From an uncultured Methanosarcinales archaeon (GTDB lineage Archaea > Nanobdellota > Nanobdellia > Woesearchaeales > UBA11576), in contig CAZNGE010000003.1 of NCBI GenBank assembly GCA_964572875.1, positions 12,377 to 76,376 on the forward strand: DNA of 64,000 nucleotides, given 5' to 3'. Below, in pieces: positions 1-64,000 of the stretch. How positions within the stretch are numbered: position 1 is the stretch's first letter; each line of letters opens with the position of its first letter. Position numbers and translations under genes: made by a program. The notes below the pieces were generated by a model. That model was given only the letters and a program-made list of their open reading frames with translations, did not search any database and was not told the DNA's origin.

Positions 1-98
1 AATTTGTCAAAATAAAGAGGCCGGGGAGGGAAACTCTTTTTCAAATCCTAACAAAGTCCTAAAATGAGACAGAATAACAACGCAAGGTCAGTATAGCA

Positions 99-251
99 AT
101 GGTCAAAGGAGTCGATTTCTTCAATTCCCTGGAGCACTTAGAGCCGAGATGCCCGAAGTGCGAGGTCAAGATAGAGTGGGGAGTGAACACAGAGTGGAGC
201 GACAAGCACGACACGCACGTGTGCAAGGAATGCGGGAGTGTTCTGAAGTAG
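99..251 (+). CDS. small zinc-ribbon protein (50 aa)
   Basis: ATG at 99 to TAG at 249-251, 50 codons, below the ORF-track cutoff. The translation MVKGVDFFNSLEHLEPRCPKCEVKIEWGVNTEWSDKHDTHVCKECGSVLK has two CxxC pairs. Confidence 0.4.
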   Translation: MVKGVDFFNSLEHLEPRCPKCEVKIEWGVNTEWSDKHDTHVCKECGSVLK

Positions 252-501
252 ATCCCGGCTTTTTATTCTCTTATGTGCTGTAATCTAACACATCGGATCA
301 ATAGATAAATATATGCCTTCGGCAAGGAATTCTACGTCAGGATTGTTCCACAAAGGCTGAGTTCGTGGTTTTCGCGGAGCAGGGTTCGTGGAGGGCTAGG
401 CCGTGTCTTGGCTTGTTTTACCGTAAAGTATATAAAGGCAGAGAGGCAAATTAATTGATATATTAACTACTGTTTAGTTGTTATTGGTGTTTTGGGGGTA
501 T

Positions 502-2121
502 ATGATGCGTGCTTATTTCCAAGAGCTGAATGCGCTATTGCGGCAGATAAACAAGGCTGTAGTAGAGTATGACCTGTGCAGGCTGGACCCTAAGAGCGAG
601 AACGAGTACAGGGGCAGGATGATCCAGAAGCTGACCGAGCTTGAGGCAGAGAACATGCGCCAGGGCCTTGAGACCCTGATAGAGGATGGATTCAAGCGCC
701 TGCACTATGTAAAGTCTGTGGCAGACAGGTATGTCAACTCATTGTCAACAGAATCTGCGCAGGACATAATCGATGCAGCCAGGACCGCGGTAGATGAGGC
801 CGGGCTTCTTGAGATGGGATTCAGCCATCTGCAGCGGCTCAAGAAACAGATAATACGGCATCAGCAGAGCATACACATGCAGAATGTCAGGCAGCTCAAG
901 ACACTCGTGAATGTCTCACGCGGGCTCATCTCTCCTGGTGGGATGGTGGAAGAAGAGGAACTCCAGCAGGAGAAACAGGACTGCTGCATGGAGCTTGTAG
1001 ATATGCTCAATGAGGACAATCCAGACCATTCCCTGGACTACCTTCTCAAGTCGAGCAGGCTATGCTTTGATTTCAGGGACCCTGACAGGTTCGCCATACT
1101 CGTGGAAGCGCTCGAGAAGAAGATATTCGGATGGTGCATAACGCCCAGCATAGACGTGCGGGAAGAGGAGGATACCAATGGTTTCGACCCTGACATGTAT
1201 GATTACGTAAGACTGCTGCACCAGATGGAAGAGATGGGGTTCAGGTTCGCGTCAGTGCAGAAGAGCTGGGAAGGCCTGCTAGTATCAGTCTTCCTCACAG
1301 ATGACCCTAACGAGACGATCCGCGATTCACAGGATACACTCGAGCACATACGCGCGAACATAGGGAGCAAGGACCTTCTCGGCCTGATACGGGAAAATAA
1401 GCTCGACCTCGGCAGGCACATGCGCGAGATATCGCTCAAGGGCCCAAGGCATCTGGAGCTCGTGAACACCTACATCAAGAGACTCACAAGGGAGATACAG
1501 GGCAGGGTGTTCGGCAAGAGCCTGCCTCTCGCCAAGCAAGACCCTGCGGACAGGTACATCTTTGTTGCAGAGCCGCGGAAGTTCGTGGAATGCAGCAAGC
1601 ATCTAATGGCCCAGTTCGGCTTCCCAAAACCAGACCTGGAGATGATGGCAGACAAGGTATACGGGATAATGTCCACCTATACCCAGCACAGGATACCACC
1701 AGTCAGATACACAGGACGGATCAAAGGCTATGAAGACGTCGGCAGGCTATACATCGCAAACAGGTTCTGGGTGATAGACTTCTATGAGAGCAGAGAGAAC
1801 ATACCGTCAGCGTTGTGGGATGCATACACCTATGGAAGCCGCGATGACAGCCGGTTCGAAGAGATGCTGCAGAAGGCAGAACTGCCTGTTGGTGCAGGCC
1901 ATGTCAGGCAAGCATACCACGTGATATTCTCAGAAGACTTCAGATACTCCAAGAGGGTTGCTGCAAGGGACAGGTCAGGCAGGAAGGCTGTCCATGTGAC
2001 TCCGGTAGGGCTGGAAGAGCCGACGCACCAGGAGATAAACAGCTTCGTGAGCAGGAATCCAGGGAACTCCCTGATGACACAGGACGAGTTCCTGAAGATA
2101 AGGGACCAGATCTTCCGCTGA
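502..2121 (+). CDS. hypothetical protein
   Basis: ORF-track frame 478..2121. I prefer the ATG at 502, which follows a GGGGG run at 494-498. It is a long open frame with the same purine-rich coding bias as its neighbours. No family recognised. Confidence 0.7.
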   Translation: MMRAYFQELNALLRQINKAVVEYDLCRLDPKSENEYRGRMIQKLTELEAENMRQGLETLIEDGFKRLHYVKSVADRYVNSLSTESAQDIIDAARTAVDEAGLLEMGFSHLQRLKKQIIRHQQSIHMQNVRQLKTLVNVSRGLISPGGMVEEEELQQEKQDCCMELVDMLNEDNPDHSLDYLLKSSRLCFDFRDPDRFAILVEALEKKIFGWCITPSIDVREEEDTNGFDPDMYDYVRLLHQMEEMGFRFASVQKSWEGLLVSVFLTDDPNETIRDSQDTLEHIRANIGSKDLLGLIRENKLDLGRHMREISLKGPRHLELVNTYIKRLTREIQGRVFGKSLPLAKQDPADRYIFVAEPRKFVECSKHLMAQFGFPKPDLEMMADKVYGIMSTYTQHRIPPVRYTGRIKGYEDVGRLYIANRFWVIDFYESRENIPSALWDAYTYGSRDDSRFEEMLQKAELPVGAGHVRQAYHVIFSEDFRYSKRVAARDRSGRKAVHVTPVGLEEPTHQEINSFVSRNPGNSLMTQDEFLKIRDQIFR

Positions 2122-2523
2122 TCACTCGGCAGGTCCGCCTTTCTCCTTCATCTTCTTCGTGATAGGTATCTTCGCGCTGCACTTGCCGCACTGGAACACT
2201 ATCGCATCCATGCCCTGGAACTTCCTCCTCTTGAAAGGCACCTCTGCCTCGCCCTCATTGCCGCACTCAGGGCAGGTATACTTCACGCTGCACGTGAGGG
2301 TCTCCTCATGCGCCTTCTTCTCGACAGTGAAGCCGCACTCAGGGCAGACATACTCCTTCGCCCTTATCTTCACCTTGCCTGTCTTGGCGTCCACAGGCTT
2401 GCCCATCATGCCCTTGTTGCACTTCGGGCACGCTCCCTTGAACACCCACGCCCGCACATTGCCCTTGCCTATCTCCCTCTGGGTGAAATAGATCAGCTCG
2501 TCCATACTCTCAGGTTCTCTCAC
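2122..2523 (-). CDS. double zinc-ribbon protein
   Basis: Four CxxC pairs (CPKC, CPEC, CPEC, CGKC). GAGGTG lies 9 nt upstream of the GTG start. It follows the upstream minus-strand gene closely, consistent with an operon. Confidence 0.6.
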   Translation of the reverse strand: MREPESMDELIYFTQREIGKGNVRAWVFKGACPKCNKGMMGKPVDAKTGKVKIRAKEYVCPECGFTVEKKAHEETLTCSVKYTCPECGNEGEAEVPFKRRKFQGMDAIVFQCGKCSAKIPITKKMKEKGGPAE

Positions 2524-2539
2524 GATTTTTCACACCTCT

Positions 2540-3436
2540 TTACTCCTCTTTCCTGTCGATCCTCTTGAGCTCGATGCTTATCGCGTCCTCATCGAGCCTT
2601 GTGTATTCAGGGCACCCGACATAATCAAATCCTTTCTCCTCGCAATAGCCCACCAATGATTCCTTCTCCTTCTCGCTCATGTATCGCACGACCACGTTGA
2701 TGCCGCGCAGGTCCTCATGGATTATCTTCAGGCCAGGGAAGCGCTCCTTCAGCTCCTGCTTTACAGCCTCTGCGTCCTTCACCAAGTCCTTTATGCGCTT
2801 CTTTGCGGATTTCAGCTTGCTGAGAAGAACATCATATTTGGGGTAATGGTTTGTCGTGGAGAATATATCCTTCGCCTCCCTGAAATACTCATCTTTCCTC
2901 ACGCTGATGAACCCGCCATACTCGACATTGATGGGCTTCCACCTGCCGAAGCTCGCCACTATGATGTCAGAATAAGCCCCGTCGCAGAGCACCTCATCGC
3001 CGACAGCTCCAGACGCGTCCTCTATGACCAGGCAGTTGTTCTTCCTGCAGAGCTTGGATATGTAGCTCATGGGCTGCTCAGCAAAATAGCCTGCGAAGCT
3101 CGTGACCAGCAGGGCAGCGCCGGACTCTGCCTTCTTCTCAAGGTCGATAAGGTCGATCAGGCCGCGATTTGTCTTGACTGTGCGGACATCAAAGCCCAGC
3201 ATCTTGGGATATGTCTTGAACGATATCCACCCTCCCTGGTCAGGTATGAGAATGAAAGGCTTAGGATTTATCTTTTTCACTATGTACAAAGCGCAGAAGA
3301 TGGCTGCGTTGCCGCGATGCACGAGCCGGACATGCTTGTGCCCTGTAAAGCCTGAAAGAAGCTTCAGCACCTCATGGTTCTCTTTCATCAGGTTCTGGAG
3401 ATCCTTCTCAGCCATGCCATTCGGGGGCTTTTTCAT
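2540..3436 (-). CDS. PLP-dependent aminotransferase-fold protein (DegT/AHBA-synthase-like), tentative
   Basis: LVIEDASGAVG and IVASFGRWKPINVEYGGFI resemble the DegT-type Asp and Schiff-base Lys segments. At 298 aa it is shorter than typical family members. Confidence 0.45.
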   Translation of the reverse strand: MKKPPNGMAEKDLQNLMKENHEVLKLLSGFTGHKHVRLVHRGNAAIFCALYIVKKINPKPFILIPDQGGWISFKTYPKMLGFDVRTVKTNRGLIDLIDLEKKAESGAALLVTSFAGYFAEQPMSYISKLCRKNNCLVIEDASGAVGDEVLCDGAYSDIIVASFGRWKPINVEYGGFISVRKDEYFREAKDIFSTTNHYPKYDVLLSKLKSAKKRIKDLVKDAEAVKQELKERFPGLKIIHEDLRGINVVVRYMSEKEKESLVGYCEEKGFDYVGCPEYTRLDEDAISIELKRIDRKEE

Positions 3437-3457
3437 GCAGCAGGATTAGGCGGGTGG

Positions 3458-3467
3458 TTATTTAAAG
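3458..3467. promoter_or_regulatory. TATA-like box between divergent genes
   Basis: TTATTTAAAG sits in the 80-nt gap between the minus-strand start at 3436 and the plus-strand ATG at 3517. Confidence 0.4.
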
Positions 3468-3516
3468 TTTTCGAGTGCAGAAAACATTAATAAATACCCC
3501 CTCAAAACCTCACTAT

Positions 3517-4056
3517 ATGGACTCTGGAAAGTTCTATGATGAGATAGCAGACGGGTATGATGAGCTCCACATGGGAGAGCAGCTCAGGAAGATGACTGCG
3601 ATAATAGCTGCGATGGGCGAGTACATCCCTAAGAAGCCTGAGAAGCTGCTCGATGTAGGGTGCGGGAGCGGGATATCCACTTCTGTATGGAGCTGCGACT
3701 GCACAGGCATAGATCCCAGCGACAACCTGATAGCGGTCGCGAAGAAGAACCATCCCAAATTGAGGTTCTATGTGGGCAGGGCAGAGGAGCTGCCTTTCCC
3801 TGACAAGTCATTCGACGTAGTGATATGCATAACAGCGGTACACAACTTCCATGACATACGCAGGGGCATCGAGGAGATGAAGAGGGTCGGCAAGGACAGG
3901 TTCGTGATAACCGTCCTGCGCAAGTCAAATAAGATAGAGGAGATAGAGAAGCTCATCATACTCAACTTCAAGGTCAAGAAGATAGTCATGGAAGACAAGG
4001 ACCTCATATTCATCTGCAGGAGCAGGGAGTGGGGGAAGAAAAAGACAGAAAAGTAG
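3517..4056 (+). CDS. class I SAM-dependent methyltransferase
   Basis: LLDVGCGSGIST is a SAM-binding motif I, and the acidic and hydrophobic motifs II/III follow (FDVVICITAVHNF). ATG at 3517 is preferred over GTG at 3475. Confidence 0.75.
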   Translation: MDSGKFYDEIADGYDELHMGEQLRKMTAIIAAMGEYIPKKPEKLLDVGCGSGISTSVWSCDCTGIDPSDNLIAVAKKNHPKLRFYVGRAEELPFPDKSFDVVICITAVHNFHDIRRGIEEMKRVGKDRFVITVLRKSNKIEEIEKLIILNFKVKKIVMEDKDLIFICRSREWGKKKTEK

Positions 4057-4080
4057 GTTTAGTACCTGAGCTCCCTTGCC

Positions 4081-4183
4081 GTGCCTATGCCACGCTCGTT
4101 GTCTATTCATCGTATGATCTATTTCGCCCAGCTGCGTTGATTACTGCATATATTCCTGTCAACGCGCTAGGTGGCATCGGCAC
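4081..4183. repeat. intergenic structured hairpin element, family copy A
   Basis: The closing stem is GTGCCTATGCCAC (4081-4093) with GTGGCATCGGCAC (4171-4183), pairing at 12 of 13 positions. The interior shares GCCCAGCTGCG and CGCTAG with copy B at 54937-55045. Confidence 0.55.
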
Positions 4184-4247
4184 TTGCATAGGCGGCTGTG
4201 GCACTCGAACAGCGGTATGGCTTGGAGGTGCTAGAATTACAATAAAG

Positions 4248-4258
4248 CTTTTAAATAC
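4248..4258 (+). promoter_or_regulatory. TATA box
   Basis: CTTTTAAATAC lies about 75 nt upstream of the ATG at 4332. The same TTTAAATAC word precedes several other genes in the window. Confidence 0.5.
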
Positions 4259-4283
4259 CTGAATCCTGCCATCATATATAATA

Positions 4284-4322
4284 ATATCATGTTATGATAT
4301 CATGTCATAATATCGTGCTAAA
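4284..4322 (+). repeat. three tandem 13-nt repeats between TATA box and RBS
   Basis: The units are ATATCATGTTATG, ATATCATGTCATA and ATATCGTGCTAAA, head to tail. The array ends at the AAGAGGTG ribosome-binding site. Confidence 0.6.
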
Positions 4323-4331
4323 GAGGTGCAT

Positions 4332-5138
4332 ATGATGAAAGGGTCTGTCAAGGAATCTATGAAGGAAACCCTGCCGTTCTTCAGGACTATCTGGCTCGCG
4401 CTCAACCCCTGGAGGTATGATGAGGCCAGGGAGACAGGGACAGGCAAGGTGTTCAAGTACTTCTTCTCGTTCGTGTTCCTCGCTTTTGTCATCGCTGTAT
4501 TGCTGATGCTGCCTGCGATAGGGAGCATAGTCAGCGAACAGCTGGACAATTTCAAGACACTGACAGTCAGCGTAGATACAGAGATGGAGAAGCCGGTCGT
4601 GTTTCCTGAGAAACGGCCATACATAATCATAGACACGAGAGAGCCTGAAGCCATGCTCAAGGAAGGCAAGATACTTATAACAGGCGATAACATGTATACA
4701 AAAGGCCTGACCGGCAAGGTCGATAAGCACCCGCTGGGGCCTTACAAGGACCTTCTTGCTAATGAGGTCGTACTCATAATCGCTATACTGCTAATGCTGC
4801 CATCGCTGCTGTTCCTGTTCTACATCGGATACGCGATAAAGCTGCTGCTCGTAGCGCTGCTGGCTGCGGTGCTGGGCTTCATCATCGGGAGAATAATCAA
4901 GTTCGAGCTCCTGTTCAAGGATGCCCTCAAGACAGGGCTGCTCGCGGCTACGCCCATGATAATCATCGATGTGATACGCATGCCGTTCGGCCTGAACGTC
5001 TATGGAGCAGAGTACATAGCGTTCGCGATATTCTTCATAGTCGGCGCGATAAAGATAGGTGATTTCGAAGGCGGCGGCAGGCGAAGGAGCAGGAAGCCAG
5101 GCAAAGGCAGGTATATCGACCTTACAAAGAAAGCGTGA
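4332..5138 (+). CDS. integral membrane protein
   Basis: Several long hydrophobic segments (FFSFVFLAFVIAVLLMLPAIG, VVLIIAILLMLPSLLFLFYIGYAIKLLLVALLAAVLGFIIG) and a basic C-terminus. RBS AAGAGGTG. Confidence 0.7.
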   Translation: MMKGSVKESMKETLPFFRTIWLALNPWRYDEARETGTGKVFKYFFSFVFLAFVIAVLLMLPAIGSIVSEQLDNFKTLTVSVDTEMEKPVVFPEKRPYIIIDTREPEAMLKEGKILITGDNMYTKGLTGKVDKHPLGPYKDLLANEVVLIIAILLMLPSLLFLFYIGYAIKLLLVALLAAVLGFIIGRIIKFELLFKDALKTGLLAATPMIIIDVIRMPFGLNVYGAEYIAFAIFFIVGAIKIGDFEGGGRRRSRKPGKGRYIDLTKKA

Positions 5139-5170
5139 GAGAGCCATAATGACTGATGTGAGGAGATAAG

Positions 5171-5659
5171 ATGGACAACGTATACCCGAACCAGGCCGTG
5201 CTCATCAGCACGAGAGGGAACGCAGAAGTGATGGGAAAACAGGTGTCAAAGGACAACATCATGACAGCCGCGTGGCACTGCCCGCTCAGCTTCGAGCCCC
5301 AGCTGTACGGAATAAGCATAGGCAAGACAAGGTTCTCGCGCAAGCTCATCGAGGACAGCAAGGTATTCGCAGTGAATTTCATACCTTATGACATGAAGAA
5401 GCAAGCCCTGTACTGCGGGCAGGCAAGCGGCGCGGACACAGACAAGTTCGACAAGTCCGGCCTGACAAAGGAAGAATGTGAGGCGATAGACTGCTGTAAG
5501 GTGGGAGAGGCGGTCGCCCAGCTGGAATGCGAGGTCATAGACTCGTTCGAGGTCGGGGACCACATATTCTTTGTCGGCAAGATACTCAAGAATACAGCCA
5601 AGGAAGCCAAGAAGCGCCTCCTCTACCGAGGAGACGGCGAATTCACATCAACATCGTGA
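5171..5659 (+). CDS. flavin reductase-like (FMN-binding split-barrel) protein
   Basis: NIMTAAWHCPLSFEPQLYGISIGKTRFSRKLIEDSKVFAVNFIP and GDHIFFVGKI match the flavin_reductase-like domain pattern. Confidence 0.6.
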   Translation: MDNVYPNQAVLISTRGNAEVMGKQVSKDNIMTAAWHCPLSFEPQLYGISIGKTRFSRKLIEDSKVFAVNFIPYDMKKQALYCGQASGADTDKFDKSGLTKEECEAIDCCKVGEAVAQLECEVIDSFEVGDHIFFVGKILKNTAKEAKKRLLYRGDGEFTSTS

Positions 5660-5676
5660 TCAGGAAGTGCAACCTC

Positions 5677-6696
5677 ATGAACCGGAAAGAGAAAGACCAA
5701 TACACCAAGCTCATCAGCCTGGAGGTAAACTCGTATCTCGACAAGATATACAAGACCATGAAAAGCCAGGTAAAGCTCAGGCCAGTAAGCATAATGCCTG
5801 AAGACATAATATTCAGGAACGCATCCTTCGGCTCCACAAAGGCCTGGGAGTTCAGGCTCAACAGGAAAGAGGAAGTGGCGCGAGGGGAGGTCGGCAGCAT
5901 AGTCATGGCGACCGCAGGCATCGACAAGAGCGTGGTGAGGAAGCAGAGGGCGTTGTTTATAGCGGCAGAGTTCTATGTCTACCACGCGTTCGCGAACCAC
6001 AAGGACCCTTCATACTTCGATTCCATAAAAGGACAGAACCAGTACGGCGACATGGTGCGGAAGCTATTCGGCAGGCGGTCTGCACATGAGATAAGGGACC
6101 ATGCTGTGCAGTACGTGATAGAGGATATAAGGGAGCACGCGCTCGCGCACCTCCGCGCGCACGGCTGGTTCGTCAGCCTCACGAAGCTGAACAGGCACTA
6201 CCCCGACATCGCGAAGATAGTCGGAAGCTCAGAGAAGACGTTCAAGGAGATATTCAGGAAACAGCACCAGAAATTCACGCACAGCATGCTCAAGCAGGAA
6301 GAGGACCTTGTCAGGAAAGAGATCGAGGACATAGACCACCTAATTAAAATGCTCAAATCGCGCGAAGATACAGTCAAGATGGCGCAACTGCGCAAGATGA
6401 TACGCCTGCACCTGGCAAACCTCAGGACATTCAGGAAGACGCTGGACAGCATACACGGCAACCTGGACAGATGGGTGCTCGTTGACAAGAAAGAGCACGC
6501 GTTGATGCGCAAGAGAAAACACATACCGCGCGAGGAGCTGCACGACATCCTCGCAGAAGAGGCGCGCGCAGAGAAGATAGACATAAACAGGGTGCACCTT
6601 GTGTTCAATTATTTTGAAAAGGAAAAGATTAATATACTAAATGACCTAGAAATGGTCGATAAGATGAGTGCGTCTGCACGGAAAAAGAGGCGTTAG
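5677..6696 (+). CDS. hypothetical protein
   Basis: The ORF-track frame starts at 5527, but its first 50 codons overlap the preceding gene. ATG at 5677 (MNRKEKDQ) comes just after that gene's stop. No family recognised. Confidence 0.65.
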   Translation: MNRKEKDQYTKLISLEVNSYLDKIYKTMKSQVKLRPVSIMPEDIIFRNASFGSTKAWEFRLNRKEEVARGEVGSIVMATAGIDKSVVRKQRALFIAAEFYVYHAFANHKDPSYFDSIKGQNQYGDMVRKLFGRRSAHEIRDHAVQYVIEDIREHALAHLRAHGWFVSLTKLNRHYPDIAKIVGSSEKTFKEIFRKQHQKFTHSMLKQEEDLVRKEIEDIDHLIKMLKSREDTVKMAQLRKMIRLHLANLRTFRKTLDSIHGNLDRWVLVDKKEHALMRKRKHIPREELHDILAEEARAEKIDINRVHLVFNYFEKEKINILNDLEMVDKMSASARKKRR

Positions 6697-6766
6697 TGTC
6701 TTATTTATAAATTGTTTATAAATAAAAATAAGAGGCATTACCAGACATGTAGATGAGGTGTTCATT

Positions 6767-7387
6767 ATGGATGATATTTCTAAACTCCAGAAGATAAACC
6801 AGGTGGCGCGCGAGCTCATGAAGCACGGCCAGGCACAGTCAATGGACGAGGCGGTCAAGAAAGCAACGGCACAGGTCGAAGGGGGAAGCGTGCTCCAGCA
6901 GGCACCAGTGCAGCCGGCTGTCGAGATGCCTGAAGCGCCTGAGCCTGAAGAGGAGCAGACACATGAAGATGACCAGATGTCAGAGGGCACTCCCGAACCA
7001 GAGCCTGCAGCGCAGGTAGAGATGCCGCGCATGGAAGGCGGTGCTGACATGTCAAGGATAATAGACCAGCAGCAGAGCATAATAAGCAGCATGACGAACG
7101 CTGTCAATGCTCATTCCAGGCAGATGGACGACATGAACAACAAGATCAACGGACTCATAGCAGAGCTGACATCCATGAAGTCAGAGCTGCAGACGATGAA
7201 AGAGAGCCCTGTCAGCCCTCCGATGAAGAAGAGGGATGCAGAGCACGGGCAGACGCAGTTCAAGCAGGAAGCGGCGCAGCCGGCAGAAGGTGAGAAGAAA
7301 CCTAAAGGCGAAGGGCATGCGCGCACAGGAAACTATAACCCTGACGATGTGTCAATAGAGAAGTTCTTCTATTATGGCGGGAAGTGA
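6767..7387 (+). CDS. hypothetical acidic / coiled-coil protein
   Basis: ATG at 6767 lies 6 nt after GAGGTG. There is a Pro/Glu-rich acidic middle and a heptad-like segment (NNKINGLIAELTSMKSELQTMK). Confidence 0.6.
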   Translation: MDDISKLQKINQVARELMKHGQAQSMDEAVKKATAQVEGGSVLQQAPVQPAVEMPEAPEPEEEQTHEDDQMSEGTPEPEPAAQVEMPRMEGGADMSRIIDQQQSIISSMTNAVNAHSRQMDDMNNKINGLIAELTSMKSELQTMKESPVSPPMKKRDAEHGQTQFKQEAAQPAEGEKKPKGEGHARTGNYNPDDVSIEKFFYYGGK

Positions 7388-7425
7388 ACAAAGAAAAAAA
7401 ATTCTAAAATAATTTTTATCTTTCT

Positions 7426-8991
7426 CTATTTATGATGCTCAGTGTGGTGAGCATCATGATGCTCCTTGTGCTCGTGATGAGACTCGTGGGCTGGCTTGTG
7501 CGGCTTTGGAGGAACAGGCTTTCCCCTGGAAACCTGCTCATCTGTGGCGACTGACACCTCATTCGAGCGCGACTTCTTCTTGCCCTTCTTTGTCGAGAAC
7601 TCGGCCACAGTAGGCTTGATGGTCACGGTGCCGAACAGGTGCAGCTTGGCATAAACCTTATACGTTATGATGCGCGTGTCGCCTGGAGACAGCTCGCCGA
7701 ACCTGTACTCAAGCAATGTACCCTCATGGTCGTGCTCGTGCATCTTCACAGGATGCATCGAACCCTCGAAAGAGTCCTTCTTGAGCTTCACCATCTTGGT
7801 GATGCGCTCAACAATCCTGATGTTGGATATCGGCTCTTTGCCCCTGTTCTTCAGGAAGATGACGACAGACAGGTCGGAGATCGCCCCGCCATGCTCCTTA
7901 TGCACGGACTTGACCTTCTTCCTGACTATCAACGGGTTCGCAAGCGCCAGCTTGTAGACTATGAATGCTATTATGATCAGCGCGATAAGCAGCAGCAGCC
8001 TGTAGCTCGTCTTCATGTGGATCTCGGTGGATTCCTCAGGGTTCAGGGATACGCCCCACGCGAAATAGTACTTGCCGGCCTCTTTCACGATCTGGAACTT
8101 TGGTGTTGAAGAGCTGAAGAAGCGTTCCTTCAAGGACGTCTCGAGCCTGACAGTGTCAGACTTCTTCGCATTGCCGTCGTTGGTGATGGTTATCACGCGG
8201 TCCTGCCTCAGGAACTTCCTGTCTACATCAATGCTCGTCTTGAAAGGAGGCACGTACTCGACGACCTCGAAGTTATGGTCGCTGGAATGGAACTCCTCAC
8301 CCTCATAATCCACAGTCGCGTGGAGCTGGTCCTGCTGAGGCTTGATGTTGTCCATGAGAATGACTGCGAAAGAGACGCTCTTGGTCTCCCCTGGCTGGAC
8401 AGTCACGTTAGTCTCCTCACTCAGGATCTTGCTGGCGATCTTGACATGCACATCCTCGAGAAGCCTCTCGTTATTGTTCTTGATATTGACTATCACATTG
8501 TACGCCCCTCTAGGATCCATCTGCGCAGGGACAGAGACATCAACATCGAAGTCAGGCCTCGGAGCATCACCAGGAGCGGTCTCGCCGACCCTGATGTGCA
8601 TCACGTTCTCGATGATATTCTTTGATGATAATGACTGGACGCTCACCTTAACGCTATAGATGCCCTTCGGGACATTTCCCTTGACAAGGACGTGGATCTT
8701 GCCTTTCTCACCTGGTGCGACAGTGATCTGCTTGTCAAGAGGGCCTGGAAGGACCTGGTAGGACCATTTCGGGTCCTCAAGATACAAGAGCTTGTAGGTG
8801 TCTGGCTCAGGACCCTTGTTCTCAACGACTATGTAGAAGTCTGCATGATTCTCTTTAGGGTCCATAATGACATCGTTGACCGCATCTGTAGTAACGAAAA
8901 ACGTCGGAGCGGCTATGACCTGGGCGAAGACAGCCGCGCTCAGCAGCAGGAAAACTCCCAAGAATAGAACTAAAGCTCTTTTTTTCATCAT
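7426..8991 (-). CDS. secreted, membrane-anchored protein with His-rich C-terminal tail
   Basis: ATG at 8991 after GAGGTG. Signal-like MMKKRALVLFLGVFLLLSAAVFA, an internal TM (LLLLIALIIIAFIVYKLAL), and the tail KPHKPAHESHHEHKEHHDAHHTEHHK. Confidence 0.7.
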   Translation of the reverse strand: MMKKRALVLFLGVFLLLSAAVFAQVIAAPTFFVTTDAVNDVIMDPKENHADFYIVVENKGPEPDTYKLLYLEDPKWSYQVLPGPLDKQITVAPGEKGKIHVLVKGNVPKGIYSVKVSVQSLSSKNIIENVMHIRVGETAPGDAPRPDFDVDVSVPAQMDPRGAYNVIVNIKNNNERLLEDVHVKIASKILSEETNVTVQPGETKSVSFAVILMDNIKPQQDQLHATVDYEGEEFHSSDHNFEVVEYVPPFKTSIDVDRKFLRQDRVITITNDGNAKKSDTVRLETSLKERFFSSSTPKFQIVKEAGKYYFAWGVSLNPEESTEIHMKTSYRLLLLIALIIIAFIVYKLALANPLIVRKKVKSVHKEHGGAISDLSVVIFLKNRGKEPISNIRIVERITKMVKLKKDSFEGSMHPVKMHEHDHEGTLLEYRFGELSPGDTRIITYKVYAKLHLFGTVTIKPTVAEFSTKKGKKKSRSNEVSVATDEQVSRGKPVPPKPHKPAHESHHEHKEHHDAHHTEHHK

Positions 8992-9096
8992 AAGCACCTC
9001 TATAGCGATACCCATTAGTCAGTGAATATCTTTTATAAAGGTTTCGTTTTACATCTTTACTAAGCCCGTACTTTTCCAGCCCTGAAATTGAGAAAA

Positions 9097-9106
9097 CTTT
9101 AAATAC
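9097..9106 (+). promoter_or_regulatory. TATA box
   Basis: CTTTAAATAC lies about 40 nt upstream of the ATG at 9145. Confidence 0.5.
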
Positions 9107-9144
9107 TCAGCAACCCAATCGACAGTCCAATAGGTGCTATAAAG

Positions 9145-9459
9145 ATGCCGAAAGAGCAGAAGAAAATTGACATACCCTCACCAGAAGAGGTGCCTCCGGA
9201 CAAGCTCAGCACACTGAGCAGGAAGTTCCTGGACTGGAAGACCGGCATGGTCATAGTCATCGGTGTATTGCTCGTGTTCACATTCCTCAATGTCCTGATA
9301 TCAAACCCAACTATCAGCGGATACGCAGTAGTAGACGCTTCAACGCAGGACACTGCAAGGTTCTCAAACATGACATCCATACTCGTTGTCGTGTTCGCGT
9401 TCTTCGGACTCTTCCTGTTCGTGATAACGCACAGGCTGGGAGACAGGGGAAGAGGGTAA
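9145..9459 (+). CDS. small membrane protein
   Basis: Two hydrophobic helices (MVIVIGVLLVFTFLNVLI, ILVVVFAFFGLFLFVI). A T-rich tract follows the stop. Confidence 0.5.
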   Translation: MPKEQKKIDIPSPEEVPPDKLSTLSRKFLDWKTGMVIVIGVLLVFTFLNVLISNPTISGYAVVDASTQDTARFSNMTSILVVVFAFFGLFLFVITHRLGDRGRG

Positions 9460-9519
9460 GAAATCTTTTTTGTTTGAGTCTTTTTCTTTGTATCTCTCTA
9501 TCTTGTTATAAAAATAAAG

Positions 9520-9699
9520 TGGGGCTTCGAGGACCTTCGCATCAAGCGCTTTGCGTTTGACATTTCGAACCCCGGTTGGACGCATGTTGTAGCGCAGATA
9601 CAACGCCAACAGAGCGCAGCTCTGTGCTGCCCCAAGCGCCAGTGATAGTCGCCCCGGATGGGCTTGTACCGACATCCGTCCAAGCTACACTAAAGCCCC
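9520..9699 (-). tRNA. tRNA-Pro(GGG) with three introns (D-loop, anticodon loop, T-loop); boundaries approximate
   Basis: Minus-strand read: GGGGCTT-TA-GTGT-AGCTTGGAC[~31 nt]A-TCAC-T-GGCGC-TTGGGG[~45 nt]T-GCGTC-CAAC-CGGGG-TTCGA[~30 nt]GT-CCTCG-AAGCCCC-A. It has a 7-bp acceptor stem, 5-bp anticodon and T stems with one G-U each, U8, GG in the D loop, and a TTCGA T-loop. The exons sum to about 74 nt. Confidence 0.6.
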
Positions 9700-9779
9700 A
9701 CTTTGGCCTGACGGAAACTGCGCTAGTTCTTAAAATTTATCATTGTTCGGGGCATTTTTGAGTGTCTTTAGGTCCTTCC

Positions 9780-12257
9780 TCAGGAAACGACCCTGCTCAC
9801 ATGCTCATTCTTGTGGAGCCGTATCACGTTGTCCACAAAGCTCTCTATCTTGGACTCGTGTGAGACCAGGATGACCTGCTTTATGCTTATCTCGTCCAGC
9901 ACCGTCCGGACCTTGTCAAGCTGTTCTGATGAGAAGCCGTCTGTGGGCTCGTCGAGGATCAGGAGGTCCCGCGTCTTTATCGTGCTGATGATGTCATTTA
10001 TTACCTTGTTGAGCGCAAGACGGTAGGCCAATGCTATCGATGTCTTCTCGCCTCCGCTGAGATGCTCTATGCTGATGTCATGCCCGTTCTGCGTGACAAG
10101 CGGGGAGAAGGACTCGTCGATCCTGACAGATATGGTCTCGTCCTCTATCAGCAGGTTGAACCACGTCGAGAAGAGCTCGCTGAACCTGGTGTGCACGCGC
10201 GCCATTATCTGCTTCTCCATGGTAGTCATGAGGTTGATGAACATCCTCTCAAGCCATTCCTGCACAGAGCTGAGGTATGATATCCGCTCCAGCGCCTCCT
10301 GTTTCTGTGCGATGTCCCTGCTGAGCATCGAGATGTGGCTCTCTATGCCCTCAATCTCCTTGCCGATGCCCCCAATCCTGACTTCCAGCCTCTTCTCCTC
10401 GTCGGAGATGTCCTCGAACTCATGCTTCTTCCTGATGTATTCCTTCTCGACATGCAGGTTCTGCAATATCTGCTGGCTGAGGCCCATCCTGTCAGAGTTT
10501 ATCCTGCCCACCTCCTGCTTCAGCTGCTCCTGGTGCTTTCCGATGTCCTCCCTCCTTTTCTTCTTATCAGCCAGCAGTGCGAGGTTGTGCTTCTTCTCCT
10601 TCTGCTTCAGGGCGTAGCCGTTTATCCCCTTGAGCATGGCTTTCTTCTCGTCTAGCTCTCTGGCGAGCCTCTCTATCATCCTGTCGTCGAGCTTTCCGAG
10701 CTCCGACATGATGTCAATCCTCTGCCTGTCAAGCTCTGCGTGCTGCTTCCTGACAGACTCCAGCTCTTTCTTCATGGCCTCCAGGTTGGATATCTCCACT
10801 TTCATCGCGGCGAGCTTCCTCTCCTTGTCTATGATCGCGTCGAACCTGCTGTTGCTCTTCTTCAGCATCGCTGATATGCGGTTCCTCTCTCCTGTTATGT
10901 TGTCCAGCTCTACAGTGAGCTTCCTTATCTTCCGGTCCTCGTCGTCAATGATAGCCCTCTTGTGCACCTCGCTGACTTCCTGCCGGCATGTCGGGCACAG
11001 CTCAAGCGTGGCTATCTCGCCTTTCAGCCTCTCTGAATTGCTCCTGTTCGCCGACAGCTCCGTGATCACCCGCTGGGTCTCCTCAAGCTTCCTTGCTATC
11101 TCGTCGATGTTTCCTGCTATGATCTCCTTGTCCCTGACCTCATCGAGCAGCACCCTGTAAAGGACTTCCTTCTCTGCGGCCACCTCTGCCCTGCCTGTCT
11201 TCGCGTCTATCTCCTTCTCCAGCTCTGCGATGCGCTTCCTGACCTGACTGCTGCGCTCATTGAGTTCTGTCTTCCTCGACGACAATCCTGTCATCTCCTT
11301 CTGCCTGCGCTCAATGTCCTTCTCGACCTCTTCTGCAGGAGGGAAATGCCTCTCTTCCAGGAAAGTCTCCTCGAGCCTCCTGTTGAGCTGCTGGATCTCC
11401 GCATCGAGTATCTCAACGTCTGAGGCGTTCCTGCTGCGCACGCGCACTATCTCGCTGAGCCGGGCGTCAAACACCTCTACATCCTTCCTGAGACCATTCA
11501 GTATCCTTATGTTCTCCTCGATGCTGGCCAGGCCCTGCTTCGCTGAATCCTTCTTTTTCCTTACTGCATCAAGCGAGGGGAGCAGGACCTTCTTCTCATC
11601 CTGCTTTGCGGCAAGGTCTTTTTTCCTCTGGTCCCTCTCTTTCTTCTTCCCATCGATGCCCTGAGCTACACCTGCAAGCTCTTTCTTCTCCTCTTTCATG
11701 CTCCTTATATAGACCGCGGCGTTCTCTGCGATGCGCTTGTAGCGGTCTATGCCGAACACCTTCCTCAATGTGTCTATGCGGAGCTCATCAGGCTCCATTA
11801 TGATGTTCTTCATCTCCTCCTGCGGGGTGTAGACCGTATATCTATATACGAGGGATTTCGATTTCGTGAGCAGCTCCTTGGGATAGCCGAGAAGATCCAG
11901 CATGCGGGCCTTCAGCTCGGTCGCAGTGCCGTCAATCCTCCTGTTGTTTATGGAGATGAACCCTGCGTCCTGGGTGACAGAGCCCTGCTGCCGCTTAAGC
12001 TTCCGCCTTATCGTGACCTCATCCTTTCCAAGGCTGAATGACAGCTCCACCTCGCCTTCCTTCTCCCCTTTCCTCAGCAGCGCCTCCCCTGAGATGGAGT
12101 CCCTTCTCGCTCCGAAGAGGGCGAACTCTATAGAATGCAATATTGATGATTTGCCGCTGCCGATATCCCCTGCCAAGAGAGTAGAACCTTCAGGGAAGTC
12201 TATCCTCTGGTCATGATAGCTTCTTATGTTCCGGAGGGCGATTGACTTGAGAATCAT
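9780..12257 (-). CDS. rad50: DNA double-strand break repair ATPase Rad50
   Basis: Walker A GDIGSGKSS. A long central coiled coil carries the CPTC zinc hook (LELCPTCRQEV). ABC signature LSGGEKTSIALAYRLAL and Walker B LLILDEPTDGF. Confidence 0.88.
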   Translation of the reverse strand: MILKSIALRNIRSYHDQRIDFPEGSTLLAGDIGSGKSSILHSIEFALFGARRDSISGEALLRKGEKEGEVELSFSLGKDEVTIRRKLKRQQGSVTQDAGFISINNRRIDGTATELKARMLDLLGYPKELLTKSKSLVYRYTVYTPQEEMKNIIMEPDELRIDTLRKVFGIDRYKRIAENAAVYIRSMKEEKKELAGVAQGIDGKKKERDQRKKDLAAKQDEKKVLLPSLDAVRKKKDSAKQGLASIEENIRILNGLRKDVEVFDARLSEIVRVRSRNASDVEILDAEIQQLNRRLEETFLEERHFPPAEEVEKDIERRQKEMTGLSSRKTELNERSSQVRKRIAELEKEIDAKTGRAEVAAEKEVLYRVLLDEVRDKEIIAGNIDEIARKLEETQRVITELSANRSNSERLKGEIATLELCPTCRQEVSEVHKRAIIDDEDRKIRKLTVELDNITGERNRISAMLKKSNSRFDAIIDKERKLAAMKVEISNLEAMKKELESVRKQHAELDRQRIDIMSELGKLDDRMIERLARELDEKKAMLKGINGYALKQKEKKHNLALLADKKKRREDIGKHQEQLKQEVGRINSDRMGLSQQILQNLHVEKEYIRKKHEFEDISDEEKRLEVRIGGIGKEIEGIESHISMLSRDIAQKQEALERISYLSSVQEWLERMFINLMTTMEKQIMARVHTRFSELFSTWFNLLIEDETISVRIDESFSPLVTQNGHDISIEHLSGGEKTSIALAYRLALNKVINDIISTIKTRDLLILDEPTDGFSSEQLDKVRTVLDEISIKQVILVSHESKIESFVDNVIRLHKNEHVSRVVS

Positions 12258-12308
12258 GAGCGGCGGAAAAGTGAGGGAGGTATAAATAAATTGTCAATGC
12301 TTTTAAAC

Positions 12309-12458
12309 GCAGCTCCACGCTGCTAGACTGAGTTTAGGCTGCAATCTGATTTATTCACTAACCGTGCTTACGGCTTGCGCAATATGCGTAAGTTGGTGGT
12401 CAAGTGCAGCCCATTGTTTATTCATGTCCTGAGGACACGCAAAGAGCGGTGGAGCTGC
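12309..12458. repeat. intergenic structured hairpin element, divergent family copy C
   Basis: A perfect 10-bp closing stem, GCAGCTCCAC (12309-12318) with GTGGAGCTGC (12449-12458). GCCCA at 12409 and CCTGAGGAC sit at positions similar to copies A and B relative to the 3' strand. Confidence 0.4.
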
Positions 12459-12616
12459 TTGTTTTATTTTACTATAGGTTTGAGACAACGATACATAGTC
12501 TCCTTTTTGGGACGAATGAAATACGGTTTTCACTACCGCAAAATTTATATACAAATACTCTATTCACGAATGATAACTATTTACGATAATCTTAAACGAG
12601 GTACTGAGGTGGTAAG

Positions 12617-13486
12617 ATGAGTAGGAAGCACATAGTTTGTTTGGCAATTCTAGGAATTCTAATCATGGCATTGTCAATGTTCGGATGCCAGGGTTACGAG
12701 GCACCGAAATACAAGTCACCGGACGATTCTGGTGACGCGGCAAATCCCGAGGAAGTCAATATCGACGTCAGCGACATAGGGAATGAAACACCTGCAGAAG
12801 AGGACAACTGGTGGTCAGATTCTGAGACGACTGGAGGAGATGAAGGCAATGTACCTGTTGTCGAGCCAACGGCCACAGTCAAGTCCTACAAGCCAAAGGC
12901 ATATGAGCCTGCAGTGGTAGATGAAGGGGCTGCGGCAGAAGGCGATGATTTCGCGAAGTCACCGTACAGGCAGGTTGTCGAGGATGACCTCCCAACACTC
13001 ACAGTCACAGAGGGAGACCTTGTGAAGCTAAACGTCAAGGCTACGGATGCTGACGGCGACACCCTTCAATACACATTCACTGCGCCTCTCAACTCAGAGG
13101 GCAAGTGGCAGACAAGGGCAGGCGACGAAGGCGCGTACTATCCTGAGGTAACAGTCTCTGACGGCAAGACAGAGGTCGTGAAGACAGTCAAGATCGTGGT
13201 TGAGCCCAAGAACAACAAGCCTGTGCTGCAGTTCATCCCGAACATCGAGGTCAACGAGGGCGATACCGTGAGCCTGAGGCCCACGGCCACAGACGCGGAC
13301 GGCGACAAGCTCACGTACAGCTATTCCGGCTGGATGACCGAGAGCAGCAAGGTGACCGGCTATAACGACCAGGGTGAGCACGTGGTGGTCGTGTCAGTCA
13401 CAGACGGCATCTCGACAGTGTCACAGGAAGTCACTGTGAACGTCAAGGACGTCAACAGGGCTCCGGAAGTCGAGATAGAGTTCTAA
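12617..13486 (+). CDS. secreted protein with two cadherin-like / Ig-like repeats
   Basis: Signal peptide with Cys (LIMALSMFGCQG). Repeated LKVKATDADGDTLQYTF and LRPTATDADGDKLTYSYSGW motifs are typical of cadherin-like beta-sandwich repeats. Confidence 0.65.
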   Translation: MSRKHIVCLAILGILIMALSMFGCQGYEAPKYKSPDDSGDAANPEEVNIDVSDIGNETPAEEDNWWSDSETTGGDEGNVPVVEPTATVKSYKPKAYEPAVVDEGAAAEGDDFAKSPYRQVVEDDLPTLTVTEGDLVKLNVKATDADGDTLQYTFTAPLNSEGKWQTRAGDEGAYYPEVTVSDGKTEVVKTVKIVVEPKNNKPVLQFIPNIEVNEGDTVSLRPTATDADGDKLTYSYSGWMTESSKVTGYNDQGEHVVVVSVTDGISTVSQEVTVNVKDVNRAPEVEIEF

Positions 13487-13515
13487 TTTTTTCCTTTATT
13501 TTTTTCCTTTCTTTT
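13487..13515 (+). terminator. oligo-T terminator tract
   Basis: TTTTTTCCTTTATTTTTTTCCTTTCTTTT follows the stop codon directly. Confidence 0.5.
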
Positions 13516-13644
13516 AACCCTGCATGTGTTTCCTGTTATCGTTACATCACATAGTTTAAAAGATATAAAAAGCAAAAAAACATAGGTTTATAAATCGGTT
13601 TTACAAAGTATTTCACAATCAGTTTCAAGAAAGAGGTTGGCAAA

Positions 13645-14418
13645 ATGGAAGATGATGATTACACCACTTCGGAAAAGGATGATTCTTCTTTTGTAAAGAA
13701 AGTCGTTAGTGACATGGTAGAGAGCAGCAAAGAGACAGAGAGTTCTGCGAAGCCAAAGAACTTCGGTAAGCTCGTGCCCGCGCTGATCGAGAAGGGCATA
13801 GAGTCCGTGAACCTCTCCATGTTCGATGATGATACGAGGGAACAGCTGCTCAACGAGGTCGGAGACGAGTGCCTGCGAAAAGGTAAGATCAACGAGGCGA
13901 TAAAGGCATTCATGTTCATAGGGAACAAGTCAAAGCTCTCGAAGATAGGCAGCAGCTACGAGAACATAGGCCTGTTCTCAGAGGCGGTCGACATGTACGT
14001 GCTCGCAGAGGACAAGCCCAAGCTCGCGGAGCTCGGCGACAAATGCCTGAAGGAGAGCAAGTTCGTGGATGCGATAAAGGCGTTCAAGGCAGTGAATGAA
14101 AGGCAGAAGCTCCTGACAGTCGGTGACGAGTGCATGAAGAGGGAGAAATGGGACTCTGCGCTCGAGATATTCTCGTTCCTCGACAGCAAGGAGAAGCTCG
14201 TGGAGCTCGGTGACAGGTGCTTCAAGCACCCGTTCTTCAACTACGCGGCGAAAGCGTACCAGCTGGCAGGCGACCCTGAGAAGCTGACAAAGCTCGGTGA
14301 CGAGTGCATAAGGCAGGGCCTGGTCAAGACAGCCTACGACATCTATGTCTCTGCAGGCAACGATACCATGGCGCACTTCATACGCGAGAACTTCATGGGC
14401 AAGGAAAGCCAGAAGTAA
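13645..14418 (+). CDS. helical-repeat protein (six ~29-30 aa GDxC repeats)
   Basis: Repeats of the form KL..LGD.C(L/M/I)K......A(I/L)KA(F/Y), for example LAELGDKCLKESKFVDAIKAFKAV, LLTVGDECMKREKWDSALEIFSFL and LTKLGDECIRQGLVKTAYDIYVSAG. Confidence 0.6.
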   Translation: MEDDDYTTSEKDDSSFVKKVVSDMVESSKETESSAKPKNFGKLVPALIEKGIESVNLSMFDDDTREQLLNEVGDECLRKGKINEAIKAFMFIGNKSKLSKIGSSYENIGLFSEAVDMYVLAEDKPKLAELGDKCLKESKFVDAIKAFKAVNERQKLLTVGDECMKREKWDSALEIFSFLDSKEKLVELGDRCFKHPFFNYAAKAYQLAGDPEKLTKLGDECIRQGLVKTAYDIYVSAGNDTMAHFIRENFMGKESQK

Positions 14419-14514
14419 ATATTTTCATTTTGAATTCATTCTTATATGCCATAATATCAATAGTGTTTTTCACAGAGAATTCCGAAAAATGACCGTCACT
14501 TCCCGTCTTGCTGC

Positions 14515-15345
14515 TCAGCGCTGCATCGCCCTGAGACGCCTCAGGCAGACGCACATCTCATAGCCCTGGTCCTCGCCCTGCTCTACGGAATCGAGATATA
14601 TGCGGTTCTTAGGGTGGATCTTCTTCACGAAGTGACAGTCGCCCTTGTGCATCTTCGTGGATCCGTTGGACGCGATTATCCTGTCAGGCGACTCAAGCTC
14701 ATATTCTTCCCTTCTCTGCCTGTCGTCCTCCTCTTCATCGGGTCCCTCTGCGGTCTCTTCCGGCTCTTCGTCCTCACCTTCTACTGCCTCTTCATCCGGG
14801 ACCTCATCTATGACCTCATCGATGCCTTTCGGCTCTGTCTCTTCAGCAGGCCCTTCCTCGTCTACCCCTTCCCCCTCATATGGCGGGATGACCTCTGCCT
14901 CTACCTCCTCTGGCTCCTGCTCTTCCTTCTCCCCGGCCTCTTCCCTGAGCTCCTGCCTCTCTTTCTCTGAGAATTCCCTGAACACGCGGTCCTTCAGCTC
15001 CCTGCGTCTCTTCTCGAGCTCTTCGCGCTCCTCTTCAGTCAGCCTTGTCTTCCTCACGCCGCCGACCCTGCGGCCGAACTCGCTGTCGATGATGTCCTTC
15101 CTGTCGAACAGGAGATTGCATTCCTCGCAGAGATACCTGAAATGGTCATTGCCCTTGACGTCACTGCCGCAGATAGGACAGCCATCCGATATCTGGAATA
15201 TGAAATGCTTCTCGAACTCGGTCGGCCCTGTATCTCCCTCTTCAATGTCATTCTCATCAAGGTCCTTGAAGTCAGCGAAGTCTATGATCTCGTCCTCGTT
15301 GAGGCCGAGCTCTTCAAGCTCTTTCTTCTTTTTCTTCCTGAACAT
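14515..15345 (-). CDS. acidic protein with zinc ribbon and C-terminal Ada-like metal-binding motif
   Basis: CPICGSDVKGNDHFRYLCEECN is a zinc ribbon. A long Glu/Asp-rich linker follows. The C-terminal MHKGDCHFVKKIHPKNRIYLDSVEQGEDQGYEMCVCL resembles the Ada-type Zn-binding domain. Confidence 0.55.
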   Translation of the reverse strand: MFRKKKKKELEELGLNEDEIIDFADFKDLDENDIEEGDTGPTEFEKHFIFQISDGCPICGSDVKGNDHFRYLCEECNLLFDRKDIIDSEFGRRVGGVRKTRLTEEEREELEKRRRELKDRVFREFSEKERQELREEAGEKEEQEPEEVEAEVIPPYEGEGVDEEGPAEETEPKGIDEVIDEVPDEEAVEGEDEEPEETAEGPDEEEDDRQRREEYELESPDRIIASNGSTKMHKGDCHFVKKIHPKNRIYLDSVEQGEDQGYEMCVCLRRLRAMQR

Positions 15346-16809
15346 CTACTTATTCTCCCTGGCCGGCTCCTTGTAGCCGCCTTTCTTGTTCTTCAGGTCC
15401 CTGCCCTTGGCAGGCTCAGGCCTGTCTTTCCTGGCTTTAAATTTTTCTTTTCCGGGCCTGTTCTCCTGCCCTTTCCTGCCTTCCTTCTTCCATATCAGGC
15501 CTGCGACGCGCGACATGAACCCCTCCTCCTTGTCGAATCCCTCCAGTATCGGGATGAGTTCCTCGTCGAGAACCTCTGAAGAGTAGAACCTCTGGAGCAG
15601 CCTGAAGTTATGGGCTACATCCGCCTTCCTCTTCCTGCCGTCCATGATGAGCTGGTACGTGTCAGAGACTGTCTCAGGCGTGACCTTGCTGTCTGTCACG
15701 ACGAACCTGAACCCCTTCTCAAGGAACCCGTCGAGGTTCGGGAAGCGGTTCACTACCAATGGCTTCCTGTAAGCTACAGCCTCTATCACGGGGTTGCCGA
15801 AGGCATCGCCTGTGTTAGGGTAGAGCACCACATCTGCGTGCAGGTACGCGTCATGTATCGAAAAGAACTTCTTCTCAGGGTTCTGGTGCCTTCCGAGGAA
15901 GATGCTGTTGTTCGCGAAAACGACCCTGACGCCCTGCTTGTCGGTCTTCCTGACCACTTCCTCAAAGTAATTCCCCCTTGAGTATACCGGGGAGCCTGTT
16001 ATCATCAGGACATTGTCCTTCTTCATGATATCATTCAGCTCTGAGATGAGCTTTATCGATTTTTCCACAGACTTGTTCCTCTTCACCCTTGTCGGCTGGA
16101 GGAAGATGAGCTGGTCATCTGCTATGCCGAAGGCCTTCCTGAAACCACTGTTGTACTCGTCAAGCTTCTGCAGCTTCATGAGGTCGATCGTGTTAGGTAT
16201 TATCCTTGACGGCAGCTGCCTGTTCTCGCCAAGCTGCTTCCTTGCACTGTCTGTGTTGGTGATGTAGACTATGTTCTTCGCCTTAGGAGGCACTTCAGAC
16301 GTTATCTTCGGGAAGTTGTCGAACCTCGTGAAGTAAGGGTTCTCCCATGGCATGTAATGATGCCTGCTTATGGTGGGCAGGCTGAGCTCGCGCACTATCT
16401 GCTTCATCGCGATGTTCAGGGGCAGGTTCTTCATCGAGCCCAATACATCCTCTATGCTGAGGACCTGTATCCTGTTCTGGACGAGATAGTTCTTGAGAGG
16501 ACCCTTAATGCGCTTGACCATGCTGTTCGTCAGGATCTCTGCAGCCTTCTTCCCGTCCTTGTCAAGCTTCGAGCCGAACATTATGCGCTTTATCCCCCTT
16601 ACCTCAGGGTGCTTGTAGTCCATCTCAGGAAGCTCGAACCTGGGCAGGTCTGTGGGCTCGCCGAACTTTCCTGCTATAAGGTGCACCTCATAGCCCAGCC
16701 CGACGTACTTGTCTATCCATTTCTCAGCCTCCACGCTTATGGCATCCACACACTTGAGCCTCGAGGCGATGACGGCAAGCCTTTTCCTGTTCATAGTAGA
16801 ATATCCCAT
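15346..16809 (-). CDS. GT-B fold (GT4-like) glycosyltransferase with basic C-terminal tail
   Basis: HADVVLYPNTGDAFGNPVIEAVAYRKPLVVNRF resembles the GT4 E-x7-E region. The Lys/Arg-rich tail is KKEGRKGQENRPGKEKFKARKDRPEPAKGRDLKNKKGG. Confidence 0.55.
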   Translation of the reverse strand: MGYSTMNRKRLAVIASRLKCVDAISVEAEKWIDKYVGLGYEVHLIAGKFGEPTDLPRFELPEMDYKHPEVRGIKRIMFGSKLDKDGKKAAEILTNSMVKRIKGPLKNYLVQNRIQVLSIEDVLGSMKNLPLNIAMKQIVRELSLPTISRHHYMPWENPYFTRFDNFPKITSEVPPKAKNIVYITNTDSARKQLGENRQLPSRIIPNTIDLMKLQKLDEYNSGFRKAFGIADDQLIFLQPTRVKRNKSVEKSIKLISELNDIMKKDNVLMITGSPVYSRGNYFEEVVRKTDKQGVRVVFANNSIFLGRHQNPEKKFFSIHDAYLHADVVLYPNTGDAFGNPVIEAVAYRKPLVVNRFPNLDGFLEKGFRFVVTDSKVTPETVSDTYQLIMDGRKRKADVAHNFRLLQRFYSSEVLDEELIPILEGFDKEEGFMSRVAGLIWKKEGRKGQENRPGKEKFKARKDRPEPAKGRDLKNKKGGYKEPARENK

Positions 16810-16957
16810 ATCAGTATTATCTGCTCTTGAAAGAGGGACTGTTTAAAAAGCTTTTTCCAACACCTTTATAAATGACCTATTTATCTCCTGAGATAGCCAA
16901 AGATGTGGGCGATGGCTTGCCTGAATTTGGCTGAAACAGATGATATAATGGAGGCCG

Positions 16958-17542
16958 ATGGAAATGGGATACTTAAAGTATGTAAGGAAGGCTTGGAAAA
17001 AGCCCCAGGAAAGCAATCCAGAACTCTGGAGGGCACGACTTCTTCAATGGCGAAGAGAGCCAGTCACTGTAAGGCTCGACAGGCCGACAAGGATTGACAG
17101 GGCCAGGTCGCTCGGCTACAAGGCAAAGAAAGGCTTTGTGATAGTGCGGCAGAGGGTGCAGCGCGGAGGCCGCATGCGCGAGAAGTTCAAGTCAGGCAGA
17201 AGGTCCAAGACACGGAGAAGGGTCAAGATTGTAGGCATGAACTACCAGCAGGTCGCAGAGCAGAGGGCAGTGAAGAAATACACCAATTGCGAGGTGCTTA
17301 ACTCATACTGGGTCTGCCAGGATGGCAGGTACGCATGGTATGAAGTGATACTTGTCGAGCGCGACGCGCCGGAACTGCTCAAGGACAGGCAGCTCAGCTG
17401 GGTCGGAAAGACAGAGCACAAAGGAAGGGTGTTCCGCGGACTGACCAGCGCAGGCAGGAAGTCACGAGGCCTCAGGCGCAAGGGCAAAGGCGCAGAGAAG
17501 GTAAGGCCTGGCCAGAGAGCCAAGAAAAGGCTGATGAAATGA
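16958..17542 (+). CDS. rpl15e: 50S ribosomal protein L15e
   Basis: GYLKYVRKAWKKP...LWRARLLQWRREPVTVRLDRPTRIDRARSLGYKAKKGFVIVRQRVQRGG is the L15e signature region. GGAGG lies upstream. The start could instead be the ATG at 16964. Confidence 0.92.
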   Translation: MEMGYLKYVRKAWKKPQESNPELWRARLLQWRREPVTVRLDRPTRIDRARSLGYKAKKGFVIVRQRVQRGGRMREKFKSGRRSKTRRRVKIVGMNYQQVAEQRAVKKYTNCEVLNSYWVCQDGRYAWYEVILVERDAPELLKDRQLSWVGKTEHKGRVFRGLTSAGRKSRGLRRKGKGAEKVRPGQRAKKRLMK

Positions 17543-17576
17543 ACATATCTGTTTTTTCTTTTTTCTCTTTTTCTTT

Positions 17577-18128
17577 TCAATACCTTGCTAAGATGCACAT
17601 CTTCCTGTAATCTGAAAACAAAGGCTGGTTCGGTGCTGTATTAGGGACCCTCTTGTTCCTGAACATCAGCCTGAAGCTAATGGGCATCCTGAAGAGCTTC
17701 TTCTCAAGCGCGGACTCATAATCCCCAAAAAACAAGGTCATGCGCTCATCCTTTGCGCGGATCTCAAGATATGCCTCGTTCTTCCTGGAGCTTGCTGTGG
17801 AAAGGAACAAGACATCAGAGACAGGGCGGTCAAGGCCTGCATCAATGACCTGCCCGTATACATATGAGATGGTCCTCACATCATCCTGAGTAACGCCAGG
17901 TATCTTGCCTATCTGTTTCAGCCCCCTTGCATAGAATCGTGCAAGAGCCGCTATCGAGCGTATCCTATCCCTGTCATACATGGCATTCACGGCATCATCA
18001 AGTAACTGCCCTGACCTTTTGATAACCTTCTTGATCTCTGCTTTGGCCTTCTTGTATTCTGGTTTCCTGTCCTTGAATGAGACATTGATGTGGGTCATCA
18101 GGGCTGCATATTTGTTGAGGTCTTTCAT
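17577..18128 (-). CDS. hypothetical protein
   Basis: 183-aa ORF, convergent with rpl15e and separated from it by a shared T-rich tract. No family recognised. Confidence 0.6.
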   Translation of the reverse strand: MKDLNKYAALMTHINVSFKDRKPEYKKAKAEIKKVIKRSGQLLDDAVNAMYDRDRIRSIAALARFYARGLKQIGKIPGVTQDDVRTISYVYGQVIDAGLDRPVSDVLFLSTASSRKNEAYLEIRAKDERMTLFFGDYESALEKKLFRMPISFRLMFRNKRVPNTAPNQPLFSDYRKMCILARY

Positions 18129-18260
18129 GGTCGTATAAATTATTACTATTTAGTGGTATATAAATTTTTTGCAGTAAAAACTTCACAAAGTTTAAATATC
18201 GGATGGAAAAGTTTAAGATGTAGGAAGACAGTAACATAACAGTACACTAGAGGTGATGAC

Positions 18261-18419
18261 ATGAAGTACAAATGCAATGACTGCAAGTACAAGTTCTCCC
18301 CAAAGACCGACAGGACCCCTAACAGATGCCCTTTCTGCTCTTCACACTCTATCCAGCCTGAAGAGACTGCGCAGGAACTGATCAACTCTGTGGGAAAGAG
18401 ACAGATACCAGACCAGTGA
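18261..18419 (+). CDS. small zinc-ribbon protein (52 aa)
   Basis: ATG at 18261 after AGGTGAT, below the ORF-track cutoff. MKYKCNDCKYKFSPKTDRTPNRCPFCSSHSIQPEE... has CxxC...CxxC. Confidence 0.5.
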   Translation: MKYKCNDCKYKFSPKTDRTPNRCPFCSSHSIQPEETAQELINSVGKRQIPDQ

Positions 18420-18435
18420 TAAAGAGGTCATACCT

Positions 18436-18846
18436 ATGAAATGCGTAAGATTGAATGTCAAGAAAATCGAGGTTGACCGGTTCTCGTTAAAAGAGGGTGT
18501 GGACCTGAAAATATTCTTCGATGACGGCGGCAAGAAATGCCTGGCCTATTCGACCCAGCTCTCGAACGTCAATGATGACGTCAAGAACATCATCACGAAG
18601 CTGCAGGTGTATGAGAAGTCTCAGAACAAGGTGCTGGACGCAGAGGACGCGCTCGACAGCTTCATAAGCGTGCTCATCGAGGACGAAGAGTCCGTGATGG
18701 AGAAGATGCGTGTCTTCCTGGGCAGGCTGCGTGATGACAAACAGAGGCTCAGGGGCTTCGGCTCACATGACGGATACATGACCTCCCTCAACAAGATGCA
18801 GAAGAAGGTGCTCGAGCTCAAGCCGAGCGTCATAAGGAACGACTAA
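18436..18846 (+). CDS. hypothetical protein (possible partner of downstream PIN nuclease)
   Basis: 136-aa ORF whose stop lies 1 nt before the PIN gene start. No family recognised. Confidence 0.6.
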   Translation: MKCVRLNVKKIEVDRFSLKEGVDLKIFFDDGGKKCLAYSTQLSNVNDDVKNIITKLQVYEKSQNKVLDAEDALDSFISVLIEDEESVMEKMRVFLGRLRDDKQRLRGFGSHDGYMTSLNKMQKKVLELKPSVIRND

Positions 18847-18847
18847 G

Positions 18848-19348
18848 ATGCAGGAGCTTATAGACTCGCTGGACAGGAGTTCTGACGTCGATTACCTCCT
18901 TGACACCTGCTTCCTGCTGCACATGGTCGAGGAGGAGCAAACACATCATCTGATCGATTTCTGCAAATCCAATAAGGTCGGGATATCGAGCTTCAACCTG
19001 GCGGAAGTGGAGAAGGTGCATCACAGGCTTGACGGGACAGTCAACCACCATCTCAGGGACTTCCTCAGGCAGAAGCTGGTCAGCTGCGTGCCTGTCGAGG
19101 TGAAGCCCGGCGACTGGGCCATGGAGCGGAACTATGTCCGCGGGTTCGACGAAAAGATGCTCAAGCTCATCCCTGACGCGAGCGACGCAGTGCTGCTCGT
19201 GCTCGCACTGAAGATCAAGGCGAATGTCCTGACGCGTGACAAGCACCACATATTCACGACACAGGCCGAGAACCATCTCAGGTATTACGGGATAGAAGTG
19301 CTGAACGGGCTGCCGTCTTTAGAAGAAAAAGATAAAATAAAAAAGTAG
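18848..19348 (+). CDS. PIN-domain nuclease (VapC-like)
   Basis: YLLDTCFLL has the first acidic residue, SSFNLAEV has the Glu, and DASDAVLLVLALKIKANVLTRDKHH has the distal Asp residues. This matches the PIN acidic-residue pattern. Confidence 0.6.
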   Translation: MQELIDSLDRSSDVDYLLDTCFLLHMVEEEQTHHLIDFCKSNKVGISSFNLAEVEKVHHRLDGTVNHHLRDFLRQKLVSCVPVEVKPGDWAMERNYVRGFDEKMLKLIPDASDAVLLVLALKIKANVLTRDKHHIFTTQAENHLRYYGIEVLNGLPSLEEKDKIKK

Positions 19349-19370
19349 AATAAAAAATTAACCTGGCTTC

Positions 19371-21218
19371 TTACACCCTGGGCTTGGTCATGCTCACGAT
19401 GACAAGCACTATGATGCCGATTATCGCGAGCACGCTGAGCACTGACAGCAGAGCGAGATATGCCGGGCTGTCCGTGAACTTCTGGCTCTTGGTGGTGTCT
19501 GTTATCCTCGTCGGCATCGTGGCGACGACACCCTTGGAAGCGGATGACGGCTGTGTGCTGCCTGTGTAGAGCACGTCGACAGTCGATGTAGTGGTGCCTG
19601 GCTGTGTGGTTGAAGCTGTGCCTGAAGTCGAGCCTGTCGAACTCGTGCCAGAGGTGCCTGAGGTGCTTGATGTGCTGCCTGAGGACGAGCTTGAGCTCGA
19701 GGATGATCCTGTGTTTTCATCACATGTCACGGTGACGTCCAGGGTAGCCTCGTCTGTCTGCGTGTTGCCGCCATTCCTATAGAGCTTGGCGGTGAACGTA
19801 TGTGTCCCATCAGCCATGTCGTTCGGAAGCGGTATACTCTCCCTAAGGGTGAACTCGGTGCACTTGTCCTCATCCGGATTGTCGAACGCGTCGCATTCAT
19901 CATCGTCATACGCGCCCATGGAGAACTCCTTCCTGATGTCCACGTCAAGGGAGCTGCTCTCGATCTTGAGGAGAACATCGTCATCATTGTCCTTCCCTAT
20001 GGACCTGCCCTCGATATAGAGGGTCAGCGACCTGCCGCACTCTGCTATCGCGGACGACTCGAAGCGGCTGAATATGAACTCCGCTTTGTTATCCCTCTTT
20101 ATGTTGACCTCGAAGCTGAAGTTGGCATAATGCATGGCGCCGTTGTCATCCTCGCCTTCCGCGAAGATCTCGATTGTCTGCTTGCCCGAGTCGGCATTCC
20201 AGTCTATGAAATCATCATCAAACTCCAGATACCCATCCTCTATGTCGCTCTTATCGCCTGCGTCTATGCTGACGTCAGAGTTGTCGCTCTCTATATCATC
20301 ACCATCTTCGCCGGCGCCGTGGAAGACTCCCCAGAACTGTACGTCCATGTCTCCGTCATTATAATCATTGTCAAAGAGGTTCTCGAACTTGACCTTGACC
20401 TCGAATGAGTCTCCAGGCCTTGCGTCATCCCTTGCCTCATGGCCGTCATCGACACTGTTCCATGAGCCGTCATCGATGCTCACCTTTACGCTGTTGAACT
20501 CGAGCATGGACTTGGCATTGATATTGACATCAGATGTTGTTGAGGTCTGGGCTGACGTGAATGTCAATGTGCCTATCTTATGCACGCCTGAGTCAAGAGT
20601 ATCCGGGACGAATGATGTCATCACGACATTGAAGCTTGCGCCTGACGCCAGTGTAGACGGGTAAGAGCCTACCCAGGTTTGAGGAGCATTTGGCGTGAGC
20701 GAGATGCCTGTAAGGGTCACGCCGCCATTGTTTGTGACAGTGATTGTCTTGGTGGTGTTCTGGTCCCTCTCGCTCTCATCGTAATTGACGGCCGGCAGTG
20801 AGACCGAAGGGCTTGAAGCAGTCACTGTGACTGTCAGATCCATCAGGTCATAATGAGTGTCATTGTAGACAGCTGTTATGTTGCCTGCGTAAGGCCCGAC
20901 GAGCTGTCCTGCGGGTATGGCTACAGTCAGGCCGACTGCGGCTCCGCTTCCAGCAGTAAGGTCAAGCGATGTAGTGTTAAGATTGACTGCGCTGCTCGGG
21001 ATCGTTGACGAAGCGCCTACCAGATTGGACGGTATGAGCGCTATGCCTGTCAAGTCCTCTGCACCTGTGTTGTCCACATGGAACTGAGAACCAGGGATTG
21101 TGCCTGCATCTCCTGAAAGGCTTGTAGTTCCTTCAAGAATCTCTATGTTTCCGACAGCTAAAACGCTGAATACAAGCGCTAGAGCGAAAACAAGGCCTAA
21201 AAATATCTTCTTTGTCAT
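19371..21218 (-). CDS. cell-surface protein with Ser/Thr-rich stalk and C-terminal TM anchor
   Basis: ATG at 21218 after GGAGGT. Signal peptide MTKKIFLGLVFALALVFSVLAVG. Poly-Ser/Thr stalk (SSSSSSSSSGSTSSTSGTSGTSSTGSTSGTASTT). C-terminal helix LALLSVLSVLAIIGIIVLVIVS. Confidence 0.7.
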   Translation of the reverse strand: MTKKIFLGLVFALALVFSVLAVGNIEILEGTTSLSGDAGTIPGSQFHVDNTGAEDLTGIALIPSNLVGASSTIPSSAVNLNTTSLDLTAGSGAAVGLTVAIPAGQLVGPYAGNITAVYNDTHYDLMDLTVTVTASSPSVSLPAVNYDESERDQNTTKTITVTNNGGVTLTGISLTPNAPQTWVGSYPSTLASGASFNVVMTSFVPDTLDSGVHKIGTLTFTSAQTSTTSDVNINAKSMLEFNSVKVSIDDGSWNSVDDGHEARDDARPGDSFEVKVKFENLFDNDYNDGDMDVQFWGVFHGAGEDGDDIESDNSDVSIDAGDKSDIEDGYLEFDDDFIDWNADSGKQTIEIFAEGEDDNGAMHYANFSFEVNIKRDNKAEFIFSRFESSAIAECGRSLTLYIEGRSIGKDNDDDVLLKIESSSLDVDIRKEFSMGAYDDDECDAFDNPDEDKCTEFTLRESIPLPNDMADGTHTFTAKLYRNGGNTQTDEATLDVTVTCDENTGSSSSSSSSSGSTSSTSGTSGTSSTGSTSGTASTTQPGTTTSTVDVLYTGSTQPSSASKGVVATMPTRITDTTKSQKFTDSPAYLALLSVLSVLAIIGIIVLVIVSMTKPRV

Positions 21219-21619
21219 TTTAGTCCAGACCTCCAAATGATCTCTTTTATGCTAGCATAAAACCTGTATTTAGACCCTCAGGACTGTCTTAACGCCTCTT
21301 AAGGGCTTTACAAGCTTAGATTCCCCCTTTGGATGCTCAACAGCAAACACAAACAGATGTTTTGCTATTCTCAAATAGTAGCACTTATTATTTAAATATT
21401 TATGTAGTATAGAGCTCATGTCAGGCTTTTTTGGGTTCTATTGATTGCCAGTTCTTTCCTGTGCTTAACAGTCTGATCAGCCCTTTATCGTGATAATTAC
21501 GACATTTTACAGCTCATTCTGTTGCGAAATGATAAAAAATACGCTGATTAGTATTAAATAGGTGGTATAATCCGTGATTTCCATCAATACCCATAAATAA
21601 ATCAAATCCAGTCAAAAGG

Positions 21620-23149
21620 GTGAGACAAATCGCTAAAGGAATACTACATACACTTGGAACTCTAGTTCTGGGAGCGAGCCTCGCACTTGCGCCAGCACCA
21701 AGCGGCACTGACGCACAGGCAGGAGAGTACAGGCCATATGTGAAGGAGAGGGCATGCAAGTGCACACCTCATTACCTCAGGGGCATCAATAGGCCAAAGG
21801 ACAAGCTTGAGAAGATGCTCGAGAAGGACAGGACATACAAGACACTTGTCACGAGCAAGTACAACTACGACACTTCCCACCCGCCTGTCAACGGTTCAGT
21901 CGAGGTGCGCAAGAAGATCGACGGCGTCGATGTCTCTATGGTCTTCACGCAGTATGTCAGGCAGAAGGACGGCACAGTCAGGCACTACCATGCTGCAGGA
22001 ATCGATACCTATTCTGCGAGAGAGATGGACTGCATAATCAATGACATGGTGGATTACATAGAACGCGCGGCAGATATGAACATGCGCGACTACAAGGATA
22101 TCGTCGAGAAGATCCTGCCGGTGCAGGAGAAGATGCTCAAGGAGCAGGGAGCGCTCAAGAAGGGCGAGAAGCTCAAGGACTATCTGGACAAGGAGATAGA
22201 GGGATATCCGGGGCTCAAGTACCGGGACATACTGTTCCTACCTGACGTCAAGGTGCAGGACTTCATCCCGACAAGGTTCTTCTTCGGCGATTTCCAGGCA
22301 CTAGGCGTGAACTATACAGACTCGGGCATAGTGGGGATCAACCCTATGGCAAGGATCCTGGACTACATATCAGGGGCGCCTACGGTCATGATGCACGAGA
22401 TGACCCACAGGAACCAGAAGCTGCAGTTCTCTCCGCTGATGTACAAGCTGGACGCAGAGCTGTGGGCCTCGCTGCCAGAGCTCGTGCACGAGGACATGCA
22501 GTTCTTCATGAGCCACGGCTACCTCGTCGACCTGAGGAAGGTATCCAAGATACTCTTCAACATGGACAGCAACCTCGCGAGAGGGGACATGCGGTTCATG
22601 AGGACCATGATGGGAGAGGAGTACGAGAGCAAGGAGAACCACAAGAAGGTCAGGGAGTACATGAAGAAGGTGGACAGCATAAGCAGGGCCGTAAGGCAGG
22701 TCGCGTTCGAGAAATACATACCTCAGTTCTTCACCCATCCGCTCTATTTCGCGACGCTGAACGACTTCCTCAAGGATGACAACGCATCATTCAAGCTGAT
22801 GATGTACATGGAGTTCGAGCCCACGCTGCTCGGCGGGCCTGAGAAGACCCGTGACTTCGTGATGGAGAACGAGGAGATATTCAAGAACGTCGCGCAGGAG
22901 GTCATATGGGACCTCAAGAGCAGCAGGGGGAGCGGCCTGGACGACGAGGAGCTCAAGGTGATAAAGGAAGGCCTCGAGGAAAGGCTGAGGCAGATGGACC
23001 CCAAGAAGAAGAGGGCGCTGTTCAATGCAGCCAGGATGTTCGGGGTCGACACGTCAGACACCGACGGGCTCATCCGATTCGGGATGCGCATGTACCGGCT
23101 GGGACTGGTCGAGTACAACCCTGAGACTGAGGAGGTGATGCTCAAATGA
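21620..23149 (+). CDS. secreted protein with HExxH motif (putative zinc metallopeptidase)
   Basis: GTG start with signal-like GILHTLGTLVLGASLALAPAP. It has a single HExxH motif (VMMHEMTHRNQ). The family is not recognised beyond that motif. Confidence 0.5.
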   Translation: MRQIAKGILHTLGTLVLGASLALAPAPSGTDAQAGEYRPYVKERACKCTPHYLRGINRPKDKLEKMLEKDRTYKTLVTSKYNYDTSHPPVNGSVEVRKKIDGVDVSMVFTQYVRQKDGTVRHYHAAGIDTYSAREMDCIINDMVDYIERAADMNMRDYKDIVEKILPVQEKMLKEQGALKKGEKLKDYLDKEIEGYPGLKYRDILFLPDVKVQDFIPTRFFFGDFQALGVNYTDSGIVGINPMARILDYISGAPTVMMHEMTHRNQKLQFSPLMYKLDAELWASLPELVHEDMQFFMSHGYLVDLRKVSKILFNMDSNLARGDMRFMRTMMGEEYESKENHKKVREYMKKVDSISRAVRQVAFEKYIPQFFTHPLYFATLNDFLKDDNASFKLMMYMEFEPTLLGGPEKTRDFVMENEEIFKNVAQEVIWDLKSSRGSGLDDEELKVIKEGLEERLRQMDPKKKRALFNAARMFGVDTSDTDGLIRFGMRMYRLGLVEYNPETEEVMLK

Positions 23150-24891
23150 AGCGGATAAATAGATTCTTCAGGAACATTGCGCTGGCTGTAGGGATAGCCG
23201 CAGGAGCGGGTGCGGTCAGCGGCTGCCAGAACTGGGAGACCAACCTCGAGAACAAGCTCCAGGACAAGGGGTTCTCACACGAGCAGGCAGAGGTCGGCGC
23301 AGCAGTCGGGCTCCGCAGGGTCTTCACCAAGAAGGTCGAGGACGAGAAGAAAGGCACAGTCACCTACGAGTTCAACTACAACGTGCTCAAGGACGACGAG
23401 GTGCTACAGGTAGTGGAGGACATGTACAGTGACGTCAAAGATATGCTCGACTATGATGGGGGCATATCCTACCAGAAGTACCTGAAAAACTCCGGAAGAG
23501 GTGATCATCTCGAGAAAGAGGAGAAGATACTCAAATACCTCAAGGACATGATCCGCGAGAAGGTCCTGCACAGGAAGTTCGAGAGGCTGACAGGAGGGTC
23601 CTCGAGCTGGTGGTCTGGCGGAAGCTGGGGCGGCGGATATTACGACGACTGGATGTATGATAAAAAAGGGGATCCCGACGGCAAAGTGCAGGACAAGCAG
23701 GCCAAACCCGGAGATGAGACAGAAAAAGCCCTGAAGAAGAACCACGAGGACGAAGCCCAGGAGTACTACGGCTATGGCGGGTATGGCAATGGCTGGGGAA
23801 GGAGCGAGCCAGAGGACCAGTTCAAGGTCGACGAGAAACAGAAGCTCACCCTGGCAGACCTGTTCCCAAATAACCGGCCTAAGAGGGAGTTCGAGACAGA
23901 CGAGGTCAAGAAGGCCCGGGAGAGGGGAGACCTCAATAACGGCAATTTCAAGGTCGAGGAGATAAACACAGTGATAGAGTTCTGGGAGAAGGTCGACAAC
24001 CCTCAGTACCTGGTGGACCATGGCGAGAAGAGATGGAAGTTCAAGAAGAGAAGAGCAGGCGTAAGCATACTCGGCTTCAATGTAGACGGCGACAAGGAGA
24101 AGAAGACAGACTACATAGAGGTATTCAGGCTAAGGCCTGACGGGAAAAGGGAATCCAAGCCTGCTGTCAAGATGTTCAGGCCATCAGGCTCTGAAAGGCT
24201 GGAGGTCATCGTCGCTGACAGGGACTTCGAGGGAGAAGGAGGATACGGGGTGCCCGACTGGGTAGGAAGGCCGGACATGTTCGTAGAGAACGCGAGGGAC
24301 CTGATGGAATTCCAGGAGCTGCTGGACTTCATATTCCAGAAGAAGCGCGACGAGGAGAAACGCGAGAAGCCCAACATAGACCTGGAGATGAACAAGCTCT
24401 ACATCGTCAAGGCAGGGACATTGCCGATGAACTCTTTCGCCTGCGGTGACGAGTGCTTCGAGAGGTTCCTGCCGGACTACAAGAAAGGCCCGAACGGGAG
24501 TCCGACACGCTACATGGTGCACGTGCGGAGGGACATACCCGATGAGATTGAAGAGCATGAGAAGATGCACAAGGGATTCCCTATCAAATGGGTCGCGCTC
24601 CAGTACATGGGCGGAAGGTCAAGGGTCGTGGAGTTCTACAAGGTCAAGAAGGAATTCGCAGGCAAGGATCTCAAGACCAATGTCTTCGGCACAAGGGTCT
24701 CGATAGAGGATGAGACAGGCCTGATAAGGAACTACGACGTCAAGGCAGTGATTGAGGACAAGCCGTACCAGATAGCATTCGACAGGAACCGCCAGAAGAG
24801 ATGGACCATCAAGGACGAGGATGGAGACGGCAAATGCTTCGAATGCAAGAAGGTAGAGGCCTGGACGAATGATGTGATCCCGGATAAGTGA
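23146..24891 (+). CDS. putative lipoprotein, hypothetical
   Basis: The start overlaps the upstream stop (ATGA). Lipobox-like IAAGAGAVSGC. Trp/Gly-rich segment SSWWSGGSWGGGYYDDWMYD. Confidence 0.6.
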   Translation: MKRINRFFRNIALAVGIAAGAGAVSGCQNWETNLENKLQDKGFSHEQAEVGAAVGLRRVFTKKVEDEKKGTVTYEFNYNVLKDDEVLQVVEDMYSDVKDMLDYDGGISYQKYLKNSGRGDHLEKEEKILKYLKDMIREKVLHRKFERLTGGSSSWWSGGSWGGGYYDDWMYDKKGDPDGKVQDKQAKPGDETEKALKKNHEDEAQEYYGYGGYGNGWGRSEPEDQFKVDEKQKLTLADLFPNNRPKREFETDEVKKARERGDLNNGNFKVEEINTVIEFWEKVDNPQYLVDHGEKRWKFKKRRAGVSILGFNVDGDKEKKTDYIEVFRLRPDGKRESKPAVKMFRPSGSERLEVIVADRDFEGEGGYGVPDWVGRPDMFVENARDLMEFQELLDFIFQKKRDEEKREKPNIDLEMNKLYIVKAGTLPMNSFACGDECFERFLPDYKKGPNGSPTRYMVHVRRDIPDEIEEHEKMHKGFPIKWVALQYMGGRSRVVEFYKVKKEFAGKDLKTNVFGTRVSIEDETGLIRNYDVKAVIEDKPYQIAFDRNRQKRWTIKDEDGDGKCFECKKVEAWTNDVIPDK

Positions 24892-24988
24892 GAAGGCTTA
24901 ATTTTCTTTTATTTTAATGTTTAATTTATAAATAATCGAAACCAACAAAACCTGCGGTTTTGAGGTTTTGATCCCTTTGGAATCAAAA

Positions 24989-24999
24989 CATTTAAATAC
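24989..24999 (+). promoter_or_regulatory. TATA box
   Basis: CATTTAAATAC lies about 250 nt upstream of the GTG start at 25248, which implies a long leader if it is used. Confidence 0.4.
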
Positions 25000-25247
25000 T
25001 AGTTCTTCTTAGAATGTCAATACTAGTATACAAAAATACTCAATAACCACACTGGCGACATATAGACTACTATTATGTTAACATTGAGTGCGTGGATGGC
25101 AGCTACTTTTATTGATGACTTGTTCGGGTTAAAGCATGTTACAGTAAGGGGAAGAAGAGGCAAGAGCAACTTTGTGTATCTTCTTCTCGGCTTGATGAGC
25201 GTTGTAGGAAGCGCGGTCAGGTAAGTAGGGAAAAAGAGGTCGGACAT

Positions 25248-27941
25248 GTGAAAAGAGGTGAAGTGCTTCTGTCAGTTCTTTTTGTAGCTCTGCTATCCAT
25301 ATCAGTCAGTGCAGAACCTTCTCTTGATCTTGGCCCGCTCCAGCTTTATGAATCAACCCAAACAAGCTTCGAGCTGAACCTAAGCAACTACGGAAATGAC
25401 TATGAGATAACTTCTGTGATGCTGGATCTCGGCAACCTGGATGCTGTCGCGCTTGTGGATTACGCAGGATGGACAGAATCCTTTGACGGAAGCGAGGCGC
25501 AGTGGACAGAAGGTAGCATAGGCAGCAATGTCGTACTTGCGCTCTTTGAATATCTTGCAGAAGCGCCTCTTGTGGATTCTGATCTGGAGACGGATGCGGC
25601 CATCACACTCACTGATGCTGATGGAGAAGAGCACGAGTCCACATTCACTGTATCTATACTCAATGACGATTCCCCGCCTGTTCTCTCAGATTTCCTGCCT
25701 GATGACGAGAGCTATGTCAAGGAAGGCACGGATGGCCAGCTTGTGCAGCTTAATGCCACAGACCCTCAGACCGGAATAGAATCTATAGAATTCAGCTGGT
25801 CAGAATGCGAAGGAGAGAACATCACAACGCAGTCCATCAACCTGACAGAAGCGCAGGATGGGCTGTATCAGAGCACAGCAGACCTCTCTGCCTATGAGGA
25901 TGGAGACGAAGTATGCTTCAGCTTCACAGCGCAGAACAACGGAGGAGAGGTCTCTCACTATGATGGTCGGTTGACCATCGATGGCGTTCCACCAACAGTA
26001 GAACTGGTATCTCCCGTCGACTCGGCGGTTATAGGATTAGGCAACAATTTCAGCTTCTATGCTGCAGATAACAGCGAAGCAGTGATGAGCTGTGACATGT
26101 ACATAGACGGCAATGAGTACAGACAGGACATCGAAGCAGGACACATGGACGTAGTGTCAATCCCTGCAGCAGACGTCGAAGAAGGTGAACACACCTGGAG
26201 AGTAGAATGCGCTGACCCTGCCGGCTGGGCCGGGCAAAGCGAGACATGGACATACGATCTTGACAAGACACCACCAAGGATAGAGATGACATCTCCAGAG
26301 AACGACTCAATCATCGCGGACTCAACGGATTTGGAGTTCGAGGTCACGGATAACGACCAGGTCGCGAAGGTCTGGCTGCTCCTTGACGGCAATGAGACTG
26401 AGGTCGGGAGCGTGTTCAGCATCGACGTCACAGGTTGGGCTGAAGGGCCGAGCGAATTCGCGGTCATAGCGGAGGACGCTGTCGGCAATCGGGCTGAGCA
26501 GACCTATCGGATAATTGTCGACAGGTCCTCCCCAGAGGTACAGCTTGTAAGCCCAGCAGAATCAGGGACCAGCGACGTCCACGTCCAATTCACGTACAGC
26601 GTGCAGGACAACTACGATGACGCTATAGACTGCGTAGTATACATAGATGATGAGAGTCAAGAGCAACACATTGCGGAGTCAGGAGCTGAGACAACATATC
26701 CTATGGCAGTGGCCATCGGAGAGCATAGGTGGAAAGTTCAATGTGTCGACGACGCAGGCAATGCCGGCGTAAGCGAGGAGAGGTCGCTGAATGTCATTGA
26801 CACCAGCGGCCCGGACATAGACATCACAGAGGCTGAGACGGTCTTCAGAGGCGATCCAGTCACAATAAGCCTCACTGTGGACGACATCAGCGGAGTGGAT
26901 ACAGTATCGGCGCAACTGAGGGATCCTCATGGTGACATCCAGATCATACCCCTGGAGAAAGAGGACAACATGTACACATCCTCGGTGCAGACTTCGCATG
27001 AGTCGGCTACCGGCACATATACCGTAGAGGTGTATGCTGTCGACACATTGAACAATTCCAATTCAGCATCAGGCGAGATAGATGTCACGTACAGTTATGT
27101 GCTGGGTCTTGAGCTTGACCCCTCCACTGCACAGCCCGGACAGGTAGTGCAGGCGACAGGCAGTATAGCATATGACAACGGCTCGCTTGTGCCTGAGGAG
27201 AGCGTGACGCTATCATTGCCGGGCAATGAGACTGAAGAGCAGGGTATCGATGCAGGAGCTTTCGCGTATGCTTTCCCTGCACCCTCTGATGGCAATTATG
27301 ATATCTCTGCTTCAGTGACTAGCTCTGAGAACGGGCAGGAATACTCAGCAGCAGCGCAGCTCACAGTATCCACCCCGCAGCCGCAGGCACATGGCAATGG
27401 CGGAGGTGGCGGAGGCCGGGCGCACTCATCATCACATGCAGAAGAGCCTGGAACTATCAGCTGCAGCGAGGACTGGAGCTGCACCGCATGGACCACATGC
27501 GAAAACGGAAGACAACGACGGACGTGCGTAGACCTCAACAGGTGCGGTGATGATACTGCCGCATCAGAAGAGAGGCGATGCGCAGCAACACACGAGGAGG
27601 AGGAAGATGATAGAGATACAGAAGGAAACACAGTCTCTGCAATTAGAGAACCACTACCAGAACCAGAGGAGCACGAGATTGACGCGACTCCAGAAGACAA
27701 AGGAGATGCAGCAGGCATTGGTAAGGCCTCTGGCTTCATGAGCATGGTCCAGGCCAACCTGACCAGCGTCCTGATCTCGCTATTGCTGGCAGGTATCCTC
27801 GTCGGCATGCTCTACAGGTACGGATGGGGCAAGGGCGACAGCAGGAAAAAGCCTGCGGCCATGGACCTGCTCGGCGGCAGGGGAGACAGGATAGGTCTAG
27901 AGGACTATCTCAACGAGAGGGCAGCCAGGAGAAGGCTGTGA
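25248..27941 (+). CDS. large surface protein with multiple Ig-like domains, Cys-rich module and C-terminal TM anchor
   Basis: Signal peptide LLSVLFVALLSISVSA. Repeated domain boundaries DGVPPTVELVSPVDS, DKTPPRIEMTSPEND, DRSSPEVQLVSPAES and DTSGPDIDITEAE. Cys-rich module CSEDWSCTAWTTCENGRQRRTCVDLNRCG. TM helix LTSVLISLLLAGILVGMLY. Confidence 0.75.
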   Translation: MKRGEVLLSVLFVALLSISVSAEPSLDLGPLQLYESTQTSFELNLSNYGNDYEITSVMLDLGNLDAVALVDYAGWTESFDGSEAQWTEGSIGSNVVLALFEYLAEAPLVDSDLETDAAITLTDADGEEHESTFTVSILNDDSPPVLSDFLPDDESYVKEGTDGQLVQLNATDPQTGIESIEFSWSECEGENITTQSINLTEAQDGLYQSTADLSAYEDGDEVCFSFTAQNNGGEVSHYDGRLTIDGVPPTVELVSPVDSAVIGLGNNFSFYAADNSEAVMSCDMYIDGNEYRQDIEAGHMDVVSIPAADVEEGEHTWRVECADPAGWAGQSETWTYDLDKTPPRIEMTSPENDSIIADSTDLEFEVTDNDQVAKVWLLLDGNETEVGSVFSIDVTGWAEGPSEFAVIAEDAVGNRAEQTYRIIVDRSSPEVQLVSPAESGTSDVHVQFTYSVQDNYDDAIDCVVYIDDESQEQHIAESGAETTYPMAVAIGEHRWKVQCVDDAGNAGVSEERSLNVIDTSGPDIDITEAETVFRGDPVTISLTVDDISGVDTVSAQLRDPHGDIQIIPLEKEDNMYTSSVQTSHESATGTYTVEVYAVDTLNNSNSASGEIDVTYSYVLGLELDPSTAQPGQVVQATGSIAYDNGSLVPEESVTLSLPGNETEEQGIDAGAFAYAFPAPSDGNYDISASVTSSENGQEYSAAAQLTVSTPQPQAHGNGGGGGGRAHSSSHAEEPGTISCSEDWSCTAWTTCENGRQRRTCVDLNRCGDDTAASEERRCAATHEEEEDDRDTEGNTVSAIREPLPEPEEHEIDATPEDKGDAAGIGKASGFMSMVQANLTSVLISLLLAGILVGMLYRYGWGKGDSRKKPAAMDLLGGRGDRIGLEDYLNERAARRRL

Positions 27942-27951
27942 ATCCTGGAAA

Positions 27952-28803
27952 ATGGTGCTCGAAGAGATCTTTGACCAGACAAGGCTGAGGCACAGGCCAT
28001 ACCTCGCGCTTTTCTTCGGATTCGCATTCACTTTCGTCGCGTTCATATTCACATACCTGCTCTTCAGGAGCATGATGTCTGTCGCGATGGTGTTCCTCAT
28101 CGCGCTGTTTCTCGTGCCGACATTCCTCCTGCTCGTCAAGAAGGAGGAGCAGGTCGAGAGGAAGTTCGGACTCAGGCATTTCTTCAGGAACCACAAGGAC
28201 ATATTCGAGGTCTACCTGTTCTCTTTCATCGGTGTCTTCCTCGCATTCGTAGTGCTGGGGCTCGCAGCATACGGCAACGCATCTGCATACGAGAACATAT
28301 TCAGTTTCCAGACGAGGTTCCTTGAATTCCAGCAGGGTGTTGATTCAGGTGTGGTGCAGAGCTTCGTGCAGGTCGATGCCGAACCGAAAGCAGGGCACGT
28401 ACTTGGCCTGTTCACTCATGACCTTGTCGTGCTCATGATCTGCTTCGTCCTCTCATTCTTCTACGGCGCGTCAGCGATGTTCCTCATAATACTCAACGGC
28501 AGCGTGTTCGCCAGCTTCATAGTGCTGGTCATACGGACAATATCCCGGAATGCTGTCCAGGGCGTGCAGGCGTTCTTCTTCTTCCTGATCCATCTACTGC
28601 CTGAGATAAGCGGCTTCCTGATGGCAGCTATAGCAGGAGGAGTAGTGTCAAAGGCATTGCTGCACGAGAAGAAAGGATCGCTTGCTTCACGGAACGTGTT
28701 CAAGGACGCGACAATGCTGATGCTGATAGCGATCGGGCTTATCCTGCTGGGTGCATTGTTAGAGGTCTTTGTTACTGCGAGGCTGTTTCAGGTCTTTTTC
28801 TGA
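27952..28803 (+). CDS. SpoIIM/DUF95-like integral membrane protein
   Basis: Multi-pass membrane protein. FYGASAMFLIILNGSVFASFIV and FFFLIHLLPEISGFLMAAIAGG resemble the stage II sporulation protein M family. Confidence 0.5.
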   Translation: MVLEEIFDQTRLRHRPYLALFFGFAFTFVAFIFTYLLFRSMMSVAMVFLIALFLVPTFLLLVKKEEQVERKFGLRHFFRNHKDIFEVYLFSFIGVFLAFVVLGLAAYGNASAYENIFSFQTRFLEFQQGVDSGVVQSFVQVDAEPKAGHVLGLFTHDLVVLMICFVLSFFYGASAMFLIILNGSVFASFIVLVIRTISRNAVQGVQAFFFFLIHLLPEISGFLMAAIAGGVVSKALLHEKKGSLASRNVFKDATMLMLIAIGLILLGALLEVFVTARLFQVFF

Positions 28804-29255
28804 TCATATACCCTATCATCGATGCTGTTCGTCACGCAGAACCTGTCAAGCCTCTGCATGAGGGGGGTGATGTCATATCCCCTGAAATAGTTCTCTGCTA
28901 TGGCTTTCCTGACCATACCCAGCCTCTTGGCAGGATGCATGCCCGTCATACCGAGGGCTTTCCTCACATATTTGATTGCGTCAGGTCTTGCATCTTTAGA
29001 CCTGAACCATCTATTGCGCCTGTACTTACTATTGTTCTCCAGGAGATCGATAAGGTCCCTGCAGAACCTTGACTTGTATGATCCAAATGCGTGGATTGTC
29101 TCTATGTCCAGCTCTTCACCTGGCAGAGGTGTAGGATCCGGCCTTTCAACAGGCTCTTGCACTGGCCCGTCTCTCTTGGCCATCATCGAGAATGCCTCAA
29201 CGAACAGGTCTTCGCCTTCTTGCTTATCATTAGCCCCCATGTTCATCTGGAGCAT
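28788..29255 (-). CDS. hypothetical protein
   Basis: 155-aa ORF, convergent with the previous gene and overlapping its 3' end by 16 nt. No family recognised. Confidence 0.5.
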   Translation of the reverse strand: MLQMNMGANDKQEGEDLFVEAFSMMAKRDGPVQEPVERPDPTPLPGEELDIETIHAFGSYKSRFCRDLIDLLENNSKYRRNRWFRSKDARPDAIKYVRKALGMTGMHPAKRLGMVRKAIAENYFRGYDITPLMQRLDRFCVTNSIDDRVYDQKKT

Positions 29256-29457
29256 GAAAACTGTTTATAAATCTTTCTTTTTTTACTCACTAAGTGGTAG
29301 TCATTTCCGTAATGTTTTTATATAAGAAATGCATAATAGTTGATGTCCTGTATAAAGAAACTCTGATGATAAGCATGATTCAGATGTGAGGGTACAGGCT
29401 TACAGATGTTGAGAGGGGTCGACAAGGCCCTTTTTTCATTTTTTTCGGAGTTATATC

Positions 29458-29772
29458 ATGAATGGCGCAATAAGGGCTTTAATATTGATAGGAGCTGTGG
29501 CTGCATGCAAGCCTTCTGCTGATGTTGTGAAGCATGATGTGGATTGGAGAGAAGATAGAAACATCAGGGAAATAGTAACCATGCCTCTCAACAAACAGAG
29601 CGACCGGATACCTATTCTCTGCGATTACCTGCTTGGCTTGGACATACCACCTATGCCTATTATACCGGATGACTTTATCGGCTACAGCCCCAGATATCCT
29701 GAAAGATACGCAGGGCAGTCAACAGATCTCGAGATACCTGACTTTCCTGAGGGTTATCCTTTCGAGAGGTAA
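29458..29772 (+). CDS. small putative lipoprotein
   Basis: Signal peptide with Cys (ALILIGAVAACKPS). 104 aa. Confidence 0.5.
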   Translation: MNGAIRALILIGAVAACKPSADVVKHDVDWREDRNIREIVTMPLNKQSDRIPILCDYLLGLDIPPMPIIPDDFIGYSPRYPERYAGQSTDLEIPDFPEGYPFER

Positions 29773-29820
29773 GCCTTGCAGACTGGGAATGATGAATAGT
29801 TCTCTACCAGAAATCAGGAT

Positions 29821-30846
29821 TTATTTATGCTGTTTCTTGTACCTGCCGTGAGGGTGGACATAGCGGTGTATGGGGTGGTCCGGCTGGGAGTATGCAGGGT
29901 GCTTCTTCTCATGCTCATGGCGGATGTTGTGCTCATGGACCTCGATCTTCTGTTTTGGGACGAGCTTCGCGTCTATGCCTTCCCCTACTATGTCAAATCT
30001 CTTCTTCAGCTCTGAGACGTGATGAATACGCTTCTCTATCTTGAGTGTGACCCTGCCGTACCTGCGCAGCTCCTTGCCTAACGTGAACAGGAACACGCAG
30101 GCGATGATCGTGAAGCTGGAGTACTGGTTGGATATGAGAAACAGTGTGAAAACCCTGCCGATGGATGAGTTCAAGACGACATCGATCGCTAGGATGCGGA
30201 TGATGAAGTAATAGATTATCAGGATGAAGGACCCTGAGAACATCGCATTGCCGACCAGCATGGTCTTCCTGGCCTTGTTCTTCTCACCGACGAGCTTTAT
30301 GATCGCTCCTATGACCAGCAGCGCAGCACCGAACAGGAACATCTGGCCGTAGGTGTTCCACACGAAATATCCTGGAGGGATGCCAGGGCTGATGAACGAG
30401 TATTTCGCGAGATATTCCTTTACCTTCACAGCGTTCCACACCTGCAATGCGATTATGATCATGAAGCCTACGACTGCAGGGGTCTCGATGTTCTTTCCGA
30501 TGTCAATCATGAACTTGCCTTTTGTCTTGACAGTCAGCGCCTTCAGTCCTACGCCCAGCAATGTGAGGCAGATAGCGATTATCAGGGTGGTCCAGAAGTC
30601 GAACTGGCCGAACAGGTACTTGAAAGGGAACGTCGCCGTAAGCGCAGAGAGCATCCTTGTCACTTCAGCAGAAGCGACAGAGTGCGATGCTCCCGCAGCA
30701 TCCCTTATGATGCCGAGCCAGGCCCATTTCATGTTGAAATAGTTGATGCCTGCGACAACGAGAAGAAAAGCGATGCCTGCCATCATCGTCTCGTTGATGA
30801 ACTCCTCTGCGATGCGGGTCGAGAGAGACTTCTTAGGCGCTGCCAT
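29821..30846 (-). CDS. multi-pass membrane protein with His-rich C-terminal tail
   Basis: At least six hydrophobic segments. The C-terminus is HEHNIRHEHEKKHPAYSQPDHPIHRYVHPHGRYKKQHK. Confidence 0.65.
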   Translation of the reverse strand: MAAPKKSLSTRIAEEFINETMMAGIAFLLVVAGINYFNMKWAWLGIIRDAAGASHSVASAEVTRMLSALTATFPFKYLFGQFDFWTTLIIAICLTLLGVGLKALTVKTKGKFMIDIGKNIETPAVVGFMIIIALQVWNAVKVKEYLAKYSFISPGIPPGYFVWNTYGQMFLFGAALLVIGAIIKLVGEKNKARKTMLVGNAMFSGSFILIIYYFIIRILAIDVVLNSSIGRVFTLFLISNQYSSFTIIACVFLFTLGKELRRYGRVTLKIEKRIHHVSELKKRFDIVGEGIDAKLVPKQKIEVHEHNIRHEHEKKHPAYSQPDHPIHRYVHPHGRYKKQHK

Positions 30847-30979
30847 GGGGCAGAAATTGGCCCAGGGGTTTATAAATGTTTTTTACTTTTTCAGGGTGGG
30901 ATCGCCTATTAATAAATGTTTGATAAGATTTATTAATCAAGAACACCTTACTTTTTGACATTAACAGGGGGTTGAGAGA

Positions 30980-31540
30980 ATGCTGGAGAACAACAGATAT
31001 TTTGTCATACAGGACAATGAGTACCAGCTGATGAGCCTGTTTGACCTGGTCAGGCTTCAGCACAGACAAGAGCCAAGGCCCACGGTATGGTCTGCAAGGC
31101 TAAGCACAGGACTTCTGGGATATACGGACTGCAAGTCAGGCAACAAAGGACCTAAGAACTATTCAGAGGTATTACTTGCCGTGGGTGATGACGGACTGCG
31201 CAGGCTTGTTGAGCTGGGCTTCATAACGTGCCCTGTGTGCAGGCCTGAACAGGAACAAGGATTCTGGGATGCCGTCGGAGAGACTGTAGAGCAGACATAT
31301 GGCATCGACTCACTCGAGGGGTTCGTAAACAAGGAAGTGTTGCCTTTCGATGCACGGCGCGTAAACTGGTCGGTGCTTATGCCCATAATAGGAAAAGCTC
31401 CCAACAGGCTGTATATACCGAAGGGACTTAGCAAGCCAGATGTGCTGGATTTCAGGAGATTCTTCAAGAACACAGGCGTCGTTCCACCGCCAATAGGATG
31501 GTATGATCCTGATGTCAAGGAAGGTTTCACCGAATACTGA
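30980..31540 (+). CDS. hypothetical protein with Ada-like CxxC motif
   Basis: 186 aa. LVELGFITCPVCRPE resembles the end of Ada-type metal-binding domains. Otherwise unrecognised. Confidence 0.55.
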   Translation: MLENNRYFVIQDNEYQLMSLFDLVRLQHRQEPRPTVWSARLSTGLLGYTDCKSGNKGPKNYSEVLLAVGDDGLRRLVELGFITCPVCRPEQEQGFWDAVGETVEQTYGIDSLEGFVNKEVLPFDARRVNWSVLMPIIGKAPNRLYIPKGLSKPDVLDFRRFFKNTGVVPPPIGWYDPDVKEGFTEY

Positions 31541-31579
31541 ACATGTGCTGCATGAGAAGAACAAGATAATCCCGGAATA

Positions 31580-31590
31580 GATTTAAATAC
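31580..31590 (+). promoter_or_regulatory. TATA box (near-leaderless transcript)
   Basis: GATTTAAATAC ends 21 nt before the ATG at 31612. Confidence 0.55.
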
Positions 31591-31611
31591 GACTTATGCA
31601 CCCTCTGCGAC

Positions 31612-33060
31612 ATGAATAAATGCCTGCTCCTGATATTCCTGTTCTCATTGGCAGTATTTGTCGTTCTTGCCGGTGGATGCACCAGCCCGCAGGAAAGATT
31701 CGATAGGCAGCTCGATCAGGCCATCGGCGAAGAGTTCAGCTATTCCTCTTTCTACAATGAGGGATTCTCAGCATCATATCCGGTCTGGCCCAAGACTTCT
31801 GATGATACCGGAAGTGTGGAGCTGAGCGTGAGCAGGGGATACTGCAGCGTCACGATAAACTCAGAGAGACTTGCAGCAGAACAATGGTTTGGGATGTTCA
31901 TGGATTCAGTGCAAAAGCAGAACGGGACCATAATCGAATCAGACGATGAAGAGCATCACATAAAGTTCTCCCTGCCATACCAGAACCTCACGCTGGTGTC
32001 GGACAACAGGATATATTACTGCAACGGGAACGCAATCGCAATCACCATCACGTGCATAGAGCAGGCAGAGGAGAAGATGCGGGGGCTGCACGATGAAGTG
32101 TTCGGGTCTGCAACGTGCGAAGAGAAGGAAGAGCCTGCTGTTGAAGAGCCTGTCCCTCAAGAGCCAGCCGAAGAGGAGACAGAGTATGACACGCTTGTCG
32201 ATGGAGACTTCTCTGTCGAGTATCCTGAATGGACAGAGCTGCAGGACGAGGCTGAACAGAGGGTATTGGGAGTCAGCAAAGGGGTATGCTCTGTCATCGT
32301 GGACAAGCACAATGCGCTTCCAAAGGACATATATGATTGGATTAAAAAGGCCATAGAGGACAATGACGAGCAAGACCTCCTGGGATCATCTGCTGACAAT
32401 GACTTCTTCAATATCGATTACAGGCTGCTCTTCGAGGGAAAGCCTGTGACTGCAAAGACCAGGATACTCTACTGCAACTATCAGAGCTATATCGTGCAGG
32501 TGCTGTGCGTCGATGAGCTGATGTCTGAAGAATATGAGGTGGTGCGCGATACTGTGCTGGACAGCGCCTCCTGCGCCAGGACATACGAGATCCCCACGCA
32601 TGAAGCGATCGAGGAGAAGAAAGAGGAGATAACAGAGGAAGAGCCGGAAGTGATAGACGAGATAAAGGACGAGATAGTCAGGACCCATGCAGGCGATGAG
32701 TTCGGCATAGACGAGGAGATGGTCGTATATTTCATCAACAACAACGCCTTTTTCGGGAGGATAATGCGGGACTTCCCAAAAGGGAATCTTGTGATCGAGG
32801 ACAAGGATAATGACCGCGAGCTGAGACTAAGGGCCAATATCGATGATGACGGCAAGATAACCCTGCTCGAAGACGGGAACTATGATGATGCTGACGTGAC
32901 ATTGATAATCCCTCTCCGCGACGCCCTGAACATATTCAGCAATGCACAGAACATAAACCCGCTCACTTTACTGGGCTTTGCAGTCAATGTGAGGACAGAC
33001 CCTCCCGATATCAAGAATGAAGTGATCCAAAAAGCACTCAGAGGTGAGTATAATGATTGA
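31612..33060 (+). CDS. putative lipoprotein, hypothetical
   Basis: Signal peptide with lipobox-like FVVLAGGCTS. 482 aa with acidic linkers. No family recognised. Confidence 0.65.
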   Translation: MNKCLLLIFLFSLAVFVVLAGGCTSPQERFDRQLDQAIGEEFSYSSFYNEGFSASYPVWPKTSDDTGSVELSVSRGYCSVTINSERLAAEQWFGMFMDSVQKQNGTIIESDDEEHHIKFSLPYQNLTLVSDNRIYYCNGNAIAITITCIEQAEEKMRGLHDEVFGSATCEEKEEPAVEEPVPQEPAEEETEYDTLVDGDFSVEYPEWTELQDEAEQRVLGVSKGVCSVIVDKHNALPKDIYDWIKKAIEDNDEQDLLGSSADNDFFNIDYRLLFEGKPVTAKTRILYCNYQSYIVQVLCVDELMSEEYEVVRDTVLDSASCARTYEIPTHEAIEEKKEEITEEEPEVIDEIKDEIVRTHAGDEFGIDEEMVVYFINNNAFFGRIMRDFPKGNLVIEDKDNDRELRLRANIDDDGKITLLEDGNYDDADVTLIIPLRDALNIFSNAQNINPLTLLGFAVNVRTDPPDIKNEVIQKALRGEYND

Positions 33061-33487
33061 AAAGAAAAAAATACGCATGTTGAGCATCATATTCTGGGCA
33101 ATGAGCGCGATATTTGTCTTTATCATGTTCTTTTTGTTTGTTCCTGCGCCGGACCGTGTCAAGCAGGTGCTGTTCCCTGTCGCAGCAGTCCTGGGACTGG
33201 TATGGCTTCTGCTCGGCATAGTGCTGATAGTGCTTGCATCCAAGTCAAGACTGGAGAAGAAGCATAAGGTCTTCCTGATCCTGATGGGCGCTTCAGCAGT
33301 CGGCGTCCCCGCGTTCGCCGTACTCCACAACCTTGTCTATGGACTGATGATAATCCTGTTCGGCGAGGGGTTCTGGGCAGGAGGTGATGAGGCAGTGTTG
33401 TTCATACTTGCAGTGCTGGTCTGCCCGGTAATTTTCATCGTCGGCGCTGCGGGAAGCTTTGTGATGTGGAAGAAGATGAGGAAATAA
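33053..33487 (+). CDS. integral membrane protein
   Basis: ATG at 33053 after GAGGTG, overlapping the upstream stop by 8 nt. Four hydrophobic helices. Confidence 0.6.
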   Translation: MIEKKKIRMLSIIFWAMSAIFVFIMFFLFVPAPDRVKQVLFPVAAVLGLVWLLLGIVLIVLASKSRLEKKHKVFLILMGASAVGVPAFAVLHNLVYGLMIILFGEGFWAGGDEAVLFILAVLVCPVIFIVGAAGSFVMWKKMRK

Positions 33488-33617
33488 TTATAGAGTGCCC
33501 GCGGATATCAAATAATCATAAATGGGTTGGAAGGGACGCAATCCCGTCCCAATAAGAACCTGGAAATGTGCTGACGGAAATAGAAAAACGGAAGCTGATG
33601 GTATGAGTTGGATCGGC

Positions 33618-33851
33618 CTATACAACCAATTTCTCAACAAGGCCTTGTCCGTTTCCTGTGGCCACAGTCATTGCCGATACTGATGTCGCGAGCAGGTGGA
33701 ATCCCGGATCGTACCAGCGTATGGCAAGCATGACTGCAAGCCAGATTGCCGCGAGAGATGCGAGAAGGAGGAATGCTTTCGCTATGTGCTTCAGTGAAGG
33801 ATGCCACCCGCATGACATATCGCTGATTATTGTCTGTATTGTTTGCTGCAT
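33618..33851 (-). CDS. possible small membrane protein (weak)
   Basis: The frame is open from 33905, but the first 18 codons cover an 11-bp hairpin. From ATG at 33851 it encodes 77 aa with one clear hydrophobic helix (FLLLASLAAIWLAVMLAI). Confidence 0.3.
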   Translation of the reverse strand: MQQTIQTIISDMSCGWHPSLKHIAKAFLLLASLAAIWLAVMLAIRWYDPGFHLLATSVSAMTVATGNGQGLVEKLVV

Positions 33852-34190
33852 ATTAAAGAAAAGGAATCTGCTTGCGCAAAGAGGCGTCTGCGCAAGCAGG
33901 TCCAAACCACCCCCAAAGAGAACATTATTGGTGTAGGAAGCACCACAACTCGTCTTCGGTTGCTTCTCGTTTGACCTGATATTCCATTAGTGTAACTTCT
34001 ATATAAATGTTCCGATTTTTCCCTCACTTCCCTAGTTTCCGTTACTCGAATTCAGTACTTTTGGGTCTTTATGATGGCGTTTTCAGGTTCCGAAAAAAGC
34101 ACGTTTTTCGATTCCATTTATAAAGAGAAACCGGGTTGAGTATAGAAATATGGGAACTAATATTGCATGTGTAACAAAAAGAAAATGATT

Positions 34191-34484
34191 TCAGCAGCGG
34201 GTCACGACATAGCCCGCAGTCTTCAGGCCGCTCTCAATGCTGGCTGCCTGCGTATCGTCGCAGCATGCGCATTTCATCACTTCAGCACGGGTGCTGTGCC
34301 TGCTCATGCGTGCGACAGGCTTCTCTCCGCCGTTGTAGAACTCTATGCACCTGTCGTCGATCGTCGTCTTCAGCTTCGCCCTGCCGAGCAGGTTGCATAT
34401 GCCTTCGTATTCATTCCTTGAGACGCTGAGCCTTGCCCTCTGTCTCCTTATCTGGCTCAGATTCATGTAATTAACACCACTCAT
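34191..34484 (-). CDS. hypothetical Cys-containing protein downstream of rps7
   Basis: ATG at 34484 after GAGAGGTGG. 97 aa with a C-terminal CACCDD...C. No family recognised. Confidence 0.5.
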   Translation of the reverse strand: MSGVNYMNLSQIRRQRARLSVSRNEYEGICNLLGRAKLKTTIDDRCIEFYNGGEKPVARMSRHSTRAEVMKCACCDDTQAASIESGLKTAGYVVTRC

Positions 34485-34525
34485 GGTAACCACCTCTCGA
34501 GAACAAACAGAATGTTGGCCTCGCT

Positions 34526-35128
34526 TTAACGTGAACTGTCTGCCTGCCTCTCCATCTCCATCTTCTTGGCGATGGCGCCTGACTGGGCAGAAAGCTGGAA
34601 AGCGGCTATGATCTCTTCAGCGAGGGCGTTGACTATGCTCTTCCTTGAGTTGAATGATTTCTGGTATGCTGTCTGTGTCATCTGCTTCAAAGCATGGTCG
34701 ACCCTCCTCTGGGGAGCGACCTCGACTGCCTTCGGGTATTTCGCACCGCCGTACTCTATAGTGAGGATCTCCTCACGCGGAGCGGCGTTCTCGACAGCCT
34801 TCACGACGACAGCTATGGGGTTCTGCTTGGTCCTGTTCTCTATCAGCTGGAGGACCTTCTCCATCACAGTATAGGCTGTCTGACCTTTACCAGTAAGGAG
34901 TCCGGAGCTTATCCTGTGCTTCTTGGACCTGTGACCCGCGTTCATGATGCGGTTCATGAGCCTTTCGATTATGAATACATTTGACTTGTGGAACCTGAAC
35001 TTCGCGCTCTTGCCCCCTGTCTTAGGGACTATCTTCGGCTCAAGGCATATGTAATCCTTAAGTCCAGGATCAAGAATAGTTATACCGTCTGTGCTCCACC
35101 TGTTGAATACCTTGATTGACATCTTCAC
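34526..35128 (-). CDS. rps7: 30S ribosomal protein S7 (uS7)
   Basis: The length and sequence fit archaeal uS7 ([10 protein letters not shown]...[18 protein letters not shown]...[18 protein letters not shown]...[15 protein letters not shown]). It overlaps the rps12 stop by 4 nt. Confidence 0.92.
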
Positions 35129-35562
35129 TTCCTTGCTTTCTCGAGCTTGCCCCTGAGCAATGCATTCAATGACTGGTCATTCACCTTCAGGACCTGCCAC
35201 CTCACTCCCGGTATGTCTCCTTTTGATCTTCCCATGTTGCCGCCGATGCATTCAACCAAGACCTCATCGTGCTCATCGACGAGCTTTGTTGCGCCATCTC
35301 CAGGAAGGAAAGCCGTTATCTGCTTCCCGTTCTTGATCAGCTGTACCCTGACACACTTCCTCATGGCAGAGTTGGGCTGCTTAGCCTCTAACTGGACCTT
35401 CTCCAAAACAATGCCTTTGGCCTGGCTCGCCCCTACGAGCGGGTCAGACTTCTTTTTAAGGTCCATGGCCCTTTTTACGAACCATTTATCGCTCCATCTA
35501 GATTTAGCGCGTCTTTTTGCGCATTTGGCGCCTGCATGTATACCATTTGACTTGCTACCCAT
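35125..35562 (-). CDS. rps12: 30S ribosomal protein S12 (uS12)
   Basis: [30 protein letters not shown]...[19 protein letters not shown] is the uS12 signature. A minus-strand TATA (CTTTATATAGG) lies about 25 nt upstream. Confidence 0.95.
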
Positions 35563-35726
35563 GATGCTTCGGAAAAACAGGGCCTATATAAAGCTTATGG
35601 TGGGTCGCCAGAAGGGCGCATAAGGCGGAATTCGGCGTTTTCAGTGTTTCAGTCATCTTATGTTCTGAGGATCCTCAAGCAGAGCCCGAGCCAAGCGCCT
35701 GCCACTAATCCTATGACATCACCGGC

Positions 35727-37367
35727 CTATCCGCTCTTACCAAGCAACTCTCTGAGCGCAGACAATGCCTCCTTGTTCACGAGGACCATGTCGACGCCCC
35801 GGTAATTGATTGTCATTCTGTCCTTTATGTCGCAGAATGACACGAGCTCCTCGATGCGCTCCCTGCAGGTGTCCACTGCTATGGTGCCTGAGTCAGGCAG
35901 TATCTTCTCCAGCATCTGTCGAAGAAGCCCGCCTCTGAAGAGCCACACGCTCATGTTCTGCTTGTTCTCGTCATAGAATGATTCGAGCTGTCCTTCTTCA
36001 GGCGTTTTACTGCCCTCGAGACAGCCAAATGAGCTGCCCTGCCCTAAATCTATTATCATGTTTCTCGTGCCGACGTGCTTGTACTTCCAGTTCCTGTCCT
36101 TCCTCTTCTCAGGCTCTTCCTCCTTGCCGATGTACAGGAGCATCCGGTGTTGGGGTCCTGGGGATGAGCATAGGTTCCTGAAATTCCGGACAAAATGCTG
36201 CTTCAGCCCGATCCTCATAGGCTCAAGGGCCTTGTCATTGAGAGAACCTTCAAAGTCGAGCCCTATGCTCTCCTTTATCCCGCGCCACACCTGATACTCG
36301 TAATATATGCTGAATATCTGCTGGTTTTCCTGCCGTATGCTCTCGATGCTGCCAAGCCAGTTCATGAGCTCATCGGAGATGCCCCCTTTCTCTTTCACCT
36401 GCCTTGTTATGCTCTCGACCTGTTTGGAGAACATGACCTGATCCGAGGTCTCTGCGAAGATGATCGCCTTCTCTATCTTCTGTTCGGGAGTGAGGTCCTC
36501 GTCGGGAAACAGGAGTCTGCACTCCTTCTGCTTCTTCTCTGCCATCAGCCGATAGATGTCGCGATTTGCAGTGAATATGTAGTCGATGCAGTCCTTTGTG
36601 AACTTGCTCCCATGGCCCATGAGCTTCAGCTCCCTGCTGCCGATCGTAATCATGTTGTCAAGCAGGGCCTGCTCGTCGAACTGGGCTTTCTGGATGAGCT
36701 TTCCAGCAAGCCATTCCGTCGTCAAAAGACCTATCCTGCAGCTGTCAGGCAGGTGCTCAACCGCCTCTGCGATGGTGCTGAACCTCGGGTTCTTACGTCC
36801 CTCGCTACGGCTTGTCTCGAATAGGCGCTTCATCCCTGCCCCGCGGTCAGCTGTCTGCTTCATCATGTCAATATATGCCTTCTCTGTAAAATAAGCAAGA
36901 TTGTAGTTACTGTCCCTGTCCTGCGTGAGGAAATAGATATAGTCGCAGTTACCTTCAATGAACTGGTCATAGTATGCAAGAAGGCCGTCGACTACCTTCT
37001 TGTTCAGCTCGGCTTCAAGCAGGCTCTTGACAGATATCGCAGGCGCGGAATACTCTGAATCGACAACATCCTGCTGCCTATCCATCTCTGAATGGTACAG
37101 CTGCCCGTCTTTCTCGACAAAGTCATGGACGAACATGGTGCCTGGCTTCTCAAGGCATAGTGTCAGATGCTCCTCATACCTAGTGCCTCTACCTTCAGCC
37201 AGCTCCTCTCTCTCGACCTGGTGATATGTCATTTCCACACTTTCCCTCGTGACCAGGGTGAGATGGTTCCTTTCTTCATCACTCATGAGGCTCTCGAGCG
37301 ATACGGGCTTGAGCGCCCGGCTTACCCATGTCTCGTAGAAGTCTATGAGCAGGGGAGTCTTAATCAT
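35727..37367 (-). CDS. hypothetical protein (546 aa)
   Basis: Long ORF whose start overlaps the stop of the upstream small ORF by 8 nt. No family recognised. Confidence 0.7.
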   Translation of the reverse strand: MIKTPLLIDFYETWVSRALKPVSLESLMSDEERNHLTLVTRESVEMTYHQVEREELAEGRGTRYEEHLTLCLEKPGTMFVHDFVEKDGQLYHSEMDRQQDVVDSEYSAPAISVKSLLEAELNKKVVDGLLAYYDQFIEGNCDYIYFLTQDRDSNYNLAYFTEKAYIDMMKQTADRGAGMKRLFETSRSEGRKNPRFSTIAEAVEHLPDSCRIGLLTTEWLAGKLIQKAQFDEQALLDNMITIGSRELKLMGHGSKFTKDCIDYIFTANRDIYRLMAEKKQKECRLLFPDEDLTPEQKIEKAIIFAETSDQVMFSKQVESITRQVKEKGGISDELMNWLGSIESIRQENQQIFSIYYEYQVWRGIKESIGLDFEGSLNDKALEPMRIGLKQHFVRNFRNLCSSPGPQHRMLLYIGKEEEPEKRKDRNWKYKHVGTRNMIIDLGQGSSFGCLEGSKTPEEGQLESFYDENKQNMSVWLFRGGLLRQMLEKILPDSGTIAVDTCRERIEELVSFCDIKDRMTINYRGVDMVLVNKEALSALRELLGKSG

Positions 37368-37548
37368 CGTTCAGCACCTCCTCTGGAGAAATGATGCCCT
37401 CTGGCCTCTTGATCACCTCAATCGTGACCTTGACAGTGGTCCTGGGCTGGAGCTGGTCCCTGAGCACGCTGGGTATGACTATGATAGAATTCCTGCCATG
37501 CTTCGCTATGTTCTTTGTTATGGTGTACTCTTCGCCCAAAAGATACAT
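37360..37548 (-). CDS. small AbrB/SpoVT-like protein (tentative)
   Basis: From ATG at 37548 it encodes 62 aa. GRNSIIVIPSVLRDQLQPRTTVKVTIEVI resembles the swapped-hairpin AbrB/MazE motif (x-I-P-x-x-I/L-R-x-x-L...V-x-I). Confidence 0.35.
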   Translation of the reverse strand: MYLLGEEYTITKNIAKHGRNSIIVIPSVLRDQLQPRTTVKVTIEVIKRPEGIISPEEVLNDD

Positions 37549-37707
37549 CCCCCATACATGTTCATCACAACAGATATTCAATAAATATAGCTTTTGGCTA
37601 TTTAAAATTAACCATTTTTGCTATTCTTTGGTGGTGAAGAACCGAAATATTTATAATCTGGCAGCTGCTCGACATCAATGTTTTTTCAACATTTCAGGGG
37701 GGAGACA

Positions 37708-38649
37708 ATGACAGTAGTAAGCGCAATGAAATTCAATGATAAAGAGGGAGCCATAATCGCTGATGAGCAGTCATCCACACAAATAAGGAAGTATGACATA
37801 GCGGAAAAGATATACTCGATAGAAAAAGATGACAGGATAGTGCTTTTCGGCGGTGCAGGAGCAGCAGATTTCCTTTTCAATGCAAAAAATGATATCGATG
37901 ACCTTGTCGGACGCAGGAAGTTCGACAGCGCCAAAGACATAGCAGGAGCGATAAGCCATGTAATGGCAGTGCTTCGGAAACAGCACATCGATTCATATCT
38001 AAGGGCAAACTACCATGTCAGCCTCATGGACCTCCAGAGAGGATTCAAGATAGATCCTGATGAAGGAGAGGTTAAGCTCGAGAAGGAATACAAGCAGAAC
38101 GTATGGAACATGCTCAACTTGAACAAAGGCCTGAATGAATTCGTAAGCGGCGGGTTCCTGATCCTCACCGCAGAGCAGAGCGGCATCAACATCTATGTCG
38201 CGTCTTCAGCAAGAGACAAGGTGATCCCCTGCGCAAGGCCCTACGAGTGCATCGGCTCAGGTAGCGACATGGCAGATGCAGAGCTCTCTGATTTCTTCGA
38301 CCATCTTCCACGCGAGGACAGGAAATCAGTGGATGATACCATGGGCATCGCACAGCTCCTTCACGCTACAGAGAGGGCAAGCAAGGTCAATATCGGTGTG
38401 GGGGGCACGCCTTACATAGTCGTCATAAAGGACAACAATATAATCACGCCGTCAGAGAACAACTCAAGACTTGCGAATGAGATGGTCAAGGTCTGGAAGA
38501 AAGGCTGCTTGGCTGAAGATTTCGTGATGAGCAGGCTGCATTCATTGATTTATGCTAACGCGAACTATGAGCAGATCAACAAGGAGATGTGGGACGCTTC
38601 CAAGGACCCTGAAAGGATGAACATGATGCTGAGAGGGTATAAGGTATAA
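37708..38649 (+). CDS. proteasome-beta/HslV-like N-terminal nucleophile hydrolase (divergent)
   Basis: ATG at 37708 after GGGGGGAG gives MTVVSAMKF..GAIIADEQ, with Thr right after Met. VLFGGAGAADFLF matches HslV GFAGGTADAF. CIGSGSDMADAEL matches the GSG(G/S) segment. It has a long internal insert and a C-terminal extension. Confidence 0.55.
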   Translation: MTVVSAMKFNDKEGAIIADEQSSTQIRKYDIAEKIYSIEKDDRIVLFGGAGAADFLFNAKNDIDDLVGRRKFDSAKDIAGAISHVMAVLRKQHIDSYLRANYHVSLMDLQRGFKIDPDEGEVKLEKEYKQNVWNMLNLNKGLNEFVSGGFLILTAEQSGINIYVASSARDKVIPCARPYECIGSGSDMADAELSDFFDHLPREDRKSVDDTMGIAQLLHATERASKVNIGVGGTPYIVVIKDNNIITPSENNSRLANEMVKVWKKGCLAEDFVMSRLHSLIYANANYEQINKEMWDASKDPERMNMMLRGYKV

Positions 38650-38654
38650 ACACC

Positions 38655-39089
38655 CTATTTTTTTCTCTTTTCCCAGTCTTCGACAGGGCCTTTGATTGTC
38701 CTGAACAACGGATGAGGCCTTGGAGACTTTATATTTGAAATCTTCCTGTACTTCTCCAAGCACCTTGACCTGAGCTTGGCCTTAAGATGATTGAATTCGT
38801 AAGCGAGCTGGCCGTCAGTGACTGTCATCTTCTTTGATTCCATTGCCTGTCCTATCTTCCTCCTGTCAAAACAGAAGCCTCTCCTGCATGACTCTTCCCA
38901 GACGCCGAGCAGATAAGAGCGCATTGATGCGACGTGATCCGGCTGTTCCCTGAATCTTATGAGCTGGGGATGCCCCCTGTATCCTCGCGTCTTCCCCTGC
39001 AACACCTTCTTCGCTAGGAGAGCCTCCCTCCATAAAGCAAGAAGACCCTTAGAATCAAGATATCCTGGATTGATGCTCCATAATCTCAT
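38655..39089 (-). CDS. pyrimidine dimer DNA glycosylase / endonuclease V-like
   Basis: MRLWSINPGYLDSKGLLALWREALLAKKVLQGKTRGYRGHPQLIRF matches the conserved N-terminus of this family. Confidence 0.65.
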   Translation of the reverse strand: MRLWSINPGYLDSKGLLALWREALLAKKVLQGKTRGYRGHPQLIRFREQPDHVASMRSYLLGVWEESCRRGFCFDRRKIGQAMESKKMTVTDGQLAYEFNHLKAKLRSRCLEKYRKISNIKSPRPHPLFRTIKGPVEDWEKRKK

Positions 39090-39096
39090 CTTTCAC

Positions 39097-39585
39097 CTAG
39101 CCAAAAAAAGACGCTATCAACATGCCTGCAAACTGGGTCGCTGCGATGACGACCAATGCGATTACGAGGTGCTCCCCGATTACCTTTGCAGGATTGGCCT
39201 TCTGGTGCCTGGCCATGCTGTAGCTGAATACGCCTAATGCGAGAAGTCCCCATGCGATGCTCACGATTATCGCTGTCGATAGACTGAAAAGCAGGATCGG
39301 GACAAGGAACGTCAACGCAAAAAGGAACTTGGATATGAATGTAGATATGGTCGACTGCCATATCTGCTTTGTCGAGTGCCTGTTCTCTGACTCCTCTGAC
39401 ATGTGTATGCCCAACGCGTCCGAGAAAGCGTCAGCGATCGCTATGGTCAGGATACCCCCTATCACCACCAGCCTGCTATGCGTCCCGGAGTTCAGCCCCA
39501 CCATCAAGCCTAACGTGGTGATGATGCCTGACGCCAGGCCAAAGCTGAATCCGACTTTTATCGAATGGTTCATCATTTCTGCCAT
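39097..39585 (-). CDS. VIT1/CCC1-family iron/manganese transporter, membrane domain
   Basis: ATG at 39585 (MAEMMNHS). GLASGIITTLGLMVG, AIADAFSDALG and the C-terminal helices fit the VIT family. The longer ORF-track start at 39813 overlaps the upstream gene. Confidence 0.7.
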   Translation of the reverse strand: MAEMMNHSIKVGFSFGLASGIITTLGLMVGLNSGTHSRLVVIGGILTIAIADAFSDALGIHMSEESENRHSTKQIWQSTISTFISKFLFALTFLVPILLFSLSTAIIVSIAWGLLALGVFSYSMARHQKANPAKVIGEHLVIALVVIAATQFAGMLIASFFG

Positions 39586-39590
39586 GATAC

Positions 39591-40034
39591 TCACGCAAGC
39601 AGATCCGTCAATGCCTTGAGCTTGCACTTGTGGTCGAGCTCCTTGTCGCCGATTATGCGGAAGAGGCGATTGACCTCCGGGAAAATAGAGTGCTCTGAGA
39701 TGTGATTGTAATACTCTATGTCCGCGTTTATCTCGTCGATAGCGACCTTGAGCAGTTCCTTGGCGCCTGCGACGTCCTTTATGCTCTTGGCAGTGCGCTC
39801 GTCGATCCGGCACTTGCTCACCTGGAACTTTATCGCGAGGCCGAACTTGACTATTGAATGCAGGTCCAGGCGCTTCATGGTCTCGATGTCTGTCTTGACA
39901 TCCTGCGCAAGCGACCTGAAGAAATCCCTCAGGATCTGGTCCTTTGCCTCGTTGCTGAAGCGGGTGTACATGTTGAAGGTCTCTTCCTCCCTCTTCAGGG
40001 CCTCGTACACAGCAGCACGCAAAGCAGCTATCAT
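39591..40034 (-). CDS. ferritin-like (CCC1 N-terminal-like) domain protein
   Basis: 147-aa helical protein whose stop lies 5 nt before the VIT gene. AAVYEALKREEETFNMY...FFRSLAQDVKTDIETMK...AIDEINADIEYYNHI fits a rubrerythrin/ferritin-like four-helix pattern. Confidence 0.5.
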   Translation of the reverse strand: MIAALRAAVYEALKREEETFNMYTRFSNEAKDQILRDFFRSLAQDVKTDIETMKRLDLHSIVKFGLAIKFQVSKCRIDERTAKSIKDVAGAKELLKVAIDEINADIEYYNHISEHSIFPEVNRLFRIIGDKELDHKCKLKALTDLLA

Positions 40035-40127
40035 CGGTTCACCTCTTATGGTTTAAAAAGGGGTTTTGTTTATAATTGTTTTGGTCAAAAGTAAACTATT
40101 TATACTCTAGACCACCACAAATTTCTT

Positions 40128-40484
40128 ATGGGAGATGGCACAGCAGATGAGACAGGAGACGAGACGATAGACGATCGCATGCATTACCAATCGAGGGAAT
40201 TCTGCAAGGATGTGAGATGTGCGGTGCAGGTGGAGTTAGATAGGCTCAGTGATCTCAATAAAGCAGGGACTGTGTACGAGTCAATAAGATCCCTCTGCAA
40301 GAGCAACTGCAGATATACAAAAGAGGATTTCAGACGCTGGCTGGAATCGCAGGGGTACAGGCTGGAGACTGCTGATGGAAGAGATGCGTCACTCACAGGA
40401 GATGGTGGACATGGCAAGATGACTGCGTATGAATTCCATGACCAGCTGATCAAGAATGGAATAGATATTGTGAGAGACAAGTGA
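40128..40484 (+). CDS. hypothetical protein
   Basis: 118-aa ORF with an acidic N-terminus and several Cys. No family recognised. Confidence 0.5.
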   Translation: MGDGTADETGDETIDDRMHYQSREFCKDVRCAVQVELDRLSDLNKAGTVYESIRSLCKSNCRYTKEDFRRWLESQGYRLETADGRDASLTGDGGHGKMTAYEFHDQLIKNGIDIVRDK

Positions 40485-40513
40485 GTCTGTTTTCTTCATA
40501 GAGCTTCAGAAAC

Positions 40514-40523
40514 CTTTAAAAAT
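40514..40523 (+). promoter_or_regulatory. TATA box for tRNA-Tyr
   Basis: CTTTAAAAAT ends about 25 nt before tRNA position 1 at 40548. Confidence 0.5.
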
Positions 40524-40547
40524 CACCTATATCTTCTAGCCCCTTAT

Positions 40548-40709
40548 CCCTGCGTAGCTCAATGGCTAGAGCGTTCGGCTGTAGGTAAACAGCCCCCGTA
40601 GACAAGGCATATGGCCCTGAAGGAAAACGGGACAGCGGATACCGAAAGGTTGCTGGTTCAAAACAACAAACAGAGAAACCTGATTGTTGTGGAAGTCCGG
40701 CCGCAGGGA
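40548..40709 (+). tRNA. tRNA-Tyr(GTA) with two introns (anticodon loop 56 nt, T-loop 33 nt)
   Basis: CCCTGCG-TA-GCTC-AATGGCTA-GAGC-G-TTCGG-CTGTAG[56]A-CCGAA-AGGTT-GCTGG-TTCAA[33]GT-CCGGC-CGCAGGG-A. The exons sum to 73 nt. The C1-G72 pair is the archaeal/eukaryal tRNA-Tyr identity pair. A T-run follows. Confidence 0.8.
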
Positions 40710-40747
40710 TTCTATTTTATTTTTTATTTCATCTTCGGGGTGATTTC

Positions 40748-41113
40748 ATGGCAGAACAGAGCAGGGCATTGAAGGAGTATCAGGAATTGTGCAGGCTGAC
40801 TGCTAAGAGGTTCGATACTGCTGAGAAAGAGATCCTTACGTGGGGGCTCGGCATCTCAGGTGAGGCAGGGGATGTAGCTAGCTGCATAAAGAAGACATTC
40901 GCGCACGACAATGACCAGAAACAGGGCATCAGGGAGAACATAGGAGACACCCTGTGGTATGCCGCTATGATCTGCAACTTCTTCGGCTGGGACATGCATG
41001 AGGTGCTGGAAGAGAACATAACCAAGCTCAGGAAACGCTTCCCGGATGGCTTCACGATAAATGACGCTAAAAGGAACGGGACGATGAAGGACTGGAACGA
41101 GGATAGCAGATAG
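40748..41113 (+). CDS. MazG-like nucleoside triphosphate pyrophosphohydrolase
   Basis: WGLGISGEAGDVASCIKK...ENIGDTLWYAAMICNFFGWDMHEVLEENITKLRKRFP matches the small MazG-domain pattern (E-x-x-E, D-x-x-W). Confidence 0.7.
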   Translation: MAEQSRALKEYQELCRLTAKRFDTAEKEILTWGLGISGEAGDVASCIKKTFAHDNDQKQGIRENIGDTLWYAAMICNFFGWDMHEVLEENITKLRKRFPDGFTINDAKRNGTMKDWNEDSR

Positions 41114-41175
41114 GCCAGCAGCTATGTACCTTATTTATAAATTGCTTATATATTACTATTTATATAAAGGAAAGC

Positions 41176-41186
41176 TTTTTAAATAC
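41176..41186 (+). promoter_or_regulatory. TATA box upstream of hairpin and tRNA-Asp
   Basis: TTTTTAAATAC. A transcript starting about 25 nt downstream would begin at the foot of the 41203-41285 hairpin. Confidence 0.45.
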
Positions 41187-41202
41187 AAAAAAAATCGGCA
41201 GA

Positions 41203-41285
41203 CTATGGCCGTTAAACCTTTCTACAGCGTTTTAGCTTAAAATGATAGAGACCACACGCTATAGAAGGCTTTATGGCGTTTATAG
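41203..41285 (+). ncRNA. candidate structured RNA or 5' leader hairpin (unclassified)
   Basis: Imperfect long inverted repeat: CTATGGCCGTTAAACCTTTCTACAGCGT (41203-41230) against ACGCTATAGAAGGCTTTATGGCGTTTATAG (41256-41285), with a 25-nt loop. Confidence 0.3.
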
Positions 41286-41295
41286 GCAAAAAGAG

Positions 41296-41445
41296 GCCCT
41301 GGTAGTGTAGTGGCCTATCATGAAGCCCTGTCGAGGCAGCCAAAATGACTTTAACGGTCAATATGCTGTCGCATAAAGGCTTCGACCCGGGTTCGACATT
41401 CCAAGCTTCGTAAGTCGCTTAGAAACGGAAATCCCGGCCAGGGCG
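41296..41445 (+). tRNA. tRNA-Asp(GTC) with two introns (anticodon loop 43 nt, T-loop 34 nt)
   Basis: GCCCTGG-TA-GTGT-AGTGGCCTA-TCAT-G-AAGCC-CTGTC..[43]..A-GGCTT-CGAC-CCGGG-TTCGA[34]AT-CCCGG-CCAGGGC-G. The exons sum to 73 nt. The GGTGTAGTGGCC.ATCAT D-arm is typical of archaeal tRNA-Asp. Confidence 0.8.
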
Positions 41446-41458
41446 TCTGTTTTTTTTG
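41446..41458 (+). terminator. oligo-T terminator after tRNA-Asp
   Basis: TCTGTTTTTTTTG follows the discriminator base directly. Confidence 0.5.
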
Positions 41459-41485
41459 CGTTTCAGTCCAAAAAACGCATCAATC

Positions 41486-41627
41486 AGGCCGGTAGCTCAG
41501 CCTGGAGGGATAAAACTATTTATCCGGGCAATAGAGCACTCGACTTTTAACCGAAAAGAGCGGAAAGCGATCGAGTGGTCGCGGGTTCGAAACAGCCGAT
41601 CCGGCTGCGCAAGTCCCGTCCGGCCTA
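41486..41627 (+). tRNA. tRNA-Lys(TTT) with three introns (D-loop ~25 nt, anticodon loop 20 nt, T-loop 22 nt)
   Basis: AGGCCGG-TA-GCTC-AGCCTGGA[~25]..A-GAGC-A-CTCGA-CTTTTA[20]A-TCGAG-TGGTC-GCGGG-TTCGA[22]GT-CCCGT-CCGGCCT-A. The exons sum to about 75 nt. Confidence 0.75.
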
Positions 41628-41684
41628 TTGTGGTCAGAAACAATAAAAATCCCAACCGCAGCAAGCTATGGGGTATTTTTAAGC

Positions 41685-41740
41685 ATCCAATCGGGTGTAA
41701 ATAACCGCACCAAGGTGCGGGGTATGCAACCCAATTGGAT
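41685..41740 (+). promoter_or_regulatory. compound hairpin in the rpoH 5' leader
   Basis: ATCCAATCGGG (41685-41695) pairs with CCCAATTGGAT (41730-41740) at 10 of 11 positions. It encloses the inner hairpin CCGCAC-CAAG-GTGCGG (41705-41720) and ends 19 nt before the rpoH ATG. Confidence 0.4.
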
Positions 41741-41759
41741 CAATCAAAGGTGGAGCCCA

Positions 41760-41999
41760 ATGGCAAAAAAAGAAGCCATAAAACATGTCCTCATCCCGAA
41801 ACATAAGAAGGTCTCTGAAAAGGAGAAGAAAGACGTTCTAGATAAGTATGGCATAACACTCAATGAGCTGCCTGCCATCCACAAGTCAGACCCTGCACTC
41901 GTAGATATTGACGTGGAGCCGGGCGACGTAATAAAGATAGAGAGGGACTCGCCTACAGCAGGCAAGACCGTATTCTACAGGGGTGTCACAGGTGAGTAA
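41760..41999 (+). CDS. rpoH: DNA-directed RNA polymerase subunit H (Rpo5)
   Basis: ATG at 41760 after AAAGGTGGAG. 79 aa. HVLIPKHKKVSEKEKKDVLDKYGITLNELPAIHKSDPA...GDVIKIERDSPTAG..VFYRGV matches RpoH. It sits first in the rpo operon. Confidence 0.9.
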   Translation: MAKKEAIKHVLIPKHKKVSEKEKKDVLDKYGITLNELPAIHKSDPALVDIDVEPGDVIKIERDSPTAGKTVFYRGVTGE

Positions 42000-43491
42000 G
42001 AAGATAAGCTCAGACAGTTCGAACCTGCTAGTGCAGAAGTTCTTCGAAGGAACAAGCCTTGTCGACTCAGACATCGCATCATTCAACGATTTCGTCGATC
42101 ACCAGCTCCAGAGGGTCGTCGACGCGAACAAGGCCATAGAGCCTACCATCATCCCTCACAATGTAGAGGAGTTCAAGATAAAGTTCGACCGCATCTGGGT
42201 CGAGAAGCCACAGATGACAGAGGCGGACGGCAGCAAGAGGAACATATTCCCTATCGAGGCAAGGCTCAGGAAGATAAGCTACGCCGCGCCATGCTTCATA
42301 GAGGTCAGCGCGCACATCAATGGCGTGCAGCGCGAATCATTCACCACCCAGGTCGGATCCATGCCGGTCATGCTCAAGTCCAAGTACTGCCACCTGAACA
42401 AGCTCTCCAAGGAGGAGCTGGTGGCTCACGGCGAGGACCCGAATGACCTCGGAGGATACTTCATAATCAACGGCACGGAGAAGGTGCTGATCAGCGTCGA
42501 GGATCTCGCGGCCAACAGGCTTCTCGTAGAGAAGGCCAGCATCGGCGTGTCAGAGTACATCGGCAAGATGTTCTCGGAGGGCGCATCTTTCAAGATACCA
42601 CACACGTTCGAGAAGCTCAAGGACGGGATGTTCTACCTCTCGTTCACGAGGGTGAAGAGGATACCCCTCATCGTGGTAATAAAGGCCCTCGGCCTGACAA
42701 AGGACGAGGACATCATGACATTCATATCAAAGGAGAGGCAGTTCGACTCTGTGCTCGTGAACCTGTTCGAGTTCGCGGACATAAAGACAGAGGAGGACGC
42801 GCTCGACTTCATAGCCAAGAAGACCGGCATAACCCAGGCTAAGGAGGTCAGGATAGAGAGGATGCAGGAGATCATAGACAGATACCTGCTTCCGCATCTC
42901 GGCACGACCCCTAAGGACAGGATCTTCAAGGCATACAACCTGTGCAAGCTGCTGAAGAAGTTCATACTGGTCTCGACAGGCGAGCTCCCGGTCGACGACA
43001 AGGACCACTACGCGAACAAGAGGCTCAAGCTCTCAGGCGACCTGCTTGCAGACCTCTTCACGGTCAATCTCAAGGTCCTGATAAACGACCTCCTGTACAA
43101 TTTCCAGAGGATAGTCAAGAGGGGGAAGTTCCCCTCGATAAAGGTGATAATCAGGGACAAGCTCCTCACGCAGAGGATATACTCCTCCATGGCTACCGGC
43201 TCATGGGTCGGCGGAAGGAAGGGAATATCCCAGAGGATGGACCGGGCAAACTTCATAGCCGCGATGTCACACCTGCAGAGGGTGGTGTCGCCGCTGAGCG
43301 CGAGCCAGGAGAACTTCGAGGCCAGGGAGCTCCACCCGACGCACGCCGGAAGGCTCTGCTGCATGGAGACCCCTGAAGGAACGAACATAGGGCTCAGGAA
43401 GAACCTGGCCATGCTGTCGAGGGTGTCGCTAGAGACGCCTGAGGACGAGCTGGTCAAGTGCATGAAGAACCTGGGGCTCAAAACACTCTGA
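41983..43491 (+). CDS. rpoB2: DNA-directed RNA polymerase subunit B'' (N-terminal half of Rpo2)
   Basis: GTG start overlapping the rpoH stop. 502 aa. The conserved N-terminal beta-subunit blocks are present (GGYFIINGTEKVLIS, ELHPTHAGRLCCMETPEGTNIGL). Confidence 0.95.
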   Translation: MSQVSKKISSDSSNLLVQKFFEGTSLVDSDIASFNDFVDHQLQRVVDANKAIEPTIIPHNVEEFKIKFDRIWVEKPQMTEADGSKRNIFPIEARLRKISYAAPCFIEVSAHINGVQRESFTTQVGSMPVMLKSKYCHLNKLSKEELVAHGEDPNDLGGYFIINGTEKVLISVEDLAANRLLVEKASIGVSEYIGKMFSEGASFKIPHTFEKLKDGMFYLSFTRVKRIPLIVVIKALGLTKDEDIMTFISKERQFDSVLVNLFEFADIKTEEDALDFIAKKTGITQAKEVRIERMQEIIDRYLLPHLGTTPKDRIFKAYNLCKLLKKFILVSTGELPVDDKDHYANKRLKLSGDLLADLFTVNLKVLINDLLYNFQRIVKRGKFPSIKVIIRDKLLTQRIYSSMATGSWVGGRKGISQRMDRANFIAAMSHLQRVVSPLSASQENFEARELHPTHAGRLCCMETPEGTNIGLRKNLAMLSRVSLETPEDELVKCMKNLGLKTL

Positions 43492-43503
43492 TGGTGAAAC
43501 AAG

Positions 43504-45306
43504 ATGACTGAAGTCTTCGTCAACAGCAAATTCAAGGGAGATGTAGATGACCCTGTAAAGTTCGTCTCTTCTTTCGTAGATGAGAGGAGGAAAGGGAATG
43601 TCCCCCTCAACGCGAACGTGGTGTACGACGAGGAGTCAGACACGGTCTTTGTCGACGGCACCAAAGGCAGGGTATTGAGACCGCTCATCGTGGTGAAGAA
43701 CGGCAAGTCCACGCTCACAGAGAAGCACGTGCAGCAGCTCCAGAAGGGTGAGATAACCTGGAATGACCTCCTCAAGCAGGGCGTGGTCGAGTACCTCGAC
43801 GCCGCAGAGGAGGAGAACACGCTCATCGCATTCTTCGAGCAGGACCTGACCCCTGACCACACCCACCTGGACATACACCCGGTATCGCTCATAGGAATGA
43901 CCACATCGCTCGTCCCTTTCGGCAACTACAGCCATGCAGTGAGGGTCTCTGTAGGCGGAAAGAACCAGAAGCAGGCGATAGGATTCTATGCTTCGAACTT
44001 CGCGGTCAGGATGGACATGGACATAAACATACTCCACACGCCGCAGATGTCGATAGTCACGAGCCTCATGCACGAGATATCCGACTACAGGGAGCATCCC
44101 GCCGGCCAGAACGTGGTCGTGGCGATAATGAGCTATATGGGATACAACATAGAGGACGCAATCATACTCAACAAGGGATCAGTAGACAGGGGGCTCGGCA
44201 GGAGCTCATACTTCAGGCCTGCTGTCGCAGAGGAGCTGCGCTACGCAGGAGGCCTCACAGACGAGATATGCATCCCTGACAAGGACATCAAGGGATACAA
44301 GTCAGAGGTCGACTACAGGTACCTCGAGGAAGAGGGGATAATATACCCTGAAGCCAAGGTCGGCGAAGGCGACGTGATAATCGGCAAGACATCCCCTCCA
44401 AGGTTCCTCAGCTCGCTCGACGAGTACAACCTCGCGTCCAACATACGCAGGGAGAGCTCGGTCGCGCTCAAGCACGGCGAAGAGGGAGTCGTGGATTTCG
44501 TCATGATAACAGAGAACGGAGAGGGCAACAAGCTCGTCCAGGTGAGGCTCAGGGACCTCAGGATACCTGAGATAGGCGACAAGTTCACCTCAAGACACGG
44601 CCAGAAGGGTGTGATCGGGACGCTGGTCCCGCAGACAGACATGCCATTCTCAGCGTCGGGCATAGTCCCTGACATCATATTCAGCCCTCACGGAGTCCCG
44701 TCAAGGATGACAATCTCCCATCTGATAGAGCTCGTCGGAGCAAAGGTCGGCGCTCTCGCGGGGAGGTTCGTCGAAGGGACGACCTTCGCAGCAGAGTCAG
44801 AGGCTGACCTCAGGAAAGAGCTCAAGAAGCTCGGGTTCAGGGAGAACGGCACAGAGACCATGTACAACGGCCAGACAGGCGAGCAGTTGCCCGCGAGGAT
44901 ATACGTCGGCAACATGTACTACCTCAAGCTCAAGCACATGGTGTCCAACAAGCTGCACAGCAGGGCAAGAGGACCTATCCAGCTTCTCACCCGCCAGCCC
45001 ACAGAAGGAAGGGCAAAGGAAGGCGGACTCAGGCTCGGAGAGATGGAGAAGGACACGTTCGTCGCGCACGGGGCGTCGCTGCTGCTCAAGGAGAGGTTCG
45101 ACTCCGACAGGACCCTGGTGCCGGTCTGCGAGAGCTGCGGCATAATCGCGATATTCAACGAGTTCAAGAACAAGACATATTGCCCTATATGCGGCGAGAA
45201 CGTAGAGATAAGCAATGTCGAGATATCATACGCGTTCAAGCTCATGCTCGACGAGTTCAAGTCACTCGGCATCTACCCGAGGATGATGCTGGAGAGCAAG
45301 TATTGA
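43504..45306 (+). CDS. rpoB1: DNA-directed RNA polymerase subunit B' (C-terminal half of Rpo2)
   Basis: 600 aa with FTSRHGQKGV, MPFSASGIVPDIIFSPHGVPSRMT, GGLRLGEMEKD and a C-terminal Zn ribbon CESCG...CPICG. Confidence 0.95.
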   Translation: MTEVFVNSKFKGDVDDPVKFVSSFVDERRKGNVPLNANVVYDEESDTVFVDGTKGRVLRPLIVVKNGKSTLTEKHVQQLQKGEITWNDLLKQGVVEYLDAAEEENTLIAFFEQDLTPDHTHLDIHPVSLIGMTTSLVPFGNYSHAVRVSVGGKNQKQAIGFYASNFAVRMDMDINILHTPQMSIVTSLMHEISDYREHPAGQNVVVAIMSYMGYNIEDAIILNKGSVDRGLGRSSYFRPAVAEELRYAGGLTDEICIPDKDIKGYKSEVDYRYLEEEGIIYPEAKVGEGDVIIGKTSPPRFLSSLDEYNLASNIRRESSVALKHGEEGVVDFVMITENGEGNKLVQVRLRDLRIPEIGDKFTSRHGQKGVIGTLVPQTDMPFSASGIVPDIIFSPHGVPSRMTISHLIELVGAKVGALAGRFVEGTTFAAESEADLRKELKKLGFRENGTETMYNGQTGEQLPARIYVGNMYYLKLKHMVSNKLHSRARGPIQLLTRQPTEGRAKEGGLRLGEMEKDTFVAHGASLLLKERFDSDRTLVPVCESCGIIAIFNEFKNKTYCPICGENVEISNVEISYAFKLMLDEFKSLGIYPRMMLESKY

Positions 45307-45345
45307 TATCATAAGACACTGTAATGATCCACAGGTGAAACGAAA

Positions 45346-47931
45346 ATGGCTGAAGGAGCACAGGAACAGTACGCGTACAAGAAGGTCAAGAGCCTTGTAT
45401 TCGGAGTGCTGAGCCCGAAGTTCATCAAGAAGATGTCCTCGGCAAAGGTAGTCACGCCTGAGCTGTATGACAAGGAAGGATATCCTGTCGACGGCGGGCT
45501 CATGGACACCAGGCTCGGCGTGATAGACCCGGGACTCAAGTGCAGGACCTGCGGCTGCAAGCTCAAGGAATGCATCGGCCATTTCGGCTACATCGAGCTG
45601 GCCAGGCCGGTCATACACATCAAGTTCGTCACGCTCATACAGGTGCTCCTCAAGGCGACGTGCAGGGAGTGCGGCAAGGTAATGATATCCAAGGCCAAGA
45701 AGGAGAAATATCTCGCAGAGATAGACACCATACTCAAGGAGAAGGACGTCGAGGCCATGAGGGTCTTCGTCAAGTCGGTGGTTCTGAAGGATCTGGTCGC
45801 GCAGACCAAGTGCCCGCACTGCAAGTCAAGGCAGCAGAAGATTGCCATAGAGAAACCGACATCCTTCCTCGAGAACGACAAGAGGCTCAGCCCCATAGAG
45901 ATCAGGACAAGGATGGAGAAGGTATCAGACGATGAGCTCCCGCTATTCGGAATGGAAGCGAGGCATATCAGGCCTGAATGGCTCGTGCTGACAGTGCTCC
46001 CCATCCCCCCGGTCACGATGAGGCCTTCAATCACCCTGGAATCAGGGGAGAGGAGCGAGGACGACCTCACGCACAAGCTCGGCGACATAGTCAGGATAAA
46101 CCAGAGGCTGTTCGAGAACATCAACGCCGGCGCGCCTGAGATAATCATAGAGGACCTGTGGGACCTATTGCAGTATCACGTCACGACTTTCTTCGACAAT
46201 GACGTGGCTCAGCTCCCGCCAGCAAGGCACAGGTCAGGCCAGCCGCTCAAGACGATAACAGAGAGGATCAAGTCCAAGGAAGGGCGAATCAGGCACAACC
46301 TGGCAGGGAAGAGGACAAACTTCTCGGCAAGGACAGTCATATCCCCTGACCCCATGATCTCGCTGAACGAGGTGGGCGTCCCGAAAATCGTCGCCATGAA
46401 GCTCACAGTCCCTGAGAGGATGACCGAGTGGAATCTGGAATACCTCAAGAAATTCGTCGAGAGAGGTCCCAAGGAATACCCTGGCGCGAACTACGTGGTC
46501 AGGCCTGACGGCAAGAAGAAACGCATCACAGACGAGATGAAGGAGCAGATACTCGAAGAGCTCCAGCCAGGATACTCTGTCGAGAGGCATCTCATGGATG
46601 GAGACATCGCGATATTCAACAGGCAGCCTTCGCTGCACAAGATGAGCATGATGTGCCACGAGGTCAGGGTCCTCCCTGCCAAGACATTCAGGCTCAACCC
46701 CGCGGTATGCGCACCTTACAACGCGGACTTCGACGGGGACGAGATGAACCTGCACATACCCCAGACAGAGGAGGCGAGGGCAGAGGCAGAGACGCTCATG
46801 AAGGTGCAGACGCAGCTGATATCCTCAGGATTCGGCCTCAGCGTGATAGGCTGCATACAGGACGGCATATCAGGAAACTACATACTCACAAAGCACGTCG
46901 AGCTGCCCAGGCAGAAGGCGATAGACCTGCTTCTTGCAGCAGGGGTTGCGGATATTTCCGGCCTTCCAAACAGGGAGACCATAACCGGGCAGGAGATGTT
47001 CAGCACAGTACTGCCTAACGACTTCGACTTCAGGGGAAAGGACAAGACAGGTAAAGAAGTCCTGATAAAGAAAGGCAAGCTGTCGGGGATCATGGATACT
47101 GCCAACCTCGGCCAGGGCTCAGGCCTGATGCTCAGGGACATCCACAAGAACTATGGCGCAGAGTTCACCGCCGAGTTCATAAGCAGGGTCATGAAGCTGG
47201 GGATATTCGTGCTCATGAGACACGGCTTCACTACGTCCATAGCGGACACAGACCTGCCTAAGGAGGCTACCAACAAGATCAAGGAGATACTTGACGATGC
47301 CTACAAGCAGGTAGACATACTCGTAGACCAGTACCACAAGAATGACCTGGAGACATTCCCGGGCAAGACCATGGCAGAGACCCTCGAGCTGAAGATACTC
47401 GAGGCTCTCAACAAGGCAAGGAACCTGACAGGAGAGGTAGTCAATGACTATTCCATAAAAGAGACCGGGACCATAATGATGGCAAGGTCAGGATCCAGGG
47501 GAAAGCCGCTCAACCTCGCACAGATGGCAGCATGCGTCGGACAGCAGGCCATGAGGGGCGGAAGGATAACCACAGGATACAAGGACAGGACATTATCATG
47601 CTTCAAGCAGGGAGACCTCAGCCCTGCAGCACACGGGTTCATAAGGAGCAGCTTCAAGGACGGCCTTGACCCTGCAGAGTTCTTCTTCATGGGAATGACC
47701 GGAAGAGACTCGCTGATGGATACTGCGCTGAGGACACCCAAGTCAGGATACCTATACAGGAGGCTGGCGAATGCGCTGCAGGACCTGAAGGTAGAGTACG
47801 ACGACACCGTACGCGATGCGTCAAAGAAAGTGGTGCAGTTCAGCTATGGCGAGGACGGCATGGACGTGTCCAAGTCAGAGAAAGGCACGATCAACGTCAA
47901 GAGGATAATCGCCGAGATTACCGGCAAGTAA
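45346..47931 (+). CDS. rpoA1: DNA-directed RNA polymerase subunit A' (Rpo1N)
   Basis: 861 aa with N-terminal Zn motifs (CRTCGCKLKECIGHFG) and the catalytic YNADFDGDEMNLH. Confidence 0.96.
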   Translation: MAEGAQEQYAYKKVKSLVFGVLSPKFIKKMSSAKVVTPELYDKEGYPVDGGLMDTRLGVIDPGLKCRTCGCKLKECIGHFGYIELARPVIHIKFVTLIQVLLKATCRECGKVMISKAKKEKYLAEIDTILKEKDVEAMRVFVKSVVLKDLVAQTKCPHCKSRQQKIAIEKPTSFLENDKRLSPIEIRTRMEKVSDDELPLFGMEARHIRPEWLVLTVLPIPPVTMRPSITLESGERSEDDLTHKLGDIVRINQRLFENINAGAPEIIIEDLWDLLQYHVTTFFDNDVAQLPPARHRSGQPLKTITERIKSKEGRIRHNLAGKRTNFSARTVISPDPMISLNEVGVPKIVAMKLTVPERMTEWNLEYLKKFVERGPKEYPGANYVVRPDGKKKRITDEMKEQILEELQPGYSVERHLMDGDIAIFNRQPSLHKMSMMCHEVRVLPAKTFRLNPAVCAPYNADFDGDEMNLHIPQTEEARAEAETLMKVQTQLISSGFGLSVIGCIQDGISGNYILTKHVELPRQKAIDLLLAAGVADISGLPNRETITGQEMFSTVLPNDFDFRGKDKTGKEVLIKKGKLSGIMDTANLGQGSGLMLRDIHKNYGAEFTAEFISRVMKLGIFVLMRHGFTTSIADTDLPKEATNKIKEILDDAYKQVDILVDQYHKNDLETFPGKTMAETLELKILEALNKARNLTGEVVNDYSIKETGTIMMARSGSRGKPLNLAQMAACVGQQAMRGGRITTGYKDRTLSCFKQGDLSPAAHGFIRSSFKDGLDPAEFFFMGMTGRDSLMDTALRTPKSGYLYRRLANALQDLKVEYDDTVRDASKKVVQFSYGEDGMDVSKSEKGTINVKRIIAEITGK

Positions 47932-47943
47932 GGAGCGATCAAG

Positions 47944-49074
47944 ATGGAAGCCCTATTCAAGAAATACGAAGGCAAGATCCCGCAGAGCCTGCTCGACGAG
48001 ATCAGGAACAACCTGCCGCCCAAGACAGACAAGAAGAAGGCGGAAGCGGTCTTCAAGAAGGTCCTGGAAGAGTATGAGAACGCCAAGGTAGAGGCGGGAG
48101 AGTCGGTCGGCCTCATCGCAGCAGAGTCGATAGGCGAGCAGGGCACGCAAATGACACTCAACACGTTCCACTACGCAGGTGTCGCAGAGATGAACGTCAC
48201 AGTGGGACTTCCCAGGCTGATAGAGATCCTCGACGGCAGGAAGAACATCTCCACGCCCATGATGGAGATACACCTGAAATCCCCATACAGCAAGGGCAAG
48301 GACATAAAGCAGATCGCGATGTCAATCAAGGAGACGAAGCTCAAGGACATCGCTTCGGAATTCTCGATAAACGTCGCAGAGCTCATAGTGGAGGTCGTGG
48401 TGGACCAGAAGAAGCTCGAGATGATAGGCATCGACATGTCCAAGGTCGCGAAGGCAGTGGAGAAATCCGCAAAGGAAGGCAATGTCAAGGCAAAGGAGAA
48501 CATAATAACGATAAAGGCCGGCAAGGACGAGGGGCTGAATGAGCTGTACAAGCTCAAGGAGAAGATAAAAGGCATACACATCTCAGGCATAAAGGACGTG
48601 TACCAGGTCCTGCCCGTCCGCAGAGGGGATGAGTTCATAATCATAACTGCAGGGTCTAACCTGAAGGAGGCGTTCGCGAATGAATACGTGGATGCGGAGA
48701 GGACCACGACAAACAATGTCTATGAGGTGTCTCTGGTGCTGGGTATAGAGGCCGCAAGGCAATCCATAATCAACGAGGTGTTCAAGGTCATCGAGAACCA
48801 GGGCCTGAACATCGATAAGAGGCACATGATGATTGTCGCAGACATGATGTGCAACTCAGGCTCGATCAAGGGCGTGACAAGGTACGGCGTCGTGAGCCAG
48901 AAGGCATCTGTCCTGGCAAAGGCATCGTTCGAGACACCTATAAGGCATATAATCGCAGCAGCGATGATAGGCGAAGAGGACAAGCTCAACTCCGTGGTGG
49001 AGAACGTGATGCTCAACCAGCCTGTCCCTGTAGGCACTGGCCTTCCAGGGCTGCTGACAAAGATAAAGAAATAA
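47944..49074 (+). CDS. rpoA2: DNA-directed RNA polymerase subunit A'' (Rpo1C)
   Basis: 376 aa. [29 protein letters not shown] is the trigger-loop region, and the operon position fits. Confidence 0.95.
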
Positions 49075-49105
49075 GGATGTGGATCAGGACATATCATGAT
49101 ACAAG

Positions 49106-49384
49106 GTGCAAAAAATGGCTGACATCATAGGAGAGATAAAGAAACTCGTGAAAGAGCGCAAGCTCGTGATAGGCGCTGACGAGACACTCAAGGGCCTCAG
49201 GACAGGGAAGTTCGCCAAGGTATACCTGGCTTCGAACTGCGCTGAGCAGCTGAAAGAGGATATAATGCATCATGCTGGGATTGCAGGCGTAGAGGTTGTC
49301 GATACAGGCATCGTGAACGATGAGCTGGGCGACATATGCAAGAAACCTTACTCCATCGCTGTGATGGGCCTGCTGAAAGAATAG
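49106..49384 (+). CDS. rpl30e: 50S ribosomal protein L30e
   Basis: KLVIGADETLKGLRTGKFAKVYLASNC...GIAGVEV...ELGDICKKPYSIAVMGL matches L30e. It holds the conserved position after rpoA''. The start may be the ATG at 49115. Confidence 0.9.
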   Translation: MQKMADIIGEIKKLVKERKLVIGADETLKGLRTGKFAKVYLASNCAEQLKEDIMHHAGIAGVEVVDTGIVNDELGDICKKPYSIAVMGLLKE

Positions 49385-49409
49385 ATAATCGGATAATCGG
49401 TTGTGAAAC

Positions 49410-49835
49410 GTGGCTACAAAAATCGTTTTTGATGAGGACATTCTCAAGAAGATGTCCCTGTTCGAGTCCATAACACGGGCCAAGCTGAAAGACTTCTTTG
49501 ACGACCCTGTACAGGAGCGTCTCGTGTTCATAGTCCAGCCAGGCGAGCTCTGGAGAGCACTGGGCAAGAAGAGCTCCAACGTCAAGCGGCTCGAGAACAC
49601 GTTCAAGCGCAAGATAAAGATTGTGGAGTATAACCCCGACCTCGTCACATTCATCAAGAACATGGCCCATCCGCTCAAGATCCATGACGTGACTGAGGAG
49701 GACGGGATTGTCGTGATCAGGCATGATGACATGCAGACAAAAGGCCTTCTTATAGGGAAAAACGCCCGAAATCTCAGGAACATGGAGACCAATGTCAGGC
49801 GTTATTTCGAAGTGAAAGAGATAAAGGTCATGTAG
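49410..49835 (+). CDS. nusA: archaeal NusA-like transcription termination factor (two KH domains)
   Basis: GTG start, 141 aa. The KH GxxG motifs are LGKKSSNVKRL and LIGKNARNLRNM. It holds the conserved position after L30e. Confidence 0.88.
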   Translation: MATKIVFDEDILKKMSLFESITRAKLKDFFDDPVQERLVFIVQPGELWRALGKKSSNVKRLENTFKRKIKIVEYNPDLVTFIKNMAHPLKIHDVTEEDGIVVIRHDDMQTKGLLIGKNARNLRNMETNVRRYFEVKEIKVM

Positions 49836-50067
49836 GTTTTTAAGGGTTTTTGGTTAGTATTGGTTACTAAATTCTGTTATTTTATCATTTTTTCGTTGAA
49901 ATGTAAAATATATCTTGGATACTTTTATTATGTTTCACTGCTTATCATATTATGTCGGGTTGTCGGCTACTTTGGTGGAGGATGTTCTTCTTTCACCACT
50001 TAATAGTCACTACAAGGCAAAAGCTTTATATACTATAAGATAATAACGGGTTCGGGTGCTATGTGAG

Positions 50068-50580
50068 ATGTTGGGCGAAGGAGACAATCCTAAAGACGTG
50101 TACGCGCGTGGTGTAGATGTAGACGTATCGGATCTAGACGACCGTGTAGAGAGTGTTTATGATTCCGGAACATATGAATGGGCCAGGCCTGTATCCAAGG
50201 TATGGGAGCGGACAGCGCTGTCCAAGGCCATAGGTGAGTATGTCGCGAACCAGAGAGCTGACGGCAGGATAGTCACAGTCCGATCGGAAGCTGTCAACAA
50301 CTTACGGGAACTCACGTTCAAAGACACAGGCATGAGGCTGATATATCTCTTCAAGGATAAGCACCTGAAGAAGGCAAGAAAGGTGCTGAGGGAAGAGTCA
50401 TTGTTCATACTCCCTACAGACATAACAGACTGCATAGACAGGGTGATTGCATTCCCCTATGCGTACACATCAATCACGACAGTATGTGAGCTGGACAGAT
50501 ATAACAAGGAAGATGTCAACGAAAAGCTCAGAAACATAGAAAGTATCGTGGCTCAATCGACAGAACCTCAGGCAACCTAA
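50068..50580 (+). CDS. hypothetical protein (orphan operon gene 1)
   Basis: ATG at 50068 (the ORF track uses GTG at 50056). The stop lies 1 nt before the next start. No family recognised. Confidence 0.6.
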   Translation: MLGEGDNPKDVYARGVDVDVSDLDDRVESVYDSGTYEWARPVSKVWERTALSKAIGEYVANQRADGRIVTVRSEAVNNLRELTFKDTGMRLIYLFKDKHLKKARKVLREESLFILPTDITDCIDRVIAFPYAYTSITTVCELDRYNKEDVNEKLRNIESIVAQSTEPQAT

Positions 50581-50581
50581 A

Positions 50582-52204
50582 ATGCTGGAAAAAATGCGAG
50601 ACGCCAAAGCTGCAGAGGGTCGGGAAATGACCAAGTTTCAGCTAGCCATAGAGAGACTGCTGGCAGAAGAGGCTGCAGGAATATCTATAACTCCCTGTCT
50701 TGGTACAGGTAATCAGGAATGGGAGATAGAACTTGATTATCAGTTCAAGGCCATCTATAGCATCAAAGGGAGGGTCGAAGAGATCCAGTTCATCGCGCCG
50801 GGCATGAAAGCAGGCAGCCCTGACACTTCTGTCACTGCGTTCCTGAGCACAAAAAGGTCAGAGGAAGATATCTATAACGAATGCCGTAGGGCATATAGTG
50901 CCGCAATGGCCTGGTGTGAGAAAGAGCCTGATTATATTCCTGTGGATGTTGACCTGAGTGAACTGGAGAATGATGATGGCGCTATCCTGCTCACCAAAAA
51001 GAGTTCCAGCGCAACACTTGAACAGCAGTGCGCATCCGTAGACCCTGTCAAATATCCACCTGACAAACCTTTTGATATCAATGAGCTCTTCACTCCTGAC
51101 GAGCCTTTTGAGATACTTGAACCTTCTGACGAAGACTTTGACATAGATGTCGATGAGGTGGACGATGCTGATTTCCACCTGCCCAGGATAGATGCCGATC
51201 CTGTATCGCTCGAGCCTAAAGAGGTTGTGCTGACCGACCAGGAGCTGGTTGAGATCATAGACGAGATAGACCTGGAGACAGGCCTCAGGAGGAGGAACCT
51301 CGCGAACGAGGAGATCGTCAGCCTCAACGCACCCGTAGCAGCCTGCCTGTCAGGCAATCTCGACACCCTGCGCAGCATGGAGGAATATGATCATCTCTTC
51401 ATCATCACCCAGAAGTATGTTGTCGATGCAGGCCCGAAAGGAGTCCTGATGAGATATACCGATGTCCCTGAACGCCCGCTGGAAGAGGCAGACGAACAGG
51501 TACTGATGGACCTGCTCTACAAGATTGTAGATCTAAGGAATATACCTGAAGACAAGAAATATAAGATGGAGCAGCATTTCGAGAGGGGGATGGCCAAGAT
51601 GGGACGGAAGTTCCCGAAGATGCTGCAGTTCCTCTACGAGAATGAAGGCGACATCCTCGTGTATTCTGATGCGATAAGCCCTGTGAATGTCGTGAACGAG
51701 ATATTCCCTAATCAAGGGGTCGTTGCTATTTATTCCAATGACGCCAGCATGGTGCGGGAAATAGCATCCTGCATCATGAAAAATGACCAGGACAAGGAGC
51801 TATCGATGCAGGGCATAGACAGAAAAGCGTGCTCGCTGGATTCCGGCGAAGTCAAGGTGCAGTTCATCGGACATGTCTCGAGGAAGGCATTTGCGCAGTA
51901 CGCTGCAGGAGTAAGAGAACAGTTCAATGAGCTCAGCAGGAAGGTGCTTGAAGGAAACGACGACGGTCAGTACGATGCACATGGCGCAAGGGCCAGGGAA
52001 GAGGTGCTGCCTTTTGAGAAGCTCGGCCTCGGGTACTATGACGATGAGTTCGAGAGTGTGCCTACAGTTCCTGACGTGAAGAAGATGGCAGGCATAGCAC
52101 CTGATGATGAAGAGAGGCTGATACAGAGCAAGATACAGGACGGAGTGCGGAGACACCTGCGCCTGATATACAGTGCTGGTATGAAGAAAGCGAACGGGGA
52201 GTGA
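50582..52204 (+). CDS. hypothetical protein with very acidic central linker (orphan operon gene 2)
   Basis: 540 aa with the central linker DEPFEILEPSDEDFDIDVDEVDDADFHLPRIDADP. No family recognised. Confidence 0.65.
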   Translation: MLEKMRDAKAAEGREMTKFQLAIERLLAEEAAGISITPCLGTGNQEWEIELDYQFKAIYSIKGRVEEIQFIAPGMKAGSPDTSVTAFLSTKRSEEDIYNECRRAYSAAMAWCEKEPDYIPVDVDLSELENDDGAILLTKKSSSATLEQQCASVDPVKYPPDKPFDINELFTPDEPFEILEPSDEDFDIDVDEVDDADFHLPRIDADPVSLEPKEVVLTDQELVEIIDEIDLETGLRRRNLANEEIVSLNAPVAACLSGNLDTLRSMEEYDHLFIITQKYVVDAGPKGVLMRYTDVPERPLEEADEQVLMDLLYKIVDLRNIPEDKKYKMEQHFERGMAKMGRKFPKMLQFLYENEGDILVYSDAISPVNVVNEIFPNQGVVAIYSNDASMVREIASCIMKNDQDKELSMQGIDRKACSLDSGEVKVQFIGHVSRKAFAQYAAGVREQFNELSRKVLEGNDDGQYDAHGARAREEVLPFEKLGLGYYDDEFESVPTVPDVKKMAGIAPDDEERLIQSKIQDGVRRHLRLIYSAGMKKANGE

Positions 52205-52206
52205 AG

Positions 52207-52869
52207 ATGACACAACCAGAATACGACGATCCGAGGGAATACAAGACAAAAGGCGTATTCACGCAGACAGCTGACGCAGAAGCGCTCATAAGACTGGCTG
52301 CGACAAGGTTCAAGGATGAAGGCAAGATCGCCTCAGTCCATAATACTGCAGATGATATAAGAGAGATGCTCATCGTCGACGGTACAGACATAAGCAGGAT
52401 CATAGTCCATTTCGAGCCTCTTAATAATTCTGAAACCATCAGGGTAGAGGACCTGTTCATAGTCGGGCCTGACGTCCAGGACAGTGCAGAGACCATAATA
52501 TCAAGGCCAGACCTGTTCTATCACAGGAGGTCTGCAGTACCTATCGGGGATTATACAGAACCGCAGGTCCAGACGAAGATGGACTTCATCTATGGGGCAT
52601 ATGAAGAGGCGATGGCGCAGGGCGCGAAAAAGATGGAAAGGACGCCATCACAGCCCGGCGCGCAGTCGCTCGACGATAAGCTCGAGGACCCTCTTGACCT
52701 TCTTAGCATAGTGGTCGACACGTCAGAGATTGACTCTGAGCTCCTGAAAGAGGTGCGGGCAGCAGGCAAAGAGCATGCAGGGCAGGAAGCTCCTGCAGAT
52801 CTGAGCCCTGAAACAGGCAGCCCAGAGGATCTCGCGATAGCGTATCTTGAAGGGACCAATAAGAAGTGA
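52207..52869 (+). CDS. hypothetical protein (orphan operon gene 3)
   Basis: ATG at 52207, 2 nt after the upstream stop, preceded by GGGAG. 220 aa and acidic. No family recognised. Confidence 0.6.
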   Translation: MTQPEYDDPREYKTKGVFTQTADAEALIRLAATRFKDEGKIASVHNTADDIREMLIVDGTDISRIIVHFEPLNNSETIRVEDLFIVGPDVQDSAETIISRPDLFYHRRSAVPIGDYTEPQVQTKMDFIYGAYEEAMAQGAKKMERTPSQPGAQSLDDKLEDPLDLLSIVVDTSEIDSELLKEVRAAGKEHAGQEAPADLSPETGSPEDLAIAYLEGTNKK

Positions 52870-52904
52870 TAATAAAATAAAAAATTATTTTTTATTTCTT
52901 GGTT

Positions 52905-54764
52905 TCAGTAATTCACCAACACCTCAACATCCCTGCCGAAGATGCCCTTGAGCTTCTCGAAGATGGGCTCCTTGATGAATACTTTCGGCGGTATGTTGTA
53001 TTTGGCGAGATGTTCCTCCAACTCCTCAAGGTTCGACTTCCTTATGTCGCCGAGCGAGCCGTTCTCTAGTATCGTGGCCTTTGTTATCTCACGCTCATCG
53101 GCGTCCACATCATGTATGATGAAAGCAGTGTCTTCCAGCAGCAGGATCTCGCCGTACTTGTCGCCGTGCTTGACCCTTATGCGGGCGCGCTCGAGCTCGC
53201 GCCCCCTCTTGCGCTGCATGTACTCGACAAGGAACTTCACGAGCTCCCTGCTCTCCTTCTTGACATTCTCGATGTCAGCCTTGGTGAGGTTCTTCTCGTC
53301 ATAGTCCTTCTTCGACTTTATCACGTGGTTGAGCATCCTGAGGTATTTCTCAGGTATCTTGCCCCTGTGGACAAGCTCCTGCTCAAAGAACTTGATGACC
53401 TCAACGTCCCTGACGCGCTCGATGCCCTCAAGGGTGAGGACGTCGCGTATTATAGTGACCACTGTCTCATAGACGTGCAGCATGGACTCCTCTTCCTTCA
53501 TCTTCTCGATCTGCGTGAAGAGGCGCTTGAGGCGCTTGAGATACTTGTCTGCCTTGTCAAGAAGCTCATCAACCTCCTTGCCTGAGACCTCCTTGATGTC
53601 GCCGTGCTCTATGCCCTTGTAGTACTTCCTGATCTCCTTAAGGGTCTCGAGGTATTTCTCCTCGAGAAGCTTCTCCTTCTTGACGAACAGGTCCTCCACG
53701 AGATTTATGGTCTCCTTTGGTGTCGGAGGCGGAACGCCATAGAGCATCAGCGCCGCCTGGGTAGGCGTCAGGGTGCTCCAGTACAGCTCTGTCTCGACAA
53801 TCTGCTTGATCTTGCCCTTGACGCGCGAGACCATCTGCTCGCCTGACGCCATGAACATGTCTATAGCCTCTGCGCTGGGCTTGATCTTGCCCATCCTGAG
53901 CAATTGCTTCCAAGGCATGAAAATGCCCCTGTCGTAGAGCGGGACACCATCCCTCAGCACTGTGAAGATGACCGGGTTCGCCTCCTTTATAGACTCCCAG
54001 AAATCAGTCAGGATATATACCTGGATGTTGAGCTTGTTCTTGATGCCGGTCATGTCTCCAGCGTCGAGGCCCATGCCGACGATTATGGCGCGCAGCTTGT
54101 CCTTCAGCTCTGCGCGGGTCATCTTCTTGACGTCAGTGTCATCCACTATTATCGCGACGTCGATGTCAGACTTGTCTGTCGCCTGGCCCCTTGTGAGCGA
54201 GCCGAACAGGACATATGAGACGATGTACTTCTCGAACTTCTTGAGCACCATCTCCTTGTGTATCTCACCTATCTTAAGGGCAGACATCATGCCCGTGTCA
54301 TACACAGGAGCGGACATGGCGAACAGCTGGAGCATCTCGCCCTTGCCGTCATAGCATGACTGCCACACCTCAGAGAGTATGACTGTCTGCGGGACAAGGC
54401 GCTTGTCGATCTCCTGCGCCATCTTGGCCATTATCGCACCGAGCTTGTCCTTGAGCTCCTGCTTGGTCATCTTCTGCGAGTCAGAATCATCCACCAGGAC
54501 CAGGACATTTATCCTGTCCTTATCGACCTTCTCACCTTTCTTCTCAGGAGGGAGCAGGGCAATGCCTATGATGTAATGCTCAAACTTCTTAAGAACGTCT
54601 TTCTGGAACTTGTCAAGCTTGACCTTGATGTCCTTGAGCTTGTCCTGGACATCCTTGGGCAGCTTCTTCAGCATCTCATCCTCTTCTGCCTTCTTTTCTT
54701 CCTTAGCTTCTTTCTTCTCTTCCTGCTTTGCAGCGGATCTGGACTGTTTCTTGGATTTGGTCAT
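52905..54764 (-). CDS. tandem nucleotidyltransferase-fold protein with helical (HEPN-like) C-terminal region
   Basis: ATG at 54764 (MTKSKKQS). The second module has the canonical minimal-NTase motif LFGSLTRGQATDKSDIDVAIIVDDTD. The first module is degenerate (IIGIALLPPEKKGEKVDKDRINVLVLVDDSD). A long helical region follows. Confidence 0.6.
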   Translation of the reverse strand: MTKSKKQSRSAAKQEEKKEAKEEKKAEEDEMLKKLPKDVQDKLKDIKVKLDKFQKDVLKKFEHYIIGIALLPPEKKGEKVDKDRINVLVLVDDSDSQKMTKQELKDKLGAIMAKMAQEIDKRLVPQTVILSEVWQSCYDGKGEMLQLFAMSAPVYDTGMMSALKIGEIHKEMVLKKFEKYIVSYVLFGSLTRGQATDKSDIDVAIIVDDTDVKKMTRAELKDKLRAIIVGMGLDAGDMTGIKNKLNIQVYILTDFWESIKEANPVIFTVLRDGVPLYDRGIFMPWKQLLRMGKIKPSAEAIDMFMASGEQMVSRVKGKIKQIVETELYWSTLTPTQAALMLYGVPPPTPKETINLVEDLFVKKEKLLEEKYLETLKEIRKYYKGIEHGDIKEVSGKEVDELLDKADKYLKRLKRLFTQIEKMKEEESMLHVYETVVTIIRDVLTLEGIERVRDVEVIKFFEQELVHRGKIPEKYLRMLNHVIKSKKDYDEKNLTKADIENVKKESRELVKFLVEYMQRKRGRELERARIRVKHGDKYGEILLLEDTAFIIHDVDADEREITKATILENGSLGDIRKSNLEELEEHLAKYNIPPKVFIKEPIFEKLKGIFGRDVEVLVNY

Positions 54765-54936
54765 TATTGCACCCCGGAACCTTGTTTTAAGCATAAAATA
54801 CTGGTGACTGAGCCATTCTCAACACCGTGCATATGTTAAGGCAGGGAGCTTTATAAATACTTATAAAGGCTATAATATAGGAGTGAGACAAAAAAGTCAT
54901 AGCAGAGCCACCACCATGCGTTCGATTAGATTGTAC

Positions 54937-55045
54937 GCACCCCTGCCACAGCGCTCGCTGACGCATATATTGGCTCTTCTGTTTGCCCAACTGCGATCAT
55001 TAGCACTTCTGAGACTGTGAGCTCGCTAGGCGGTGGCAGGGGTGC
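54937..55045. repeat. intergenic structured hairpin element, family copy B
   Basis: A perfect 13-bp closing stem, GCACCCCTGCCAC (54937-54949) with GTGGCAGGGGTGC (55033-55045). The interior has GCCCAACTGCG (54985-54995) and CGCTAGG (55024-55030), shared with copy A. A TATA-like CTTTATAAATAC lies about 80 nt upstream. Confidence 0.55.
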
Positions 55046-55166
55046 TATCAGAATTGGGTGGAAGGCGGAATATGTTAGATGCAGTGTTGGAGAGGCATAT
55101 GCCGAAACTTTTATAAGGTCTGATGTATATGTTTCGGTTGTTCAAACCACTTAGGAAGGTGATTAA

Positions 55167-55859
55167 ATGGCAAAAAAAGAAGAGAGCAAGACTCCTAATT
55201 ATGACAAGCACAAGAAGTACCATGACCTGGTAGGCAAGCTGCATGACCTTGGTGAGGATGAGCACACCACAGGCCTCGCGAGCCACATACACCAGATAGC
55301 ATCCGAGTATCTCCACGCGAACAAGGGAGATGACGGAAAGGTCAGCTGGGCTGAAAAAGGAGAGGAAGAGCACAGGAAATTCTCAGACTCGCTGTGGGAC
55401 TCTGCGGCAGACAGGATAGCAAAGAACTACCTCAAGCTCAGCGACCAGGCGATCGAAGAGCTCAAGAAGTCAAAGACCCCTGAAGGAGAGAGCGCATGGG
55501 ACAACATGATAAAGACCTATCTCGGCGGCATGGACAAGGAGGACTTCTTCGACAGGGTCAAGTCAGAGGACGAGCTGTCCATAGAGAACATACTCAAGAC
55601 CTACATCAACAACCTGTCAGGCAGGCACCTCCAGTACAGGCATACCTCACTGCTCAGAAAGAACATAAACAAGGCAGATGATCTTGAGGGGGTGGCAGCA
55701 TATCTTGGGGATGCGAAGAAGAACAACAAGAAGGCGTTGAAGCCGCTCAAGGTGCCCAAGAAGCTCAAGAGCCTTGACGAGGCGATGAGCGCGATATCAG
55801 AGGCTTCGCAGTACATACCGAAGAACTACCATCCTGACAAGAAGGAGACGTATCATTAA
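55167..55859 (+). CDS. hypothetical protein
   Basis: 230-aa Lys/Glu-rich ORF with AGGAAGGTGAT upstream. No family recognised. Confidence 0.6.
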   Translation: MAKKEESKTPNYDKHKKYHDLVGKLHDLGEDEHTTGLASHIHQIASEYLHANKGDDGKVSWAEKGEEEHRKFSDSLWDSAADRIAKNYLKLSDQAIEELKKSKTPEGESAWDNMIKTYLGGMDKEDFFDRVKSEDELSIENILKTYINNLSGRHLQYRHTSLLRKNINKADDLEGVAAYLGDAKKNNKKALKPLKVPKKLKSLDEAMSAISEASQYIPKNYHPDKKETYH

Positions 55860-55963
55860 AGCCTCAGGAAACTTTTAGCTTTTTTCTTTGTTTTCATATA
55901 GTATATTATATTGTGTTTAATAACCTTTATATACCAGTTATTTTTAAAAAGAGATGGTAAAAA

Positions 55964-57838
55964 GTGGTGTTTGAAGTATTCACTGGACTGGCAGCAGAGC
56001 ATCTCATGTACATCGCAGGACTTTGGGCGCTGCTGTCCCTGATACCGCTCATTCTCATCTATCTCATAAGGCCAAAGCCGAAGAAGCAGACAATACCTGC
56101 GCTGATGTTCCTTATGAAAGAGCACGCGAAGTCAGACAAGCGCAGCTTCTTCAGGACATTCGTGAGGGATCCCCTGTTCATCTTCCAGATAATCATGCTC
56201 ATAGCGTTCGCCATCGCGATCGCAAAGCCGTTCATCACGCTCACTGAAGACGTGTTCGTGGAGAAGACCGCCATAGTCATAGACGCCTCAGCCTCATCAC
56301 AGGTCGAGATAGGCGGTACGACACGTTTCGAGAGGGCAGTCGGGATCGCGAAAGACAACCTTGGCACAAAGAACACGATAATCGCGATCAGCTCTGTGCC
56401 GGAACTCATAGCTGACGACGTCGACTCGCAGAGGGCAAAGAGCGAGCTGGACCACCTGCAGCCCAGGGACACGCCGACAAACATCTTCGACTCGATCATA
56501 TTCGCGGGCAGCTACGTCCATGAGAAGGACAGGGTGGTCGTGATCTCCGACTTCATAGATACCGCCACGCAGAAGGACTTCAACACGGCGCGGAGCATAC
56601 TCGAATCAAAGGGCATCATAGTCGATTTCATAAACCTGAGAGACCAGGAGGACAGGAAGGCAGGCAATGTAGGCATAGTTGATCTGGACGTGTCAGAGGA
56701 GAAGACTTCTGTCAGGATCAAGAACTACAATGATGTCAATGAATCAGTCAAGCTGCACCTCGAAGGAGCTAACCTCACGATAAGCGAGATAACGGTCGAA
56801 GCTAAGAACGTGGAAGTGGTGAACTTCCCTACACCTCCTGCACTATCAAGATTTTCCATAAAGACGCTCGGCCAGGATGACTTCCCTCTCGACGATGAAG
56901 TGCTGATATCCGCGCCTTCGGCAGAGTCAGTCCCCCTGCTGCTCATATCAAACAAGGTGTCCAAGTACCTCAGCACAGCGCTCGATGTCATAGACATGGT
57001 GGACGTCAGCAGGGGTACGCCACCTAAAGTGCCGGACATAAACCACCAGATAATCATGCTCAACAACATCAATGCAGACCTGATACTCCCAGGGACCATA
57101 AAGAACATACGCAAGAAGGTTGAAGACGGAGCCGCGCTGATCGTTGTGGCGCAGCCAGACCTCATGAACATAGACCTAGAGGGCATACTGCCTGTGGAAA
57201 GGGTGGATGCAGGCTCTCCTGTGCTGATCGAGCAGGATGTATATATCGTGCCGACGAACGAGAACAGCATAACAGAGGACATAAACTTCGGAAAGGTATC
57301 GAAATACCTGAAGGTCAAGCCTGTAGACGGCTCGACGACCCTCGCCTCGACGACCAACAACGTGTCGATGGTGGTGATAAAGAGCTATGGCAAGGGCCTT
57401 GTCACGTATTTCGGGATGATGGATGACTATTCTGACTTCAAGCTCGACATATACTACCCTGTGTTCTGGAAGAGGCTGTTCGACATGTCGATAAAGAAGC
57501 AGGACCTCTCAGAGCTCAACTTCAAGACAGGCAAGCTGGTCAACCTCCTTGAGAAGCAGAAGATAGAGGCCCCTTTCGGGACAGTGAAGGCCGATACCAT
57601 CCTGCTCAGCCACCAGGGCATATACAGGGGCGAGGACAAGACCTTCGTCGCCAACCTGGTGAACGAGGAAGAATCCAATGTCAATGGCGAAGGGGAGGGC
57701 GACAAGGAAGGGATAGTGGAAGAAGAGATCACCAAGAGGGAGATGGTGCCTTTCGAGCTGACCAGATACTTCATAATAGGGCTCATAGTGCTCGTCTTCC
57801 TAGAGCTTCTATGGATAAAATTCAGAGGTGATCTATAG
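55964..57838 (+). CDS. BatA-like vWA-domain membrane protein
   Basis: An N-terminal double-TM segment typical of BatA-type proteins (LWALLSLIPLILIYLIRPKPKK...LMFL). vWA MIDAS motif TAIVIDASASS. C-terminal TM. Confidence 0.7.
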   Translation: MVFEVFTGLAAEHLMYIAGLWALLSLIPLILIYLIRPKPKKQTIPALMFLMKEHAKSDKRSFFRTFVRDPLFIFQIIMLIAFAIAIAKPFITLTEDVFVEKTAIVIDASASSQVEIGGTTRFERAVGIAKDNLGTKNTIIAISSVPELIADDVDSQRAKSELDHLQPRDTPTNIFDSIIFAGSYVHEKDRVVVISDFIDTATQKDFNTARSILESKGIIVDFINLRDQEDRKAGNVGIVDLDVSEEKTSVRIKNYNDVNESVKLHLEGANLTISEITVEAKNVEVVNFPTPPALSRFSIKTLGQDDFPLDDEVLISAPSAESVPLLLISNKVSKYLSTALDVIDMVDVSRGTPPKVPDINHQIIMLNNINADLILPGTIKNIRKKVEDGAALIVVAQPDLMNIDLEGILPVERVDAGSPVLIEQDVYIVPTNENSITEDINFGKVSKYLKVKPVDGSTTLASTTNNVSMVVIKSYGKGLVTYFGMMDDYSDFKLDIYYPVFWKRLFDMSIKKQDLSELNFKTGKLVNLLEKQKIEAPFGTVKADTILLSHQGIYRGEDKTFVANLVNEEESNVNGEGEGDKEGIVEEEITKREMVPFELTRYFIIGLIVLVFLELLWIKFRGDL

Positions 57839-57840
57839 AG

Positions 57841-60318
57841 ATGGGATTCTCGGCAATGCTGCAAGGGATCACTGACATCACGAATGCGATAAGCACAGGC
57901 ACGTTCGCGTTCAACAAGCCAGAGATATTGCTACTTATAATCCCCACGATAATAATACTCCTGCTGATACTGCCCAAAAGCTTCGTCGTGATAGACAAGA
58001 AGAGGCTCCACGACCCTAAGTTCCTAAGCTCACGCAGGAGGTACAGGGTGATCATATTCCTGACACGCGTTTTGCTCTTCTCGCTCCTGTTCCTCGCGCT
58101 CGCAGACCCGTACGGCCAGGTAGAGAAAGACATACCTGGCGACCTGACGATCACGCTGCTCATAGACAACTCGACATCCATGGAGATGTTCGACACGTCA
58201 TTCGTGCCTACGCTGCAGGCAGAGCTCGAGAAGAGGCTGCCTGTAAAGACCGCGTACATCTCTTCTCCCATGGAGTCAGACATAGGTGACGGCATGCTCA
58301 ACAACATCGAGAAGGACAAGAACCTGCTGCTGGTCACGGATGGGCAGGCCACATCGGGAACGAACCTCCTTGATGTGCTGCTCTTCGCGGCGAGCCTGAA
58401 CAGCTCTGTGAGCGCGATAAGCATGGACCCTGTCATGGAGGACACGAGCGTAAGCATCAAGGGCCCAGCAAAGACGATTGCAGAGGTGGAGAACTTCTAC
58501 AAGGTCAGCATACACCATGTCGGCCCTGAAGGGAGCGAAACCCATGCATCAAGGCTCCTCGTAGGGGTGGATGACGAGATAATCATCGATGAAGTGACCA
58601 CGAAGGACGAATACTTCTTCAGCAGGAACTTCAGCGACGGCTACCACAGGATAGTCGCAAGGGTCGTACCGACAGGAGCAGACCATTTCGCAGAAAACAA
58701 CGTGTTCTACAAGACGACCCATGTCATACCAAAGCCAAAGGTCCTGTTCGTGACTGAATCAACATCCGCGCTCGGGACGGTGCTCGACGAGCTCTACGAG
58801 GTGACGACAACAAACACCCTGCCCACAAGCAAGAGCGAGCTGGACAAGTATTACGCGGTCGTGCTCAATGACCTGCCCAGGACAAGGCTCGGCAACATCG
58901 AGGCGCTGAGCGACTACGTCATAGAGGGCAACGGCCTCTTCGTGGTGGGCGGATACAACTCATTCGACAACGGAGGGTACAAGGGCAGCGCTTTAGAGAC
59001 TATCCTCCCAGTACAGGTCGGCGCAGGAGAGCTCAAGAAGGGAGATTCAAACATCGTCATAGTGATCGACATCTCAGGATCATTCACAGAGAAAGGCGTC
59101 ACGACAACAGCACTCAGCACGTCAAAGGCACTCGCTTATGACGTGATAAACAGGATAAACGAGAAGAACTCTGTGGGAGTCGTTGCGTTCGACCAATGGC
59201 CATATCTCGTGTCAGACCTCGAGCCGCTATACGTGAGCAAGGCATCAACACTCAACAAGATAGAGACACTGCAGGGACAGGGCGGCCAGACAGAGTTCGC
59301 AGCAGGCCTTAAGGGCGCTTTCAACCTGCTCCGCGGCACCACCGGTAGCAAGAACGTCATATTCATATCAGACGGCTACACCTGGAACGACCTGCTCAGG
59401 CAGGAGGCGCTCGATGTCGCGAAAGCCATGAAAGGATACGGAATAAAGCTGTACACGGTAGGGACCGGAAGGAACCTCGACGAGAAATTCCTAAGGCAGC
59501 TGACCACGACAGGAGGCGGGATATATTTCACCGCAGACACCAGCAACAGGCTGGAGATACTGTTTGGAGAGGCGCAGAAGAAGGACGTCGGCACGGCGTT
59601 CTCGCTTTTCGTCATAGACCCGTACCATTTCATAACAGAGGATCTCGATGTCAATGCCGTGCTGTACGGCTTCAATCAGGTCGTGCCCAAGGCCAACTCC
59701 CACCTGCTCATAACGACTGATTCAGGGGAGCCTGCAGTCGTGGTGTGGAGGCACGGGATCGGCCGGGTGGCTACACTCACAGTCTTCTCGTCGGGCAACA
59801 ACCTCGGGGAGCTCCTGGACAAGGACAACTCAAAGATGCTGACAAGGATAGTCAACTGGGCGATAGGGGATCCTGAGAGGAAGAACGACTTCTTCGTGGA
59901 CATAAAGGACGCGAGGGTCAACAAGTCAGCAGAGATAACCGTGAGGACAAAGAGATTCCCGAAGGTCACGGGCCTGAAGTTCTCCAAGACAGACAAGGAC
60001 ACGTACAGGTCCTATTATGTCAATCCGAACACAGGATTCAAGTCAGTGCTCGGCGCAGTGTACGCGGTGAATTACGACCGTGAATACCAGGATCTCGGAT
60101 TCAGCGATGAGCTGAACACGCTAGTGTCAGCCACCAACGGAAAGGTGTTCGGGCCGGAAGAGATCGACGCGATAGTAGAGCATGTCAAGACAGTCTCGAG
60201 AAGGATCATAAGGGAGAGGACAGAGTTCAGGATGCACTTCATCATCATGGCCCTGCTCCTGCTCATAACAGAGATAGTCCTCAGGAGGGTCAGGGACACG
60301 TGGTTCAGGCGCTCGTGA
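57841..60318 (+). CDS. double vWA-domain membrane protein (BatB-like)
   Basis: N-terminal TM pair, two MIDAS-type motifs (ITLLIDNSTSM and IVIVIDISGSF), and a C-terminal TM (FIIMALLLLITEIVL). Confidence 0.7.
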   Translation: MGFSAMLQGITDITNAISTGTFAFNKPEILLLIIPTIIILLLILPKSFVVIDKKRLHDPKFLSSRRRYRVIIFLTRVLLFSLLFLALADPYGQVEKDIPGDLTITLLIDNSTSMEMFDTSFVPTLQAELEKRLPVKTAYISSPMESDIGDGMLNNIEKDKNLLLVTDGQATSGTNLLDVLLFAASLNSSVSAISMDPVMEDTSVSIKGPAKTIAEVENFYKVSIHHVGPEGSETHASRLLVGVDDEIIIDEVTTKDEYFFSRNFSDGYHRIVARVVPTGADHFAENNVFYKTTHVIPKPKVLFVTESTSALGTVLDELYEVTTTNTLPTSKSELDKYYAVVLNDLPRTRLGNIEALSDYVIEGNGLFVVGGYNSFDNGGYKGSALETILPVQVGAGELKKGDSNIVIVIDISGSFTEKGVTTTALSTSKALAYDVINRINEKNSVGVVAFDQWPYLVSDLEPLYVSKASTLNKIETLQGQGGQTEFAAGLKGAFNLLRGTTGSKNVIFISDGYTWNDLLRQEALDVAKAMKGYGIKLYTVGTGRNLDEKFLRQLTTTGGGIYFTADTSNRLEILFGEAQKKDVGTAFSLFVIDPYHFITEDLDVNAVLYGFNQVVPKANSHLLITTDSGEPAVVVWRHGIGRVATLTVFSSGNNLGELLDKDNSKMLTRIVNWAIGDPERKNDFFVDIKDARVNKSAEITVRTKRFPKVTGLKFSKTDKDTYRSYYVNPNTGFKSVLGAVYAVNYDREYQDLGFSDELNTLVSATNGKVFGPEEIDAIVEHVKTVSRRIIRERTEFRMHFIIMALLLLITEIVLRRVRDTWFRRS

Positions 60319-60432
60319 CGGGATTATGATCACAGGATGAATGGTGATATTTATAAAGGAACACAACAACATTAATAAACAATCAGGAAAGAAAACAACA
60401 CAGGCAAAAGAGCAGGATAAAGAGGTGTGCGA

Positions 60433-61008
60433 ATGACATTCATGCAGAAGAATGTGAACTCCTTCCTTCTGATACTCGTCCTAGTGGTAGCTGGAGCTCT
60501 CGCAGGATCGTCTGTCTATTACCAGTCGAACTTCGAGAAGCTGACTTCAGAGCAGGAAGACACATCATCAGACCTGAGCCAGTGCCAGGCAGACCTTGAC
60601 AACTACAAGTTCAACCTCAACAAGACAATGCGCACCCTCAACATGACCACGCAGGACATCAGGAGATATGATGAACTCTACTCCACAAAAAGCGACGAGC
60701 TCAAGGACACGCAGGACACGCTCGAGACCACAGCGACAACGCTCAAGCAGACCGCCATAGACCTCCAGGAGGAGGCAGCGCTCAAGAACAAGTACAAGCA
60801 GGATTATGATGACCAGCTCGAGATAGCAAGGGACCTTGAGGAGCAGAACTCGATCCTCACATCGCAGAAGAACCAGCTCGAGGCGCAGGTCAAGAGCTAC
60901 AAGGACGGCGAGGAAGCGACAGGCATATGCATCGACAGCTTCCTCAGCGACTATGACGCAGGCCTTACCGCTGCGATGAAGACAGACATAGCGGAGTGCA
61001 AACCATAA
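60433..61008 (+). CDS. membrane-anchored coiled-coil protein
   Basis: ATG at 60433 after AGAGGTG. One N-terminal TM helix followed by heptad-rich sequence. Confidence 0.6.
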   Translation: MTFMQKNVNSFLLILVLVVAGALAGSSVYYQSNFEKLTSEQEDTSSDLSQCQADLDNYKFNLNKTMRTLNMTTQDIRRYDELYSTKSDELKDTQDTLETTATTLKQTAIDLQEEAALKNKYKQDYDDQLEIARDLEEQNSILTSQKNQLEAQVKSYKDGEEATGICIDSFLSDYDAGLTAAMKTDIAECKP

Positions 61009-61009
61009 G

Positions 61010-61789
61010 ATGAGCGACGTAAAAAGGCTTTTCGGGGAGCTGCAGTACGAGGTGTTCAAGATATCCGTACTGCACGCAGCAGCAGACTCGATCATATTCT
61101 TCATGGTAGCCCTGAACATAACAACCCTCCTGAGCGTCAAGTTCTACTTCGCACTGGTCGCTGCCGTGCTGTTCATGCTGGGTGACGTGCTCTACAGGAT
61201 GAAGCACACCACACTGCGCGACATAGAGAAGAAGAACCCCCAGATCTCAGACATATTAAGGACTGCGAAAGACAATACCGACAATACAGACTTCATAGTA
61301 CTCGCGATGTTCGAGGACCTTATCCAGAGGATGAAGAGCGTGTCAGCAGGATCCATCCTGAACCAGCAGAGGCTGATGCTCAAGATAGTCGTGGTATGTA
61401 TCCTGAGCTTCTCGGTAATAATGGTCTCAGCGAACAACATACATGTGCCGAAGTCGGTGTTCAACCCTGACACGTACTACCAGTGGTTCTCAAGCCAGGG
61501 CAAGGACAGGCTCGACTTCTACACCATAGAGTTCAACAATAGCGACGAGCTCATCTACGGCGCCGCGGAGATGGCCCAGCTGGGCAACAGGACGCTCGAG
61601 ATATACATAACACCGTCGATAAACGAGATGAGTTTCGAGAGCGTGAAGGAGCCTGAGGACAAGGAGTTCGAGAAAGGCACATTCCCGTCGGAGATTGCGG
61701 CAGTGTCGGACGCGTCGAGCGAGGAGAAGCTGCCCAAGGAATCAAAGATCGCGATAGCTTACAATCTCAAACTTAAAGAACAGACATAA
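61010..61789 (+). CDS. integral membrane protein, hypothetical
   Basis: It starts 1 nt after the upstream stop. Three hydrophobic helices and an acidic C-terminus. Confidence 0.6.
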   Translation: MSDVKRLFGELQYEVFKISVLHAAADSIIFFMVALNITTLLSVKFYFALVAAVLFMLGDVLYRMKHTTLRDIEKKNPQISDILRTAKDNTDNTDFIVLAMFEDLIQRMKSVSAGSILNQQRLMLKIVVVCILSFSVIMVSANNIHVPKSVFNPDTYYQWFSSQGKDRLDFYTIEFNNSDELIYGAAEMAQLGNRTLEIYITPSINEMSFESVKEPEDKEFEKGTFPSEIAAVSDASSEEKLPKESKIAIAYNLKLKEQT

Positions 61790-61807
61790 GAAATTCATGC
61801 TGATAGC

Positions 61808-61918
61808 GCTGCGTTGCGCCCTGCTCCGGTTTTGCTTTGCAAAACCTCTCGCGCCGCCACGCACGCCTGACTCAACGTCCGTTGGCGTGCTGACAGGCGG
61901 CTACGGTCGCAACGCAGC
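61808..61918. ncRNA. candidate structured RNA: 111-nt GC-rich three-way junction (class unknown; 5S-like topology if read on the minus strand)
   Basis: P1 is GCTGCGTTGCG (61808-61818) with CGCAACGCAGC (61908-61918), 11 bp perfect. P2 is GGTTTTGC-TTT-GCAAAACC (61828-61846). P3 is GCCGCC (61853-61858) with GGCGGC (61896-61901), plus GCACGCC (61861-61867) with GGCGTGC (61884-61890). Confidence 0.45.
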
Positions 61919-62010
61919 TTGCTGTTCATGGTTAAAAAAAGGAAGAATAGGAGGTAACTCAAATCTGCATAGCAGATTTGTGGAACCTCCAAAAAATGGA
62001 GGTAACAAAA

Positions 62011-62973
62011 ATGTCACCAGCAGTACATCTTCAACAGGTACAGAACATCAAGACGATGTTCGCGAACCTCAAATCAGAATTAGGCAAGGTCATCGTAGGG
62101 CAGGATGAGGTCATAGACCAGATAATAGTCGCGATAATATGCGACGCGAACGCCCTTCTGGAGTCATTTCCCGGCCTGGGAAAGACATTGATGGTCAAGA
62201 CCATGGCACAGATAATGGACCTGAAGTTCGCGAGGATACAGTCCACGCCGGACCTGATGCCCTCAGACATCACAGGCACGTACATCCTCGAGGAGAAGAA
62301 GGGCGGAGAGAAGCAGTTCAGGTTCCAGGAAGGCCCGCTGTTCGCGAACATAGTGCTCGCAGACGAGATAAACAGGGCGACGCCCAAGACCCAGTCGGCA
62401 TTGCTTGAGGCGATGCAGGAGAAGCAGGTGACAGTCGGGAATACGACTCACCCGCTTGACCCTCCGTTCTTCGTGCTCGCTACGCAGAACCCCATCGACC
62501 AGGAGGGCACATACCCGTTGCCGGAGGCGCAGACAGACAGGTTCATGCTGAAGATAAAGGTGGACTACCCTGCAGAGAAGGACGAGCTCGAGATCATCGA
62601 CCGCTACGCATCACAGGCAAAGTTCCCTACGGTAAGGAAATTCATGGCAAAGGACTCTCTAATGAACCTGCAGAAGTACTGCCGGCAGGTCCCCATCTCT
62701 GACGACCTCAAGAAGAAGGTGGTTGAGCTGGTCAACAGGACAAGGACCAACAAGGACCTGATCGAGTACGGCGCATCTCCCAGGGCATCGCTTGGCATCG
62801 TGATGGCATCGAAGGCGTACGCGCTGATCAACGGCAGGACATACGTGTCCATGGAAGACATCAAGAAGATGGCATACCCTGTGCTGCGACACAGGATAAT
62901 ACTCAGCTTCAAGGCAGAGAGGGAAGGCAGGACGCCTGACGACGCGATAACGCAGCTCCTGCACAAGCTGTGA
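62011..62973 (+). CDS. MoxR-family AAA+ ATPase
   Basis: ATG at 62011, 7 nt after GGAGGT. VIVGQDEVIDQIIVAI, Walker A FPGLGKT, Walker B IVLADEINRATPKTQSALLEAMQE, and VLATQNPIDQEGTYPLPEAQTDRF. Confidence 0.9.
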   Translation: MSPAVHLQQVQNIKTMFANLKSELGKVIVGQDEVIDQIIVAIICDANALLESFPGLGKTLMVKTMAQIMDLKFARIQSTPDLMPSDITGTYILEEKKGGEKQFRFQEGPLFANIVLADEINRATPKTQSALLEAMQEKQVTVGNTTHPLDPPFFVLATQNPIDQEGTYPLPEAQTDRFMLKIKVDYPAEKDELEIIDRYASQAKFPTVRKFMAKDSLMNLQKYCRQVPISDDLKKKVVELVNRTRTNKDLIEYGASPRASLGIVMASKAYALINGRTYVSMEDIKKMAYPVLRHRIILSFKAEREGRTPDDAITQLLHKL

Positions 62974-63015
62974 AGCTGTGCGGATCATGAGGTGCTGGAG
63001 GTATAGATCTGGAAC

Positions 63016-63888
63016 ATGGTAATCGACACATCATTTCTCAACCAGCTGGACAAGTTCGACGTGATCCTGAAGAAAAGGGTCATCTCGAACTACGCAGGAT
63101 CCAGGCAGTCCAAGAACTACGGCACAGGGCTGGTCTTCTACGACTACAAGGAGTATGTGCCAGGGGATGACTACAGGTCGATAGACTGGAAGGTCTATGC
63201 CAGGACAGAGGACTTCTACATAAGGCGGTACGAGGAAGAGAGGAACATGCGCATACACGTCATCATAGACGCGTCAGCATCCATGAACTTCGGGACAACC
63301 TTCAAGAAATTCGAGTACGCATCGATGGTCGGGATAGGATTCTGCTACATGGCGATGAGGAACAACGAGAGCTTCGAGATCAGCACTTTCGCAGAGCACC
63401 TCGACATCTTCAAGGCAAAGAAGGGCATGAACAAGCTCATCGCGGTCCTGGACATGCTGAACAAGGTCACGCCCAAGGGCAAATCCCTGTTCAGGGACAG
63501 CATAGAGCGCTACAAGGCAGCGATCCAGACCAAGTCACTGGTCATCATCATATCAGACTTCCTCTTCGACCCTGAAGAGCTGAAAAACACCCTATACCTG
63601 TTCAAGAAGAGCGAGGTCATGGTCGTGCAGGTCCTGGACTCCACTGAAAGAGAGCTCTCACTCCAGGGCGACGTCATACTTGACGACTCGGAGACAGCAG
63701 ACAGGATGAGGACATTCATAAGCAACAAGCTCATAGAGAACTACTCAGAGCAGCTGCTGGACCACATCTACCACATCAAGAAGATATGCGACTCATTCGA
63801 CGTGAAATTCTTATCCGTGTCTACAGACACCCCTGTGTTCGAGACGTTCTACTCGCTCCTCGGCAAGGCAGACAAGGTAATAATGTGA
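63016..63888 (+). CDS. DUF58-family protein (vWA-like, MoxR partner)
   Basis: YDYKEYVPGDDYRSIDWKVYARTEDFYIRRYEEERN is the DUF58 signature, followed by IHVIIDASASM. Confidence 0.8.
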   Translation: MVIDTSFLNQLDKFDVILKKRVISNYAGSRQSKNYGTGLVFYDYKEYVPGDDYRSIDWKVYARTEDFYIRRYEEERNMRIHVIIDASASMNFGTTFKKFEYASMVGIGFCYMAMRNNESFEISTFAEHLDIFKAKKGMNKLIAVLDMLNKVTPKGKSLFRDSIERYKAAIQTKSLVIIISDFLFDPEELKNTLYLFKKSEVMVVQVLDSTERELSLQGDVILDDSETADRMRTFISNKLIENYSEQLLDHIYHIKKICDSFDVKFLSVSTDTPVFETFYSLLGKADKVIM

Positions 63889-63999
63889 TCATGCCAGGTC
63901 CTGCGGAGATACAGGCACATCAAATACGAAAAAGCCAAGCTTCCGTATCTCTTCCTTATGGACCTTCTCGTCAGAGATAAGCCTCCTGAACAGCTTCCT
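63889..63999 (-). CDS. 3' end of a minus-strand gene continuing beyond the window (partial)
   Basis: The open minus-strand frame reads ...RKLFRRLISDEKVHKEEIRKLGFFVFDVPVSPQDLA and stops at 63889-63891. Only 36 codons are visible. Confidence 0.3.
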   Translation of the reverse strand, partial: RKLFRRLISDEKVHKEEIRKLGFFVFDVPVSPQDLA

Positions 64000-64000
64000 T

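Follow-up and report, generated by a model that had tools for sequence, protein, structure and literature searches.

Two hairpins, copies A and B, found in a window of 64 kb (the whole stretch of DNA that was analysed), are members of a large and apparently undescribed family of intergenic inverted repeats of about 110 nt in tiny DPANN archaea. Pattern scans together with a covariance model, the latter as proposed in the earlier note on this DNA, recovered more than 100 further copies, among them 20 true copies in metagenomes and at least 70 model matches in genome loci, nearly all of these in MAGs of Candidatus Woesearchaeota/Nanoarchaeota. Single genomes can hold many of them (at least 34 in bin.595 and at least 18 in YT3_319, with others in additional genomes). 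The high-GC bacterial matches of both pattern scans were inspected and dismissed as chance, and a viral link came down to a lone chance match in GC-rich DNA in one scan. A text search of the literature, including the exact motif, returned no description of this hairpin family. In a published census, a woesearchaeal genome was among those with the highest archaeal densities of MITEs, at 105 per Mb (PMC11602168). Our preferred reading, held tentatively, is that of a REP/MITE-like hairpin repeat which is recognised by its structure and retained at each locus.

Copy B is a full type-1 element on the forward strand (54935-55048; model R1, 99.2 bits, E = 3e-29). Between 54937 and 55045 it closes with a perfect 13-bp stem, GCACCCCTGCCAC/GTGGCAGGGGTGC, which extends to arms of 16 nt at 94% complementarity, GCACCCCTGCCACAGC at 54937-54952 and GCGGTGGCAGGGGTGC at 55030-55045. 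The invariant 5' core GCGCTCGCT (54951-54959), with G54953 bulged, belongs to columns whose commonest base has a mean frequency of 0.91, and its last bases, G54957-T54959, pair with 55020-55022 in the inner helix P2. In the invariant 3' core AGCTCGCTAGGC (55020-55031), TCGCT (55023-55027) is unpaired opposite a single C, while the invariant central motif GCCCAACTGCG (54985-54995) lies within an unstructured loop of about 60 nt. Copy A, likewise a full type-1 element on the forward strand (4076-4189; model R1, 91.8 bits, E = 7e-27), has its arms at 4081-4093 and 4171-4183, the 5' core at 4092-4100, the central motif at 4126-4136 and the 3' core at 4161-4172. Its closing stem (4081-4183), GTGCCTATGCCAC/GTGGCATCGGCAC, includes a single T/C mismatch, and the pair U4099-A4162 is a compensated one, being C-G in most other copies.

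The coordinates and stems given in the earlier note for both hairpins were confirmed. The 5' strands of A and B differ at stem positions 2, 3, 6 and 7 and these differences are mirrored at the exact partner positions of the 3' strand; GCCCA(G/A)CTGCG is found 32 nt (A) or 35 nt (B) past the 5' strand, with CGCTAG ahead of the 3' strand. It is also possible to align the interiors, with 65% identity across 83 nt (blastn, E ~1e-3), which is the sole cross-match of either copy in the window. On both strands, the folding of A and B beats that of shuffled sequence (z = -3.2 to -4.5), and chance would, as we estimate ourselves, produce about 0.2 perfect inverted repeats of 13 bp within 300 nt in each 64 kb. 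The proof that the two stems are real rests on the family, that is, on the common architecture of the 20 metagenome and more than 70 genome copies. A third proposed copy (12309-12458) had to be rejected as a member: it has no similarity to A or B by blastn, and neither covariance model recovered it with the filters switched off and E as high as 5-10. Chance alone would, again by our own estimate, yield about 15 perfect inverted repeats of 10 bp within 300 nt in a stretch of 64 kb. According to the covariance-model searches, the window contains exactly two family copies.

Half-element remnants adjoin both of them. Directly upstream of copy B lies what is probably left of an older element's 5' half (54901-54935, forward strand; arm plus GCG..TTCGATTAGATTG), which was recognised by eye from its arm and core resemblance and is detected by no model. 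It sits where the syntenic locus L100 has the 5' part of its element, right after the conserved GACAAAAAAGTCATA. Directly 3' of copy A, a second 3' core and arm follow in tandem (TAGGCGGCTGTGGCAC, 4189-4204, forward strand), 16/16 identical to the 3' end of the element in L022. Elements of this family break assemblies, and the boundary of contig L003 coincides exactly with the inner edge of the 3' arm of copy B. In an inverted allele of copy B, the junction would read CCCCTGCCACCGCCTAGCGAGC.

Throughout the family, the arms are GC-rich and 10-25 bp long, and they differ in almost every copy while still being complementary. The core is invariant and asymmetric: GCGCUCGCU pairs with AGCUCGCUAGGC, with a bulged G, a 1x5 internal loop whose five unpaired bases read UCGCU, and a 3-bp inner helix. 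Two AT-rich spacers are fixed in length and free in sequence. The central motif, the 11-mer GCCCAACUGCG, is invariant in type 1, and a second type has a different one; across 630 kb of loci, 79 exact occurrences of the motif as found in copy B were counted within elements and none outside. The length of the interior is nearly constant (78-83 nt), and type-1 and type-2 elements abut head-to-head in four loci. Arms of separate copies are visibly related by descent, as variations on GCACCGCCA and GCGCCAGCACCA, and these themes are also conserved across metagenomes in type 2.

Short ORFs overlap both A and B, and we considered a short protein-coding gene; read through the 5' arm, both copies would encode ..P(L/M)P.RSL(7 aa)FAQLR. 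Six-frame translation yields PMPRSLSIHRMIYFAQLR, ending at a stop, in A and PLPQRSLTHILALLFAQLRSL.. in B, with synonymous codon differences at five of the ten residues that they share. The family at large refutes this peptide, since 1-nt indels occur among its members and neither a stop nor a reading frame is conserved. The distance between CGCTCG and GCCCAA, for example, shifts by 1 nt between subfamilies (GCGCTCGCTGTCG versus GCGCTCGC-ATCG). In addition, the interiors vary between 78 and 83 nt, many copies have no start codon and the palindromic stem reads equally well on the other strand. A coding origin is thus hardly credible, and the statement of the earlier note that these gaps hold no credible ORF stands.

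The closing stems are compensatory, as had been claimed from A and B. Among 20 copies, 82 cells with double changes were counted versus 25 in shuffles, 89% of the cells are paired versus 70%, and the covariation score is 0.569 versus 0.215, with none of 500 shuffles reaching as high. When the partner column is slid, pairing drops to 23-51%. The core helix is compensated as well (GC to AU or CG; CG to UA), the P2 pairs at columns 28-96 and 29-95 counting GC46/AU2/CG2 and CG45/UA5, respectively. The core register proposed by RNAalifold (G28-C100, C29-G99) breaks when these bases change, and the covarying register was adopted instead. Inside the element, RNAalifold, APC-corrected mutual information and shuffles recovered only this core-adjacent helix, and the loop folds no better than shuffles (z ~0). 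All bases that would take part in an alternative pairing between the central motif and the 3' core are invariant.

Regarding the kind of molecule under selection, covariation alone fits both RNA and single-stranded DNA or a cruciform. Of the earlier proposal of a selected RNA or single-stranded DNA structure, the compensatory pairing was borne out, but covarying stems do not prove RNA. Mismatches of the G·U type are as common as those of the A·C type (51 versus 67, and 28 versus 22), which argues against one-strand RNA selection on the arms, and one-sided changes from G-C to G-U are rare. In the syntenic loci L043 and L084, 6 of the 11 arm pairs differ and all are compensated; in one syntenic pair, half of the double changes are of the transversion type.

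Conservation is distributed very unevenly along the element. The commonest base has a mean frequency of 0.51-0.54 in the arm columns versus 0.91-0.95 in the core, the arm tips being the least conserved part of all, and about 32 inner positions are invariant even in copies that are saturated elsewhere. In syntenic pairs, 31-32 of the 32 bases of core and central motif are retained, with spacers that are 36-48% identical and arms almost randomised. Similarly, the copies of YT3_319 are mutually diverged (median identity of 61%) and have intact cores. Such old copies and syntenic pairs with intact cores point to selection on each copy and not on active masters alone. Conservation in place is unusual for a selfish repeat. 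The earlier argument against decaying MITE ends is supported by the invariance of the inner positions amid saturation; at the same time, presence, absence and orientation differ between genomes as they do for mobile DNA.

A structured non-coding RNA family is an alternative that we consider unlikely, albeit one with several observations in its favour. It would comprise a closing helix of free sequence, an internal loop bound by protein and a conserved motif in a single-stranded loop; the RNAs would be trimmed from transcripts that cross the element, like many archaeal C/D box sRNAs, and act as RNPs with two specificities corresponding to the two central motifs. The strong covariation of the closing helix and P2 agrees with this, and so do the invariant positions in every copy, including syntenic ones, the constant interior length (79-82 nt) and the tens of copies at dispersed intergenic sites per genome, reminiscent of guide-RNA families. 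Moreover, three independent long variants have two hairpins inserted at the same place, the first of which is always a c(UNCG)g tetraloop hairpin (UUCG, UGCG and UGCG), while the second is homologous in L100 and L016, with a compensatory change. The c(UNCG)g motif is specially stable as RNA and not as DNA, and these hairpins thus argue for RNA. Opposed to it are the mismatch pattern described above and the lack of structure in the loop. Also, spacers as guide sequences were ruled out, since syntenic copies differ there.

The genomic context, too, weighs against an RNA gene. Promoter and terminator signals have a flat profile: on neither strand do TATA-like motifs cluster at a given distance, and T-tracts do not follow the arms, which leaves no promoter-like box or terminator at a fixed distance. 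Many copies lie 4-40 nt past a stop codon, 80 of 90 are intergenic, and they occur in either orientation relative to genes; 37 of the 60 copies for which both neighbours were called do not lie behind a gene of their own strand. Searches against known RNA classes, which also count against an RNA family, were negative, as the earlier note had anticipated. No family of Rfam 15 matched the window at gathering thresholds; around copy B, a search at E up to 10 gave only two noise matches, which lay beyond the element or at its edge; and at E up to 1, none fell on the elements in L016, L026, L100 or L037, while the SRP RNA of L037 was found. ARAGORN identified no tRNA.

Concerning a machinery that could move the elements, no transposase, integrase, reverse transcriptase or RAYT-like gene was found among the 39 window ORFs scanned, and no recombinase gene near any copy. 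The clustering of 434 neighbouring ORFs gave no recurrent neighbour. In 630 kb of loci, there were neither orphan core motifs nor widely spaced ones with a gene between them, and no long autonomous relative came up. The genes flanked by elements are mostly housekeeping ones (e.g., an aminoacyl-tRNA synthetase and a signal-peptide peptidase, with SRP RNA nearby). An orientation tied to replication or to the coding strand was rejected, with no relation to neighbouring genes, GC skew, AT skew or coding strand. Inside a single locus, elements that are not adjacent always pointed the same way (13 of 13 comparisons).

Comparison of related genomes reveals gains, losses and flips, which, together with a younger expansion and the half-element remnants, speak for mobile or duplicating DNA. 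In L034, the element at 6191-6303 takes the place of an operon spacer that measures 10 nt in the syntenic L120, and the only repeat between filled and empty site is TTCAAA, present on either side but offset, at 1 nt and 10 nt from the arms. L101 has an element at 6433-6545 and the syntenic window segment 9049-9175 has none; L029 versus L073 and L016 versus L062 are further pairs of this kind. At the same site, the element of L074 is inverted relative to the window and L100, and that of L070 relative to L043 and L084. A younger expansion is seen in bin.595, with identities up to 93% and 58 pairs at 85% or above. In L100, the gene beside the copy B site has been replaced by an unrelated gene, the replacement being bounded exactly by two elements. 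The flanks of about 90 copies have neither a direct repeat as target-site duplication nor a conserved target.

These comparisons bear on the possibility that a short mobile core inserts into the loops of existing, locus-specific hairpins such as terminators, in which case the seemingly compensatory stems would simply be different targets. Arms that are specific to the locus, the frequent position just past a stop codon and the lack of target duplication would be explained in this way. However, the empty syntenic sites (L120 and window 9049-9175) have neither arm, in bin.595 the arms travel with the element in more than 20 copies, arms are related by descent, and the six differing arm pairs of L043 and L084 are all compensated at one syntenic site. 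We regard this explanation as very improbable.

A further alternative is a DNA nucleoprotein site kept for the host, in which the AT-rich spacers would keep two protein-binding cores, imperfectly inverted, and a central site for bending or binding in fixed helical phase. Strand exchange would occur in the identical inverted arms, and the site might serve a structure- or homology-dependent recombinase (inversion or cassette exchange, cf. attC and invertons) or have an architectural or replication-linked role. Phased DNA sites typically have such spacers, whose length is strictly fixed and whose sequence is free. The arms resemble inverted DNA repeats that conversion keeps identical, with G·U-type as frequent as A·C-type mismatches and many transversion-type double changes (L043/L084). 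The flipped elements of L074 and L070, the gene replacement in L100, the short-range coherence of orientation, the head-to-head pairs of the two types and the end of contig L003 at the arm of copy B are all in line with it. On the other hand, fast inversion of copy B seems unlikely, given that a single orientation at 100% identity is found in five independent assemblies; related species differ in orientation at two syntenic sites. An interior of 80 bp is very short for inversion. The lack of a recombinase gene near any copy, the housekeeping and not cassette-like character of the flanked genes, the lack of arrays beside an integrase and the indifference to GC skew, AT skew and coding strand also weigh against this site, which leaves the c(UNCG)g hairpins unexplained. 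We consider it unlikely, slightly more so than the RNA family.

Known systems offer partial parallels. Like REP/REPIN sequences, which are associated with RAYT, a domesticated Y1 HUH transposase, the elements are short non-coding intergenic hairpins in tens to hundreds of copies, occur in either orientation and often just past stops, cause no target-site duplication and persist for long in a lineage; propagation of REPs is thought to need a folded single strand and not terminal repeats. REPs, however, are a bacterial system that conserves the palindromic arm and a GTAG/CGTC tag with a free spacer, whereas here no such tag is present, no RAYT-like gene was found among the window ORFs scanned, the arms are free, and the core and central motif are invariant. 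With MITEs (Correia, ERIC, RUP and archaeal ones), the family shares a length of about 100-150 nt, inverted ends, an intergenic position, non-coding nature, multiple copies, polymorphic presence and the potential to form long hairpins when transcribed. It differs from them in that the arms are not shared terminal inverted repeats, varying even within one genome, and in that the outermost bases are the least conserved, old copies keep the core with no decay and no relative with a transposase turned up in 630 kb of loci. The identical termini and target-site duplications by which the earlier note would have recognised a MITE are thus not seen.

The attC sites of integrons are also folded single-strand sites defined by structure (unpaired or extrahelical bases), with variable stems, a position right after a gene and an association with gene replacement, which is seen here at one locus (L100). 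The arrangement is reversed, though: attC is conserved at the hairpin base (RYYYAAC/GTTRRRY) and variable at the top, and the R''/R' motifs are absent from A, B and the family consensus. Integron-like cassettes were rejected, as the copies are dispersed, the same-orientation runs of L016 and L037 flank unrelated housekeeping genes and there is no integrase neighbour. Archaeal C/D box sRNAs and other small RNAs that have a terminal stem, such as Y RNA, resemble the family in their tens of dispersed copies, covarying terminal stem next to conserved motifs and fixed box spacing, and in some archaea such genes lack promoters of their own, which is a further similarity. Unlike C/D box sRNAs, the consensus has no C (RUGAUGA) or D (CUGA) box and no k-turn signature, the spacers are unconserved between syntenic copies, there is no G·U bias and Rfam gives no match.

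Under the preferred REP/MITE-like reading, A and B would represent a lineage-specific, probably non-autonomous hairpin element interspersed in the genomes of DPANN archaea of the Woesearchaeota type. Copying, insertion or recombination may take place in the self-folded state, as a single strand or a cruciform, with a putative trans-acting, structure-specific protein reading the invariant core and the central motif instead of the arm sequence. Recognition of this kind could be the reason why the arms drift while their pairing persists and why orientation bears no relation to genes. After insertion, a copy would be kept by selection or by continual correction of one arm to the other, and read-through from neighbouring genes would place a stable hairpin in transcripts. 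Several observations sit uneasily with this reading, namely the conservation in place, the lack of a recurrent neighbouring gene or long autonomous relative in the loci covered, the absence of target-site duplications and of transposase, integrase or reverse transcriptase genes in the 39 window ORFs, the c(UNCG)g hairpins of the long variants and the arm tips, whose low conservation is the opposite of transposase-recognised terminal repeats. The shared local orientation is left unexplained by it.

It is possible, if doubtful, that the family represents a new class of host-maintained, structure-recognised module, either an RNP small RNA that presents the central 11-mer or a folded-DNA recombination site similar to attC and REP. 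As an RNP, the RNA would assemble with protein on the bulged, invariant core, and types 1 and 2 would reflect at least two specificities; as folded DNA, it would drive local gene replacement and inversion in streamlined genomes. That streamlined DPANN genomes keep dozens of 110-nt copies, each with about 32 immutable bases, means that a host function or a very effective propagation machinery pays for them. The family is a natural experiment in which stem sequence is free, pairing obligatory and spacer length fixed, and its more than 100 copies allow a direct test of an RNA versus a DNA mode of action. Should the partner protein be found, it would define either an archaeal RNP of a new kind or the first structure-specific DNA system of the REP/attC type to be described from archaea. 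The latter could explain gene replacement and micro-inversions in uncultivated Woesearchaeota, and the elements themselves could serve as lineage markers.

Copies A (4081-4183) and B (54937-55045) of the window are built as the earlier note described them: on inspection of the sequence, the 13-nt stem strands are present in both, each of the four positions at which the stems differ is matched by a change in its pairing partner on the other strand, and the blocks GCCCA(G/A)CTGCG and CGCTAG are common to the two. The inverted repeat of copy B reaches 16 nt at 94% complementarity, both copies fold more stably than shuffled sequence on either strand (z -3.2 to -4.5), and the match between them (65% identity over 83 nt, E about 1e-3) is the sole cross-match of either copy in the window. 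The claim that they match no known RNA also held, with neither Rfam (4227 families) nor ARAGORN giving a result at A or B and no Rfam family matching the element; a sub-threshold likeness to a C/D box snoRNA model at 55079-55130 (16 bits, E = 6.5), which coincides in part with the downstream gene's TATA box, is most likely noise. A third copy had been proposed at 12309-12458. This 10-bp inverted repeat, GCAGCTCCAC/GTGGAGCTGC around 130 nt, lies upstream of a Rad50-like gene and has a stable predicted fold (z about -3 to -4). We treat it as unrelated to the family, since it has no sequence in common with A or B, is missed by two covariance models with filters off, and a 10-bp inverted repeat at this spacing is, by our own estimate, expected by chance many times per 64 kb.

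A metagenome scan with the pattern common to A and B (GCCCARCTGCG, exactly 28 nt, CGCTAGG) gave 44 matches, about 20 with the full architecture; the remainder lay in GC-rich coding DNA and were rejected as chance. In a gap-free register, the true copies share the blocks GCGCTCGC, (T)TTGCCCAACTGCG and GCTCGCTAGGC in this order, set apart by two stretches that vary and enclosed by arms that also vary, the 3' arm being complementary to the 5' arm. With a looser pattern and one genome per species, at least 80 loci were recovered. Chance matches aside (GC-rich bacterial ones were discarded as such), the loci listed belong to Candidatus Woesearchaeota or Nanoarchaeota MAGs and to one MAG labelled Methanosarcinales, one contig of which (L090) matches a gene of the window at 67% DNA identity; one viral scan gave a single match, attributable to chance only. 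Searched with a covariance model built on 20 copies, the window yields two elements and no more (99 and 92 bits), the genome loci at least 70, and the metagenome loci further divergent ones. The MAGs bin.595 and YT3_319 hold at least 34 and at least 18 copies, followed by genomes with at least 6, 5 and 4. As for the window, it is a piece of archaeal core chromosome that encodes a split rpoB, rpoA'/A'' and the ribosomal proteins L15e and S7; YT3_319 contigs are syntenic with it, with proteins 76-89% identical. The window also carries a BatA/VWA/MoxR/DUF58 cluster and a Rad50-like ATPase, and Pfam matches none of many large ORFs (389-621 aa). Such a gene content is usual for DPANN chromosomes that are poorly characterised.

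In the arms of 20 copies, 89% of cells pair versus 70% in column shuffles, 82 cells are double changes versus 25, and the covariation score is 0.569 versus 0.215, with 0 of 500 shuffles as high; when the partner column is slid, pairing falls to 23-51%. Arm sequences differ even inside one genome, yet are visibly related by descent, as variations on GCACCGCCA and GCGCCAGCACCA. The arm helix runs on into the invariant core, where, counted over 51 diverse copies, pairs 21-106 (CG31/UA10) and 22-105 (GC34/AU9) covary, C25-G103 is invariant, U26-A102 is nearly so (UA49/UG2), and a 3-bp inner helix has compensatory changes at 28-96 (GC46/AU2/CG2), 29-95 (CG45/UA5) and 30-94 (UA29/AU4). As predicted from sequence, a G bulges from the 5' strand of the core helix, and a 1x5 internal loop sets a single C against UCGCU; the register given by RNAalifold was rejected, as it breaks when inner-helix bases change.

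The element interior measures 79-82 nt in 87 of 89 copies, and in the ~60-nt loop between the cores neither strand shows a structure that is conserved or stable (z about 0). Mid-loop stands the invariant GCCCAACUGCG, with 79 exact occurrences within elements and none outside them in 630 kb of loci. Type-2 elements keep both cores and differ in this central motif, e.g., ..CGAGUUUAGU.. or UCGAGUAC..UUAAUC. About 540 nt from one of these, in locus L037, lies an archaeal SRP RNA (6221-6496, 150 bits), so the loci are archaeal and Rfam models function on these genomes. Three long variants (L026 6623-6779, L016 6441-6603 and L100 4089-4236) have two extra hairpins just 5' of CAACUGCG, the first with a c(UNCG)g tetraloop in all three and the second homologous between L100 and L016, with one compensated pair. 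A and B have a common frame, ..P.P.RSL(7 aa)FAQLR, with synonymous differences. A protein-coding reading was nevertheless rejected, given the 1-nt indels between conserved blocks of subfamilies, stop codons that are unconserved across the family and a palindromic stem that yields similar "peptides" from both strands.

A structured RNA or RNP family would account for the tetraloops and compensated hairpins of the long variants, and for the general shape of closing helix, invariant internal loop and conserved loop motif; we regard it as an unlikely though serious candidate. Against an RNA made from one strand, G·U-type mismatches are no commoner than A·C-type ones (51 vs 67; 28 vs 22), one-sided G-C to G-U changes are rare, the spacers are fixed in length but free and unstructured in sequence, the elements come without promoter or terminator and in orientations indifferent to genes, and they flip in place. 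These points, from the mismatch parity to the flips, may equally speak for a function as DNA. A host DNA recombination or architectural site was considered as well, which we find rather improbable.

Eighty of 90 copies overlap no ORF of at least 100 aa. The usual distance of a copy is 4-40 nt to a gene's 3' end and 50-150 nt to a 5' end, and both orientations occur. Of the copies flanked by co-directional genes, 16 are sense and 21 antisense; divergent genes flank 16 and convergent genes 7. Orientation does not follow GC skew (42/77), AT skew (47/77) or coding strand (39/77). On neither strand do TATA-like motifs cluster at a particular distance from the arms, no T-tracts were found after the arms, no target-site duplication was seen at the elements, and clustering of 434 neighbouring ORFs returned no recurrent gene. 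Non-adjacent elements of one locus share their orientation in 13 of 13 comparisons (L016, L037, L019, L101, L121, L075, L045, L026, L100, L111 and the window); in L016 and L037, elements of like orientation enclose unrelated housekeeping genes. On longer contigs, agreements and disagreements both occur. Four pairs abut head-to-head, 0-9 nt apart (L038 204-428, L111 2273-2496, L090 7708-7936 and L088 3411-3641), three of them joining type 1 to type 2. Neither the shared orientation within loci nor the head-to-head abutting is explained by any reading.

Copy B has the same sequence and orientation in five independent assemblies. The 1081-nt metagenome contig L003 starts at window 55030, exactly the inner edge of the copy B 3' arm, and many other elements lie within 100-300 nt of contig ends, which could reflect assembly breaks at repeats or structural polymorphism. 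The copy B locus is syntenic in YT3_319 (L100) and in the related MEGAHIT-group-1.33 (L074), and in all three an element lies directly 3' of a conserved block, GACAAAAA(A/T)GTCAT; the arms and spacers at this site are mutually unrelated and the L074 element is inverted. In L100, the 230-aa gene after copy B is swapped for an unrelated 239-aa gene on the opposite strand, two elements stand exactly at the bounds of the replaced segment (L100 3177-4236 vs window 54935-55915), and the flanking genes are conserved between window and YT3_319 (76-89% protein identity). A block at window 54846-54900, kept in L074 as well as L100, combines a near-palindromic double TATA region, CTTTATAAATACTTATAAAG, with a subsequent inverted repeat of the type GTGACAAAAAAGTCAT (in the window, GTGAG...); it probably serves as promoter and operator for a 619-aa nucleotidyltransferase-HEPN gene (52905-54764, minus strand).

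Elsewhere, an element at L034 6191-6303 fills a site where 10 nt separate two operon genes in L120, the one at L101 6433-6545 has no equivalent in the window, and an all-against-all comparison gave further presence/absence cases and a second flip (L070 vs L043/L084). Both window copies adjoin half-element remnants, a probable one upstream of B (54901-54935, 5' arm and start of core) and a second 3' core and arm in tandem after A (4189-4204), which agrees at 16 of 16 positions with the 3' end of the element in L022. Such remnants suggest insertion of elements into one another or recombination between them. The genome bin.595 shows a younger expansion inside longer repeats (up to 93% identity), whereas the copies in the other genomes, at 61-64% median identity, are old. 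The bin.595 elements (L072 1060-1150 and other loci) lie within longer G+T-rich repeat modules, among them gacttcttggtttg, duplicated partial 5' arms and ttgttattggttgtgcgggtg, and the repeated unit of this genome is thus larger than the hairpin.

Interspersed hairpin repeats are a known kind of element, and the sole related statement in the literature searched is that of a census which places a Woesearchaeal genome among the most MITE-dense archaeal genomes (PMC11602168). A description of the family was not found in full-text literature searches that included the exact motif, and its free arms, invariant asymmetric core, phased spacers and in-place conservation are not a combination we can match to any described family. 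Our preferred reading, held tentatively, is a non-autonomous REP/MITE-like hairpin repeat, of which each copy would be retained at its locus and whose folded state would be handled by a structure-specific protein. In syntenic pairs, the cores and central motif agree at 32 of 32 bases (B vs L100) and 31 of 32 (L043 vs L084), while spacers are just 36-48% and arms 22-65% identical; in the L043 and L084 arms, 6 of 11 pairs differ and all six are compensated, three by transversion-type changes. This is not the picture of decaying dead transposon copies, and either each copy is under selection or it is kept corrected by a process.
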